Translations under genes and position numbers: made by a program | The notes under the pieces: generated by a model | Database searches by the model: none | What the model was told of the DNA's origin: nothing | Seen by the model: the letters and a program-made list of their open reading frames with translations, nothing else | Source of the DNA: Candidatus Omnitrophota bacterium | GTDB lineage: Bacteria; Omnitrophota; Gorgyraeia; 2-02-FULL-51-18 | Reading direction: 5' to 3' | Length of the DNA: 37,369 bases | NCBI GenBank assembly: GCA_023248025.1 | Contig: JAHFFI010000003.1 | Location: 1-37,369 of the forward strand | Shown here: positions 1-37,369 of the stretch, piece by piece | How positions within the stretch are numbered: the stretch's first letter is position 1 | Layout: each line of letters begins with the position of its first letter

Positions 1-40
1 GATGCAGGATGCGGAGAAGCTAAAAGAACAGTTTTGCTAG
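1..40 (+). CDS. Possible 3' end of an upstream + strand gene (partial)
   Basis: Frame 2 reads MQDAEKLKEQFC* to TAG at 38-40, overlapping the queC-like stop in a convergent CTAG arrangement. Too short to identify. Confidence 0.3.
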   Translation, partial: MQDAEKLKEQFC

Positions 41-717
41 ACGCCTGATTTACGGTATTTTGTCTTATCGAAAATACCTGCGGCAAAGAATGCTTTTTTT
101 CGTTCGACGCATTTATTACAATCACCACAGTGATCATAGCCCTTCGGATTGATGCAAGAAAAGGTCAATTCGAGGGGTAATTTTTTTCCCTTGAGGATCA
201 CCTCATCTTTTTTTAGGCGTGAGAATGGGATCTCGACCGTCAAGGGCTTCCCGAGACCTGCCGAGAGCGCCTCTGAAATCTTTTTTATAAATTTTGCCGA
301 GGCGTCGGGGAAGGGATTAGTCTTAAGCAAGCCTATTTCTATGACGGGAATACCCCGAAGCGCCGCAAAAATAGCCACCTTAGTCAAAAGAATCAGATTA
401 CGGCCCGGCAGATAGACGGCGTCATCGGTGGAATCGGCGCCGGGAACCTTACTGCCGGTAATACTCCAATGACCGGTATAAATATCACGCATGTTGAGAT
501 CCAGATATTCCGGAAGGCGGATTTTGGATGATTTCAGGCGCCATAGGAATTTTTTGAGCCAGAATATTTCTGCGTATTCCCAACGCAGGCCGTGTTTCAC
601 ATACACAGGTGTTACTTCGTCATAAGTATTCAGCGCTTCGGACAAAAGCACGGAGCTTTCGACACCGCCCGAAACCAGAACACAAACACGGCCGCCTTGG
701 CGAGAAACTTCTTCCAT
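37..717 (-). CDS. queC: 7-cyano-7-deazaguanine synthase-like protein (QueC family, divergent)
   Basis: PP-loop SGGVES (canonical SGGxDS), YLPGRN, and C-terminal Zn motif TFSC-x8-CGDCNKCVER. Confidence 0.8.
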   Translation of the reverse strand: MEEVSRQGGRVCVLVSGGVESSVLLSEALNTYDEVTPVYVKHGLRWEYAEIFWLKKFLWRLKSSKIRLPEYLDLNMRDIYTGHWSITGSKVPGADSTDDAVYLPGRNLILLTKVAIFAALRGIPVIEIGLLKTNPFPDASAKFIKKISEALSAGLGKPLTVEIPFSRLKKDEVILKGKKLPLELTFSCINPKGYDHCGDCNKCVERKKAFFAAGIFDKTKYRKSGV

Positions 718-730
718 GCAACTTCCTTGG

Positions 731-1399
731 TTATTTATTTTCTTCCTGGATGTGGTGCTTGATGTTCTTACCTTCCTCGATGAAGATCACGTCTTCCGAA
801 ATGTTCGTCGCGTGGTCAGCGATGCGCTCGAGGTTGCGGCTGACGAGAATAAGGTCAACAGCGCGGGTGATGCTTTTTGGATCTTCCATCATGTAGGTCA
901 AAAGCTCGCGGAAAATCTGGTCATTGATACGGTCCACCGCATCGTCATCTTCGCAAACCTGCTGGGCCAGCGCCGCGTCGTGCCGAACAAAGGCGTCGAG
1001 AGAATTTTTGATCATGCGCTGCGCCAAGCCCGCCATTTTTGGTATATCAATCAGAGGCTTAAGCAACGGTTCTTTTAAAAGAAAATCAGAGATCTCGGCA
1101 ATATTGACCGCCTGATCCGCTACTCGTTCGAGGTCATTATTGATCTTGAGAATAGCGGTAAGAAGTCTTAAGTCTTTCGCCGCAGGCTGTCTTAGCGCCA
1201 AAAGTTTCAGCGCCTCATCCTCAATCTCGATTTCGGCATGATTGACTTTTTTTTCAAGTTCAAGCACTTCTCGGGCGCAAGCCGGGTTCCTATCGGTAAG
1301 CGCTCGCACCGCAAGCCCCACCATTTCCTGCGCGGTGTCGGCCATATAGAGCAGCCGCTGTTTTAGATGGGTTAATTCTTCGTCGAAATGGCGTTCCAT
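731..1399 (-). CDS. phoU: Phosphate signalling protein PhoU
   Basis: Two PhoU repeats (LRQPAAKDLR, DLERVADQA, NLERIADHATNISE). Lies downstream of phoBR. Confidence 0.96.
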   Translation of the reverse strand: MERHFDEELTHLKQRLLYMADTAQEMVGLAVRALTDRNPACAREVLELEKKVNHAEIEIEDEALKLLALRQPAAKDLRLLTAILKINNDLERVADQAVNIAEISDFLLKEPLLKPLIDIPKMAGLAQRMIKNSLDAFVRHDAALAQQVCEDDDAVDRINDQIFRELLTYMMEDPKSITRAVDLILVSRNLERIADHATNISEDVIFIEEGKNIKHHIQEENK

Positions 1400-1414
1400 T
1401 GGTTTAGTATACTC

Positions 1415-1456
1415 CTCTCATCTGCCGACTGTCATCTGTATCCTGTCATCTGTCTT
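1415..1456. repeat. Degenerate heptamer tandem repeat (6 x 7 nt) between phoR and phoU
   Basis: ctctcat ctgccga ctgtcat ctgtatc ctgtcat ctgtctt. Confidence 0.7.
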
Positions 1457-2647
1457 CTAATCCACAGGCAGTATAATTGAAAAGGTGCTTCCGGCCCCCA
1501 AACGACTCCGGACTTCTATGCGCCCATTGTGGCGTTCGACAATATGTTTAGCAATGGAAAGCCCAAGACCTGAACCGCCTAATTCTCGCGAGCGGCTTTT
1601 ATCAACCCGATAAAAACGTTCGAATATTCTGTTTAAGTCCGCTTCCGGTATCCCAATGCCTGTATCGGTCACAGTGATATTCACCGTGCCTGATTTTTTT
1701 TCGATTCCCACCAGGATTTTTCCGCCGGTCGTATTGTATTTGATGGCGTTATCCAAAAGGTTCGAGAGCGCATGCTCTATCTGCTTGGCATCCGACGGAA
1801 AATGCGCCTCGTGGTCTCCAAATTTTCTAACAAGCACGATCTGTTTTTCTTTCAAGCGCTTGGCGAAAGAAGGCTCCATACGGTCAAGCAGCACGCCAAG
1901 GTCGAGCGTTTCTTTGCGAATCTCCGCGCGGCCTGATTCCACCGAAGAAAGTAAAAGAAGGTCCTCGATTAAACCATGAAGCTTTTTTGCATGATCATCA
2001 ATAATGGAAAGAAATCGTCCGCTGTTTTCCTTATCTTCCAGAGCGCCTTCTTTCAAGGTTTCCACATATCCCAAAATAGAGGTTAGCGGCGTTTTTAGCT
2101 CGTGCGAAACATTCGCCACAAACTCGGAACGCATCTCTTCCAGTTTTTTTAGCCTGGTTACGTCATGGAATACGGCAATCACTCCGAGAAACAGCTTATC
2201 GCTAAAAACGGGAGACACCTGGATCTGGAAATGCGTATCGAAAAGAAGGATTTTATGCTCCTTTCGGATCGACCTCTGCTTGTCCAGCGACTCCTGTATC
2301 ATGTCGTTGATATCCGGGTCACGGAACGCTTCCCAAAAATAGCTTCCGCGGACCATTTGAGGGTTTATTTCAAGTACACCTGCCAGCATAGAATTCATGA
2401 GTAGTATTTTCTTATCGGTATCGATGACCACAACGCCTTCTGTCATACTCTCAAGCACAGAAAGCATCCTGTTCTTTACAGCGGAAGCGGTTTGAATCTC
2501 TTCTTCATGTTTCTTCGAGGCATCGCGGGACGCGCGCGTCCACTCCAGCCAGCTCTGCTTTTTAATACGGATCCAGAATAGCGCTGCAAGATTCAACAGA
2601 AGAGACGCGGCAAGAATTACAATAAGGACGGTGTTAGGCGTCTTCAA
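1457..2647 (-). CDS. phoR: PAS-domain sensor histidine kinase PhoR
   Basis: One N-terminal TM, PAS domain, H-box FVANVSHELKTPLTSI, N box NLLDNAIKY, G boxes DTGIGI and GSGLGL. Likely start is TTG at 2647 overlapping the end of phoB (ORF track start 2695). Confidence 0.92.
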   Translation of the reverse strand: MKTPNTVLIVILAASLLLNLAALFWIRIKKQSWLEWTRASRDASKKHEEEIQTASAVKNRMLSVLESMTEGVVVIDTDKKILLMNSMLAGVLEINPQMVRGSYFWEAFRDPDINDMIQESLDKQRSIRKEHKILLFDTHFQIQVSPVFSDKLFLGVIAVFHDVTRLKKLEEMRSEFVANVSHELKTPLTSILGYVETLKEGALEDKENSGRFLSIIDDHAKKLHGLIEDLLLLSSVESGRAEIRKETLDLGVLLDRMEPSFAKRLKEKQIVLVRKFGDHEAHFPSDAKQIEHALSNLLDNAIKYNTTGGKILVGIEKKSGTVNITVTDTGIGIPEADLNRIFERFYRVDKSRSRELGGSGLGLSIAKHIVERHNGRIEVRSRLGAGSTFSIILPVD

Positions 2648-3317
2648 AACGATACCCTGAACCCCGCACCGTTTGAAGGCATTCGCGGCGGGCACCTAAT
2701 TTTTGCCGGATGCTGCGTACGTGCACGTCCACAGTCCTGTCGATCACAAAGGTCTGGGAGCCCCATGCGCCGTCCAGAAGCTTGTCACGCGAGAAAACTT
2801 TTCCTTTATTTTCCATGAGAAAAGCCAGAATATTGAATTCTATTTTTGTCAGGACAACGGGCTTATTGTCGACTTTGAGCTGCATGCGCTCTTTATCGAG
2901 GACGATGCCGTCTATGCGGATAATATTTGTTGATACGGCCGAAGTTTTCTGTCGCAGCAAGTTCTTGACCCTCGCCAGGAGCACTTTTATGCTGAACGGT
3001 TTAGGCACATAGTCAGAGGCCCCTATCTCAAGCCCCACGACCTGGTCCACTTCCGAGGACTTGGCTGTAAGCATAATGATGGGTATCGTCCGGGTTACCG
3101 GATCATTCTTTAGAAGTTTACAGACCTCGAGGCCGTCTATCCCGGGAAGCATGAGATCGAGAAGAATAAGCGCGGGTTTTTTCTGCTTAGCCAGTTCCAG
3201 GCCTTCCTCGCCCGTCTTGGCGGCTACAGTCTGGTATCCTTCTTTTTCAAGGTTATATTGGAGAAGTTTTAAAATATCTTTTTCGTCGTCAATGACGAGA
3301 ATCAGCGATTTGGCCAT
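2634..3317 (-). CDS. phoB: OmpR/PhoB-family response regulator PhoB
   Basis: Receiver domain (DDE, LLDLMLP, TAK, KPF) plus winged helix (DRTVDVHVRSIRQKL, TVRGSGY). Lies between phoR and ppx. Confidence 0.92.
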   Translation of the reverse strand: MAKSLILVIDDEKDILKLLQYNLEKEGYQTVAAKTGEEGLELAKQKKPALILLDLMLPGIDGLEVCKLLKNDPVTRTIPIIMLTAKSSEVDQVVGLEIGASDYVPKPFSIKVLLARVKNLLRQKTSAVSTNIIRIDGIVLDKERMQLKVDNKPVVLTKIEFNILAFLMENKGKVFSRDKLLDGAWGSQTFVIDRTVDVHVRSIRQKLGARRECLQTVRGSGYRFEDA

Positions 3318-4021
3318 TATTTCGGAGCTTTGACCCGACCGAGTATTTCCTTCACTTTATCCCGAATTTCGTGGTGTATCTCATCCACACCTTTACGGGC
3401 ATCCACAACTTCAAAACTGAATTCTTTTGAAAGCTTGTCGTATTCGGCAATCAGTAACGACTGGTAATTCACGAAGCTGTCGAAAAGGTCCTGCCCCATG
3501 TGCATGTCCATACCCGCTTCCCAATAATTCATGCCTCCCGTTTCGATCACACGCGGGATCAGTGTCTCAATATCCATTTTCATATAAATAACTACGTCCG
3601 GCACGAGCGCAAAGCCAAACACATCCCGTATCCATTTTTGGCTTGAATTTCTCACGACATCGCGCGCGAAAGCAGTATAAATGTACCGGTCAGCGATGAC
3701 GATGTGCCCGGATTTCAGAGCCGGGATGATCTGGTTCTCGAGCCGGTCTGCGAAGTCGGTCGCGTATAAAAGGGAAAAGGTCATGCGATCCATCATGGTC
3801 CCGGATTTGGCCATTTCGATGGATTTATGCATGAGGTTCGAGCGGGTCCACCCGGTCTCGACCACGGCGTAGCCCTGAACTTCAAGCCAATTTTTCAGAA
3901 GGTCTACCTGCGTCGATCGGCCGATACCGTCCGTGCCTTCGATGCAGATAAATTTACCCTTCAGCGTAAACGGCTTAAGATACGGTAAACCGTCGCCAAA
4001 AAACTTTGGGTCGCTTGGCAT
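3317..4021 (-). CDS. Thymidylate-kinase-like P-loop protein with variant Walker A (candidate PPK3 subunit)
   Basis: EGTDGIGRST (Lys to Arg in Walker A), LLYATDFADRL, IADRY. Paralog of the adjacent gene. Confidence 0.8.
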   Translation of the reverse strand: MPSDPKFFGDGLPYLKPFTLKGKFICIEGTDGIGRSTQVDLLKNWLEVQGYAVVETGWTRSNLMHKSIEMAKSGTMMDRMTFSLLYATDFADRLENQIIPALKSGHIVIADRYIYTAFARDVVRNSSQKWIRDVFGFALVPDVVIYMKMDIETLIPRVIETGGMNYWEAGMDMHMGQDLFDSFVNYQSLLIAEYDKLSKEFSFEVVDARKGVDEIHHEIRDKVKEILGRVKAPK

Positions 4022-4712
4022 AAATGGTCCTCTTTTTAGAATATCCTTTTAATGCGCCCTTCATAACAATCTCGCGGACGATCTCCTGCTGATCATGGAT
4101 ATCCAATTCCGCGTCAATCTGGGAAAAATTAAACTCCTCGACCATTTTTTCATACTGATCAATGATCTTCGACTGGAAGTTCTTGAAAGACGTGATGATG
4201 TCTTTATCCTTGGCCGGCTCGACATCAAGCCCTGCCTCGTGGAATTTTATCTCGGCACGACCCGAAATGATGCGGTCACAGGCGGTTTGAATAGGCACGC
4301 GAAAATAAAAGCTGATATCCGGCTTTACAGAAAAGCTATAGAGATTGCGCACCCATTGCGGATGCACACCGCGCACCACGTCTCTGGCAAAAGCCGTGTA
4401 AGCGTAGCGATCAGCCAAGACGATCATTCCGGCCTTGAGTGGAGGAATGATTTGATAGTTGAGCCTGTCTGCAAAATCCGTAGCATGCAGCAGCGAAAAA
4501 GTGGTCGGGGTTAGAAGGTTTTTCTTTTTACCCTCTTTTGTGGTCTCTTTGACAAGCTCGGAGCTGTTCCATTCAGTAAAGAATATGGAAAAACCCTGAG
4601 ATTCGAGCCATTTCTTTAGAAGTGAAATCTGGGTGCTTTTTCCCGAACCATCGACACCTTCAACGATGATGAGTTTACCCGGATATTCGTGTTTTTTATC
4701 GAAAAGTCCCAT
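3975..4712 (-). CDS. Thymidylate-kinase-like P-loop protein with intact Walker A (candidate PPK3 subunit)
   Basis: EGVDGSGKST, LLHATDFADRL, LADRY. Overlaps ppx and its paralog. Confidence 0.8.
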   Translation of the reverse strand: MGLFDKKHEYPGKLIIVEGVDGSGKSTQISLLKKWLESQGFSIFFTEWNSSELVKETTKEGKKKNLLTPTTFSLLHATDFADRLNYQIIPPLKAGMIVLADRYAYTAFARDVVRGVHPQWVRNLYSFSVKPDISFYFRVPIQTACDRIISGRAEIKFHEAGLDVEPAKDKDIITSFKNFQSKIIDQYEKMVEEFNFSQIDAELDIHDQQEIVREIVMKGALKGYSKKRTIYAKRPKVFWRRFTVS

Positions 4713-5664
4713 GGCGTGCCTTTTGGCCTATGATTGTACCATTTTTATTGATGAAATCGAGGATAATACCCTCACGGATACCGCTCGAAGAAAGCGTTAA
4801 AGAATGGGCACCCAACATCTTTAAAAGCGTTTTCACAAACACAGCCCCCGCAATAATAATGTCGAGGCGCTTGGGATCCAAGCCTCTCATTTTGATGCGC
4901 CCTCTCCAGTCGCTTTCAAGCAGTTCATGATAGACTTTTTCAAAAGTCGTAACATCCGCATGGAAAAGGTTCACGCGCCGCAGAGGAGTTTTGTATTTTT
5001 TCTCATGAACAAGGGACCCGAGGTTGATCATCGTTCCGGAAGTTCCCACTATCTCTGAGAAACCGATTTTTTTTATCTTTTTAGCGGCGCGGCCTAATTT
5101 TTTACGTATATGTATTTTGATGCGTCTAATTTCTTTTTTGAGAGGCGGGTCGTGAGAAATAAAACGGTCTGTGAGTCTCGTCACGCCAAGACGGAAGCTA
5201 TCCATAAAATACACATTCTTGTCATTTCCAAGAATAAGCTCAACACTCCCGCCGCCGATGTCGACAACAAGCGTCCGCTTATTTTTTCTCGGCATATTGT
5301 GGATGGCCGCAAGAAAAATAAGACGAGCCTCTTCCTCTCCGGTTACCACCTCGACTTTAATTCCGGTGCGTTTACGTATAGTCTCCACAAAAACACCGCC
5401 GTTCTTTGCGTCGCGGACGGCGCTGGTCGCGACCGCGACTGTCGCCTTAACCTGATATCTTTTGGCGATCTTGCGAAAACTCTCAATAACTTCTATCGCG
5501 CGGTTCATGGCCGACGCCTGAAGACGTTTGGACTTAAAGCTCCCATCGCCTAGTCTTGTCGTATCTCTTTGGTGTGTAAGGACTTCAAACGAACCATCAG
5601 ACTTGATATCTACCGCCAGCATATGAATGGAGTTAGTGCCTATGTCAAAAACAGCGATTTTCAT
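4696..5664 (-). CDS. ppx: Exopolyphosphatase Ppx/GppA family (short form, no HD domain)
   Basis: DIGTNS, ATSAVRDA, EEEARL, DIGGGSVE, GIREG motifs. Confidence 0.93.
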   Translation of the reverse strand: MKIAVFDIGTNSIHMLAVDIKSDGSFEVLTHQRDTTRLGDGSFKSKRLQASAMNRAIEVIESFRKIAKRYQVKATVAVATSAVRDAKNGGVFVETIRKRTGIKVEVVTGEEEARLIFLAAIHNMPRKNKRTLVVDIGGGSVELILGNDKNVYFMDSFRLGVTRLTDRFISHDPPLKKEIRRIKIHIRKKLGRAAKKIKKIGFSEIVGTSGTMINLGSLVHEKKYKTPLRRVNLFHADVTTFEKVYHELLESDWRGRIKMRGLDPKRLDIIIAGAVFVKTLLKMLGAHSLTLSSSGIREGIILDFINKNGTIIGQKARHGTFR

Positions 5665-5737
5665 GCCGGGTGCCTACGTTGGGTGTTGTCAAAAAAATAG
5701 TGTTCCATAATCCTATTTTAAGCGATAGGATGCTTCT

Positions 5738-6460
5738 ATGGAACTTTTAAAAAAACGCGTGCTTATCACAGGCGGCGCCAAGCGGGTCGGGCGCGTTATC
5801 GCCTTGGCTCTAGCCAAAAAAGGCGCGTCCATACTACTCCACTGCCACAACTCACTCACTGAAGCCGAAATAACCGCGTCGGAAATAAAGGCACTGGGTG
5901 TCTCCTGCGAAATCTTACAGGCCGACCTCTCCCGTGTGGACCAGATACACGCCATGACCAAAAAAATCTCGACTCCCGTTGACATACTGATTAACAGCGC
6001 TTCGGCCTTCTATAAAACTCCCATTCGAGAGGTCACCGAAAAAAACTGGGATGAACTCCTGGATGCAAACCTCAAAGGTCCTTTTTTTCTTTCGCAGGAA
6101 TTAGCTTCCCGTATGGCGAATGGAACGGGAGGCAAGATTATCAACATTGCCGATTGGAGTGGAATACGCCCTTACAAGGACTACGCCCCCTACTGCGCTT
6201 CTAAAGGTGGCCTCATCACACTGACTAAAGCGTTAGCGCGTGATTTCGCCCCCAAAGTTTCGGTCAATGCCGTCGCCCCCGGCCCCGTCATGATGCCTGA
6301 GAATTTTTCTCAAGATGAAGTTAAGGCGATTGCTAACTTGACAGCTGTCGGCCGTATAGGAACTCCGGAAGATATCGCAAATGCAGTTATTTTTCTTCTC
6401 GAAAACGACTTCATCAACGGCACCGTTTTGACTGTCGACGGCGGCCGGTCCATAGTTTAA
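5738..6460 (+). CDS. SDR oxidoreductase, pteridine reductase (FolM/PTR1)-like
   Basis: TGGAKRVG (Arg typical of pteridine reductases), NSAS, YCASK, VDGG. Adjacent to queD. Confidence 0.85.
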   Translation: MELLKKRVLITGGAKRVGRVIALALAKKGASILLHCHNSLTEAEITASEIKALGVSCEILQADLSRVDQIHAMTKKISTPVDILINSASAFYKTPIREVTEKNWDELLDANLKGPFFLSQELASRMANGTGGKIINIADWSGIRPYKDYAPYCASKGGLITLTKALARDFAPKVSVNAVAPGPVMMPENFSQDEVKAIANLTAVGRIGTPEDIANAVIFLLENDFINGTVLTVDGGRSIV

Positions 6461-6486
6461 TCAACCATCTGACAATGCCTTTAAAT

Positions 6487-6826
6487 TAACCGACGGGTCC
6501 TGCCCACTCCCGAAGAACACCCTTAGCCAGGCCCCGGACCCCGGAAGTGGTCCTTTTGGTCGACGTATGGATTTCCCCTCCGAGGAAATCCACACTCCGT
6601 TAAAGTTTGCGCGTGTGTGAAAGTGGGTTTCCATGGCGCGCAAACTTCAAAGGCGCCCCAAAGGACCACTTCCGGGGTCCTATACCATTAGCTAATGAGT
6701 GTTCTATTAAAACCCAGAGAACCCGACGGGTGGCAAAGGACGAGGTCTATTTGCCCGGAGCCGCTAATAGACGGCGAGGACAAATAGACCTCGTCCTTTG
6801 ACAGGCCCCGTCGGTTACCTGGATTA
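6487..6826. repeat. Structured intergenic repeat, copy A (two multi-stem domains)
   Basis: Perfect 21-bp stem 6536-6556/6660-6680 enclosing two hairpins, and perfect 20-bp stem 6734-6753/6781-6800. Homologous to 12112-12512. The ends 6487-6504 and 6800-6817 are imperfect inverted repeats. Confidence 0.9.
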
Positions 6827-6849
6827 ATAGATCCAAATGAAGCACTTCG

Positions 6850-6879
6850 TTGACAGTGGGATAATACAATGGCTATACT
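6850..6879 (+). promoter_or_regulatory. Putative sigma70 promoter for queD
   Basis: TTGACA-N18-TATACT, followed by an AAGGA SD and ATG at 6892. Confidence 0.55.
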
Positions 6880-6891
6880 TATAAGGAAATT

Positions 6892-7326
6892 ATGTACACC
6901 GTCACAAAACAAATTCATTTCTGCTATGGTCACCGCCTTCTGGACTATGACGGCAAATGTGCCCATCCCCACGGCCACAACGGCGTCATCGAGATTGAGC
7001 TGTCCACCAATGCCCTGGACAAGCGCGGCATGGTATACGATTTCGGAGATATCAAGGGCATCATACAGGAGTGGGTGGATAAAGCTCTCGACCACAAGAT
7101 GATTTTAAGGAAGGATGACCCGCTTGTCCTTATTTTTAGAAAAATAAAGGAGCCCTATTTCGTCATGAATGACAACCCTACGGCCGAGGCTTTGGCTAAA
7201 CTTATTTTTGATTACGCCGATTCCAAAAAACTCCCCATCTCAAAAGTGAAATTCTGGGAAACCCAGAGCTCTTTCGCCACTTACTCCGTTCCATCTCGCT
7301 CCATTTCAATAATGGGAAAAAATTAA
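6892..7326 (+). CDS. queD: 6-carboxytetrahydropterin synthase / PTPS family
   Basis: FCYGHRL, KCAHPHGHN (CxxxHGH), LDH, NPTAE, WET motifs. Confidence 0.9.
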   Translation: MYTVTKQIHFCYGHRLLDYDGKCAHPHGHNGVIEIELSTNALDKRGMVYDFGDIKGIIQEWVDKALDHKMILRKDDPLVLIFRKIKEPYFVMNDNPTAEALAKLIFDYADSKKLPISKVKFWETQSSFATYSVPSRSISIMGKN

Positions 7327-7799
7327 CCGCCGTAATGCCAAGGCGTGTCGCCCATGACAAGCGGCGCTTCGTTTTTGAGTATCTCCGCTTCAACAACTTC
7401 ACCGATCACGATAGAATGATCTCCGGCCTCAAAAATATTTTTTAATTCACATTCCAGGAAATGAGTGGCCTGCTCCAGCACCGGCGCTCCCGTTTTACCG
7501 GGATGAAAAGCAACCTCACCGAAGCGATTGCCGCTGGCGGGGGTCGGTTTAAAAAACTGTTCCAGTATTTTTTTATCGGACTTGGCCAAAAAATTAACTG
7601 AAAATACTTTTCCTTTTTCTATCATTTCCAGAGAATGCGTTCCGTGGCGAACACCCAGCATCACACGCGGAGGTTTCAACGAACACTGTGAAAGCCAGCT
7701 TCCGGTAAATGCATGAAAAGCATCTTCGTTTCTTACGCCAATGACGTATAAGCCGTACGGAATAGTGCGTAAAATCGTTTTTTTAGACGCTTCGTTCAT
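7323..7799 (-). CDS. Flavin reductase family protein
   Basis: IPYGLYVIG, S-x-KPP, FSVNFL, GAPVL, GDHSIVIGEV, terminal YGG. Confidence 0.9.
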   Translation of the reverse strand: MNEASKKTILRTIPYGLYVIGVRNEDAFHAFTGSWLSQCSLKPPRVMLGVRHGTHSLEMIEKGKVFSVNFLAKSDKKILEQFFKPTPASGNRFGEVAFHPGKTGAPVLEQATHFLECELKNIFEAGDHSIVIGEVVEAEILKNEAPLVMGDTPWHYGG

Positions 7800-8323
7800 T
7801 TGCCAAAAGCATTTTTTTGGGCCGGCTTCGTGGCAACGGCAAAGAGACCAAACAGCACGAATGAATAGAACAGGTCACCGGCGAGAGAATTTCGGAAAAA
7901 CGGAAGTGCCAGCCAGAAACATTGGCCAAGCCCTGCCCACGTTTTTGAATACATCGATTGAAATAGAAATACGCCGAGGTTCGTAACGATAAAAAATATG
8001 CTGGCGCCCGCGAGAGTTCCATAAAAAATTTTGCCCGGATTTAAATTATTTTTTATTCTTAAACCGATCAGGCTTACGAGAAAGAAACATCCCCAGGTCA
8101 AAATAAACAAATCGTGCGGACCGATCAAAATATCGCTTCCGATCATGAGTAGCAGCGGCACGGTCAATGCCAACGCGGCTGGAAACAAGCCGCCGGAAAA
8201 TAGAGCGATGGCGGTAATGGGCGTAAAATTGGATGGGTGCGGCAAAAGTCGCAGTGCCATTCCGGAGATAATCAGGAACAACGCGAACAACGTTTGCGAT
8301 CTATTTTCTGTTTTGAAGGTCAC
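7796..8323 (-). CDS. DUF6580-type membrane protein (ECF S-component-like putative transporter)
   Basis: RLLPHPSNFTPITAIALFSG, FFIVTNLGV, ALPFFRNSLAGD; about 5-6 TM segments. Confidence 0.75.
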   Translation of the reverse strand: MTFKTENRSQTLFALFLIISGMALRLLPHPSNFTPITAIALFSGGLFPAALALTVPLLLMIGSDILIGPHDLFILTWGCFFLVSLIGLRIKNNLNPGKIFYGTLAGASIFFIVTNLGVFLFQSMYSKTWAGLGQCFWLALPFFRNSLAGDLFYSFVLFGLFAVATKPAQKNAFGK

Positions 8324-8343
8324 GCTGTCTCCTGTTTGCCCGT

Positions 8344-8372
8344 ATTATAAGGCTTTTGTACGTTTTCGTCTA
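8344..8372 (-). promoter_or_regulatory. Putative sigma70 promoter for the DUF6580/flavin reductase pair
   Basis: TAGACG-N17-TATAAT on the minus strand, then an AGGAG SD before GTG at 8323. Confidence 0.6.
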
Positions 8373-8377
8373 CGGTC

Positions 8378-8648
8378 ACTGAGGTTTCACTAATTAATGG
8401 GCACACTGGAAGCCCTCTTTTTGGCTGGATGCAAGGCGTGACGACGAAGGTGTGTCCTCTGCGACACATCAAGGAGGAACAACGCGGCAGACGGCCAAAA
8501 AGAGAGCTTCCCCGAAGGGGCTGGCCGCTTTTGGGCTGTGCCTGCGTCATTCGTCGTTGGCATAGTTAACACTATGCCTCCTCCTCTTTCCTTGTCTCGC
8601 TTCAAAATCAGCTCAGCCAGTGTGCCCATTAATTAGTGAAGCCTCAGT
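8378..8648. mobile_element. Non-autonomous MITE/REP-doublet-like element
   Basis: 32-nt inverted repeats 8378-8409 and 8617-8648 (1 mismatch) enclose two inversely oriented related hairpin units joined by ccccgaagggg. TAATTA occurs at both 8391-8396 and 8630-8635. Confidence 0.75.
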
Positions 8649-9381
8649 AGGTACAAAAAAGTTCGTTTCTGCGTGCGAATGACAATAAAAAATTCCGGCT
8701 ATAACTCATCTGACTATTGTAGCAGAGAAGTGCTTCATATTTTTTTTTACGCTCCGCCGGCGATAGGTGGACAGTGAGCCAGTTTTTTTTATTCGTCCAT
8801 TTTTTAGGCGGCATTAAAAATTCTTCCGGTTTGTATCCTTTTGGATGTGGCCAATGAGAACTGTGGATGAGATAGGACAATACCTTTGGGACGAAAGACC
8901 CCCCTCCTTTTTCCAGCGCCGCCTGTATAAAATAACCAGCCGCTTGGTGGTCGGAGTGACGGTCAAAACCAGCCGGTGCCAAAATAAGGGTTGGATCAAA
9001 AAGAGCCATTTTGGCGGCCAACCCGTCAACCACATGCGCTCTTTTTTTTCTCCATAGGGCCATGAGCCCCAGGTCCGGATGCCCCAGAAAAACAAGGTCG
9101 CCGCGTTTCACGTCAAGCCCCTTCATGGCTTGTGTCGCCTCATTTTTCCGTCCATCGGCCATTTTGGCGCGTATCTTCCTGGTCATAATTGGTTTTTTGA
9201 GGTGAAAAATCCCGGCCAGCATATTGCCGTCCCCATGCGTCAGATAGATCACTTTGATCCGAGCGCCAGCGACACGCGCTTTTTGTATAATGCCGGCAGC
9301 CGCAAGCGCTTCGTCATCAGGATGTGCCGCTACGATGAGAACACGATCATTTTTTCTAAATACGAAAGTAACAGAGGTCAT
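8644..9381 (-). CDS. PIG-L/LmbE family deacetylase
   Basis: AAHPDDE, LTHGD, LGHPD, DRHSDHQ, SQ motifs. Confidence 0.9.
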   Translation of the reverse strand: MTSVTFVFRKNDRVLIVAAHPDDEALAAAGIIQKARVAGARIKVIYLTHGDGNMLAGIFHLKKPIMTRKIRAKMADGRKNEATQAMKGLDVKRGDLVFLGHPDLGLMALWRKKRAHVVDGLAAKMALFDPTLILAPAGFDRHSDHQAAGYFIQAALEKGGGSFVPKVLSYLIHSSHWPHPKGYKPEEFLMPPKKWTNKKNWLTVHLSPAERKKKYEALLCYNSQMSYSRNFLLSFARRNELFCTY

Positions 9382-11015
9382 AAAGTGGGCGTTCTCTGAA
9401 GCTTAATCAACACTCTAGTCGGGTGCTCGTGGAGTATTTCGATGCGGAAACGTGAATCTAATATCCTTTTCAAAAAATTCAGTTCTTTTAGCTTTAAAAA
9501 ACAAAAAAGTGGATATTCTTTTTGAGGGATCGCAAGAAAAGCCGTCTGATCGGAATAGATGGGAATGGCATGCCGGGTATAGAATGCACGGCGGCCGTTC
9601 TCTGAGACGACGGCTGCGCGGCTTTGACCGGAATAATAAGAAACGCCTCGCACATAGATTTTACTAGCCGCGATCGTAGTCCCGCCGGAGCTACGTGCGT
9701 CCTCGTTGTACCACTCAACCCATTTTCGGGAGGAAAAAATGACATCCACCATGGGCAGCATCCACGAATAGGCCAGCACCGCAAACCCCGCCATCATGAC
9801 CGTAAGACAGGCGATCATCACTCTGAGATGGCGTCGCCACAAACTAATAAAAGCCGCCCAGCTCAAAGGCACGAGCACACACCCGATCACAATAACCGGC
9901 CAAAAAACTTCAGGGGCACTTTTTTGGCTGTAAAGAAACGCCGAAACAACCAGTGCCGGCGGAAACACCCCCCAGACGGCAATGGCCCAAGGCCAGAGAG
10001 ACGCTTTTATTTTAGCGCCCATAGAAACGGCCCTGTAAAAACGCGCTCCCCACGCAGCCATCAAAATAGCCAGGACCGGATAAAGCGGAAACGTGTAACT
10101 CAGCAGTTTAGATTTAGCCATCATAAAAAACAGAAGTGGGAGCCAGAATCCCAGGGAGAGCTCGAAAAAAATTTTCTGAATACATGAACGGTTCCTTATG
10201 GCCTGCCGGATACCGTAAAAAAGCGTGGGTAAAATAAAAACACTCCACGGAAAAAATCCGCCCAGAAATCCCGCAGGATAAAAAAAGATACGGTCCATGC
10301 CCCTGTGCTCGGCAATAAAAAAACGCCGCACATTTTCATGGATAAAAAAATCATACAAAAAAGCTGTACCAAACCGCCAAACCATGTAGCCATACCACGG
10401 AACTGCCGTCAAAAAAAATACCCACAGTCCTTTAAAACGCTCCGTGCTTTTTTTTGTGAACATACTCATAAAAGGAATCATAAAACCCAACGGACCTTTG
10501 GTCAGAGACCCCAGCGCAGAAAAGAAAAAAGCGGCGCGTTCGCGGCCGAGACTCGAGAAGAACCAAGTGGCCGTCACAAAAAAACAAAACACCATGTCGG
10601 TCAGGACAACTCGCGTCATCACCACATATTCTGCCGCTGTGGCGAGGATAAGCGCCGCCAGGAAAGAGATCTGCTTATTACGAAAAAGTACTTGAGCCCA
10701 AGCATAGGTGAGAAATACCGTGATAAATCCGGCTAGGCACGGAGCCAGCCTTGCGGACCATTCGTGAAATCCGAAAGTTTTAAAACTGACCATTTCAAGC
10801 CAGTAAAAAAATATGGGTTTCTCAAACTGGGGTTCGCCGAATAAGGTTGGTACAAGCCAATTACCGGCAGTGAGCATCTCTTTGGACGTCAGGGCATAAA
10901 ACGGCTCATCGGGATCAAGCAGGCCATACGCGCCCAGTTTAAAGGCAAACAATCCTCCGCACAAAACGGCGAGAAATAATAGGGGTTTCCGGTGCTCTTT
11001 AAGTGCTGAAAGCAT
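9378..11015 (-). CDS. ArnT/GT83 (PMT_2)-family glycosyltransferase
   Basis: DPDEPFYA, FEKP, LTKGP, KSKLLSY; multiple TM segments. Confidence 0.88.
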   Translation of the reverse strand: MLSALKEHRKPLLFLAVLCGGLFAFKLGAYGLLDPDEPFYALTSKEMLTAGNWLVPTLFGEPQFEKPIFFYWLEMVSFKTFGFHEWSARLAPCLAGFITVFLTYAWAQVLFRNKQISFLAALILATAAEYVVMTRVVLTDMVFCFFVTATWFFSSLGRERAAFFFSALGSLTKGPLGFMIPFMSMFTKKSTERFKGLWVFFLTAVPWYGYMVWRFGTAFLYDFFIHENVRRFFIAEHRGMDRIFFYPAGFLGGFFPWSVFILPTLFYGIRQAIRNRSCIQKIFFELSLGFWLPLLFFMMAKSKLLSYTFPLYPVLAILMAAWGARFYRAVSMGAKIKASLWPWAIAVWGVFPPALVVSAFLYSQKSAPEVFWPVIVIGCVLVPLSWAAFISLWRRHLRVMIACLTVMMAGFAVLAYSWMLPMVDVIFSSRKWVEWYNEDARSSGGTTIAASKIYVRGVSYYSGQSRAAVVSENGRRAFYTRHAIPIYSDQTAFLAIPQKEYPLFCFLKLKELNFLKRILDSRFRIEILHEHPTRVLIKLQRTPTL

Positions 11016-11046
11016 AGACTTGGATTATACGTGGTATCATAATCTC

Positions 11047-12108
11047 ATGCCATTCCAAAACGCGCTCCTGAAATGGTTCCAAAAAAACCAGCGCCCCCTG
11101 CCCTGGCGGAAGCATTACCGTCCTTATGAAGTTTGGATCTCAGAAGTGATGCTCCAACAAACACAGGTCGAGACGGCACTTCCCTTTTATGAGCGCTGGC
11201 TCAAGACTTTTCCGGATATAAAATCCCTTGCGGCCACCGATGAAAAGAAAGTGTTAAAGCTTTGGGAGGGCTTAGGCTACTATTCACGCGCTCGAAACTT
11301 GCATCACACTGCTAAATTAATCGTTAAAAAATTTAAAGGCAAATTTCCCTCGGATTTTAATTCGATCCTTTCCTTAAAAGGGATCGGTCGCTATTCGGCA
11401 GGCGCCATCGCGTCCATCGCTTTCAATCAAGAGCGGCCGATAGTGGACGGTAATGTCCTACGCGTCCTTTCGCGCATTTACGCGATCGATAAACCCATTG
11501 ACGTACCGGCTAACCGCGAGATTTTTTGGGAATTGCAGGAAAAATTGATCCCTAAAGGACAGGCGCGAAATTTTAATCAGGCGCTGATGGAACTTGGCGC
11601 GCTTGTTTGCGCTAAAAATGATCCCGCCTGTCTTATCTGTCCCATCCGCTCGTTCTGTAAAGCAACTACATTAAAAAATCCTGAGGCATTTCCGACGAAA
11701 CAAAATAAAAAACAAATGGTTCGCGTCACGGCAGCTGCGGTGATTTTGCGGCAAAACGGAAAGTTTTTAATCGAGCGGCGGCCTGTGGGAAAAATCATGG
11801 GAGGACTGTGGGAATTCCCGGAATGGAAACTTGTTAAAAATAAAAAAATAGGTCCTCCGGAAATTCTAACTAAGACTGAAAAACTGGTCTCAGAAAAATT
11901 CAGTTACAAGTCCGGAGTTCTGAAACCTCTAGCCGTCATAAAGCGTAATTACACCCATCACCTGGAAGCGCTTCACGTGTTTGAAACAGTGGCGCCGCTC
12001 ATCAAACTGCCGCAGGATTCATGGCAACGCGCCTGGGTGAGCCAAAAAAATATTACGCAGTATCCCTTCTCCGCCGCCCACGCCAAAATCGCAAAATTAA
12101 TTCAATAA
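11047..12108 (+). CDS. mutY: A/G-specific adenine glycosylase
   Basis: LPWR, SEVMLQQTQV, WEGLGYYSRARN, HhH-GPD VDGNV, FeS loop C-x6-C-x2-C-x5-C, C-terminal GLWEFP. ATG 11047 preferred over TTG 11020. Confidence 0.96.
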   Translation: MPFQNALLKWFQKNQRPLPWRKHYRPYEVWISEVMLQQTQVETALPFYERWLKTFPDIKSLAATDEKKVLKLWEGLGYYSRARNLHHTAKLIVKKFKGKFPSDFNSILSLKGIGRYSAGAIASIAFNQERPIVDGNVLRVLSRIYAIDKPIDVPANREIFWELQEKLIPKGQARNFNQALMELGALVCAKNDPACLICPIRSFCKATTLKNPEAFPTKQNKKQMVRVTAAAVILRQNGKFLIERRPVGKIMGGLWEFPEWKLVKNKKIGPPEILTKTEKLVSEKFSYKSGVLKPLAVIKRNYTHHLEALHVFETVAPLIKLPQDSWQRAWVSQKNITQYPFSAAHAKIAKLIQ

Positions 12109-12111
12109 TCA

Positions 12112-12512
12112 TAACCTCCAGATAGTCCCGCCAGCTCTCGAGCATACCCATTGCTAGGTCCCGGACCCCGGAAGTGGCCCTTGGGGTCAGCGCTCGGATT
12201 TCCCCTCCGAGGAAATCTGTCGCTCGATTGTCGTTTGCTCGTGTGTGAAAGTGGGTTTCCATGGCTCGCAAACGACAAACGCGCCCCCAAGGGCCACTTC
12301 CGGGGTCCTAGACCATTCGCTAATGAGAGTTCTATTAAAACAAAGAGAACCCGACGGGTGGCAAAGGGCGAGGTCTATTTGCCCGGAGCCGCTAATAGAC
12401 GGCGAGTCCGCCAGAGGACGGATCCGTCCACAAATCGCTCGTGCGATTTGATGGCGGAGACAAATAGACCTTCCCCTTCGACAGGCCCTGCCGGTTACAT
12501 TTGTTGAATTAA
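12112..12512. repeat. Structured intergenic repeat, copy B (carries a 52-bp nested insertion)
   Basis: Perfect 24-bp stem 12163-12186/12285-12308. Collinear with copy A and in the same orientation. Confidence 0.9.
12407..12458. repeat. 52-bp palindromic insertion inside repeat copy B
   Basis: tccgcca...tggcgga closing stem encloses the palindrome ggacggatccgtcc and the hairpin caaatcgc-tcgt-gcgatttg. Absent from copy A. Confidence 0.85.
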
Positions 12513-12937
12513 GAGCAGTTTTTGCAGAAACCGAATAATTTGAGGCTGTGATAGACGATGTGAAATTTTTGTCGTGTGGCTTCCCGGTCTTGCAGCTTTT
12601 CGATGGCGTCATTCTCAAATTCGATGATGCGCCCGCAACGGATACAAACAAGGTGGTCATGATGCTTTCGCCCCTGAGACCGTTCGTAGACTTTTTTTCC
12701 TTCACCAAAATCCTGCTCTTCCAGGATATTACTTTCCTTTAATAAAGTGAGTGTGCGATAAACCGTTGCTTTGGAAATAGTCTTGTCTTTTTTCTTGGAA
12801 AGTTCGAGCAGCTTTTCCGCTGAAAAATGCCCCTGCGCTTCGATGGCCTGCCGCAAAATAGTCCGGCGCTGACTGGTTAGTTTAAGTGATTTTTTTTCTA
12901 AAAACTCTGTAAATGAAGCCTCAGCTTCTTTTATCAT
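12509..12937 (-). CDS. fur: Fur-family transcriptional regulator
   Basis: LTSQR, HFSAE, ATVYRTL, HHDHLVCIRCG, C-terminal CKNC. Last gene of an iron operon. Confidence 0.88.
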   Translation of the reverse strand: MIKEAEASFTEFLEKKSLKLTSQRRTILRQAIEAQGHFSAEKLLELSKKKDKTISKATVYRTLTLLKESNILEEQDFGEGKKVYERSQGRKHHDHLVCIRCGRIIEFENDAIEKLQDREATRQKFHIVYHSLKLFGFCKNCS

Positions 12938-13698
12938 TGGTGCGATTTTGCGTTCGCTTTTATAAATTTATCTTTTATCCACGCGATGGCAAGCCACACC
13001 CCGCACACGGCCACCATCCCGAGCGAGATCCAGCGGCCGTAGATGCCTTCCGGTGAATACGGCTCGGTCGCCACATGCCAAACCTCACTATTTGGCAATA
13101 CACCCGCTTCGCTAAATTCATGAAAAGAATACAAAAGAATCTGTAAAATAAAAAGCATCAGAAACAGCGCTGTAACCTGAAAAAAAAGTTTCAGATTGAT
13201 CAGGTGCCCCACACGCACCCAAACGAACGCCAGCGCAGCCGCAGCGGCCAGCCCCAAAATCATACCCGTGATGCGGCTTGGCTCATGCACCTGGATAAGG
13301 AGGAGTGCTGTTTCCATTCCTTCGCGCGTAATCATGAAAACGGTAAAAATAAATATTCCGGCAAACATGCCTTTTGCGTCCTGGGGAGCCGTGACGCGGG
13401 AAAGTTTTTTCTCCATGTCTTGTTTGAGATGAGGGGCCATGCGCCACATATGCACGACAAAAGCGCCGACGAGCACCGATGACGCGAGACCTAAAATACC
13501 TTCCCACAGAGGCTGGCTTGCGCCCTGCAATATCCAATATCCAAACGCCGTACTCGTCAAAAGGGACGCCGCGACGCCCCAATTGACAGCCGGCAAGAGA
13601 TGAGACCGGTTGGTTTTTCTTAAATATGCGAAAATAATCGCGACGATGAGGAAGGATTCAAAGCCTTCTCGCAATACAATGATGAACGCTTGCAGCAT
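12934..13698 (-). CDS. FTR1/EfeU-family iron permease
   Basis: Two RExxE motifs (REGFE, REGME); about 7 TM segments. Confidence 0.92.
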   Translation of the reverse strand: MLQAFIIVLREGFESFLIVAIIFAYLRKTNRSHLLPAVNWGVAASLLTSTAFGYWILQGASQPLWEGILGLASSVLVGAFVVHMWRMAPHLKQDMEKKLSRVTAPQDAKGMFAGIFIFTVFMITREGMETALLLIQVHEPSRITGMILGLAAAAALAFVWVRVGHLINLKLFFQVTALFLMLFILQILLYSFHEFSEAGVLPNSEVWHVATEPYSPEGIYGRWISLGMVAVCGVWLAIAWIKDKFIKANAKSHQ

Positions 13699-13700
13699 AT

Positions 13701-13976
13701 TTATTTTTTTCTTATCGTGTTTAAATAATCCGTAATTTGTCTGTAGTTTTCATCATCCAAGTGCGCCTTGTTCTTCATCTTACCCATCCATTTAGCCCAG
13801 GCTTCGTCATCGTACCGCTGCGGGTCGTAAAGCTTGTGACACTTGGCGCATTTAACGAGGTAAAGCTTCTTCCCAAACGCAAGCGCTTTTTCATCCGCTA
13901 AGGCCGGGTCAGCCCAAGCGAGGGCAAGCACCGCACAAAGCGAAAAAAAACCTAGAAACTGATACCGATGATGCAT
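13701..13976 (-). CDS. Small periplasmic monoheme cytochrome c
   Basis: Signal peptide, G-x-x-LY-x-x-x-CAKCH, candidate distal Met in WMGKM. Confidence 0.8.
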   Translation of the reverse strand: MHHRYQFLGFFSLCAVLALAWADPALADEKALAFGKKLYLVKCAKCHKLYDPQRYDDEAWAKWMGKMKNKAHLDDENYRQITDYLNTIRKK

Positions 13977-14797
13977 CGGACGTTGATGTATTCATGCTCG
14001 TCTAGCACAAAATCAGGCTCCCCGTCCGGATCGACATCCTGGTAATTCTTGCCATAGACCTGCGCCATCGCAGTGACCGAGATCCACCATTTTTCTGCAC
14101 GATAGGTAACCACCGGCCCGACAAAAAAAACAGTATGCGCCCAGTCATCATACTCCGGTATTTCGTTGTGATTACGAAATTCAACGCCAAGGTTCCAGTT
14201 TTTATTAAGTTGTTTAGTAATACCGAAAGTAAATTCGAGCTCGCCTTCGGTCTCATCATCCTCATCCGGCTCTTCCGCATCTTTCCACTCCGTCGCATGG
14301 GTCGCGTTGAAAGCCCATTTCCAATCCTGATTGGCGCCAAAACGCTGGCCCAAGATAATTTTCTCTTCCAGTTCAAATTCGCCGTTTCCCAGACGCGGCT
14401 CCAGATACAGTGACAGCCCGATTGGGTGCTCGGCGGGATTCAAAATCATCCATTTATTTTCCAGCGACACGCCGTCAAAGGAAAAATCATCCGTCTTCGT
14501 ATTGGTCGCGGGGTCCCGAAAATACTCGGACTTTTCGTTTAAATACAAAGACAGCGTGTAATAATCCGTCACGCCATATTCCAATTCCTGCCTTAGGTCC
14601 CAGCGCGTGTAGTGGTTCTGCCCCACTTCATCGTTTCGTATCGAGCGGAGCGTTGCCCACTGCTCGAATTCCAAACCTCCTTGAGGCATGGTTTCAGGCT
14701 CGTAGGTGTATGTGAAAAGCCGCTCATTGGCCTCCGCATTTATACACACGCCTGCCAGCATCACGGTCATCACTAGTTTTTTAATTAACGACATCAT
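13952..14797 (-). CDS. Outer-membrane beta-barrel protein (DUF6662-like) with acidic loops
   Basis: Signal peptide (AEA), FTYTYE...EFEQW, ELEYGVTD, amphipathic beta strands, C-terminal Phe (IGISF). Confidence 0.72.
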   Translation of the reverse strand: MMSLIKKLVMTVMLAGVCINAEANERLFTYTYEPETMPQGGLEFEQWATLRSIRNDEVGQNHYTRWDLRQELEYGVTDYYTLSLYLNEKSEYFRDPATNTKTDDFSFDGVSLENKWMILNPAEHPIGLSLYLEPRLGNGEFELEEKIILGQRFGANQDWKWAFNATHATEWKDAEEPDEDDETEGELEFTFGITKQLNKNWNLGVEFRNHNEIPEYDDWAHTVFFVGPVVTYRAEKWWISVTAMAQVYGKNYQDVDPDGEPDFVLDEHEYINVRCIIGISF

Positions 14798-14859
14798 TGC
14801 TTGCTCCTTACGGTCCTATTTCAATTTTTAGCTCGGTACTTCCTATTTCCCTGGCTTTT

Positions 14860-15237
14860 TTACGAATAAACTTGCAATCCTCCCCAATAACCAGCCAAAA
14901 ACAGCACCACGATACCGACCCACGCGCTCACAAGCTGAAGCGTCAAATTTTTCCGCGCCGTCTTCCATACAAATGCGCGCAAAGTGCTGATAACAAAAAA
15001 TACTGACGAGGCATAAAAATGTTGACGCGTCAAATCACCCATCTTGCCGAACCCGCCTGACGAACGATAGCCGCTGACCATCGCGGCACACAAAAAAATA
15101 TAAGCCGGCACAAAAAGATACAACGAAAAATCCAAATATTTATCATCGCCGCGAACCCGCCAGAGCGTAAGAAATACGCACTCCAGTATAAAAAACGCTA
15201 ACGGAAAATGCACCAGCACCGGATGCAGGGGAATCAT
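14860..15237 (-). CDS. DUF2231-like 4-TM membrane protein
   Basis: PLHPVLVHFPLA start, a further conserved His, and GYWGGLQVY end. Confidence 0.75.
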   Translation of the reverse strand: MIPLHPVLVHFPLAFFILECVFLTLWRVRGDDKYLDFSLYLFVPAYIFLCAAMVSGYRSSGGFGKMGDLTRQHFYASSVFFVISTLRAFVWKTARKNLTLQLVSAWVGIVVLFLAGYWGGLQVYS

Positions 15238-15377
15238 TTGTTGAGGACGAGCTTCCCCTGCTTCGTAATAAGCAGACGGTAGCTTTCTCCTGCATGACGA
15301 ATGATAACGGCCCGTTCATGGCCGAATATCTCCTCCGTATCAAGAATGCGCGGTGTTTGATTTGTGTCTTTACCCAT
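15234..15377 (-). CDS. hemP: Hemin uptake regulator HemP/HmuP family small protein (47 aa, not in ORF track)
   Basis: Manual translation MGKDTNQTPRILDTEEIFGHERAVIIRHAGESYRLLITKQGKLVLNK matches the HemP signature YxLxxTxxGKLxLxK. ATGA overlap with the next gene. Alternative start GTG 15383. Confidence 0.9.
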   Translation of the reverse strand: MGKDTNQTPRILDTEEIFGHERAVIIRHAGESYRLLITKQGKLVLNK

Positions 15378-15396
15378 CAGCACGGATCTTTTCCTT

Positions 15397-15436
15397 CAAT
15401 TGAGAATAAGTCTCAATTGAAATTGTATCTCAATTG
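15397..15436. promoter_or_regulatory. Two overlapping Fur-box-like palindromes
   Basis: caattgaga-ataag-tctcaattg (15397-15419) and caattgaaa-ttgta-tctcaattg (15414-15436), directly upstream of the hemP...FTR1-fur operon. Confidence 0.8.
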
Positions 15437-15475
15437 AACAGGGGCGTCAACTTTTCTTTTTCAGGGCTATCCGGT

Positions 15476-16726
15476 CTATAAGGACGTACGTACTTCCTTG
15501 ACCATTTTGGATGTGAACACCATTACAAGCAGCCTGCCGGCACAGGACAATAAAAAAAGTGCCAGATACGAATAACCTGACACGGTCGGAAGATGATGAA
15601 TCAGTGCGCCGCCGCATAATGCGCCGACGAATAACGCCGCGGTATTTGTCACATTAAAATAAGAAATACAGCGGATGCGTTTCTCGGGCGTCGTCGCCTC
15701 CATTATAAAATTTAAAACCAAAAGATTAAACCCGCCCCAGAAAGCTCCCGCTACCAGCTGCACAAAAAATAAATACACCAGGTTCCTCGAGGATATCCAG
15801 AAAATAGGAACGAGCGCTATGCCCCACCCCGCTATTTTTAGAACACGAATATTGCCGGAGCGATCCGCTGCATACCCCCATTGCTTCTGGAAAAAAAAGC
15901 CTGAGAACGCCGCCGTCGTCATCACCATCATGTACGCGACGTAGTCGAAATGCAAATCCTGCAATAAGAACACAGGTAAAAGAGGCGCTGAGATATTCAC
16001 CGCAAAGCTCATAAGCGATACAAACAGCACAAAACGCGCGAAATTGCGGTTGCGCATGCCTTTCACGAAATCCCAAAAACTAAAATAATCGTCATGCGTC
16101 GTGCGGCGGAAAGGCTCGGACATCCGGAGTAAGCACGTCCAGGCCATGAAACGGCATACCATGGCAAAAACGAAGATGATCGTAAATCCGACGATACGGT
16201 TTTTTCCATAATAATTAAGCAGAAACCCCGCCGCGATGGACACCGATACAGTGAGAAATCCCTGCAGCCGGTTACGCCATCCGAAATAATGCCCTCTTTT
16301 TTTTACCGGAATATAATCCGACATGAGACTCTGCCAGGCCGGCACCGCAAATGCACCGAACGATGTAAAAACGGTAGCGGCGGCCAGAAGTATCCAGGGC
16401 CCGAGCGGTCTTCCGCTATTCGAGGACAATAGATAAGGAATAAAAATGATGGGAAGCCAGGCAACGGCATGAAAAAAAACAACGAAATTAATGAGCTTGA
16501 GGCGTGAACCGATATGGGCGGTAACTTCTGCGGAACGGATCTGAAGAACGGCGCCGACAAGCGCCGGTACGGATGCCAGGAATGCGACCTGCCCCGGCGT
16601 CGCTCCGAGCGCTATGCCGTAAGGCACAAGATAACTTTCGCTGACGCCCATCATCATCGCCGTGAAAAGACCGTCAACGAGAGAGAAATGCAGGCTCCTG
16701 CGAACCGAGCCTTTTTTAAATTTCAC
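15476..16726 (-). CDS. MFS transporter
   Basis: About 12 TM segments, WGYAADRSG motif-A-like loop, WQSLMSDYIP..KRG.YFG.R. Confidence 0.85.
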   Translation of the reverse strand: MKFKKGSVRRSLHFSLVDGLFTAMMMGVSESYLVPYGIALGATPGQVAFLASVPALVGAVLQIRSAEVTAHIGSRLKLINFVVFFHAVAWLPIIFIPYLLSSNSGRPLGPWILLAAATVFTSFGAFAVPAWQSLMSDYIPVKKRGHYFGWRNRLQGFLTVSVSIAAGFLLNYYGKNRIVGFTIIFVFAMVCRFMAWTCLLRMSEPFRRTTHDDYFSFWDFVKGMRNRNFARFVLFVSLMSFAVNISAPLLPVFLLQDLHFDYVAYMMVMTTAAFSGFFFQKQWGYAADRSGNIRVLKIAGWGIALVPIFWISSRNLVYLFFVQLVAGAFWGGFNLLVLNFIMEATTPEKRIRCISYFNVTNTAALFVGALCGGALIHHLPTVSGYSYLALFLLSCAGRLLVMVFTSKMVKEVRTSL

Positions 16727-16732
16727 AACTGG

Positions 16733-17245
16733 CTACGACTGCAGCGCTTTTTCGACGTCGGACTCGAGGTCGCGAGTGAAGCCGTGATATTGGCCGATGA
16801 TCTTGCCTTGAGAATTCATGAGATAGGTGGTCGGTATCCCCACCACGCGGTAACTTTCGCTAACCTTCATTTCGCTGTCCAACACCACGGGGTAGTTGAT
16901 GCCGAATTTTTCTACAAAATTGCCGACTTTCGTCGGTGATTCCCCCACGTCCACGCCCAGTATGGTTAGGCCTCTGTCTTTGTCTTTAGCCTGAAGCGCA
17001 ATAAGATCGGGTATCTCTTCACGGCACGGGGGACACCAGGTAGCCCAGAAATTCACGAGCACGGCTTTATTCTTTTGTAAAAGACCGTCGAGACTCACGC
17101 TGGCGCCGGTCACGTCTTTCAGTGTAAAATTATTCGATGGGGCTGATGATCCGGATCTATTCACACTGTCAGCGTCAGCGCATCCCGTGGTCATAAAAGC
17201 GCTGATAAATAACAGCACCGTGATGGTTCTTACTGCAAATTTCAT
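16733..17245 (-). CDS. TlpA/ResA-family thiol-disulfide reductase (lipoprotein)
   Basis: NFWATWCPPC, cis-Pro GIPT, lipobox TTGC. Start ATG 17245 overlaps the ccdA stop (ATGA). Confidence 0.9.
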   Translation of the reverse strand: MKFAVRTITVLLFISAFMTTGCADADSVNRSGSSAPSNNFTLKDVTGASVSLDGLLQKNKAVLVNFWATWCPPCREEIPDLIALQAKDKDRGLTILGVDVGESPTKVGNFVEKFGINYPVVLDSEMKVSESYRVVGIPTTYLMNSQGKIIGQYHGFTRDLESDVEKALQS

Positions 17246-17952
17246 ACTAAAAGTCCCCCCATCTTTATTAGAAAATATTCTGCCGCAAATAAGAGCATCC
17301 ACCCAAATAATTTTTTTATTCGTTCAAGCCACACACCTGATCTTGGCAAGTTGGACAGAAGCCCGGCGAACGTCCCCAAAAGAATCAGTAAAAATCCCAC
17401 CCCATATCCAAAAACAAACAAAAGCGAAAATCCGTATATAGCATTCTGTTTCGAGCCGACGTAGACAAGAATAACGGCCAGAACAGGCGCCGTGCAGGGG
17501 CCCACGATAAGCCCTGAGATGACGCCGACAACAAAAATATCCACCCAGCTTTTTTTATGCTTAGCCCCCGGTGCCTTGACCAGGGAAAACTGCGGGATCT
17601 GAAAAACATCCAACATTGAGAGTCCCAAGAATAAGCAAACATTTGCGACGATAAAATAAGAAACAGGGTGTGAGCCAATTTGTCCAAAAAGTTTTCCGGA
17701 AAGCGCTGCAAAAGCGCCCAACACCGCATAGGTCACGGCCATTCCCAGCACATAAATCAGCGAAAGAAAAAAACCCTTCCACCGCCCTCCGGCTGACCGC
17801 GCACCAATGAATCCCAGCGTCAAAGGGATCACAGGATACACACAGGGTGTAAAGCTCACGAGAACGCCGGCAATAAATACCGCGATAAAAGCCAAGACGG
17901 GATTGACCTGAATAATCTGCCCGATATTACCGAGAAGCGCTTCGATGTTCAC
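17242..17952 (-). CDS. ccdA: Cytochrome c biogenesis CcdA / DsbD transmembrane domain
   Basis: SFTPCVYPVIP and GPCTAP motifs. Confidence 0.9.
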   Translation of the reverse strand: MNIEALLGNIGQIIQVNPVLAFIAVFIAGVLVSFTPCVYPVIPLTLGFIGARSAGGRWKGFFLSLIYVLGMAVTYAVLGAFAALSGKLFGQIGSHPVSYFIVANVCLFLGLSMLDVFQIPQFSLVKAPGAKHKKSWVDIFVVGVISGLIVGPCTAPVLAVILVYVGSKQNAIYGFSLLFVFGYGVGFLLILLGTFAGLLSNLPRSGVWLERIKKLFGWMLLFAAEYFLIKMGGLLV

Positions 17953-19021
17953 CGACCTTAACTCCTTTCTTCGCCTGTCCTTTTAGTTTCACGGAGCGCA
18001 GCTGCCCGCAGGCCGCCTGGATATCACGGCCTTTTGAAAATCGCACCGTGGTTTTGATGCCCTGGGTCTGTAAAACCTGCTGGAACTGCACGGTCTCCTG
18101 ATACGTCGGCGCCGCATGATCGAATTCGGGGATCGCATTCATCGGGATAAGGTTCACTTTACAAACCATTCCCCTCAAAAGCTTGGCTAAGTCACCGGCG
18201 TCCTTGGGCCCCGCGTTAACGCCTTTTATGAGAATATATTCGAAGGTAATAGCGCGGCCCGTTTTTTTAATGTAGGCCTTGCAGGCCGTGATGAGAGGTT
18301 TAACTGGGAAAGCTGTGTTGACCGGCATGATAAGTCCGCGCACGCGGTCTGTGGCACCATGCAAAGAGACAGAAAGCTCCGCCTGAATGCCTTCTTCGGC
18401 GAATTTTTGTATTTTGGGAATGATGCCGCAGGTGGATACCGTCATGCGGCGTGCGCCCAGCCCTAATGTTTTGGGTGAATTCAAAATACGTATGGTCTTA
18501 AGAAGCGCCGTATAATTGTCGAACGGTTCTCCGATGCCCATAAACACCACATTTGTGATGCGTTTTGCGGGCGAAAGGTCCCTCGCATGAAGAATCTGTG
18601 CGATGATCTCACCGGCCGTGAGATTGCGGAAAAAACCGTCCTGGCCGCTCGCGCAAAAAGCACAATGGAATTTGCAGCCCACCTGAGATGACACACAAAC
18701 CGTCTCGCGATCTTTGATCGGCATGTACACCGCTTCAACCAGATCATCATTCTTCAATTTTAGAAGGAGCTTCGTGCTTTTATCGTCGTCGGAGCGCTGG
18801 GCTTGAGTGACGGCCGGCATACCGACCAAGAAAGATTCGGATATTTTTTTCTTTAAATCCATGGGCAGATTCGTCATTCTGTCGAATTCGTACACGCCTT
18901 TTCCGTAGATCCAGCCCAACACCTGGTCCGCACGGTACGCCTCAATGCCGGAGCCAGAGAATTTTTTCCGGAGTTCATCCGGCGTCTGGTCAAGAATGTT
19001 GATGATAGTTTGCATTGTCAT
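17927..19021 (-). CDS. rlmN: 23S rRNA m2A2503 methyltransferase (radical SAM)
   Basis: CVSSQVGCKFHCAFC, MGIGEP, EYIL, NLIP, AACGQL. Confidence 0.94.
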   Translation of the reverse strand: MTMQTIINILDQTPDELRKKFSGSGIEAYRADQVLGWIYGKGVYEFDRMTNLPMDLKKKISESFLVGMPAVTQAQRSDDDKSTKLLLKLKNDDLVEAVYMPIKDRETVCVSSQVGCKFHCAFCASGQDGFFRNLTAGEIIAQILHARDLSPAKRITNVVFMGIGEPFDNYTALLKTIRILNSPKTLGLGARRMTVSTCGIIPKIQKFAEEGIQAELSVSLHGATDRVRGLIMPVNTAFPVKPLITACKAYIKKTGRAITFEYILIKGVNAGPKDAGDLAKLLRGMVCKVNLIPMNAIPEFDHAAPTYQETVQFQQVLQTQGIKTTVRFSKGRDIQAACGQLRSVKLKGQAKKGVKVGEHRSASR

Positions 19022-19640
19022 ATTTTTTTGTTCCGATCAGATGCGATGAATCGTTGATCGTTTTGAGCCGTACTCGCCGCCCTTTGAATTCAACAACCGT
19101 GAGACTCGTATTCTCAATATCCAGACTCAAAAGTAAGTGATCAAACTCTGTTTTTAGCCATTCGGCCAGAAGTGCCGTGAGCACTCCTCCATGAGTGACA
19201 ATAACCACGGTCTTATCCGGGTTACTTTTTGCAATGCGTGCCACGCATCCCGTCACTCGTTTTCGAAAAATACTTATTTTTTCCGAATTCGGGATACGCA
19301 CCGAGGACGGTTTTTTAAGCCACTTCTTGTAGCCTTTATTGTACAGCTTGTCCACCTCTGCGGGTGTTTTACCTTCCCATTCCCCCAGGTGGATCTCTCT
19401 CAAATCGGCGTCCCGGATGACCCGGATGCGGTGATGACCTGCGATTGCGCGCGTCGTGGCATAGGCGCGTCCGAGATCACTCGAATAAATTTTATGGAGC
19501 TTATATTTTTTCAAACGCCTGGCCAAACACTCAGCCTGATAACATCCTTTGGCCGTTAGCCCCGAATCCCAATGTCCCTGAATACGACGCTCGGCGTTGA
19601 GCGCCGACTCCGCATGGCGGATAATAATAAGTCTTGTCAC
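18990..19640 (-). CDS. Histidine phosphatase (phosphoglycerate mutase) family
   Basis: RHAES (RHG variant), SSDLGRA, LREIHLGEWEG, VTHGG. Confidence 0.88.
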   Translation of the reverse strand: MTRLIIIRHAESALNAERRIQGHWDSGLTAKGCYQAECLARRLKKYKLHKIYSSDLGRAYATTRAIAGHHRIRVIRDADLREIHLGEWEGKTPAEVDKLYNKGYKKWLKKPSSVRIPNSEKISIFRKRVTGCVARIAKSNPDKTVVIVTHGGVLTALLAEWLKTEFDHLLLSLDIENTSLTVVEFKGRRVRLKTINDSSHLIGTKKYDNANYHQHS

Positions 19641-19641
19641 T

Positions 19642-20154
19642 TCAGCCTAAAAATTTTTTATACTCTTTAGCCAATTTCACGTAGCTTTTTGCATGCGGAA
19701 TAAATTGAGATATCTCGTTGGGCGTCAGCCTTCTGACTACTTTTCCCGGGACACCCAAAACAAGCGACCCATCGGGTATCCGGGCATTTTCACGCACCAA
19801 AGCGCCGGCACCGATGAGACAATTTTTTCCGATGCGCGCGCCGCTTAAAATAAGCGCGCCGATGCCTATCAAACAATTGTTCCCGATAAAACAGCCGTGC
19901 ACATTGGCCTGATGCCCGATGATAACGTTCTTTCCGACGGCACAGGGTTTGTCGTGGTCTACATGCAACACCGAACCATCCTGGATATTGCTGCCACTCC
20001 CCACTTTTATCGTGTTGATATCACCGCGCAGCACTACCCCAAACCAGACACTCACGTTTTCACCGAGCGTCACCTTGCCTATCACGTGGGCACCGGGAGC
20101 CACAAAGGCGGATGAATGGATTTGGGGGGTTTTATTCCTAAAGGGAAGTATCAT
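19642..20154 (-). CDS. Gamma carbonic anhydrase family protein
   Basis: Hexapeptide repeats, LRGD, NIQD, His ligands LH...GH...HGC. Confidence 0.93.
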   Translation of the reverse strand: MILPFRNKTPQIHSSAFVAPGAHVIGKVTLGENVSVWFGVVLRGDINTIKVGSGSNIQDGSVLHVDHDKPCAVGKNVIIGHQANVHGCFIGNNCLIGIGALILSGARIGKNCLIGAGALVRENARIPDGSLVLGVPGKVVRRLTPNEISQFIPHAKSYVKLAKEYKKFLG

Positions 20155-20160
20155 AGGAGA

Positions 20161-21957
20161 TTATTGTATCATAATTGCGGCTACCTTCGTTCTGTCCTCA
20201 CGGCTGCGACTATCCATAACCTTCAATTGATAATTAAAAGTATCAGGAAGATCTTTAATATATAGAGAGTACTCATAAGGGATGGGGCTTGGCAGCTCTA
20301 TGGTTTCGAAGGGTTTCAGGTAGTTATCGTAGAGAATGATTTCGGCTTTCTTAATAAATAAAGAGTAGTTGGTGTGGATGGTGAATGTGAGCTTATCTTT
20401 ATCTTGGGTAGCATCTATAGAGAGTTTAGGTTTAAGAAGTAGAGGGTCTTGGAAAATAGAAGCTTTGAGTAAGGGTGCATTATGGACCTGATCAACGCCG
20501 TCGCCCGTCAGACGTACACCAAAAGATACCTTAGAGAGAATACCTTCTGTGATGGTGATTTTTCTCGGGGATTCGGTTGTGATGCTAGAGCCTTCGGGAA
20601 GCGTTGATTCATCTATTTTTAGTACTCTTTGGCCTGTTTCGATGTAAGGGAAGTGGTATTTGCCATCGCTATCGGTGATAGCGTAGATGCCTGAATCACT
20701 GGCTACTTTAACCCCCTCCATTCCTTTTTCACCGCCATCTTGTTCTCCGTTACCGTTCTTGTCTTCAAAAACCTTCCCCACCAGAGACTTTCCCTGGGTG
20801 AATTGGGGACCTAATTCTATACCGCTTTCGCCAGAGAGGTTGAAGATGAGAATACGGCGATTGGTGGTATCACCAACAAAAAGCTGCTTTCCGTTAAAAG
20901 TAACTGAACTCGCAGCACATTGCCTTTGTGAAACGCCAGCATCCTTTAAATGAAAATCAGATTGACCAATAACAAAATCGGCTGGTTGACCATTTTTTGT
21001 TGGAACGCTCTTCCAAATCAGCACTCTATTATTGTTCTGATCGGCAATAAATAAGCTTTTACCATCTGAAATAAGATCTTGCGGTGAATCCATTGATCGT
21101 GCGCTAACCCCTCCGTTATTACTATTGTTAGAAATAAAATCGGGTTGACCCAACACTACGTCTGCAGGCTCAAAGTTTGTTGTTGGAATCTTGTTCCATA
21201 TCAGAACTCGATTATTCGATGAATCCGCAACATAAAAACGACCGCCGGCACAAACGGCTTTTTCAGGAGACGATAGCGTTCTTGCACTGATACCTCCATT
21301 ATTTGCGGTTGAGGACGTAAAATTTGGCTGACCGATCACAAAATCGCCCGGAGCATTATTCGTAGTAGGAATTGTATTCCAGGCCAAGATAACATTGTGA
21401 TTACGATTGACTGAAAATAACTTCTCGCTGCACGTCGCAATTCCCCGAATGCCATTGGTAGATCGTTGTGTTGGGGGATTTATATTGGTACTTGATGTGA
21501 AGTTGGCTTGCCCCAAAACAACATCGGCCAACGTCCCATTTGTCGTCGGAATGGACCTCCAAATCAAAAGACGGCGACCTCCATTATCAGCAACAAATAA
21601 GCTTTTGCCGTCGGATATAACTCCCAATGGTTGGGAAATATTTTTTTGAGTGACCGAACCGCCAGAGTCGGTAAAAAGATCCTGCCCAACCACAACATCC
21701 GCCGGCCCGCGATTCACTTTTGGAACACTATTCCATATTAGAATGCGCCGATTTGTTGAATCGGCAACAAAAAAACGGTTACCAACCGCAGACATTGCGC
21801 GAGGATTAAATTGAAATTGATTTGCGGCTATAGCATCGGTGTCACTAAAACTGTTTTGCCCCAACACTACGTCTGCATCCATGCCATTCTGTAACTTGGC
21901 CTGGGCAAGGCTTGAGATAAGTAAAAATATAAAAATAAGGGGTAGCTTACGAGACAT
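20161..21957 (-). CDS. Secreted NHL-repeat beta-propeller protein with SdrD-B-like domain and C-terminal beta domain
   Basis: Signal peptide; six repeats of (A/G)D(V/F)V(L/V/I)GQxxF...R(I/V)LIW; GKVFEDKNGNGEQDGGEKG...ITDSDGKYHF...TLPEG. Confidence 0.85.
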   Translation of the reverse strand: MSRKLPLIFIFLLISSLAQAKLQNGMDADVVLGQNSFSDTDAIAANQFQFNPRAMSAVGNRFFVADSTNRRILIWNSVPKVNRGPADVVVGQDLFTDSGGSVTQKNISQPLGVISDGKSLFVADNGGRRLLIWRSIPTTNGTLADVVLGQANFTSSTNINPPTQRSTNGIRGIATCSEKLFSVNRNHNVILAWNTIPTTNNAPGDFVIGQPNFTSSTANNGGISARTLSSPEKAVCAGGRFYVADSSNNRVLIWNKIPTTNFEPADVVLGQPDFISNNSNNGGVSARSMDSPQDLISDGKSLFIADQNNNRVLIWKSVPTKNGQPADFVIGQSDFHLKDAGVSQRQCAASSVTFNGKQLFVGDTTNRRILIFNLSGESGIELGPQFTQGKSLVGKVFEDKNGNGEQDGGEKGMEGVKVASDSGIYAITDSDGKYHFPYIETGQRVLKIDESTLPEGSSITTESPRKITITEGILSKVSFGVRLTGDGVDQVHNAPLLKASIFQDPLLLKPKLSIDATQDKDKLTFTIHTNYSLFIKKAEIILYDNYLKPFETIELPSPIPYEYSLYIKDLPDTFNYQLKVMDSRSREDRTKVAAIMIQ

Positions 21958-21978
21958 GTTTCATGCAAAAATATTTTT

Positions 21979-24900
21979 TCAATATTTTCCCTGAAGCCGG
22001 ACAAAAAAGCCCTCTGCTTTTTTCTTTTCGAGTACAGTCAGATCGTCCTTGAAAGAGGTAAAGTTGTAGCCTGTACCGAGTGCGATGTTTTTATGAATCT
22101 GGTAAGTGAGTTCGAATAAAGGGCCATATTCCAAGGTGTTGATGTCACTCCCATTCTGTCTTAAGGAACGAAATTCGGTCGCGATGTCCATAACATTCGT
22201 AAGATGGTAATTGAGGCGATACACCGCGAGATAGGCCTTAAGGGATTGCGGCGTTTCGATAATATTATTCACAGCCACTGCAATCAAATCTTGATCGCGA
22301 TAGACAAATTTATTCACGAACTGGAAATGCGTCAATACCCAAGGCAGATCGTAGGCAAACTCCGTAGCAAACTCATTATAGGAAGATTTTTGAGTAAAAA
22401 AACCACCATCGGCGCTAACAATGTCGCGTGGTCTGTCGTCCTGTAAGTGCGTCCAGCGACCAAGCCAGTTGAACCAATCAAAATCCACCGGACGGAAGGC
22501 GACGCCCACCTGCCTTTTTTCGATACGTGAGGTTGAAATATCGCGTGTGATGTCTTTTCCCTGAGAATATTCGTACTCGCCAAATAAAAACCAGTCTTGA
22601 GACGCCTTCCACTCGGCTTGGCTATCCGATAAACTCTGCCAGTCATCTCCCGTATCAACTCGGTATTCAAATTTCGTATTCGCCTTCAGATGATCCGGTT
22701 TCACATAGGCAACCGTCGTAGACAACGCATCCTTTGGTGTGGAACCACGCAGGCTTGAATCAAGAGCCTCTTCTCTTCTTTCATACGTTGCATCCACATC
22801 CCATTCGGGTGAAAACTGATTCTTTAAAGCCGTAAGATCGGAGGTGTATATGCCGCGTGTGTCACTGGTCACGAGTTGACGTTCACGCCTAAGTTCTGCG
22901 GTTTTTGAAATCTTAGTATTGGAACCAAACACTGTGGCCGATGTGGCCCCGTCGACGGCACTATCCGATTTAATAATATTGACATAATTGGAAGTCCATG
23001 CGTCTTCCTGTCTCGATACACCTGCTAAAACAGAATTTCTATCCTGGCCGAGTGAGCCTCTCAGATAACCCAATAGGTCGCTTGTAATCTGCTGTGTAAT
23101 ACCGGCAGACGAAATATTATCAGCAGAATCGCTTAGCCCCGACTGCTGGCTCACAAATAAAGTCGTCGCATCCGAAAGATGATAATCCACTTTTTCAGCT
23201 ACGACGTGTCCAACCGTATCCGTGCCATTCACATCCGATATCGCAGTCACAGCTGTTTTTTTGCCTTGAGCTCTATATTCCGTAGTAAAAATAAATTTTT
23301 TCCAGTCGTGTACCCATTGACCGATGAAATTTTGCTCACGCGCAGCCCCGAGATCATTAATCACATTTGAATTGGGCGTGCCAATCCCTTTGTCAATAGC
23401 TCCGTCTTCGTACATAAAACGCAATTTGTCGGAGGGAGTCAATTGATGAGCCACTTCAAGACCGTATTTCTCGGAGCCGGATTCAAACAGGGTATCGGAT
23501 GGTGAAAAATTCCGTCCAATCGCGCGCCAATATCCGGAAACATCAAGAAATTCTTTATCCTTCCCAAAAAATTCCCCGATATTGGAATTAAAATCAAGAC
23601 GAATTGCATTTCCTTTGGTGCCGTTGGCTACAGCCACTTCCGTGTAATCATAACCGCCATTATAAGAAATAAAGGAGCTCGCGCTATCGGCGCGAGTCTC
23701 GGCCCATTCGGCATTCACTTTTGTGAAATTACCCAGTTTCCACGTCACGTCTCCTCCCAACATCACATGGTTTTTATTGTCCTTTTCTTCCTGAACATAA
23801 GTACCGCCCACACGAATATTATCCGTGATTTGCTGCGAGCCTCTCACACCACCTGATGCATCGTCTAAATCTTCGCCTAATATCGGGAACGCGTCCTGAC
23901 CGGTATATTCATAATTCGCCACAACAAAGACATCATTGCCTTCAAGAACGGTGTCGGAAATAACGGTGTCTGAGAAAAATACCGACGAAACAGGTTTTTT
24001 AAACAGAACGCGTCCTTCATCGTATTTAATTTCATAATCCACGTTTTCTTTTTGTGGTATAGATGATATGGTAAGACCCGTATTCTTGTCGCGCACATCC
24101 AAATGAATGTCTTCACTGCCTTCCACGATATTGCGGTGCCGCATATAATAAAGAGACCCGCCCGTGCCCAGAAGCTCGCTATGACCCTTTAATTGATTGG
24201 CCTCCGCAATGAAACCGGTGGCTTTCGTCACCGAGTCACCATAAACAGTGCGGGCCGGTGTCTCAAGATGGAGCTTGGCACCGTAAAGTGTACGGTTATA
24301 AGTGGTAAGTTTTGAATCGTCATCACCAATCTGGGTTTGGTAATTGCCTAAAACCAAGCCGGACTTATCCCATTCAATGAGAAGATAAAATTTTCCTTGA
24401 GAGTGCGCATCATAAACAACCGTCGAGTCATCTCCATAGACAGGATAATATTTATCCGGATCAATATTGGTGAAGAGCTTCTTTTGGGTTGCTTTGTCCG
24501 TGTCCAGAGAGGATTTAATTAAAAATTTTCCCTGAATTTTCCCCGTCAAATAATAGGATACCTTTCCATCCATACGTGTGCCGTCTTTAAAACGCGAATT
24601 ATCACGCTTTAAGTTGAAGCCGTCCGACGCGTCTACAAAATTAAGCGTACCGTCCGCTATGCCTGCCAGAAAAAAGTGGTTTGCTTTGGCATCAATCGTT
24701 TTCGCGTAGCGATTCGACCGCCCATCGGGATCCTTCACCTCAATGGCTATTTCCGTCTGGCCCAAAGGCACAATCACTTCCTCGTAAAATGTTCCGTCTT
24801 TTTGTATGGGCGTCTGGCGACCATTGATAAAACATTGATTGGCTTGCGCGGTCAGTCCTTTGATAATGACCGTACTTCCCATGATCGGTATCGACTGACT

Positions 24901-25002
24901 TTCGCCTGGTAAGGGTTGAGGAATAGAGAACGCCTGAGTAGACTGCACAAATGAACACGATAAATAAACCGTAATCAATACAGACGTAATGAATGTCTTC
25001 AA
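21979..25002 (-). CDS. Very large outer-membrane beta-barrel protein with N-terminal Ig-like domain (unknown function)
   Basis: Signal peptide, Ig-like N-terminus, IDPDKYYPVYGDDS motif, DYEIKYDEGRVLF, long run of amphipathic beta strands, BAM-type C-terminus FFVRLQGKY. Confidence 0.8.
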   Translation of the reverse strand: MKTFITSVLITVYLSCSFVQSTQAFSIPQPLPGESQSIPIMGSTVIIKGLTAQANQCFINGRQTPIQKDGTFYEEVIVPLGQTEIAIEVKDPDGRSNRYAKTIDAKANHFFLAGIADGTLNFVDASDGFNLKRDNSRFKDGTRMDGKVSYYLTGKIQGKFLIKSSLDTDKATQKKLFTNIDPDKYYPVYGDDSTVVYDAHSQGKFYLLIEWDKSGLVLGNYQTQIGDDDSKLTTYNRTLYGAKLHLETPARTVYGDSVTKATGFIAEANQLKGHSELLGTGGSLYYMRHRNIVEGSEDIHLDVRDKNTGLTISSIPQKENVDYEIKYDEGRVLFKKPVSSVFFSDTVISDTVLEGNDVFVVANYEYTGQDAFPILGEDLDDASGGVRGSQQITDNIRVGGTYVQEEKDNKNHVMLGGDVTWKLGNFTKVNAEWAETRADSASSFISYNGGYDYTEVAVANGTKGNAIRLDFNSNIGEFFGKDKEFLDVSGYWRAIGRNFSPSDTLFESGSEKYGLEVAHQLTPSDKLRFMYEDGAIDKGIGTPNSNVINDLGAAREQNFIGQWVHDWKKFIFTTEYRAQGKKTAVTAISDVNGTDTVGHVVAEKVDYHLSDATTLFVSQQSGLSDSADNISSAGITQQITSDLLGYLRGSLGQDRNSVLAGVSRQEDAWTSNYVNIIKSDSAVDGATSATVFGSNTKISKTAELRRERQLVTSDTRGIYTSDLTALKNQFSPEWDVDATYERREEALDSSLRGSTPKDALSTTVAYVKPDHLKANTKFEYRVDTGDDWQSLSDSQAEWKASQDWFLFGEYEYSQGKDITRDISTSRIEKRQVGVAFRPVDFDWFNWLGRWTHLQDDRPRDIVSADGGFFTQKSSYNEFATEFAYDLPWVLTHFQFVNKFVYRDQDLIAVAVNNIIETPQSLKAYLAVYRLNYHLTNVMDIATEFRSLRQNGSDINTLEYGPLFELTYQIHKNIALGTGYNFTSFKDDLTVLEKKKAEGFFVRLQGKY

Positions 25003-25997
25003 GTTTGCACTTCCTCTATCTCACCGACGATCTCCTCTATCAGGTCTTCCAAAGTCACGAGCCCCACTGATTTCTGGGTCTTCGGGTCCTGCACAATAGC
25101 GATCTGCACTTTTTTTCTCTGGAATTCTTTCAGAAGTTCCGCCACATGCTGGGTGGGCTGAACAAAAAATGGCGCGCTCATGAGATCTTCCAGATGGATC
25201 AACGTTCCACCCTTTATTAAGTAAAGCAAATCACGAACGTAGATGATGCCGATAATATTGGCCGCATCTCCCTGATAAACAGGAATGCGATTGTGTCCTT
25301 CTTCCAGAAGTACGCGCTCTATTTCGTCCTGACCCATTTCGAGCGTCACGCCCGTCACTTTGTCTATAGGCGTCATGACATCCCGCACCTGAATCTCGTC
25401 AAAATGAAATATTCTCTCCAGCATCTTTCTCTCATTGTCGCCGTAAAAACCTTCCTCCTTACCGATCTGTATCATCATCTTGATCTCTTCTTCAGTCACA
25501 AGCGGTGAACGATGATGCGGGTTACCGCCAAAAAGCCGTATGACGGCATGACTTGCGGCCGTAAACAGATTGGTGACGGGGCGGAATATGAATATGCAAA
25601 AAGACATGAAGTGCCTCGTCCAAAATGAAACAACCTCGGGGTGGTTCGTTGCTATGATTTTGGGTGTGAGCTCTGCGAATAAAACCAATAATACAGTCAC
25701 AAGCAGCGTCGAGACCACGAGCCCTCTCCCGGCACCGATGTACTGGGTGAGTATATAGGTGGTGATCGAAGCGATGCCTGTGTTGACAAGGCTATTTCCT
25801 AAAAGGATGGTGGCGATGAGTTTATCCATTCGAGCGATGAGACCATACACTCGTCTCGCCCCTTTCTTCTTTTGCTCGACCATATGGCGCAAACGCACTT
25901 TATTGAGTGCAATGAGCGCCGCTTCGGCAGCTGAAAAGAAGGCCGAAAACAGGAAGAAAATGACGAGAATAGGTATAAGTGTTGATATTGACAGCAT
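24999..25997 (-). CDS. CNNM (DUF21)-CBS membrane protein, HlyC/CorC family
   Basis: FFSAAEAA, ILLGN, FAELTPK, CBS pair, GLVTLEDLIEEIVGEI. No C-terminal CorC_HlyC domain. Confidence 0.9.
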   Translation of the reverse strand: MLSISTLIPILVIFFLFSAFFSAAEAALIALNKVRLRHMVEQKKKGARRVYGLIARMDKLIATILLGNSLVNTGIASITTYILTQYIGAGRGLVVSTLLVTVLLVLFAELTPKIIATNHPEVVSFWTRHFMSFCIFIFRPVTNLFTAASHAVIRLFGGNPHHRSPLVTEEEIKMMIQIGKEEGFYGDNERKMLERIFHFDEIQVRDVMTPIDKVTGVTLEMGQDEIERVLLEEGHNRIPVYQGDAANIIGIIYVRDLLYLIKGGTLIHLEDLMSAPFFVQPTQHVAELLKEFQRKKVQIAIVQDPKTQKSVGLVTLEDLIEEIVGEIEEVQT

Positions 25998-26034
25998 TTT
26001 TTCATACTAACTTAAATGTTATAAAAATACAATC

Positions 26035-26063
26035 TTGCATATTTTTAGTCATTAATATATAAT
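26035..26063 (+). promoter_or_regulatory. Sigma70 promoter, probably leaderless dsbA transcript
   Basis: TTGCAT-N17-TATAAT ending 7 nt before GTG 26071. No SD. Confidence 0.7.
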
Positions 26064-26070
26064 TATTCGT

Positions 26071-26712
26071 GTGAGTAAAATTTTAAAACATCGTTTGGCC
26101 GGAATTATCATCGTGTTCGCGTGCCTGGCGGCAGTAGCCGGCACTCGTCTCAGCCGGCATGTAGGTTCAGCCGTTTCTGCCGACCCCGCCAAGACTGAAG
26201 GCCCTGAAAATGCGCCGGTCACCATCGTTGTTTTCAGCGATTTTCAGTGTCCGTATTGTTCGCGATTCGCCCCCATCTTGAAGAAAGTACATGAAGAATT
26301 CCCGAACGATGTGAAAATTATTTTTAAACATTTTCCGCTTAAGATGCATCCTTTGGCCATACCTGCCGCAGAAGCCGCCGAGTGCGCCGGTGATCAAGGC
26401 AAGTTTTGGGCTTATCACGATATGCTTTTTGAAAAGAATGACGCTTGGGGGGAGCTTGAGCCTAAGAATGTCGCGCCCGCTTTAAAGGGTTTCGCCAAAG
26501 ATCTTGGCCTGGATACCGCCAGATTCAATGCCTGTCTGGATAAAGGCGAAAAAAAGCAGCTCATCTCGGCCAATAAGCTTGAAGGCAAAAAATTCATGGT
26601 AAGCGGCACGCCGACAGCGGTGCTCAATTTCAAAAAATACATCGTGAGTCTCGATGAAGAGGGTATCAGGAAAACCATACAGGAAGAGCTCAAGAAAGCG
26701 AATAAAAAATGA
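26071..26712 (+). CDS. DsbA-family thioredoxin-fold protein
   Basis: N-terminal anchor, FSDFQCPYC, HFPL, QGKFW, GTP cis-Pro. Confidence 0.92.
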   Translation: MSKILKHRLAGIIIVFACLAAVAGTRLSRHVGSAVSADPAKTEGPENAPVTIVVFSDFQCPYCSRFAPILKKVHEEFPNDVKIIFKHFPLKMHPLAIPAAEAAECAGDQGKFWAYHDMLFEKNDAWGELEPKNVAPALKGFAKDLGLDTARFNACLDKGEKKQLISANKLEGKKFMVSGTPTAVLNFKKYIVSLDEEGIRKTIQEELKKANKK

Positions 26713-27161
26713 AAATTCTCTGGGAATATTTTTTACTCACGCTGCGTTTTATGGCCGGCCTTCTTTTTATCTATTCGGGCTTTCTTAAGTTGATCCAACC
26801 CGTCGAATACTTTCAATTCGCGATGGGCCTATATCAGTTCGTTCCGGAAAATCTGATACCGTTCTTCGCCTTGATCATTCCCTGGCTTGAGCTGATCACC
26901 GGCGCCTTTCTTTTTCTGGGGTATCTCTCGAAGCCATCCTCTTTTGTGCTGCTCTGCCTCACGGTGCTATTCCAGATCGTCATCGGACAGGCCGTTTTCC
27001 GCGGTCTTCCCATCGAAGAATGCGGCTGTTTCGGCGGACTCATCCATTTCTCGCCTTGCCAAACATATATTTTTGATTCGGTGGTTTTGCTCGTTCTATT
27101 GGCGCTCACCCTATCACCCCGCAATTCCTTTTCTCTGGACTCCATTATTCTCGAAAACTAA
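26709..27161 (+). CDS. MauE/DoxX-family redox membrane protein
   Basis: LFIYSGFLK, PWLE, CGCFG. Confidence 0.88.
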   Translation: MKILWEYFLLTLRFMAGLLFIYSGFLKLIQPVEYFQFAMGLYQFVPENLIPFFALIIPWLELITGAFLFLGYLSKPSSFVLLCLTVLFQIVIGQAVFRGLPIEECGCFGGLIHFSPCQTYIFDSVVLLVLLALTLSPRNSFSLDSIILEN

Positions 27162-27194
27162 GCCAACCCTATTCCGGGCGGATTAAGGCGTTGG

Positions 27195-28418
27195 TTACTG
27201 GTAGCGAAGCGCTAGGATGGGGTCGAGTTTTGAGGCTTTGATGGCCGGATAGATACCGAAGAGAACTCCTACCTGCACCGAAGAAAAAGTCGCAAGAATG
27301 ATAGCGTCCATCCCTATGATCGGCGGATTTTCCCGGAACACCAATCCCAGTAAAAATACGACTACGAACGAGCCCAAGAGACCCGCGATGCCGCCTGTGG
27401 TGCTCACAATCGTGGATTCCACCAGGAACTGAAATAAAATATCGCGCGATTTTGCGCCCACCGCTTTACGGATTCCTATCTCGCGCACGCGCTGTGCGAT
27501 ATTGGCCATCATCACGTTTAGGATGCCGATACCACCCACGATCAGAGAAATTCCCGCTATCGCGCTGAAACCGATTTTCATATTTCTCAAGGTCTTGCGT
27601 GATTGTTGATACTGTTCTTCCTGAGTTTGCACTTCTATATCTTCAGCGCCGTGGCTGGCCGCAAGGATACGAGTCGCCTCTTGCTGCACACGCGTGATGT
27701 CGCGTTGCCGGCTCACAACATAATCGATCTGGGCAACTTCCTGTTTATTATTGAATTTTTTCGACAGAACCGTATACGGAACGTATATTTTTTGATTTTC
27801 ACTTTCGAGCACGTTCTGTTTACGGCGTATTAATTTTCTTTCTTTTAGAAGCCCCACCACATCAAACACATGTCCGCCTATCTGTATCGGCTGACCGATC
27901 GGATTGACCCGAGACCCAAATAGGCTGCTTCGCGCCCCCGCCCCAATAACACAGACACTCCGGGCGGATTCGAGGTCTTCGGACGTAAGCAATCGTCCGT
28001 TTTCAAGACGTTGTTTGTCGATTGAAAAAATATCGGGCGTGGAGCCCGTGATTTCCAGATAATTCTGATTTCGTCCTTGAAAATTCACTTCTTTATAATC
28101 CGCGGCGGATGCCGCCACAAAACGAATCATCGGAATTTCTTTTTTTAACGCGTCGGCATCGTCGAGGGTAAGAGGCTTTTTTAATTCTTCACGCTTGATG
28201 CCATTCACAACGGGAATTTTGGGAGTGATGGTGGCTTTTTTCAATCCTCCAATCTCGTTGAGCTGTTTAAGCCAGCCGCGTTCGATACCCGTCATTAGGG
28301 ACATCATAGCTATCAGCGCGATAACACCCACAATAATACCGAGAACGCTCAAGAAAGAACGGAGTTTATTGGCCCAAAGCTCTTTTAGACCGACAAGTGC
28401 GCATTCTTTGAGCAGCAT
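27195..28418 (-). CDS. MacB/FtsX-family ABC permease
   Basis: NKLRSFLSVLGIIVGV, periplasmic domain, GGIGILNVM...REIGIRKAVGA, DPILALRY. Confidence 0.92.
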   Translation of the reverse strand: MLLKECALVGLKELWANKLRSFLSVLGIIVGVIALIAMMSLMTGIERGWLKQLNEIGGLKKATITPKIPVVNGIKREELKKPLTLDDADALKKEIPMIRFVAASAADYKEVNFQGRNQNYLEITGSTPDIFSIDKQRLENGRLLTSEDLESARSVCVIGAGARSSLFGSRVNPIGQPIQIGGHVFDVVGLLKERKLIRRKQNVLESENQKIYVPYTVLSKKFNNKQEVAQIDYVVSRQRDITRVQQEATRILAASHGAEDIEVQTQEEQYQQSRKTLRNMKIGFSAIAGISLIVGGIGILNVMMANIAQRVREIGIRKAVGAKSRDILFQFLVESTIVSTTGGIAGLLGSFVVVFLLGLVFRENPPIIGMDAIILATFSSVQVGVLFGIYPAIKASKLDPILALRYQ

Positions 28419-29488
28419 TAGGAAGTCGGCTCCTCGAGATAAACTTCTTCGCCTGCTTTTAGTCCGCTTTTAATTTCTACAAAGTCAGAACTGCTTGTGC
28501 CTGTCTGAACGGGACGCTTTTCGGACGACATTCCTCGCTTGGCCACAAAGCAGTAACTTTCATTTCCGTCTCGGAAGACTGCCTCCACCGGTACCGCTAG
28601 GACATTTAGACTTGTTTTAACGACGATCTCAATATTCGCATTGGCACCCAGCGTAAATTTGCCTTCATTATCGGTGATCTGGATCTGGGCACGAAATTGG
28701 TTGGCTGTGTCGGCTTTTGTCGCCGCTTCATCGATCTTGGAAATGCGGCCTTCGTCCCGTGCCTTGGGTTCGCTGTCGAGCCAGAAAGTAACGGGCATGC
28801 CGAGTTTCAAAAAGGAACGCTCGACATCGTTTACATATATTTCTATACTTTTTTCGTCAACATTGGTGATGGTCATAAGTGCCTTCGAGCTGCCATCACT
28901 GGCTTTCGCGACGATCTCACCCTCCTGAATGCTCATATCGGTGACAACCCCTGAAATGGGCGACGTGATGGTGATCTTCTGTAATTGTTCTTCTACGGCT
29001 TCGAGATCTCTTTGAGCCATTTTGTAATCGAGCTCGGCCAATTTAATCGCCGTCTCCGCTTCCTTGAATTGCGAAGCTGAAATCAGCTTCTCGTCATAAA
29101 GCGCCTGCTTGCGGCCGAAGTCTTCTTTCAGATTGTTGTAACTGATATCTGTCTTCTGAAGCTGCATTCTCTGACGGTCAAGCTGCGTCTGAATCAGCGC
29201 CTCGTCAATCTTTAGAAGCAGATCGCCCGCTTTGACAGGCGCGCCTTTTTCCACCATCACTTTCATCACTTTTCCGCCGGCTTCCGAATAAATAGAGACC
29301 TTGTTGGCCGAGATAATGGGTCCGCGAAGCTTCACCACATCCAACACATCCCGCACCTCTGCTTTGGCTTTTTTAAGCGGTCCTCTATTTTTGCCGTCCT
29401 CGTCTTTATTGCCGGAGAAGAATACGAGAAGACCCACCGGGATAAGCACCACGGCCAGAGCGATGATAATAATTTTAATTCGGTTCAT
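28418..29488 (-). CDS. MacA-like periplasmic adaptor (membrane fusion protein)
   Basis: N-terminal TM, lipoyl halves (VKAGDLL, SPISGVV), coiled coil, VEIKSGLKAGE. Confidence 0.9.
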   Translation of the reverse strand: MNRIKIIIIALAVVLIPVGLLVFFSGNKDEDGKNRGPLKKAKAEVRDVLDVVKLRGPIISANKVSIYSEAGGKVMKVMVEKGAPVKAGDLLLKIDEALIQTQLDRQRMQLQKTDISYNNLKEDFGRKQALYDEKLISASQFKEAETAIKLAELDYKMAQRDLEAVEEQLQKITITSPISGVVTDMSIQEGEIVAKASDGSSKALMTITNVDEKSIEIYVNDVERSFLKLGMPVTFWLDSEPKARDEGRISKIDEAATKADTANQFRAQIQITDNEGKFTLGANANIEIVVKTSLNVLAVPVEAVFRDGNESYCFVAKRGMSSEKRPVQTGTSSSDFVEIKSGLKAGEEVYLEEPTS

Positions 29489-30357
29489 AAACGCTCCAAG
29501 GCTTCTTTTGCTTGTTTGTAATTCGGATTGATCTTAAGCGCTTTTTCAAACGAATCCTTCGCTTTCGATTGGACGCCGAGGGCCTTCCAGGACTGGCCCA
29601 GCGAATAAAGAATATCGGGATAGGTTGGGTGGATCTGGAGAGCCTTCTCATAGTGCTCGATGGCCTCTTTGTGCATTTCACGCATGGAATAAATATCGCC
29701 GAGTGTCTTGGCCGTGAGCGGCACCATCCCTATCTTTAATTGACTGAACATACCGCCGCTGTAGTACGAAAGACCCAACTCGTAACCACCGATAGCATGC
29801 AAAGGATCAAGCTGGGTTGCTTCCTGTATCTCTTTTTCGGCTTCAATATGCTTCTTTTTTTTTCGATAACACATCGCGAGATTATTGTGCGCATTCGCAT
29901 ATCCTGAATTCAGACGGATCGCTTCTTTGAATTCCTCGACCGCTTCGTCGAATTTGCCGTCTTTAAAATACGCCGCCCCGAGGTCATTGCGGTAATCAGG
30001 ATAGGTCGGCGACATGCTGACCGCTTTTTTCATGGTCGCGGCCGCGGCCGAGAAATCGCCTTTGGCGGCAAGCGCCGTTGCGAGCATGTGATAATAATGA
30101 GGTTTTGCCGCTGTTTGGTCCAAAGCCTTTTCATAAAATTCCACGGCCTTGTCATAATCACCCGCCAAGCGGTGGAAATTGCCCATTAAAAAATAAAGTT
30201 CGTGCTGTTCCTGCTCGGAAGATTTCTTCTTCGTTAAAAATTGAAGTGTTTCTTCGAGAATACCACGAATCTTGGTGCGCATTTCAAGGCTCGAGCAGGG
30301 AGCGCATTCATGAACATCCTGAGAAAGCCCGGTTCCGCACAATTCACATTGACTCAT
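29485..30357 (-). CDS. TPR-repeat protein with N-terminal Cys4 Zn-ribbon-like motif
   Basis: CELC-x10-CAPC followed by about 6 TPRs. No signal peptide. ATG 30357 preferred. Confidence 0.85.
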   Translation of the reverse strand: MSQCELCGTGLSQDVHECAPCSSLEMRTKIRGILEETLQFLTKKKSSEQEQHELYFLMGNFHRLAGDYDKAVEFYEKALDQTAAKPHYYHMLATALAAKGDFSAAAATMKKAVSMSPTYPDYRNDLGAAYFKDGKFDEAVEEFKEAIRLNSGYANAHNNLAMCYRKKKKHIEAEKEIQEATQLDPLHAIGGYELGLSYYSGGMFSQLKIGMVPLTAKTLGDIYSMREMHKEAIEHYEKALQIHPTYPDILYSLGQSWKALGVQSKAKDSFEKALKINPNYKQAKEALERL

Positions 30358-30361
30358 GAAA

Positions 30362-31027
30362 TTACCCCACACCTAATTTTCCGTCTTTAAAATAAATTGA
30401 GCGAACCGCCCATTCAGCCACATCCGCTTCGTGCGTCACCAGCACGATGGTCGTGCCGCGCTGGTTCAATCTTTGTAAAATACTCATGATTTCAACGCTG
30501 GCCTTCGAATCAAGATTACCGGTCGGTTCATCCGCCAATAAAAGCGACGCATTGTTGGCCAGCGCACGCGCGATCGCCACGCGCTGCTGCTGTCCACCCG
30601 AAAGCTGCACCGGAAGATGTTTGGCGCGGTCGGCAAGACCCACAGAGGTCAAAAGTTCCCGCGCGCGTTCCCAGCGCTCCGCCTGAGGCATACTCGTATA
30701 CACCAGCGGAAGCTCTACATTTTCCAATGCAGACAGCCGCGGTAAAAGATTGAAATTCTGGTGCACAAAACCGATCTTTTTATTGCGCACTTCGGCCAAC
30801 GCATCCTCGTTTATCTGACTCACGTCTTGTCCATCGAGAATGTATTTTCCCGCGTAATTCTTGTCCAGACAGCCCAAAATATTCATGATCGTGGATTTTC
30901 CGGAGCCTGACGGCCCGCGCAACGCCACGAAATCGCCCTTTTCGATCTCAAGCGAGATCCCATCCACGGCTTTGAGTTTTTCCGCACCCATCGGGTAGAT
31001 TTTCGTGATGCTCTCCAAGCGGATCAT
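30362..31027 (-). CDS. ABC ATPase, LolD/MacB type
   Basis: GPSGSGKST, LSGGQQQR, ADEPTGNLD, VTH. Confidence 0.95.
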   Translation of the reverse strand: MIRLESITKIYPMGAEKLKAVDGISLEIEKGDFVALRGPSGSGKSTIMNILGCLDKNYAGKYILDGQDVSQINEDALAEVRNKKIGFVHQNFNLLPRLSALENVELPLVYTSMPQAERWERARELLTSVGLADRAKHLPVQLSGGQQQRVAIARALANNASLLLADEPTGNLDSKASVEIMSILQRLNQRGTTIVLVTHEADVAEWAVRSIYFKDGKLGVG

Positions 31028-31039
31028 TCATTTACTTTC

Positions 31040-32614
31040 TTAGGGGTTCGGATTATCGAATAAAATACCGTTCTTCTGGAGCGTGATGCCAATGGTGCTC
31101 CAAAGTCTCACGACGGAACGGTGGTAGTCGACGACAGCGCCAATGCGTGAAACTGCGGAGTTGGCCAGATCTTCCTGAAAAGACAGGACCTCAAAACTCG
31201 TGGAAAGACCCAGTGAGTATTTTTTTTCTTCAGCCTCGAGATTCTTTTTCTGCAAGCTGTACGCAACGTCCGCGACTTCTACGCGCTTGATAGCCGTTTG
31301 TATCAATCGTACGGCACTTCTCACTTCTTTTACTATCGTCAACCGCAAATCCCGCAGTTGAAGTTCCTGCTGTTTTAACGCATTCACACTCGATTCGTAA
31401 GTCGCCTTGTCGGCCCGGTTATCCCAGGGGTAACTCACGGAAAGCGATGCATCCCAAGATCCAAAATCGCCGCTTTTTAATTTATTGAAACTATTAGCCG
31501 ACTGAGCGCCGGCACCGCTCAAAGCATAATTGGCGTCCAAAGTGACGTCGGGTAAAAGCGCGTTTCCGGCAACCATGAGATTAATCTTATTGTTCTCGAG
31601 TTGTTTTACCGCTTGTTTATAATCGGGACGATTGGCGAATGCCTGCTCAAGACACCAGGTCAGATCAGGCAACTCCGCTTTGAAATCAGGACTGATTTTG
31701 TCGATGGTGTCGATGCGGCTATTCCATTGGCGGATGTCCTCGATATTGAGGATCTTTCTTAAATTATCTTCTGCCTCCAGCACCGCGTTCTCGGCCTGGA
31801 TCACATCTTCCTCACGGGATGCCGCTGTGGCCTCTGCCTGAAGCACATCGGTGTACGCCCGGTCGCCCAGCATCATCGCCCTTTGATTTCTGTCTTTGAG
31901 GGACTGCGCCTGAGTGTAAGCAAGTTTCCGCGTTTCGAGATTTTCACGCGCCTCTAAAATATCCCAGTAAGCGAGCTCGGCATTGGTGATCTCATCATGA
32001 ATGCTTTGCCGCAAATCTTCGAAGGCAATCTTGTAACTATTTTCGCTAATGCGGATGGAAGCCAATGTGACTTTCGAACCAAATCCGGACAAAATAGGCT
32101 GGGATAAAGAAAGTGTCGAAGAGGATGAATAGCTATGTTCACTGCGGCCGGAACGGCTATGTGTCAGGTCCGCGCCGATAGTGCCGCCCGTTGGAAGTTT
32201 GCGTTCCAGCCCGCCGCTGGTCGAAACAGAATCACTGAGAGAAGGACTCTCATCCAGTTCGGCTGCGGTACGGCCTCGCGCAAAACTCGTCGAAGATGTA
32301 AGATTGGTGTCAAAATCCGCCTGGTTCGATGTGACATCCCGTTTAGCGGTGTCGAGACCGAGATACGACACACGAATGTTAATATTTTTGTCTAGCACGA
32401 TGCGCAGGCAGTCTGTCATAGAAAGCTTCCATACCGGCTCTGTCGGTTCGGCTAAAAGCTGCTGGGCGTAGGAATGGGCTTCGAGTGTATCCAGCTGCTG
32501 GCGCACAAGATCGTCGCGTTTGAAATTAAGAAATTTTTCGCCCTCTTTTGCCTCAGCATTGAGAGTACACAGAGGTAAAATAAGAATAAACGCCGCTAGA
32601 AGCTTTTTAAACAT
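31040..32614 (-). CDS. TolC-family outer-membrane efflux protein
   Basis: Signal peptide and two OEP repeats (LSQPIL, AYW, NRPD, LLPDVTL, LGLST). Confidence 0.9.
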   Translation of the reverse strand: MFKKLLAAFILILPLCTLNAEAKEGEKFLNFKRDDLVRQQLDTLEAHSYAQQLLAEPTEPVWKLSMTDCLRIVLDKNINIRVSYLGLDTAKRDVTSNQADFDTNLTSSTSFARGRTAAELDESPSLSDSVSTSGGLERKLPTGGTIGADLTHSRSGRSEHSYSSSSTLSLSQPILSGFGSKVTLASIRISENSYKIAFEDLRQSIHDEITNAELAYWDILEARENLETRKLAYTQAQSLKDRNQRAMMLGDRAYTDVLQAEATAASREEDVIQAENAVLEAEDNLRKILNIEDIRQWNSRIDTIDKISPDFKAELPDLTWCLEQAFANRPDYKQAVKQLENNKINLMVAGNALLPDVTLDANYALSGAGAQSANSFNKLKSGDFGSWDASLSVSYPWDNRADKATYESSVNALKQQELQLRDLRLTIVKEVRSAVRLIQTAIKRVEVADVAYSLQKKNLEAEEKKYSLGLSTSFEVLSFQEDLANSAVSRIGAVVDYHRSVVRLWSTIGITLQKNGILFDNPNP

Positions 32615-32648
32615 AAAGCTCTTTCATGCATTAGCATTACTTAACAAT

Positions 32649-32677
32649 AACATAAACCTATTAACATATAAAGTCAA
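32649..32677 (-). promoter_or_regulatory. Putative sigma70 promoter for the tolC-ABC operon
   Basis: TTGACT-N17-TATGTT on the minus strand. Confidence 0.55.
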
Positions 32678-32682
32678 ATATG

Positions 32683-34338
32683 CTAAAGAGAAGTGCCTGG
32701 CTTGTATAAAGTTATGCGGCTGCGGCCTAAGGATTTAGACTGATAAAGCGCCTGGTCAGCGAAGCGCACGAGGTCTTCTCCACTCTGCACTTCCTTCGTA
32801 AGACTGGAGCAAATCCCCGCGCTCAAAGCCGCACGGAACGATCCCTCTTTCGCGGAAATGAAAGACTGTTCTTCAAACGCGCGCTTAATCTTCGTGACTG
32901 CTTCTTCGGCTTTTTCCAGGGGACAATTGATGAAAAGAACGGCGAATTCATCGCCGCCGTAACGCGCCGCGACATCCATACCGCGCACATTTTTTTTGAT
33001 AGTCCTCGCCAGGGAAATAAGGACTGCATTGCCTTCTTCATGACCATAGCGGTCATTAATCTGCTTGAAGTGATCAATATCAAGCATGGTGTAGCAGACT
33101 TCCTGACCGGTTTTTTTGGCATGCTCAAATTCTTTTGCCACTCTCAAAGAAAGATACCTCTGCCCGTAAAGCCCGGTCAGTCCGTCCGTTATCACCATTT
33201 TCTGCAAGCGTATATTTTCAGAAAATGAAGCTAGCCGTTGGTAAGAAGCGCATACAATGTAGGAAGAAAGGCATACGGCCATGAGCGGCAGAGGGTCCAG
33301 CAGAAGATTGAAACGACTCAAAAAAACCCACCCCGTCAGATAACTTCCGATCAATTCCAGTAAAAGGACCACCAATTGTGTTACAACAGAAACGCGGTAA
33401 AAAATGAGGCTTACCGCCATCGTTAGAACCAGAAGAAAGAGTTTCATCCTCCAACCGGAGAAAAGCGGCGCCACAAAATCTTTCTGAAGCAGCATCAGCG
33501 TTTCGTTCGCATTCACGTAAATACCTGCGATATAGCCCAGCGGCGTATTGTGGATGTCGTGAAAAATGGGGCTCACGGCGCCCACCAGAAGAATTTTATT
33601 TTCGAGCGCTTTCTTGGGAAAACCTTTCATCAACGCCTTCCAAAGCGGAATATAGGAGAAATGTTCCGGAGCGTAACGGTAGGAAAGCGTATGCGGCTCC
33701 GAGTCGGTGATACCGCGCTCTTCGAGGCATTGTCTAGTTTCTATCTGCCTAAAACGGCAGGCGGTCTCCGCGGCAAAAGAGTAAACGGGTTTGTGGCGGT
33801 CGCGAAACGTCGTGATAAACCGGCTTCTGCGATGCACAAAATCTTTATCCAGTATTTTATCGACGAAGCCACAAGCGAATGCCGACTGCTTAAATTGCTC
33901 GAGCGGCTCGATATAACCGCCTTCGGTGCCGAAGTAACTGGCGATGACAATATTTCCGGATTTTTTCAGAGCATCCGACAACCACTGGTCATCTTCCGGG
34001 TAAGCGCCTTTTCCGACAAATGTAAGATCAAGACCAACCACTTTTGGCTTGTACTCCAAGAGTGTTTCCAGGAAAATGGCGAACACTTCCCTCCGCCAGG
34101 GCCAAGCACGGTTCAATCGCCGGTAAGATTCGTCGTCCACCCCGATAACGACAATATCGTCTTTGTCACGCATTTCCACAGGCGATGTCTGCGAACGCAA
34201 AATAAAAAGCGTATCGGTCAGTCTTGAGTTTAATGAAGTCACAAAAGGAATGCTCGGAAAAACCAAAAGTCCGAATAAGACCAAGGTGAGTGAAAAGCTC
34301 GTAATGACGGTATTTTCCGAAGCCGACTTAAAATACAT
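32683..34338 (-). CDS. CHASE2-domain diguanylate cyclase
   Basis: CHASE2 (IVVIGVDDES, WPWRR, DIHNTP), 3 TMs, TDGLTGL, DIDHFK, I-site RGMD, intact GGDEF. Confidence 0.93.
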   Translation of the reverse strand: MYFKSASENTVITSFSLTLVLFGLLVFPSIPFVTSLNSRLTDTLFILRSQTSPVEMRDKDDIVVIGVDDESYRRLNRAWPWRREVFAIFLETLLEYKPKVVGLDLTFVGKGAYPEDDQWLSDALKKSGNIVIASYFGTEGGYIEPLEQFKQSAFACGFVDKILDKDFVHRRSRFITTFRDRHKPVYSFAAETACRFRQIETRQCLEERGITDSEPHTLSYRYAPEHFSYIPLWKALMKGFPKKALENKILLVGAVSPIFHDIHNTPLGYIAGIYVNANETLMLLQKDFVAPLFSGWRMKLFLLVLTMAVSLIFYRVSVVTQLVVLLLELIGSYLTGWVFLSRFNLLLDPLPLMAVCLSSYIVCASYQRLASFSENIRLQKMVITDGLTGLYGQRYLSLRVAKEFEHAKKTGQEVCYTMLDIDHFKQINDRYGHEEGNAVLISLARTIKKNVRGMDVAARYGGDEFAVLFINCPLEKAEEAVTKIKRAFEEQSFISAKEGSFRAALSAGICSSLTKEVQSGEDLVRFADQALYQSKSLGRSRITLYKPGTSL

Positions 34339-34391
34339 AGTCTCTCGCTTTAATGGTAAATCATCGTTAATTTTATTATACTAGTTGGCAT

Positions 34392-35834
34392 ATGAAATTA
34401 ATAATTGTATGTTTATGTTTAATAATTTTAGTTTGTCCTCAGAGGCAGGCCATCGCGGCTGAAAGCGGCCAAACCGATGATCGCTCCAGTGCAGCGCTGC
34501 GCGTGGACAATTCGCTCACCGCCGAAGAACAACAGAAAGAATCCGAAAAAAATTTAAAACACAAAAAAGAAGACCAGACCAAGGAGCCCTCCTTTCTTTT
34601 TGGCGGCTCCTTTACTTCGAGCTATCGCTATTATAAAAACCTAGACAATATCGAAGCAGAGGAAGATTTTTTAAAATGGAGCTGGCGGCAGGATTTGTAC
34701 TTGTGGGCTTATTACCATTATAAAGATACGGTCACGGTATACGCGCGTGTATACAATTCATACGTCGATCGCGGGGTAGGGCAAACCTACACCGGTATCG
34801 GTGCGGACTATGAGGGACCTGCTCTGAACGCCCTCTTGGTGAATATCAATTTAAACAAAATAAGCCCTATTCCCGGCGCGTTGACGCTGGGACGCCAAAG
34901 CCTGCGTGTCGGCCGCGGAGTCGTTTATTCCGACATAAATGACGGGGCACAAGCAGAACTCGTCATGGGCAACCTTCACTTTAAATTTTTTGGAGCTAAA
35001 TCCAGACCGCGTGAGGACAATATCGATTTTAGCGTGCCCGGCTTTGACAAAGAAGGAGACCGCGTTTTCTGGGGACATGAGACGGCCTACACGGGGATCC
35101 CTAAAACAACGGTTTACGGTTTTGCGCTTGTCCAAAATGACCAGTCTTCCGAAAATACCGATAGACCACAGCAGTCATTTCATTATAACTCTCATTATTT
35201 GGGCACAGGATTCACTTCAAAGTTAGGCGCTAATGAATTATGGGCCGAGGGTTCCCTGGAAAGAGGTGAAACATTTACGGATGCCTCGCAAACTACGTTA
35301 CCAAAATCCAAAATAAAAGCGTGGGATGCACTTGCGGGTGTCAAGCACCGATCCACCGGCTTTCTCAAACCCGTTTATGAAACAGAATTTGCTGCCGGCA
35401 CAGGCGATGAGGATAGACTCAGCGTAACCAACGTGCTGGGGGGCAACACCGACGCGGTGGACAAAAATTTCTTATATTTTGGTTCTTATGCAGCGGGTTA
35501 CGCGCTTCAGCCCCAGCTTTCTAATATCATGATCTGGACTCTGGGGGCATCCTGCCAGCCGCTGGAAAATGTCAAAATGTTCAAAGATTTCGCGATTGGG
35601 AGCAAGCATTATTTTTACTGGAAAGATCAGAAAAGAGGGCTTATCTCAGACCTGGAATCAAGCGGAACCGAAACTTATGTCGGTGAAGAATGGGATTTTT
35701 ATATGCACTGGAAGGTAAACGAACAACTTCGGTGGATTCTGCGCTACGGGGTTTTTATTCCGAGTGACGGGTACCCTGCGACCTCAAGAGACGATACGGA
35801 GTATTTTTTTCTTTCCACAACCTACTCTTTTTAG
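34392..35834 (+). CDS. Alginate export (AlgE)-family outer-membrane porin
   Basis: Signal peptide, LGRQ..VGRG..YSD..DG, AAGTGD, P.LSN, VGEEWD, terminal TYSF. Confidence 0.72.
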   Translation: MKLIIVCLCLIILVCPQRQAIAAESGQTDDRSSAALRVDNSLTAEEQQKESEKNLKHKKEDQTKEPSFLFGGSFTSSYRYYKNLDNIEAEEDFLKWSWRQDLYLWAYYHYKDTVTVYARVYNSYVDRGVGQTYTGIGADYEGPALNALLVNINLNKISPIPGALTLGRQSLRVGRGVVYSDINDGAQAELVMGNLHFKFFGAKSRPREDNIDFSVPGFDKEGDRVFWGHETAYTGIPKTTVYGFALVQNDQSSENTDRPQQSFHYNSHYLGTGFTSKLGANELWAEGSLERGETFTDASQTTLPKSKIKAWDALAGVKHRSTGFLKPVYETEFAAGTGDEDRLSVTNVLGGNTDAVDKNFLYFGSYAAGYALQPQLSNIMIWTLGASCQPLENVKMFKDFAIGSKHYFYWKDQKRGLISDLESSGTETYVGEEWDFYMHWKVNEQLRWILRYGVFIPSDGYPATSRDDTEYFFLSTTYSF

Positions 35835-36115
35835 TCTTCAAATAAGTCGCCGACAACCGTGGGGGTTATGGACCCGTCTTCTTTGCTCTCATAGGCCGCC
35901 ATGGCTGAATCTTTTGCTTTAATAGTTTCCTCGCGACTCTGTGCGGCCATTTGATGATAATCGCTCGGCGCCAGGTCGGAAACCCCCATGCGTCCGTTTA
36001 CGCGAATACTAATGCCTTGTGTGGATGCCTCATCATTATTGTAGTCAGCTAACGCGGGCCCCGCGAAATTAAATGCGCCTAAGAGTATCAAAATAAGAAA
36101 AGTATTCTTTCTCAT
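35831..36115 (-). CDS. Small secreted protein, paralog 3
   Basis: Sec signal peptide (ALA), YNND, APSDY, C-terminal TPTVVGDLFED shared with 36573-36893. ATGA-coupled to the upstream gene. Confidence 0.75.
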   Translation of the reverse strand: MRKNTFLILILLGAFNFAGPALADYNNDEASTQGISIRVNGRMGVSDLAPSDYHQMAAQSREETIKAKDSAMAAYESKEDGSITPTVVGDLFED

Positions 36116-36372
36116 TTTTTACCGTTGCGGAGATACATATTATGCTCTCGAAAATCCGCAGCCGAAGCGTCGGAGCCTGTGGCTTCCCCGTTAGAATACC
36201 CCGTCCGGCGTATTGCGCTATATTTCTTTATATCATTGGTCAACGATTCTTGCCTGTCATTACGGTAACCTGAGGATGATTCGTCGGCTCCGTATATGTC
36301 TGAGAATTCTTGGCCCCACGCTTGATAACTTAATCCCAGGAGGAACGCTGTCACCAATATAATATTTTTCAT
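36112..36372 (-). CDS. Small secreted protein, paralog 2
   Basis: Signal peptide 19/20 identical to 36573-36893, YRND, DASAADF, GGAG SD. Confidence 0.78.
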   Translation of the reverse strand: MKNIILVTAFLLGLSYQAWGQEFSDIYGADESSSGYRNDRQESLTNDIKKYSAIRRTGYSNGEATGSDASAADFREHNMYLRNGKK

Positions 36373-36491
36373 AATTAAACTCCCATTCTTCCGGCACCAC
36401 TCGTTACCCCGGATTCAATCATCTCACTACTATTCATAAAAGCTATTAGGAAACATCTAAACTTCGCCATGTTGCTAATCCCCTTAATCAA

Positions 36492-36545
36492 AGCATACAT
36501 GAAGATACTTGGGTTTTCAATAGACGTTAATAGACAAAATACTTT
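36492..36545 (-). promoter_or_regulatory. Duplicated promoter 1 with upstream direct repeat
   Basis: aaagtatttt-GTCTATT-aac-GTCTATT overlapping TTGAAA-N17-TATGCT. Confidence 0.7.
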
Positions 36546-36572
36546 AATATATGCGCACTCAGCTAATTCTTT

Positions 36573-36893
36573 TTAGTCTTCGAGAAAGCCGCCTATAATG
36601 GTAGGAGTATTTCCGCGGCCTACAACAACCCTGTTGGTATCTGTTCTATCGCGATTATCATTACCGCCGCGACCATAATCACTCGGTGAGGCATCATAGG
36701 CGTCATTAGCACCTGGGGCCTGAGTCCGGTAGGATACGCTCCCTTTTGTAATAGATCGCAGCAATTGCTTCGTTTCGTCATTACGGTAAGTTACATCACT
36801 TGAAGACGCTTCATATTCGTCTACAGAAAATTCGCCCCAAGCTTGGTAGCTTAATCCCAGAAGAAACGCTATCACTAGAATAATATTTTTCAT
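36573..36893 (-). CDS. Small secreted protein, paralog 1
   Basis: Signal peptide, YRND, DASPSDY, C-terminal TPTIIGGFLED. Confidence 0.78.
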   Translation of the reverse strand: MKNIILVIAFLLGLSYQAWGEFSVDEYEASSSDVTYRNDETKQLLRSITKGSVSYRTQAPGANDAYDASPSDYGRGGNDNRDRTDTNRVVVGRGNTPTIIGGFLED

Positions 36894-37004
36894 AACTCAA
36901 CAACCCCTATTTATCTGGAACTACTGGTCGTTTCATATTTAATCGTCGTACTAATATTGATTAATAATAATAAAAAGTATTAGCTCTTTACAACCTTTGA
37001 TTAA

Positions 37005-37059
37005 AATATACATCAAAATTTACATAATTTCAATAGTTTGTTAATAGACTAAATACTTT
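37005..37059 (-). promoter_or_regulatory. Duplicated promoter 2 with upstream direct repeat
   Basis: aaagtattta-GTCTATT-aacaaa-CTATT overlapping TTGAAA-N17-TATATT. Confidence 0.7.
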
Positions 37060-37086
37060 TTTATCCTCCTTGCCGTACAAAGGGCA

Positions 37087-37115
37087 TTGACATGGCCTGT
37101 CTTTATATCTAAAAT
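37087..37115 (+). promoter_or_regulatory. Sigma70 promoter for nuoJ
   Basis: TTGACA-N17-TAAAAT, ending 12 nt before ATG 37128. Confidence 0.7.
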
Positions 37116-37127
37116 ACTTGAATATTT

Positions 37128-37369
37128 ATGCTTACAACCATTCTTTTTGTTGTATTTTCAATTGGCGCTTTGGCGTCCGCGCTCGGTGTCGTACTCTCTC
37201 GTTCCGCAATCTATAGCGTCCTTCTTCTGGTGCTGACCATGGGCATGATCTCTGGGCTTTTTATTCTGCTCAAAGCCTTTCTCGTCGCAACCATTCTCAT
37301 ACTTGTTTACGCGGGCGCCATTCTCGTACTTTTTCTTTTCGTGGTCATGCTTGTGTATTACAGAAAATT
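37128..37369 (+). CDS. nuoJ: NADH-quinone oxidoreductase subunit J family (partial, runs off window)
   Basis: Manual translation MLTTILFVVFSIGALASALGVV...VYAGAILVLFLFVVML matches the NuoJ/ND6 TM3 signature. Confidence 0.88.
   Translation, partial: MLTTILFVVFSIGALASALGVVLSRSAIYSVLLLVLTMGMISGLFILLKAFLVATILILVYAGAILVLFLFVVMLVYYRK

Follow-up and report, generated by a model that had tools for sequence, protein, structure and literature searches.

Two gaps between genes in a 37,369-nt stretch of Omnitrophota DNA (the whole stretch is termed the window below) are occupied by copies of one structured repeat, which raises the question of what this repeat is: a structured RNA, a mobile element recognised through its fold, or a palindrome kept up at the DNA level. 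Contig C2, the window, belongs to a genome bin of 1.47 Mb and 152 contigs (84% complete; the source genome), and the one DNA run containing window sequence is labelled groundwater metagenome. Omnitrophota are abundant, uncultured, small-genome bacteria, and no description of repeats in this group was found in the literature. The analysis confirmed a modular repeat family whose fold is conserved, which is patchy across one class and which has undergone a burst in the source genome.

Architecture of the two copies in the window

Both copies are intergenic and are read on the plus strand. Copy A (6487-6826) lies between a short-chain dehydrogenase gene (5738-6460, plus strand), located upstream in the same orientation, and a downstream gene of the 6-pyruvoyl tetrahydropterin synthase (PTPS) family (6892-7326, plus strand). 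Copy B (12112-12512) occupies the entire 400-nt gap between two convergent genes, those of a MutY-like glycosylase (11020-12108, plus strand), upstream of the copy and on its strand, and of a Fur family protein (12509-12937, minus strand). A first-pass annotation of the window had described the two copies as collinear and as differing by compensatory changes in the arms of their stems. The repeat search places them at the same coordinates and in the same order (three blocks of 174, 77 and 56 nt with 93, 82 and 79% identity, respectively), and also detects the inverted repeats of which the stems consist. Two sets of compensatory differences are indeed present, GGTCC/GGACC in copy A versus GGCCC/GGGCC in copy B, and AAGTTTGC/GCAAACTT versus GTCGTTTGC/GCAAACGAC.

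From its 5' to its 3' end, copy A is a composite of a left terminal motif, a spacer (P5), a first structured module (D1), a linker and a second structured module (D2), all on the plus strand. The left terminal motif, TAACCGACGGGTCCTG (6488-6502), matches the right end of D2, CAGGCCCCGTCGGTTA, in inverted orientation; both ends pair with each other in the global fold and constitute terminal inverted repeats of the kind that define MITEs. The spacer P5 (6497-6531) has five non-overlapping BLAST matches in the genome. D1 (6532-6682) is a 151-nt three-way junction formed by an outer stem P1 (6536-6559 with 6657-6680), a hairpin H1 (approximately 6565-6595) with the loop CCTCCGA, and a hairpin H2 (approximately 6597-6655). 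It is followed by the linker (6683-6722; 18 BLAST matches in the genome) and by D2 (6723-6816), a 94-nt hairpin whose asymmetric foot (CCGACGGGTGGC / GACAGGCCCCGTCGG) and apex (GCCCGGAGCCGCTAATAGACGGCGAG) are conserved, while its stem is variable and covaries. A tail module beginning with ACCTGGATTAATAGATCC (6817-6841, plus strand) follows most D2 copies and is found inverted before long elements.

Copy B possesses the same two modules on the plus strand, D1 at 12159-12310 and D2 at 12351-12498. The arms of its D2 belong to two different subtypes and are interrupted at the apex by a 52-nt insert (INS, 12407-12458, plus strand) that adopts a small three-way fold itself. The 20-bp D2 stem of the initial description is thus perfect in copy A, while the 23-nt arms of copy B are 83% complementary, and the supposedly invariant apex is followed in copy B by the insert. 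The invariance proposed for the D1 loops holds for H1, whose CCTCCGA is the same in 30/30 aligned copies, but not for H2, whose loop is GTGAAAGTGGG, GTAAGAGTAGG or GTAAAAGTAGG. Neither copy appears to code for a protein, as had been noted at the outset: copy A contains ORFs of 60 and 64 amino acids within the repeat and copy B one of 118, none is common to both, and 1-nt indels between aligned repeat copies disrupt any reading frame.

Copy number, mosaics and nesting in the source genome

The view of a two-copy repeat has to be abandoned, as the source genome harbors 31 full copies of D1, 67 D2 apexes and 88 high-copy repeat regions, the latter totalling 24.8 kb or 1.69% of the assembly. A BLAST search of copy A against its own bin returns 116 matches in 86 loci. 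With the same approach, D1 yields 55 non-overlapping matches, the 31 full-length ones being 83-95% identical to D1 of copy A, and D2 yields 87 matched pieces. The 67 apexes are of the main type and 65 of them carry an identical 26-mer; a second apex type is represented by 17 copies, and the foot motif is found 107 times. As 30 of the 304 contig ends fall in high-copy repeats, the true copy numbers are probably higher. The repeat family explains many assembly breaks in Omnitrophota bins and is usable as a marker. Growth to about 2% of a 1.5-Mb genome concerns one lineage, and the burst is specific to the source genome.

The modules are assembled as mosaics. A D2 apex lies 50-76 nt downstream of D1, on the same strand, in 28 of the 31 full copies; two of the remaining three are cut by contig ends and one has no D2 apex. 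D2 is found also alone and in other composites, and none of the 31 D1 copies is located inside an ORF. INS is present in 21 copies, one of them cut by a contig end, which are all 100% identical and always inserted at one fixed position of the D2 apex, across at least six different arm combinations. Matched and chimeric combinations of D2 arms both occur, the latter especially in INS-bearing copies, and the chimeras would result either from recombination between copies or from errors of short-read assembly. Further inverted repeats border every boundary that was examined, giving the elements the appearance of palindromes nested in one another, without sharp ends. Of 15 long elements inspected at their GTAAC...GTTAC borders, 14 are devoid of a target-site duplication and the 4-nt match of the remaining one abuts a contig end; no duplication was seen either at 41 D1-like copies of related genomes.

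Folding and covariation within the source genome

Both modules fold markedly better than their dinucleotide shuffles, with z-scores of -9.3 (plus strand) and -12.3 (minus strand) for D1 and of -9.5 and -11.7, respectively, for D2. The 52-nt INS displays z-scores of -5.2 and -5.1 on the two strands. The in-genome alignment of D1 comprises 30 sequences (28 distinct) and 52 pairs, in which 98.9% of cells are paired; 62 cells are changed vs 20.7 after shuffling and the covariation score is 0.151 vs 0.073, values attained in none of 500 shuffles. Nine pairs display changes on both sides, a number that 33 of 500 shuffles also reach, and slid controls give zero to two such pairs. For D2 (45 sequences, 40 distinct, 37 pairs), 96.8% of cells are paired, eight pairs are changed on both sides (2/500 shuffles) and 74 cells are changed vs 28.1 in shuffles (0/500). 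D2 hence forms, as REPINs do, a long hairpin from an inverted doublet with compensatory changes. As the copies are paralogues falling in few subfamilies, the number of independent events in this genome is small.

Distribution and deep covariation in relatives

The nearest genomes were collected through MutY, which is 56-66% identical at 29 loci belonging to bins of Candidatus Omnitrophota/Omnitrophica and, for some, of “uncultured Planctomycetia”; the 30th locus (48% identity) is from a Cyclobacteriaceae bin. In 40 relatives, a BLAST search with copy A found nothing convincing, its sole match being marginal and 34 nt long. Sequence search being too blunt, covariance models were needed, and two were built, R1 for D1 and R2 for D2.

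R1 identified full-length D1-like copies in 19 of 31 genomes of the same family, with 1 to 15 copies each and scores of 34-67 bits. It returned none in seven genomes from other families of the order and none in two further genomes (G385 and G398). Elsewhere in the class, six of 87 sampled genomes that belong to other families were positive, one of which (G051) has nine copies. The distribution of D2-like copies is similar, with 18 of the 31 family genomes and none of the seven from the rest of the order detected by R2. Twelve of the 31 family genomes are without D1 and eight without either module, several of these being 96-100% complete.

An exact-word scan with a 22-mer of the D2 apex gave no match in genome contigs or in viral contigs. 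A 21-mer of H1 was found in three metagenome contigs, but these were discarded as chance matches, just a 22-24-nt hairpin being matched. A foot 15-mer occurs 72 times in the source genome (reversed control, 0) and recurs in two distant members of the class, 11 times in one and 5 in the other; in relatives it gives 16 matches in 12 of 38 genomes of the order vs 3 for the reversed control. Many of the matches in relatives are short palindromes within long open frames, and two are true D2-like hairpins (G014 and G003). Genome G398 contains hairpins of about 105 nt with the same foot and a different interior.

The deep alignment of D1, fitted to model R1, comprises 43 matches from 40 fetched loci of 19 genomes, two of the matches being opposite-strand echoes; the source genome was excluded. 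In this alignment, 91.9% of cells pair vs 58.2% after shuffling, 50 of the 52 pairs are changed on both sides (0/500 shuffles), 670 cells are changed vs 195 and the covariation score reaches 0.698 vs 0.174, slid controls remaining at 0.08-0.12. An independent MAFFT/RNAalifold analysis of 36 sequences recovers the inner part of P1 and H1, with 20 of 20 predicted pairs changed on both sides, but fails to align the hypervariable outer P1 or H2. The outer and inner stems of D1 in relatives are wholly different in sequence and still pair. Conversely, several unpaired segments are conserved: CGACGC in the 5' junction, the H1 loop CCCNCCGAG, GCTCGGT and AACGCG, as well as CCATGGCCGCTCGC in H2 in many copies.

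The picture is comparable for D2. In the six R2 alignments viewed, the foot CGNCGGGTGGC / GACAGGACCCGNCG is common to all, and five of them display a sub-apical loop, GCCCGGAG / CGAGGAC, both lying around variable stems. A D2-like copy of genome G047, the sole alignment viewed for this feature, carries about 50 extra nucleotides at the same apex as INS. As in the source genome, a D2-like hairpin follows D1 in several genera. Near-identical copies and some P1 types are common to different genera, and the distribution remains patchy. Stems that covary while loops are conserved are thus shown across genera: the shape of the family is what is kept, with stems changing in step and loops fixed across many relatives. 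This bears out the earlier proposal that selection acts on the fold and on loop sequence. For a repeat, it is unusual that stems can vary freely when loops and junctions stay fixed in many genera.

Signs of gain and loss at orthologous gene junctions

Empty orthologous sites, recommended as a check by the first-pass annotation, do exist. The MutY and Fur genes are convergent neighbours in 20 of 29 relatives, and in 10 of these 20 the gap is at most 20 nt or the genes overlap, as compared to the 400 nt filled by copy B in the source genome. Some relatives harbor in this gap different, highly structured inserts of 175-530 nt. The reciprocal case is provided by the cysE-cysS gap, which measures about 35 nt in the source genome; D1-like copies, whose P1 stems are unrelated, occupy it in G011 and G047. 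Presence and absence at orthologous gene junctions is thereby shown. Within-population insertion polymorphism was not seen, in data that consist of contig fragments only: the Logan contigs of three runs provided short fragments on the repeat, none on the unique flanks and no joints.

Pairing chemistry and orientation

The nature of the pairs may indicate which nucleic acid is folded. In P1 of relatives, 755 cells divide into 706 Watson-Crick, 3 G.U, 17 A.C and 29 other combinations; for all helices of D1 except the H2 apex, G.U and A.C number 22 and 33, respectively. D2 of the source genome, read on the strand of copy A, exhibits instead 71 G.U vs 5 A.C cells. The wobble results of D1 in relatives and of D2 in the source genome conflict. 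The near-pure Watson-Crick pairing of D1 looks more like DNA complementarity than RNA, and single-stranded DNA is slightly favoured over RNA on this ground.

The modules are oriented relative to the gene that precedes them. In five relatives, 22 of the 29 D1 loci lie behind a co-oriented gene, whose stop codon is a median of 14 nt away and at most 41 nt away in 19 of the 22; the other seven copies are antisense to the gene on their 5' side. In the source genome, 20 of 31 copies are co-oriented and 11 antisense. So little space is left behind the upstream gene that a promoter of its own on the D1 strand is unlikely, and any RNA would have to be a continuation of the transcript of that gene. The stems lack a following T-run; an intrinsic terminator was rejected on the same ground. 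Among the sequencing runs listed as containing window sequence, none is recorded as RNA, and the metatranscriptome of the same sample (X2) contains next to none of the window words sampled. To note, this orientation bias could reflect a function that resident copies exert as RNA.

These data bear directly on the possibility that D1 and D2 are structured RNAs serving the host, in cis within 3' untranslated regions or as a multi-copy ncRNA, the burst in the source genome being secondary. Read through from the upstream gene, they could act for instance as a structure that protects or terminates 3' ends, or as a platform for protein binding. The conservation of loops and junctions with covarying stems over at least 13 genera would suit this role, as would the co-orientation and the short, promoterless gaps just described, the G.U excess of D2 in the source genome and the C-rich H1 loop (CCCNCCGAG). 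The stems of D1 in relatives, on the other hand, are almost without wobble, P1 containing fewer G.U than A.C cells, and no stem is followed by a T-run. The patchy presence, with near-complete family genomes among those that have neither module, the 31 to 107 copies of the source genome with their mosaic and nested forms, the antisense copies in the source genome and relatives, and the lack of any Rfam match are not expected of such an RNA either. A host-serving RNA is considered rather unlikely.

A second explanation would see in the pairing a by-product of palindrome upkeep at the DNA level, without selection on a fold; the repeats would be inert remnants of palindromes, expanding layer by layer toward the outside. 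Their arms would be made perfectly complementary by repair within hairpins or by intrastrand template switching at quasi-palindromes. The near-pure Watson-Crick complementarity, the similar folding of both strands and the onion-like architecture, with inverted repeats around each examined boundary, are all compatible with this process, and each D1 copy has its own perfectly paired outer stem of at least 14 bp. What weighs against it is the conservation of unpaired loops and junctions across genera in which the stems have fully diverged, as mutation alone would drift loops as fast as stems. Moreover, D1 comprises three separate helices in a fixed arrangement and not a single palindrome, and palindrome upkeep explains neither the orientation bias toward the upstream gene nor the strong asymmetry of G.U over A.C in D2 of the source genome. 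This explanation is judged improbable.

Search for a mobilising enzyme

The first-pass annotation had suggested a link to REP/RAYT or IS200/605-like systems, with copies expected to flank a RAYT or TnpA gene. Of six Pfam families searched in the source genome (84% complete), Y1_Tnp is the sole one present, with two genes; TnpB (zinc-ribbon domain), IS110, rve, DDE_Tnp_1 and RVT_1 gave no match. IS elements often remain unassembled. Both Y1 proteins match the NCBIfam model REP_Tyr_transpos at 53-55 bits, below its 80-bit cut-off.

The C121 Y1 gene carries on both flanks a different, 29-nt hairpin, GTGCCAGAGGGGTC[A/T]GACCCCTCTGGCAC, with the core GGGGTCWGACCCC, which is found at six loci of the source genome; the GGGGTCAGACCCC core of this hairpin also precedes a Y1 gene in G398. 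The C39 Y1 gene has its 5' flank cut off by a contig end, and its 3' flank displays nothing beyond chance: 1 of 41 short matches lies in the repeats, and a 12-nt match to copy A was dismissed as being at chance level. The D2 foot was found beside none of 12 Y1 loci in five other genomes; in L170, a sequence similar to the left foot (one mismatch) lies about 880 nt from the Y1 gene. The expected flanking arrangement is therefore absent at C121, on the 3' side of C39, and at these 12 loci. A TnpA(Y1)/TnpB link, together with distinct hairpins at the left and right ends, characterises IS200/IS605-derived elements (PATEs) or TnpB guide RNAs; no such link was encountered.

The distributions disagree as well. 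Among the 31 family (f1) genomes, whose completeness ranges from 68 to 100%, Y1 genes are present in 24: in 13 of the 19 D1-positive genomes, being absent from six including G002 (95% complete), in 11 of the 12 D1-negative genomes, and in seven of the eight that are negative for both D1 and D2. On the flanks inspected, Y1 genes thus do not adjoin the repeats, and they do not track them across genomes.

These observations are central to the idea that the modules are REP/REPIN-type elements mobilised by one of the RAYT-like Y1 transposases of the genome on single-stranded DNA of the replication fork. The two Y1 genes are the sole transposase-like genes among the families searched, and the layout of the foot is reminiscent of REPs: of 107 foot motifs, 71 precede TTAC and seven TTAG (78 in total), which on the other strand reads as GTAA/CTAA placed directly before a small palindrome, GACGGGNCCTGTC. 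According to PMC8266576, REPs possess a conserved tetranucleotide, usually GTAG, followed by a palindrome; the GTAA-like tetranucleotide of the foot is similar but not identical. REPINs, as described in PMC3116915, are hairpin doublets that also show compensatory changes. In addition, the C39 Y1 protein finds its best matches in G003, G398 and G385, the three genomes that contain 4-11 foot motifs. Nevertheless, the adjacency of a RAYT and its cognate REPs (REPtron) fails for both Y1 genes of the source genome and for the 12 loci elsewhere, the Y1 genes have their own, different REP-like hairpin, and no REP unit approaches D1 in size or complexity. With adjacency and cross-genome distribution both failing, a REP/REPIN-RAYT link is not supported, and mobilisation by either Y1 transposase seems very unlikely.

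Comparison with known repeats and structured elements

Independently of the enzyme, the family shares with REP, BIME and REPIN elements a high copy number of intergenic palindromic units arranged in mosaics, long hairpins with compensatory changes and the presence of RAYT-like genes in the source genome; beside its small foot palindrome, a conserved tetranucleotide (GTAA) is similar, though not identical, to the usual GTAG of REPs. The family differs in that no RAYT is flanked by D1 or D2 modules (one upstream flank being missing) and RAYT presence does not track them; that a REP is a palindrome of 20-50 nt, while D1 forms a three-way junction of 150 nt whose junction bases are conserved; and that stems are hypervariable between copies, the loops being the conserved part.

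A second resemblance is with miniature elements. Bacterial MITEs such as Correia/NEMIS and RUP are non-coding, 100-400 nt long and intergenic, have inverted termini, and occur in many copies and subfamilies, with long and short forms sharing common ends. The present family displays the same features: it is non-coding and intergenic, possesses inverted termini and numerous copies and subfamilies, and its long and short forms have the same ends. However, neither a target-site duplication nor an autonomous IS with the same ends was found (rve, DDE_Tnp_1 and IS110 were searched), D1 conserves internal loops rather than termini, and its fold is kept across genera. IS66-type ends carry GTAA; this identity was rejected, no 8-bp duplication being present.

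BOX elements of Streptococcus pneumoniae and the neisserial intergenic mosaic elements are modular intergenic mosaics of structure-forming modules, for which we know of no dedicated transposase. The family described here is likewise a mosaic of short structured modules in intergenic DNA, but its sequence and host phylum are unrelated, and it exhibits deep covariation for each module and a distribution extending, patchily, over the class. The attC sites of integrons are recombination sites recognised as folded single-stranded DNA and are found in cassette arrays, each with R''/R' cores. When compared to the attC consensus, D2 has a similar conserved asymmetric hairpin base and variable complementary central stem, whereas R'/R'' core motifs are not consistently present; furthermore, D1 and D2 copies are dispersed singly between housekeeping genes on many contigs and not in cassette arrays.

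Resemblance to the structured RNAs of Rfam lies in the covarying helices, the conserved loops and a size of about 100-150 nt per module, and the general features of a structured ncRNA, covarying helices together with conserved unpaired bases, are found here; the near absence of G.U from D1 of relatives sets the family apart. The whole 37-kb window gives no match at gathering score in Rfam release 15, in line with the initial description of the element as undescribed, and the E-value mode applied to copy A (6400-6900) returned chance matches, the best having E = 0.55 and 18 bits vs a cut-off of 100. Hammerhead and other small ribozymes were discarded, as neither their core motifs nor an Rfam match is present. 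The GGGTGGC of the D2 foot resembles the T-box of T-box leaders, but neighbouring genes are unrelated, both orientations occur and Rfam gives no match, so this identity was rejected as well.

Proposed recognition and spread

Altogether, the family is probably, by a cautious estimate, a proliferating element similar to REPINs/BIMEs and MITEs, non-autonomous and recognised through the fold of its single strand. Each copy would be recognised as a folded single strand through its shape and a few conserved unpaired bases, for which the best candidates are the D1 junctions CGACGC / GCTCGGT / AACGCG, the H1 loop CCCNCCGAG and the D2 foot GGGTGGC / GACAGGNCCCG. An enzyme acting in trans, presumably a dedicated one, would copy or move the element into intergenic DNA, where it would land usually just past the stop codon of a same-strand gene and sometimes in the apex of another hairpin. 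Transposition itself we infer from these patterns; the intermediate would be single-stranded, and slightly more readily DNA than RNA.

A bolder possibility, held tentatively and doubtful as a whole, is that the family represents either a fold-defined mobile element of a new type or a new multi-copy structured RNA of 3' untranslated regions. The former would have spread across the class by means of an enzyme beyond Y1/RAYT, TnpB, IS110, rve, DDE_Tnp_1 and reverse transcriptase, with a preference for hairpin apexes and post-stop sites; either way, the three-way junction and the asymmetric D2 foot would bind an unknown protein.

If the folded strand of this non-autonomous element is single-stranded DNA, REP/attC-like biology would gain a new fold and reach a new phylum; in the case of RNA, a new and widespread structured RNA of 3' untranslated regions would be at hand. 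In both cases the family offers a testable case of structure-based nucleic-acid recognition by an unknown enzyme or binding protein, and the covariance models R1 and R2 are ready for annotation. To note, the outer stems of D1 vary between copies even inside one relative genome; a family that transposed recently would not usually diverge in this way, and old, stable loci would account for it too.

Nested inserts and composite copies

The 52-nt insert INS, lodged in the apex of the 94-nt hairpin module D2, occurs 21 times in the window's own genome bin (G000), at window positions 12407-12458 and at 20 other places, and all copies are 100% identical. The D2 hairpins around these inserts, by contrast, vary from one to the next, which suggests a very recent event, either a site-specific nested insertion or gene conversion. 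The same bin holds a composite of about 590 nt on two contigs (C7:736-1324 and C124:3184-3776), in which an inverted D2 bearing INS is followed by the three-way-junction module D1, a further D2 and the right terminal repeat; the pair reflects a genuine duplication or else one introduced by assembly. Across bins, D1-like copies at two loci of genome G009 (L219 and L220) and one of G047 (L222) are nearly identical while the bins are assigned to different genera, which is explained either by horizontal transfer or by an artefact of binning.

Y1 transposase genes and associated hairpins

G000 encodes two RAYT-like Y1 transposases, 40% identical to each other, at C121:5853-6485 (minus strand) and C39:3-566 (plus strand), listed as loci L032 and L033. 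A 29-nt perfect hairpin, GTGCCAGAGGGGTC[A/T]GACCCCTCTGGCAC, present at 6 loci in this bin, stands on both sides of the C121 gene, and its core, GGGGTCAGACCCC, is also found upstream of a Y1 gene in genome G398 and within the insert at L116. These genes and their hairpin look like a separate, low-copy REP/RAYT system.

In the MutY-Fur gap of other Omnitrophota (L116, L125 and L135) lies another conserved, highly structured repeat (...GGGGAGACGCCAAAAA...TTTTTGGCGAGGGG...), common to several genera and present in G000 as well (C124, about 12040-12190).

Other repeats within the window

An inverted repeat at 8378-8648, with 70-nt arms 74% complementary and 131 nt apart, overlaps short ORFs and lies outside the D1/D2 family. 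At 20952-21877 a unit of about 32 nt recurs five times in direct orientation with a spacing of about 183 nt, probably corresponding to a tandem-repeat protein domain. Finally, a 94-nt direct repeat (36287-36901) has copies 76% identical and 521 nt apart.

Follow-up and report, generated by a model that had tools for sequence, protein, structure and literature searches.

What do two neighbouring genes for exported proteins, one of them a predicted giant beta-barrel, do together in the envelope of an Omnitrophota bacterium, and on which side of the outer membrane would their products meet? The preliminary description of this DNA had proposed a modular display system, in which a conserved module of the smaller protein docks a variable head onto a dedicated large barrel. 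In the window, that is the whole stretch of 37,369 nucleotides that was analysed, the two genes are placed as follows.

21979..25002, minus strand: barrel-protein gene, 1007 aa, TTG start
20161..21957, minus strand: partner gene, 598 aa, ATG start, for a signal peptide, a six-repeat NHL propeller, an SdrD_B domain, a linker and a tail domain

The genes are co-oriented, with 21 nt between the two frames in the ORF list of the window, and a signal peptide can be read by eye in each product, as first described. The barrel gene is single-copy in the genome from which the window comes. Its TTG overlaps the stop codon (cTTGA) of the CNNM/CBS gene upstream and is preceded, 8-9 nt on its 5' side, by a Shine-Dalgarno-like GAGGAAG; the alignment of the barrel relatives begins at residues 5-9. 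In the public gene call, as in the Atlas record, the protein begins at Met41 instead, and the signal peptide is thereby lost. The neighbours of the pair in the window are housekeeping genes, and no chaperone gene was recognised among them.

We, then, examined the barrel protein, whose features are the following.

24931..25002, minus strand: signal peptide, residues 1-24, read by eye, cleavage after STQA and before F
24685..24876, minus strand: Ig-like domain, residues 43-106 (Pfam Glucodextran_B, E 4.4e-7)
21985..24672, minus strand: predicted transmembrane beta-barrel, residues 111-1006, 42 DSSP strands in the model
24388..24501, minus strand: long conserved loop, residues 168-205, with the motif DPDKYYPVYGDDS at residues 181-193 (24424-24462)
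23938..24168, minus strand: conserved insert of 77 aa with a beta-sandwich fold, residues 279-355, following TGGSLYY, on the tight-turn (periplasmic) side
21982..22011, minus strand: C-terminal strand, ...GFFVRLQGKY, whose last residue is aromatic

The Ig-like domain, the motif and the terminal Tyr noticed earlier are thus all found. The AlphaFold2 model of this protein (mean pLDDT 81.7, pTM 0.77) shows the signal peptide as a helix of low pLDDT (4-16) and the Ig strands (43-105) at a pLDDT of 80-93, separated by about 5 residues from barrel strand 1. The strand-rich region, first put at roughly 600 aa, extends in the model over about 900 aa. The 42 strands assigned by DSSP become 40 if the short hairpin 206-222 is part of a loop, and a second, independent AlphaFold2 model, of a relative found by tblastn with 27% identity, also presents 42 strands. 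The strand count that the preliminary description had wanted from a predicted structure is therefore about 40-42 in two models, which would exceed the 36 of SprA, and we estimate a lumen C-alpha radius of about 37 A and a pore about 6 nm wide. The C-terminal consensus of the family is GFFxRLQGKY or GWFxNxxGKY, and this last strand presumably resembles, as in such proteins generally, the signal read by the barrel-assembly machinery.

The stretch with DPDKYYPVYGDDS is the most conserved of the family, D181, Y189, G190 and D191 being invariant in the family alignment, and the frequency of the commonest residue in its loop (0.89) is the highest among all segments; the loop has a pLDDT below 50 in both AlphaFold2 models. 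The insert has a length of 76-79 residues in all 53 aligned sequences, with a conservation of 0.78, and residues 269-368 match an Ig-like phage neck protein in VIA-align (Z 9.1, rmsd 2.0 over 69 residues). When strand 1 is taken to start in the periplasm, 17 of the 20 even connections have a length sd of at most 0.5, compared with 4 of the 21 odd ones (Mann-Whitney p 1e-5). Tight periplasmic turns and variable outer loops are the usual pattern of barrels. The loop-length parity therefore places the Ig domain and the 77-aa insert in the periplasm; by the same parity the motif loop is assigned to the long-loop side, external or lumenal.

No known family accounts for this barrel. Pfam gave no POTRA, plug or OmpA match at E<=1, in agreement with the first reading, which recognised no such signature, NCBIfam and PDB sequence searches returned 0 matches (the latter at E<=1), and the region outside the Ig domain matches no Pfam, NCBIfam or PDB family. 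Foldseek and VIA-align comparisons of the model with the PDB gave generic barrels only, and the ESM Atlas offered no labels beyond 'hypothetical', 'MotB', 'OmpA family' and 'outer membrane protein'. What the sequence and the models show is thus a beta-barrel with about 40-42 strands; its family is uncharacterised, as had been supposed. Literature searches, at the level of main texts, returned no functional description, just the strand-count prediction of Solan et al. and a CLIPPER survey. The former (PNAS 2021, PMC8346858) predicted from contact maps a superfamily of giant outer-membrane barrels larger than any solved, with 40 strands in family 002 and 38 in family 003; function, partners and domain order are not given in its main text. 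By strand number, our count of 40-42 is compatible with the 40-strand family, to which the barrel family of the window may belong.

The pair was also compared with characterised outer-membrane systems. As in types Va and Vb, an N-terminal arm and a C-terminal barrel occur in one chain or in two neighbouring genes, both proteins are presumably Sec-dependent and the barrel ends in an aromatic residue; the anchor logic would be analogous to that of fused autotransporters versus two-partner systems, without homology. Those barrels have 12 or 16 strands against about 40-42 here, there is no sequence homology and no Pfam Autotransporter, POTRA, ShlB or TPS match, an Ig domain rather than a helical linker precedes strand 1, and the arms of the family contain OmpA domains. 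The 12-strand Autotransporter barrel with its helical pore linker (type Va) has no counterpart in the window barrel at E<=1. For TpsB/Omp85 (type Vb: POTRA, 16-strand barrel and TPS partner), the CdiB chains reach Z 10-11.8 in VIA-align, within the generic barrel matches. Inverse autotransporters (type Ve) have an N-terminal barrel followed by a Big_1 passenger; there is no such Pfam match, and the barrel is C-terminal in all of the 150 relatives listed. Since the defining features of type V are absent, the earlier view of a system distinct from the classical ones stands. For the chaperone-usher pathway (24-strand barrel with plug and a neighbouring chaperone), there is no Usher Pfam match, and FimD (Z 13.1) and PapC (Z 12.5) cover only about residues 111-727 of the model, with rmsd of 14-15. 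SprA (36 strands, capped, PDB 6h3i) has a comparably wide barrel and gives the longest structural alignment, 601 residues over model residues 109-1007, but the Z of 13.8 for 6h3i_A with an rmsd of 12.4 A is a generic barrel resemblance, no SprA Pfam match is present and nothing that was found points to type IX secretion.

The partner presents the following parts after its signal peptide (residues 1-20, read by eye, cleavage between ...AQA and K).

20833..21885, minus strand: NHL-type beta-propeller head, residues about 25-375, six repeats (Pfam NHL, E 2.5e-10)
20506..20805, minus strand: SdrD_B-like domain, residues about 385-484 (Pfam SdrD_B 395-462, E 3.4e-9)
20164..20397, minus strand: tail domain of about 80 aa, residues about 521-598, TNYSLFIKKAEI...EDRT

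The six-bladed propeller, the SdrD_B domain and the tail recognised by the first reading are borne out. In an alignment of 27 sequences (the partner and 26 full-length relatives), the six repeats follow the consensus ADVVLGQPxFT...DGxRLFVxDxxNxRVLIWNSIPTxN. The SdrD_B-like domain carries a DKNGNGEQD loop, TLPEG, TTESPR and SKVSFG, matches SdrD in the PDB (4jdz, E 5.7e-4) and is the best conserved part, with a mean identity to the partner relatives of 72%; the head reaches 44% and the tail 42%. The tail, which belongs to no Pfam family, is preceded by a conserved linker, PLLKxSxxQDPxxLKPxLS (residues 495-513), and is modelled at a pLDDT of 85-96 in a fused relative. Neither protein of the pair has a POTRA, ShlB, haemagglutination/TPS or SLH domain at E<=1 in Pfam, nor a type IX C-terminal signal domain, and an OmpA domain is absent from both.

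Are the two proteins parts of one system? Using the barrel, one search gave 237 matches at E<=1e-3 among 8000 scored candidates, and an exhaustive profile search gave 7113 clusters at 50% identity (E<=1e-3); the features of the pair are therefore not due to chance. The search patterns DxYY[PY][IV]YGD and [FL]x[AG]TGGSLYY, used for the barrel, are both present in the window protein (residues 181-191 and 278-286). The family has no name and is spread over many diderm phyla. Nearly every member is arranged as [variable arm]-DUF11-SdrD_B-(OmpA)-tail-(OmpA)-Ig-barrel, whether as a single chain of up to 7402 aa or across two genes that abut. Residues 380-597 of the partner align to residues 310-540 of the fused protein P0037 (E 3e-26), immediately before its Ig domain and barrel, the Ig domain being the same Glucodextran_B-like one (574-640), and the partner tail also aligns by itself with P0082, a proteobacterial protein (E 4e-4). 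The alignments show the barrel and the SdrD_B-tail part of the partner to be homologous to adjoining parts of fused proteins, and the two are linked across many phyla. Because the SdrD_B and tail align to the segment before Ig and barrel, the window pair is a split, gene-order-swapped, NHL-headed variant of a usually fused protein.

Of 80 loci, 52 have the SdrD_B domain within the barrel ORF and 21 have it in an ORF that abuts, so that the proposed co-occurrence of the barrel with SdrD_B secreted proteins holds in 73/80; among the other seven, five barrel ORFs are cut by a contig start, one downstream partner is cut by a contig end and one locus is without SdrD_B. An iterated HMM search among 81 barrel relatives places the tail in the barrel ORF of 68 and in a neighbouring ORF of 2, and does not find it in the other 11. 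It belongs, thus, to the barrel polypeptide in most of the family and is not the general docking tag of the partner side that had been suggested, and the window pair is therefore a secondary split, not the ground state. As related sequences are not independent, counts of this kind overstate how many independent events there were. Here the SdrD_B and tail are on a separate, downstream-encoded chain, unlike the family norm N-terminal of the Ig domain. Of the 8 barrels of this type in the phylum sample, the one in the window included, all are split and 7 have an NHL-SdrD_B-tail gene directly downstream; the eighth (G172, locus L084) has no partner in the 2.3 kb available downstream. What is new in the window pair is the split point and the NHL head. 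Proteobacterial loci are split elsewhere, the upstream giant protein ending in SdrD_B or OmpA and the barrel ORF having its own signal peptide, and separate chains therefore recur. Additionally, five Omnitrophota genomes carry a split and a fused copy together, which makes the split form a paralogue, possibly with its own role.

The N-terminal arms vary widely, as the preliminary description expected of the passengers: in 35 of them Pfam finds OmpA in 19, DUF11 in 27, Invasin_D3 in 6, Big_1 in 4, PKD in 2 and beta-helix in 2, and NHL also occurs. In local HMM maps the OmpA domain is always between the last DUF11-SdrD_B pair and the Ig domain, and it is N-terminal of DUF11 in none of the 36 ORFs that bear it; wall binding therefore belongs to the proximal part of the arm, and the variation to its distal part. 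In other clades the barrel has as neighbours a histidine kinase (16 loci), a FecR + Glucodextran_B protein (7), an AsmA-like protein (7) and a 1913-aa TPR protein (9), all of them absent from the window.

Considering these data together, we give a probability of roughly 0.55 to the reading that the two genes encode one outer-membrane complex, which is a single chain in most relatives, in the order [variable arm]-SdrD_B-tail-Ig-giant barrel, and which would form an outer-membrane-spanning anchor of a surface module. Its inner part is, taken jointly, likely: both proteins would be exported by Sec, the barrel-assembly machinery would place the barrel in the membrane so that its N-terminal Ig domain and 77-aa insert face the periplasm, and the partner tail would dock non-covalently at the periplasmic mouth of the barrel, replacing the covalent link of the relatives. 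With the Ig domain on the tight-turn side and, in relatives, OmpA domains beside the tail, the docking module is probably periplasmic rather than external, and the external display platform first proposed becomes less likely. A complex prediction with alignments for barrel residues 109-1007 and tail residues 499-598 gave ipSAE values of 0.00 and 0.02, in a run whose 1000-residue size left out barrel residues 24-108 (including the Ig domain), the SdrD_B and the head, and with them the likeliest contact partners. The idea that the tail orders the DPDKYYPVYGDDS loop found no support, the equivalent loop (395-419) still being at a pLDDT below 50 in a single-chain model of tail, Ig and barrel.

The outer part of this anchor is more tentative, with a little less than an even chance: the conserved SdrD_B domain would sit in, or pass through, the very wide lumen, and the NHL propeller would be held at the cell surface. 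In its favour are the adhesin-type domains of the arms, arm lengths of up to about 6400 aa, and the conservation of the SdrD_B and of the motif loop, each the highest in its protein. A DUF11/CLIPPER protein from a Gram-negative bacterium, which has an OmpA-like domain at its C-terminus, has been read as a surface fibrillar adhesin (10.1101/2025.04.25.650565). This protein, Acinetobacter silvestris B9T28_05395, has a head, a DUF11 stalk and the OmpA-like domain, the same build as the upstream proteins of the proteobacterial loci, whereas in the window partner the NHL propeller replaces the DUF11 stalk and there is no OmpA domain; 'outer membrane' and 'beta-barrel' have 0 occurrences each in the main text of that work. 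Passage through the lumen has against it that the models contain nothing resembling a pore-spanning linker, the Ig domain standing so close before strand 1. In some relatives, moreover, the SdrD_B is just 25-35 residues from OmpA, and the most economical reading of those chains is therefore that the SdrD_B is periplasmic too.

These last points lead to the strongest rival, which we consider rather unlikely: a wholly periplasmic tether or scaffold, in which the barrel is an outer-membrane anchor, perhaps a wide porin, and carries the whole partner, NHL propeller included, on its periplasmic face. The role of the family would then be that of SlpA in Deinococcus, a link between outer membrane and cell wall, with the NHL head in place of the OmpA/DUF11 modules of other members. 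OmpA domains are peptidoglycan-binding, and their place immediately beside the tail and SdrD_B in 19 of the 35 arms fits such a tether, as do the position of the N-terminal Ig and insert on the tight-turn side and the missing linker. SlpA of D. radiodurans is a precedent for a wall-binding domain joined to a 30-strand barrel; like many family members, it has the wall-binding domain N-terminal of a very large C-terminal barrel, and its chains 7zgx_A and 8ae1_A give the best Foldseek matches (E about 4e-9), with a TM of only 0.21-0.23. The window pair, however, has neither the SLH domain and coiled coil that define the SlpA/OmpM tethers nor any other wall-binding domain, and the family has OmpA-type wall binding and long adhesin-like arms; a working analogy may nonetheless hold. 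The tether also leaves several observations aside: adhesin-type repeat arms of such length fit poorly in the periplasm, the restriction of OmpA to the barrel-proximal part, with 0/36 within the distal arrays, is unexplained by a wholly periplasmic arm, the closest relatives of the NHL head include a protein named LPXTG-anchored by its source and proteins of Paceibacterota and Acidimicrobiaceae, which should be extracellular, and 40 strands are needless for a mere anchor. We prefer a head that reaches the surface via the wide lumen to one that stays in the periplasm.

That the barrel is instead a dedicated secretion channel, which lets the folded partner pass and frees it into the medium with the tail as targeting signal, comparable to two-partner secretion or the SprA translocon, is improbable. 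The estimated lumen has a size similar to that of SprA or greater, and the SprA alignment extends across the whole modelled barrel, and the partner is a separate chain with its own signal peptide. Release is nevertheless not a general function when the arm is covalently fused to the barrel in those 52 of 80 loci; the OmpA domains of the arms point to retention, and the POTRA, TPS and type IX signal domains are missing from the pair. Least credible is a chance neighbourhood in which the partner C-terminus resembles fused proteins through shuffling of common Ig-like modules. SdrD_B is indeed a common mobile domain and one window-type barrel lacks an adjoining partner, but the tail, outside any Pfam family, is confined in the studied loci to barrel ORFs or adjacent ones, order and spacing are kept across phyla, and the partner adjoins in the remaining seven.

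Returning to the surface anchor, a bolder version, more doubtful than the passage of the SdrD_B through the lumen, would make the family a new and widespread kind of translocon and anchor in the outer membrane, based on a beta-barrel of 40 or more strands, the widest so far seen in a single chain. It would let folded Ig-like fibres, or an entire beta-propeller in the case of the window, through to the surface and keep a proximal module (the tail, with OmpA or without it) locked in the periplasm. Such a route of secretion and anchoring would be unrelated to types I-XI, and its two-component form would occur naturally in the Omnitrophota pair.

If the anchor reading is true, thousands of diderm bacteria in at least seven phyla would anchor large modules of the surface or envelope to a barrel that exceeds every solved one in width, in a family that lacks a name and a solved structure. 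This bears on how the giant Ig-like adhesins of Gram-negatives cross the outer membrane and remain attached to it, on the maximum size of barrel that the assembly machinery can insert, and on the sealing of so wide a pore. The fused forms, of 1500-7400 aa, do not permit testing in trans; in the window pair, arm and barrel come as two proteins of moderate size, so that docking, surface exposure and plugging become testable in this way, and the split pair is a natural tool for probing how the giant-barrel family works. It is also a prominent envelope component of the Omnitrophota, a phylum with little experimental envelope biology.

The barrel protein, in which an Ig domain precedes a giant β-barrel, and its NHL/SdrD_B partner are encoded by two ORFs separated by 21 nt:

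21979..25002, minus strand: barrel gene, ORF of 1007 aa
20161..21957, minus strand: partner gene, ORF of 598 aa

The adjacent, co-oriented pair announced in the preliminary description was thus found in place, together with every motif quoted there, and both N-termini, judged by eye, are signal-peptide-like as it had proposed. The start codon of the barrel gene, TTG, shares nucleotides with the stop codon of the upstream CNNM/CBS transporter gene (cTTGA) and has a Shine-Dalgarno-like GAGGAAG 8-9 nt upstream, which suggests translational coupling of these two genes. In this start region, relatives are alignable from residues 5-9 on. In both the public gene call (967 aa) and the ESM Atlas record the protein starts only at Met41, which drops the TTG-initiated N-terminus with its signal peptide (window 24883-25002). 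The genome (1.47 Mb, 152 contigs, about 84% complete) holds a single barrel copy, and the pair is surrounded by housekeeping genes (LbH protein, histidine phosphatase, RlmN, DsbA-like protein, MacB/HlyD pump). A DsbA-like thioredoxin and a MauE/DoxX membrane protein (26071-27161, plus strand) lie divergently upstream of the CNNM-barrel-partner string, and a MacB-type permease and an HlyD-type adaptor (27195-29488, minus strand) just past them; no link of these genes to the pair was found.

The sole Pfam match in the barrel protein is a Glucodextran_B-type Ig domain (residues 43-106), while the partner matches NHL repeats and SdrD_B (395-462); an NCBIfam scan of both proteins gave nothing beyond these. 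The alignment of partner relatives contains six NHL-type repeats, in agreement with the six-bladed propeller described earlier. Among partners, identity is 72% in SdrD_B versus 44% in the head and 42% in the tail, the C-terminal domain of about 80 residues. The most constrained part of the barrel is the motif loop (residues 168-205; conservation 0.89).

AlphaFold2 modelled the window barrel with a mean pLDDT of 81.7 and a pTM of 0.77; a second model (pLDDT 79.8, pTM 0.75) is that of a 1197-aa Orbus protein, which carries tail, Ig and barrel on one chain and is 27% identical to the window barrel by tblastn. The same DSSP counting gave 42 strands in both models, or 40 if the hairpin 206-222 is taken as part of the loop. 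By the standard barrel formula, the Cα radius is about 37 Å for 42 strands versus 32 Å for 36 strands, the strand number of SprA, which passages of a 2022 preprint and of a 2026 preprint on barrel prediction present as the largest solved barrel. A count of 40-42 strands also fits the 40-strand family among the giant barrels of 38 and 40 strands that Solan et al. (PNAS 2021, PMC8346858) predicted from sequence. Foldseek and VIA-align retrieved generic barrels only (SlpA, SprA, TonB-dependent receptors, ushers, porins), SlpA with an E-value of about 4e-9 and a TM-score of 0.21-0.23, and SprA with a Z-score of 13.8 and an rmsd of 12.4 over 601 residues. The proposal that the barrel is not a type V system and belongs to no characterised family is therefore upheld by the Pfam, NCBIfam and structural comparisons. 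The DPDKYYPVYGDDS loop (window 24388-24501), the best conserved stretch in the family, is the lowest-confidence part of both models (residues 172-197 in the window model, 395-419 in the Orbus model), which would fit a site that is ordered only on binding of a ligand, metal or partner.

A family-wide profile, built from 53 members and run against 1.84 billion representatives, matched 7113 clusters at E≤1e-3, of which 2501 reach E≤1e-30. The 150 best matches are proteins of up to 7402 aa that end, or nearly end, with the barrel, and in a pattern search with one genome per species 592 of 600 among the matches listed encode a relative. Literature searches found no functional study of the giant barrel. 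Represented among the 80 loci retained are Omnitrophota, Planctomycetota, Nitrospirota, Acidobacteriota, Pseudomonadota, Campylobacterota and Myxococcota, with cultured species such as Leucothrix arctica and Orbus sasakiae. A neighbour shared by 16 loci is a sensor histidine kinase, and a 430-aa protein is a conserved neighbour in Nitrospirota, Acidobacteriota and others (loci L006, L011, L013, L016, L018, L021, L033); the one copy scanned, directly after the barrel gene (L033:10880-12169), combines a FecR domain with a C-terminal Ig of the same Glucodextran_B type as the one preceding the barrel. Near the giant forms (2300-3450 aa) of Omnitrophota and Planctomycetota (L029, L032, L040, L065, L066, L068, L076, L078, L080), whose barrels have some 130 further residues past the end of the barrel match, nine loci encode a conserved 1913-aa TPR-containing protein and seven an AsmA-like protein, with such neighbour genes downstream of the barrel gene at L078:11521-17259 and L029:14135-15646.

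The nearest relatives, at 47-63% identity, are about 1000 aa long, and those with a named source are all from Omnitrophota; the next-nearest, 1450-1750 aa in a length-limited search, additionally carry DUF11, SdrD_B or OmpA domains. A barrel match at E≤1e-20 occurs in 112 of 301 sampled Omnitrophota genomes (72/247 among high-quality ones). Eight of the 112, counting the window's own genome, encode a barrel protein of about 1000 aa with ≥50% identity, the other matches being fused forms of about 1500-1650 or 2300-4300 aa. In seven of these eight cases an NHL-SdrD_B-tail gene, or an NHL start at a contig end, lies directly downstream of the barrel; in genome G187 a 125-aa ORF intervenes, and in G172 a different gene, and no partner, occupies the 2.3 kb of downstream sequence available. 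Five genomes (G058, G066, G172, G198, G028) encode a split-type frame of about 1010-1040 aa alongside a fused-type frame of about 1350-1650 aa. Therefore, the two forms are coexisting paralogues rather than simple replacements.

Partner residues 380-597 (SdrD_B, linker and tail) can be aligned to P0037, a fused relative, over its residues 310-540 (E 3e-26), the stretch immediately preceding its Ig and barrel, and the tail by itself aligns with P0082, a proteobacterial 'OmpA family protein' (E 4e-4). Domain HMMs, seeded with the window's tail and SdrD_B domains and with DUF11 and OmpA stretches defined by Pfam, were built iteratively within the 80 loci plus the window locus, and drift of these models is possible. 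They placed the tail in the barrel ORF in 68/81 cases and in a neighbouring ORF in 2/81; it was not found in 11/81, several of them cut by contig ends. Of the 80 loci, 52 have SdrD_B and barrel in one ORF and 21 have SdrD_B in an ORF abutting the barrel's, as expected from the claim that SdrD_B-tailed proteins co-occur with the barrel. In five of the remaining seven loci the contig starts within the barrel ORF, and in L003 it ends within the downstream partner; in L044 (1/80) SdrD_B is in neither the barrel nor an abutting ORF. Pfam matches in 35 of 90 N-terminal regions or upstream ORFs (DUF11 27/35, SdrD_B 22/35, OmpA 19/35) are consistent with these maps.

The repeated order is [DUF11]n-DUF11-SdrD_B-(OmpA)-tail-(OmpA)-Ig-barrel. 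In proteobacterial loci the split point is different: a giant upstream protein ends with SdrD_B or OmpA, and the barrel ORF has its own signal peptide followed by tail-Ig-barrel. The window pair, cut between tail and Ig, with the barrel gene first and an NHL propeller replacing DUF11, is therefore a third arrangement. Thus, the modular system with a dedicated giant barrel in the earlier interpretation stands, while the partner is no ground-state separate docking protein, the pair being a split of a normally fused one. Single-DUF11 ORFs of 170-230 aa just upstream of the fused barrel gene (L011, L012, L013, L021, L047) could be extra subunits of the same structure or pieces of a longer gene. 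The survey that renamed DUF11 as CLIPPER (10.1101/2025.04.25.650565) presents an adhesin from Acinetobacter that carries an OmpA-like anchor, and its main text contains zero occurrences of 'outer membrane' or 'beta-barrel'.

Outer-membrane proteins usually combine near-fixed periplasmic turns with variable outer loops. With strand 1 starting in the periplasm, the 'periplasmic' connections of a 53-sequence alignment have a length sd ≤0.5 in 17/20 cases, versus 4/21 for the alternate ones (medians 0.05 versus 1.5; Mann-Whitney p 1e-5). On this pattern, the periplasmic side carries the N-terminal Ig, the C-terminus and a conserved β-sandwich insert of 77 aa (279-355), and the conserved motif loop of 38 residues faces outward or into the lumen. 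In many relatives OmpA-type wall-binding domains directly adjoin the tail on one side or the other, and an OmpA N-terminal of a DUF11 was seen in 0/36 OmpA-bearing ORFs. The Ig-side connection lengths together with the OmpA domains flanking the tail therefore make the tail, hence the presumed docking end of the partner, most probably periplasmic, so that an external display platform, as first envisaged, is less likely.

Because barrel and partner parts occur fused or adjacent, a physical complex is very likely from these sequence relationships. We favour, with a probability of about 0.45, a partner threaded through the barrel: its proximal part would lie in the periplasm, SdrD_B within the lumen and the head outside the cell. 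A wholly periplasmic partner, which we regard as the less likely of the two main readings, would agree with the short SdrD_B-OmpA spacers, the lack of a visible pore-spanning linker and the precedent of SlpA. Release of the partner, or unrelated genes, are minor options. The threaded partner fits the strict polarity of the arms N-terminal of the Ig, their adhesin-type domains and size, the very wide computed lumen, and SdrD_B and the motif loop being the most constrained parts; it also fits the CLIPPER survey (10.1101/2025.04.25.650565), which interprets a protein with DUF11 and OmpA as an adhesin at the cell surface.
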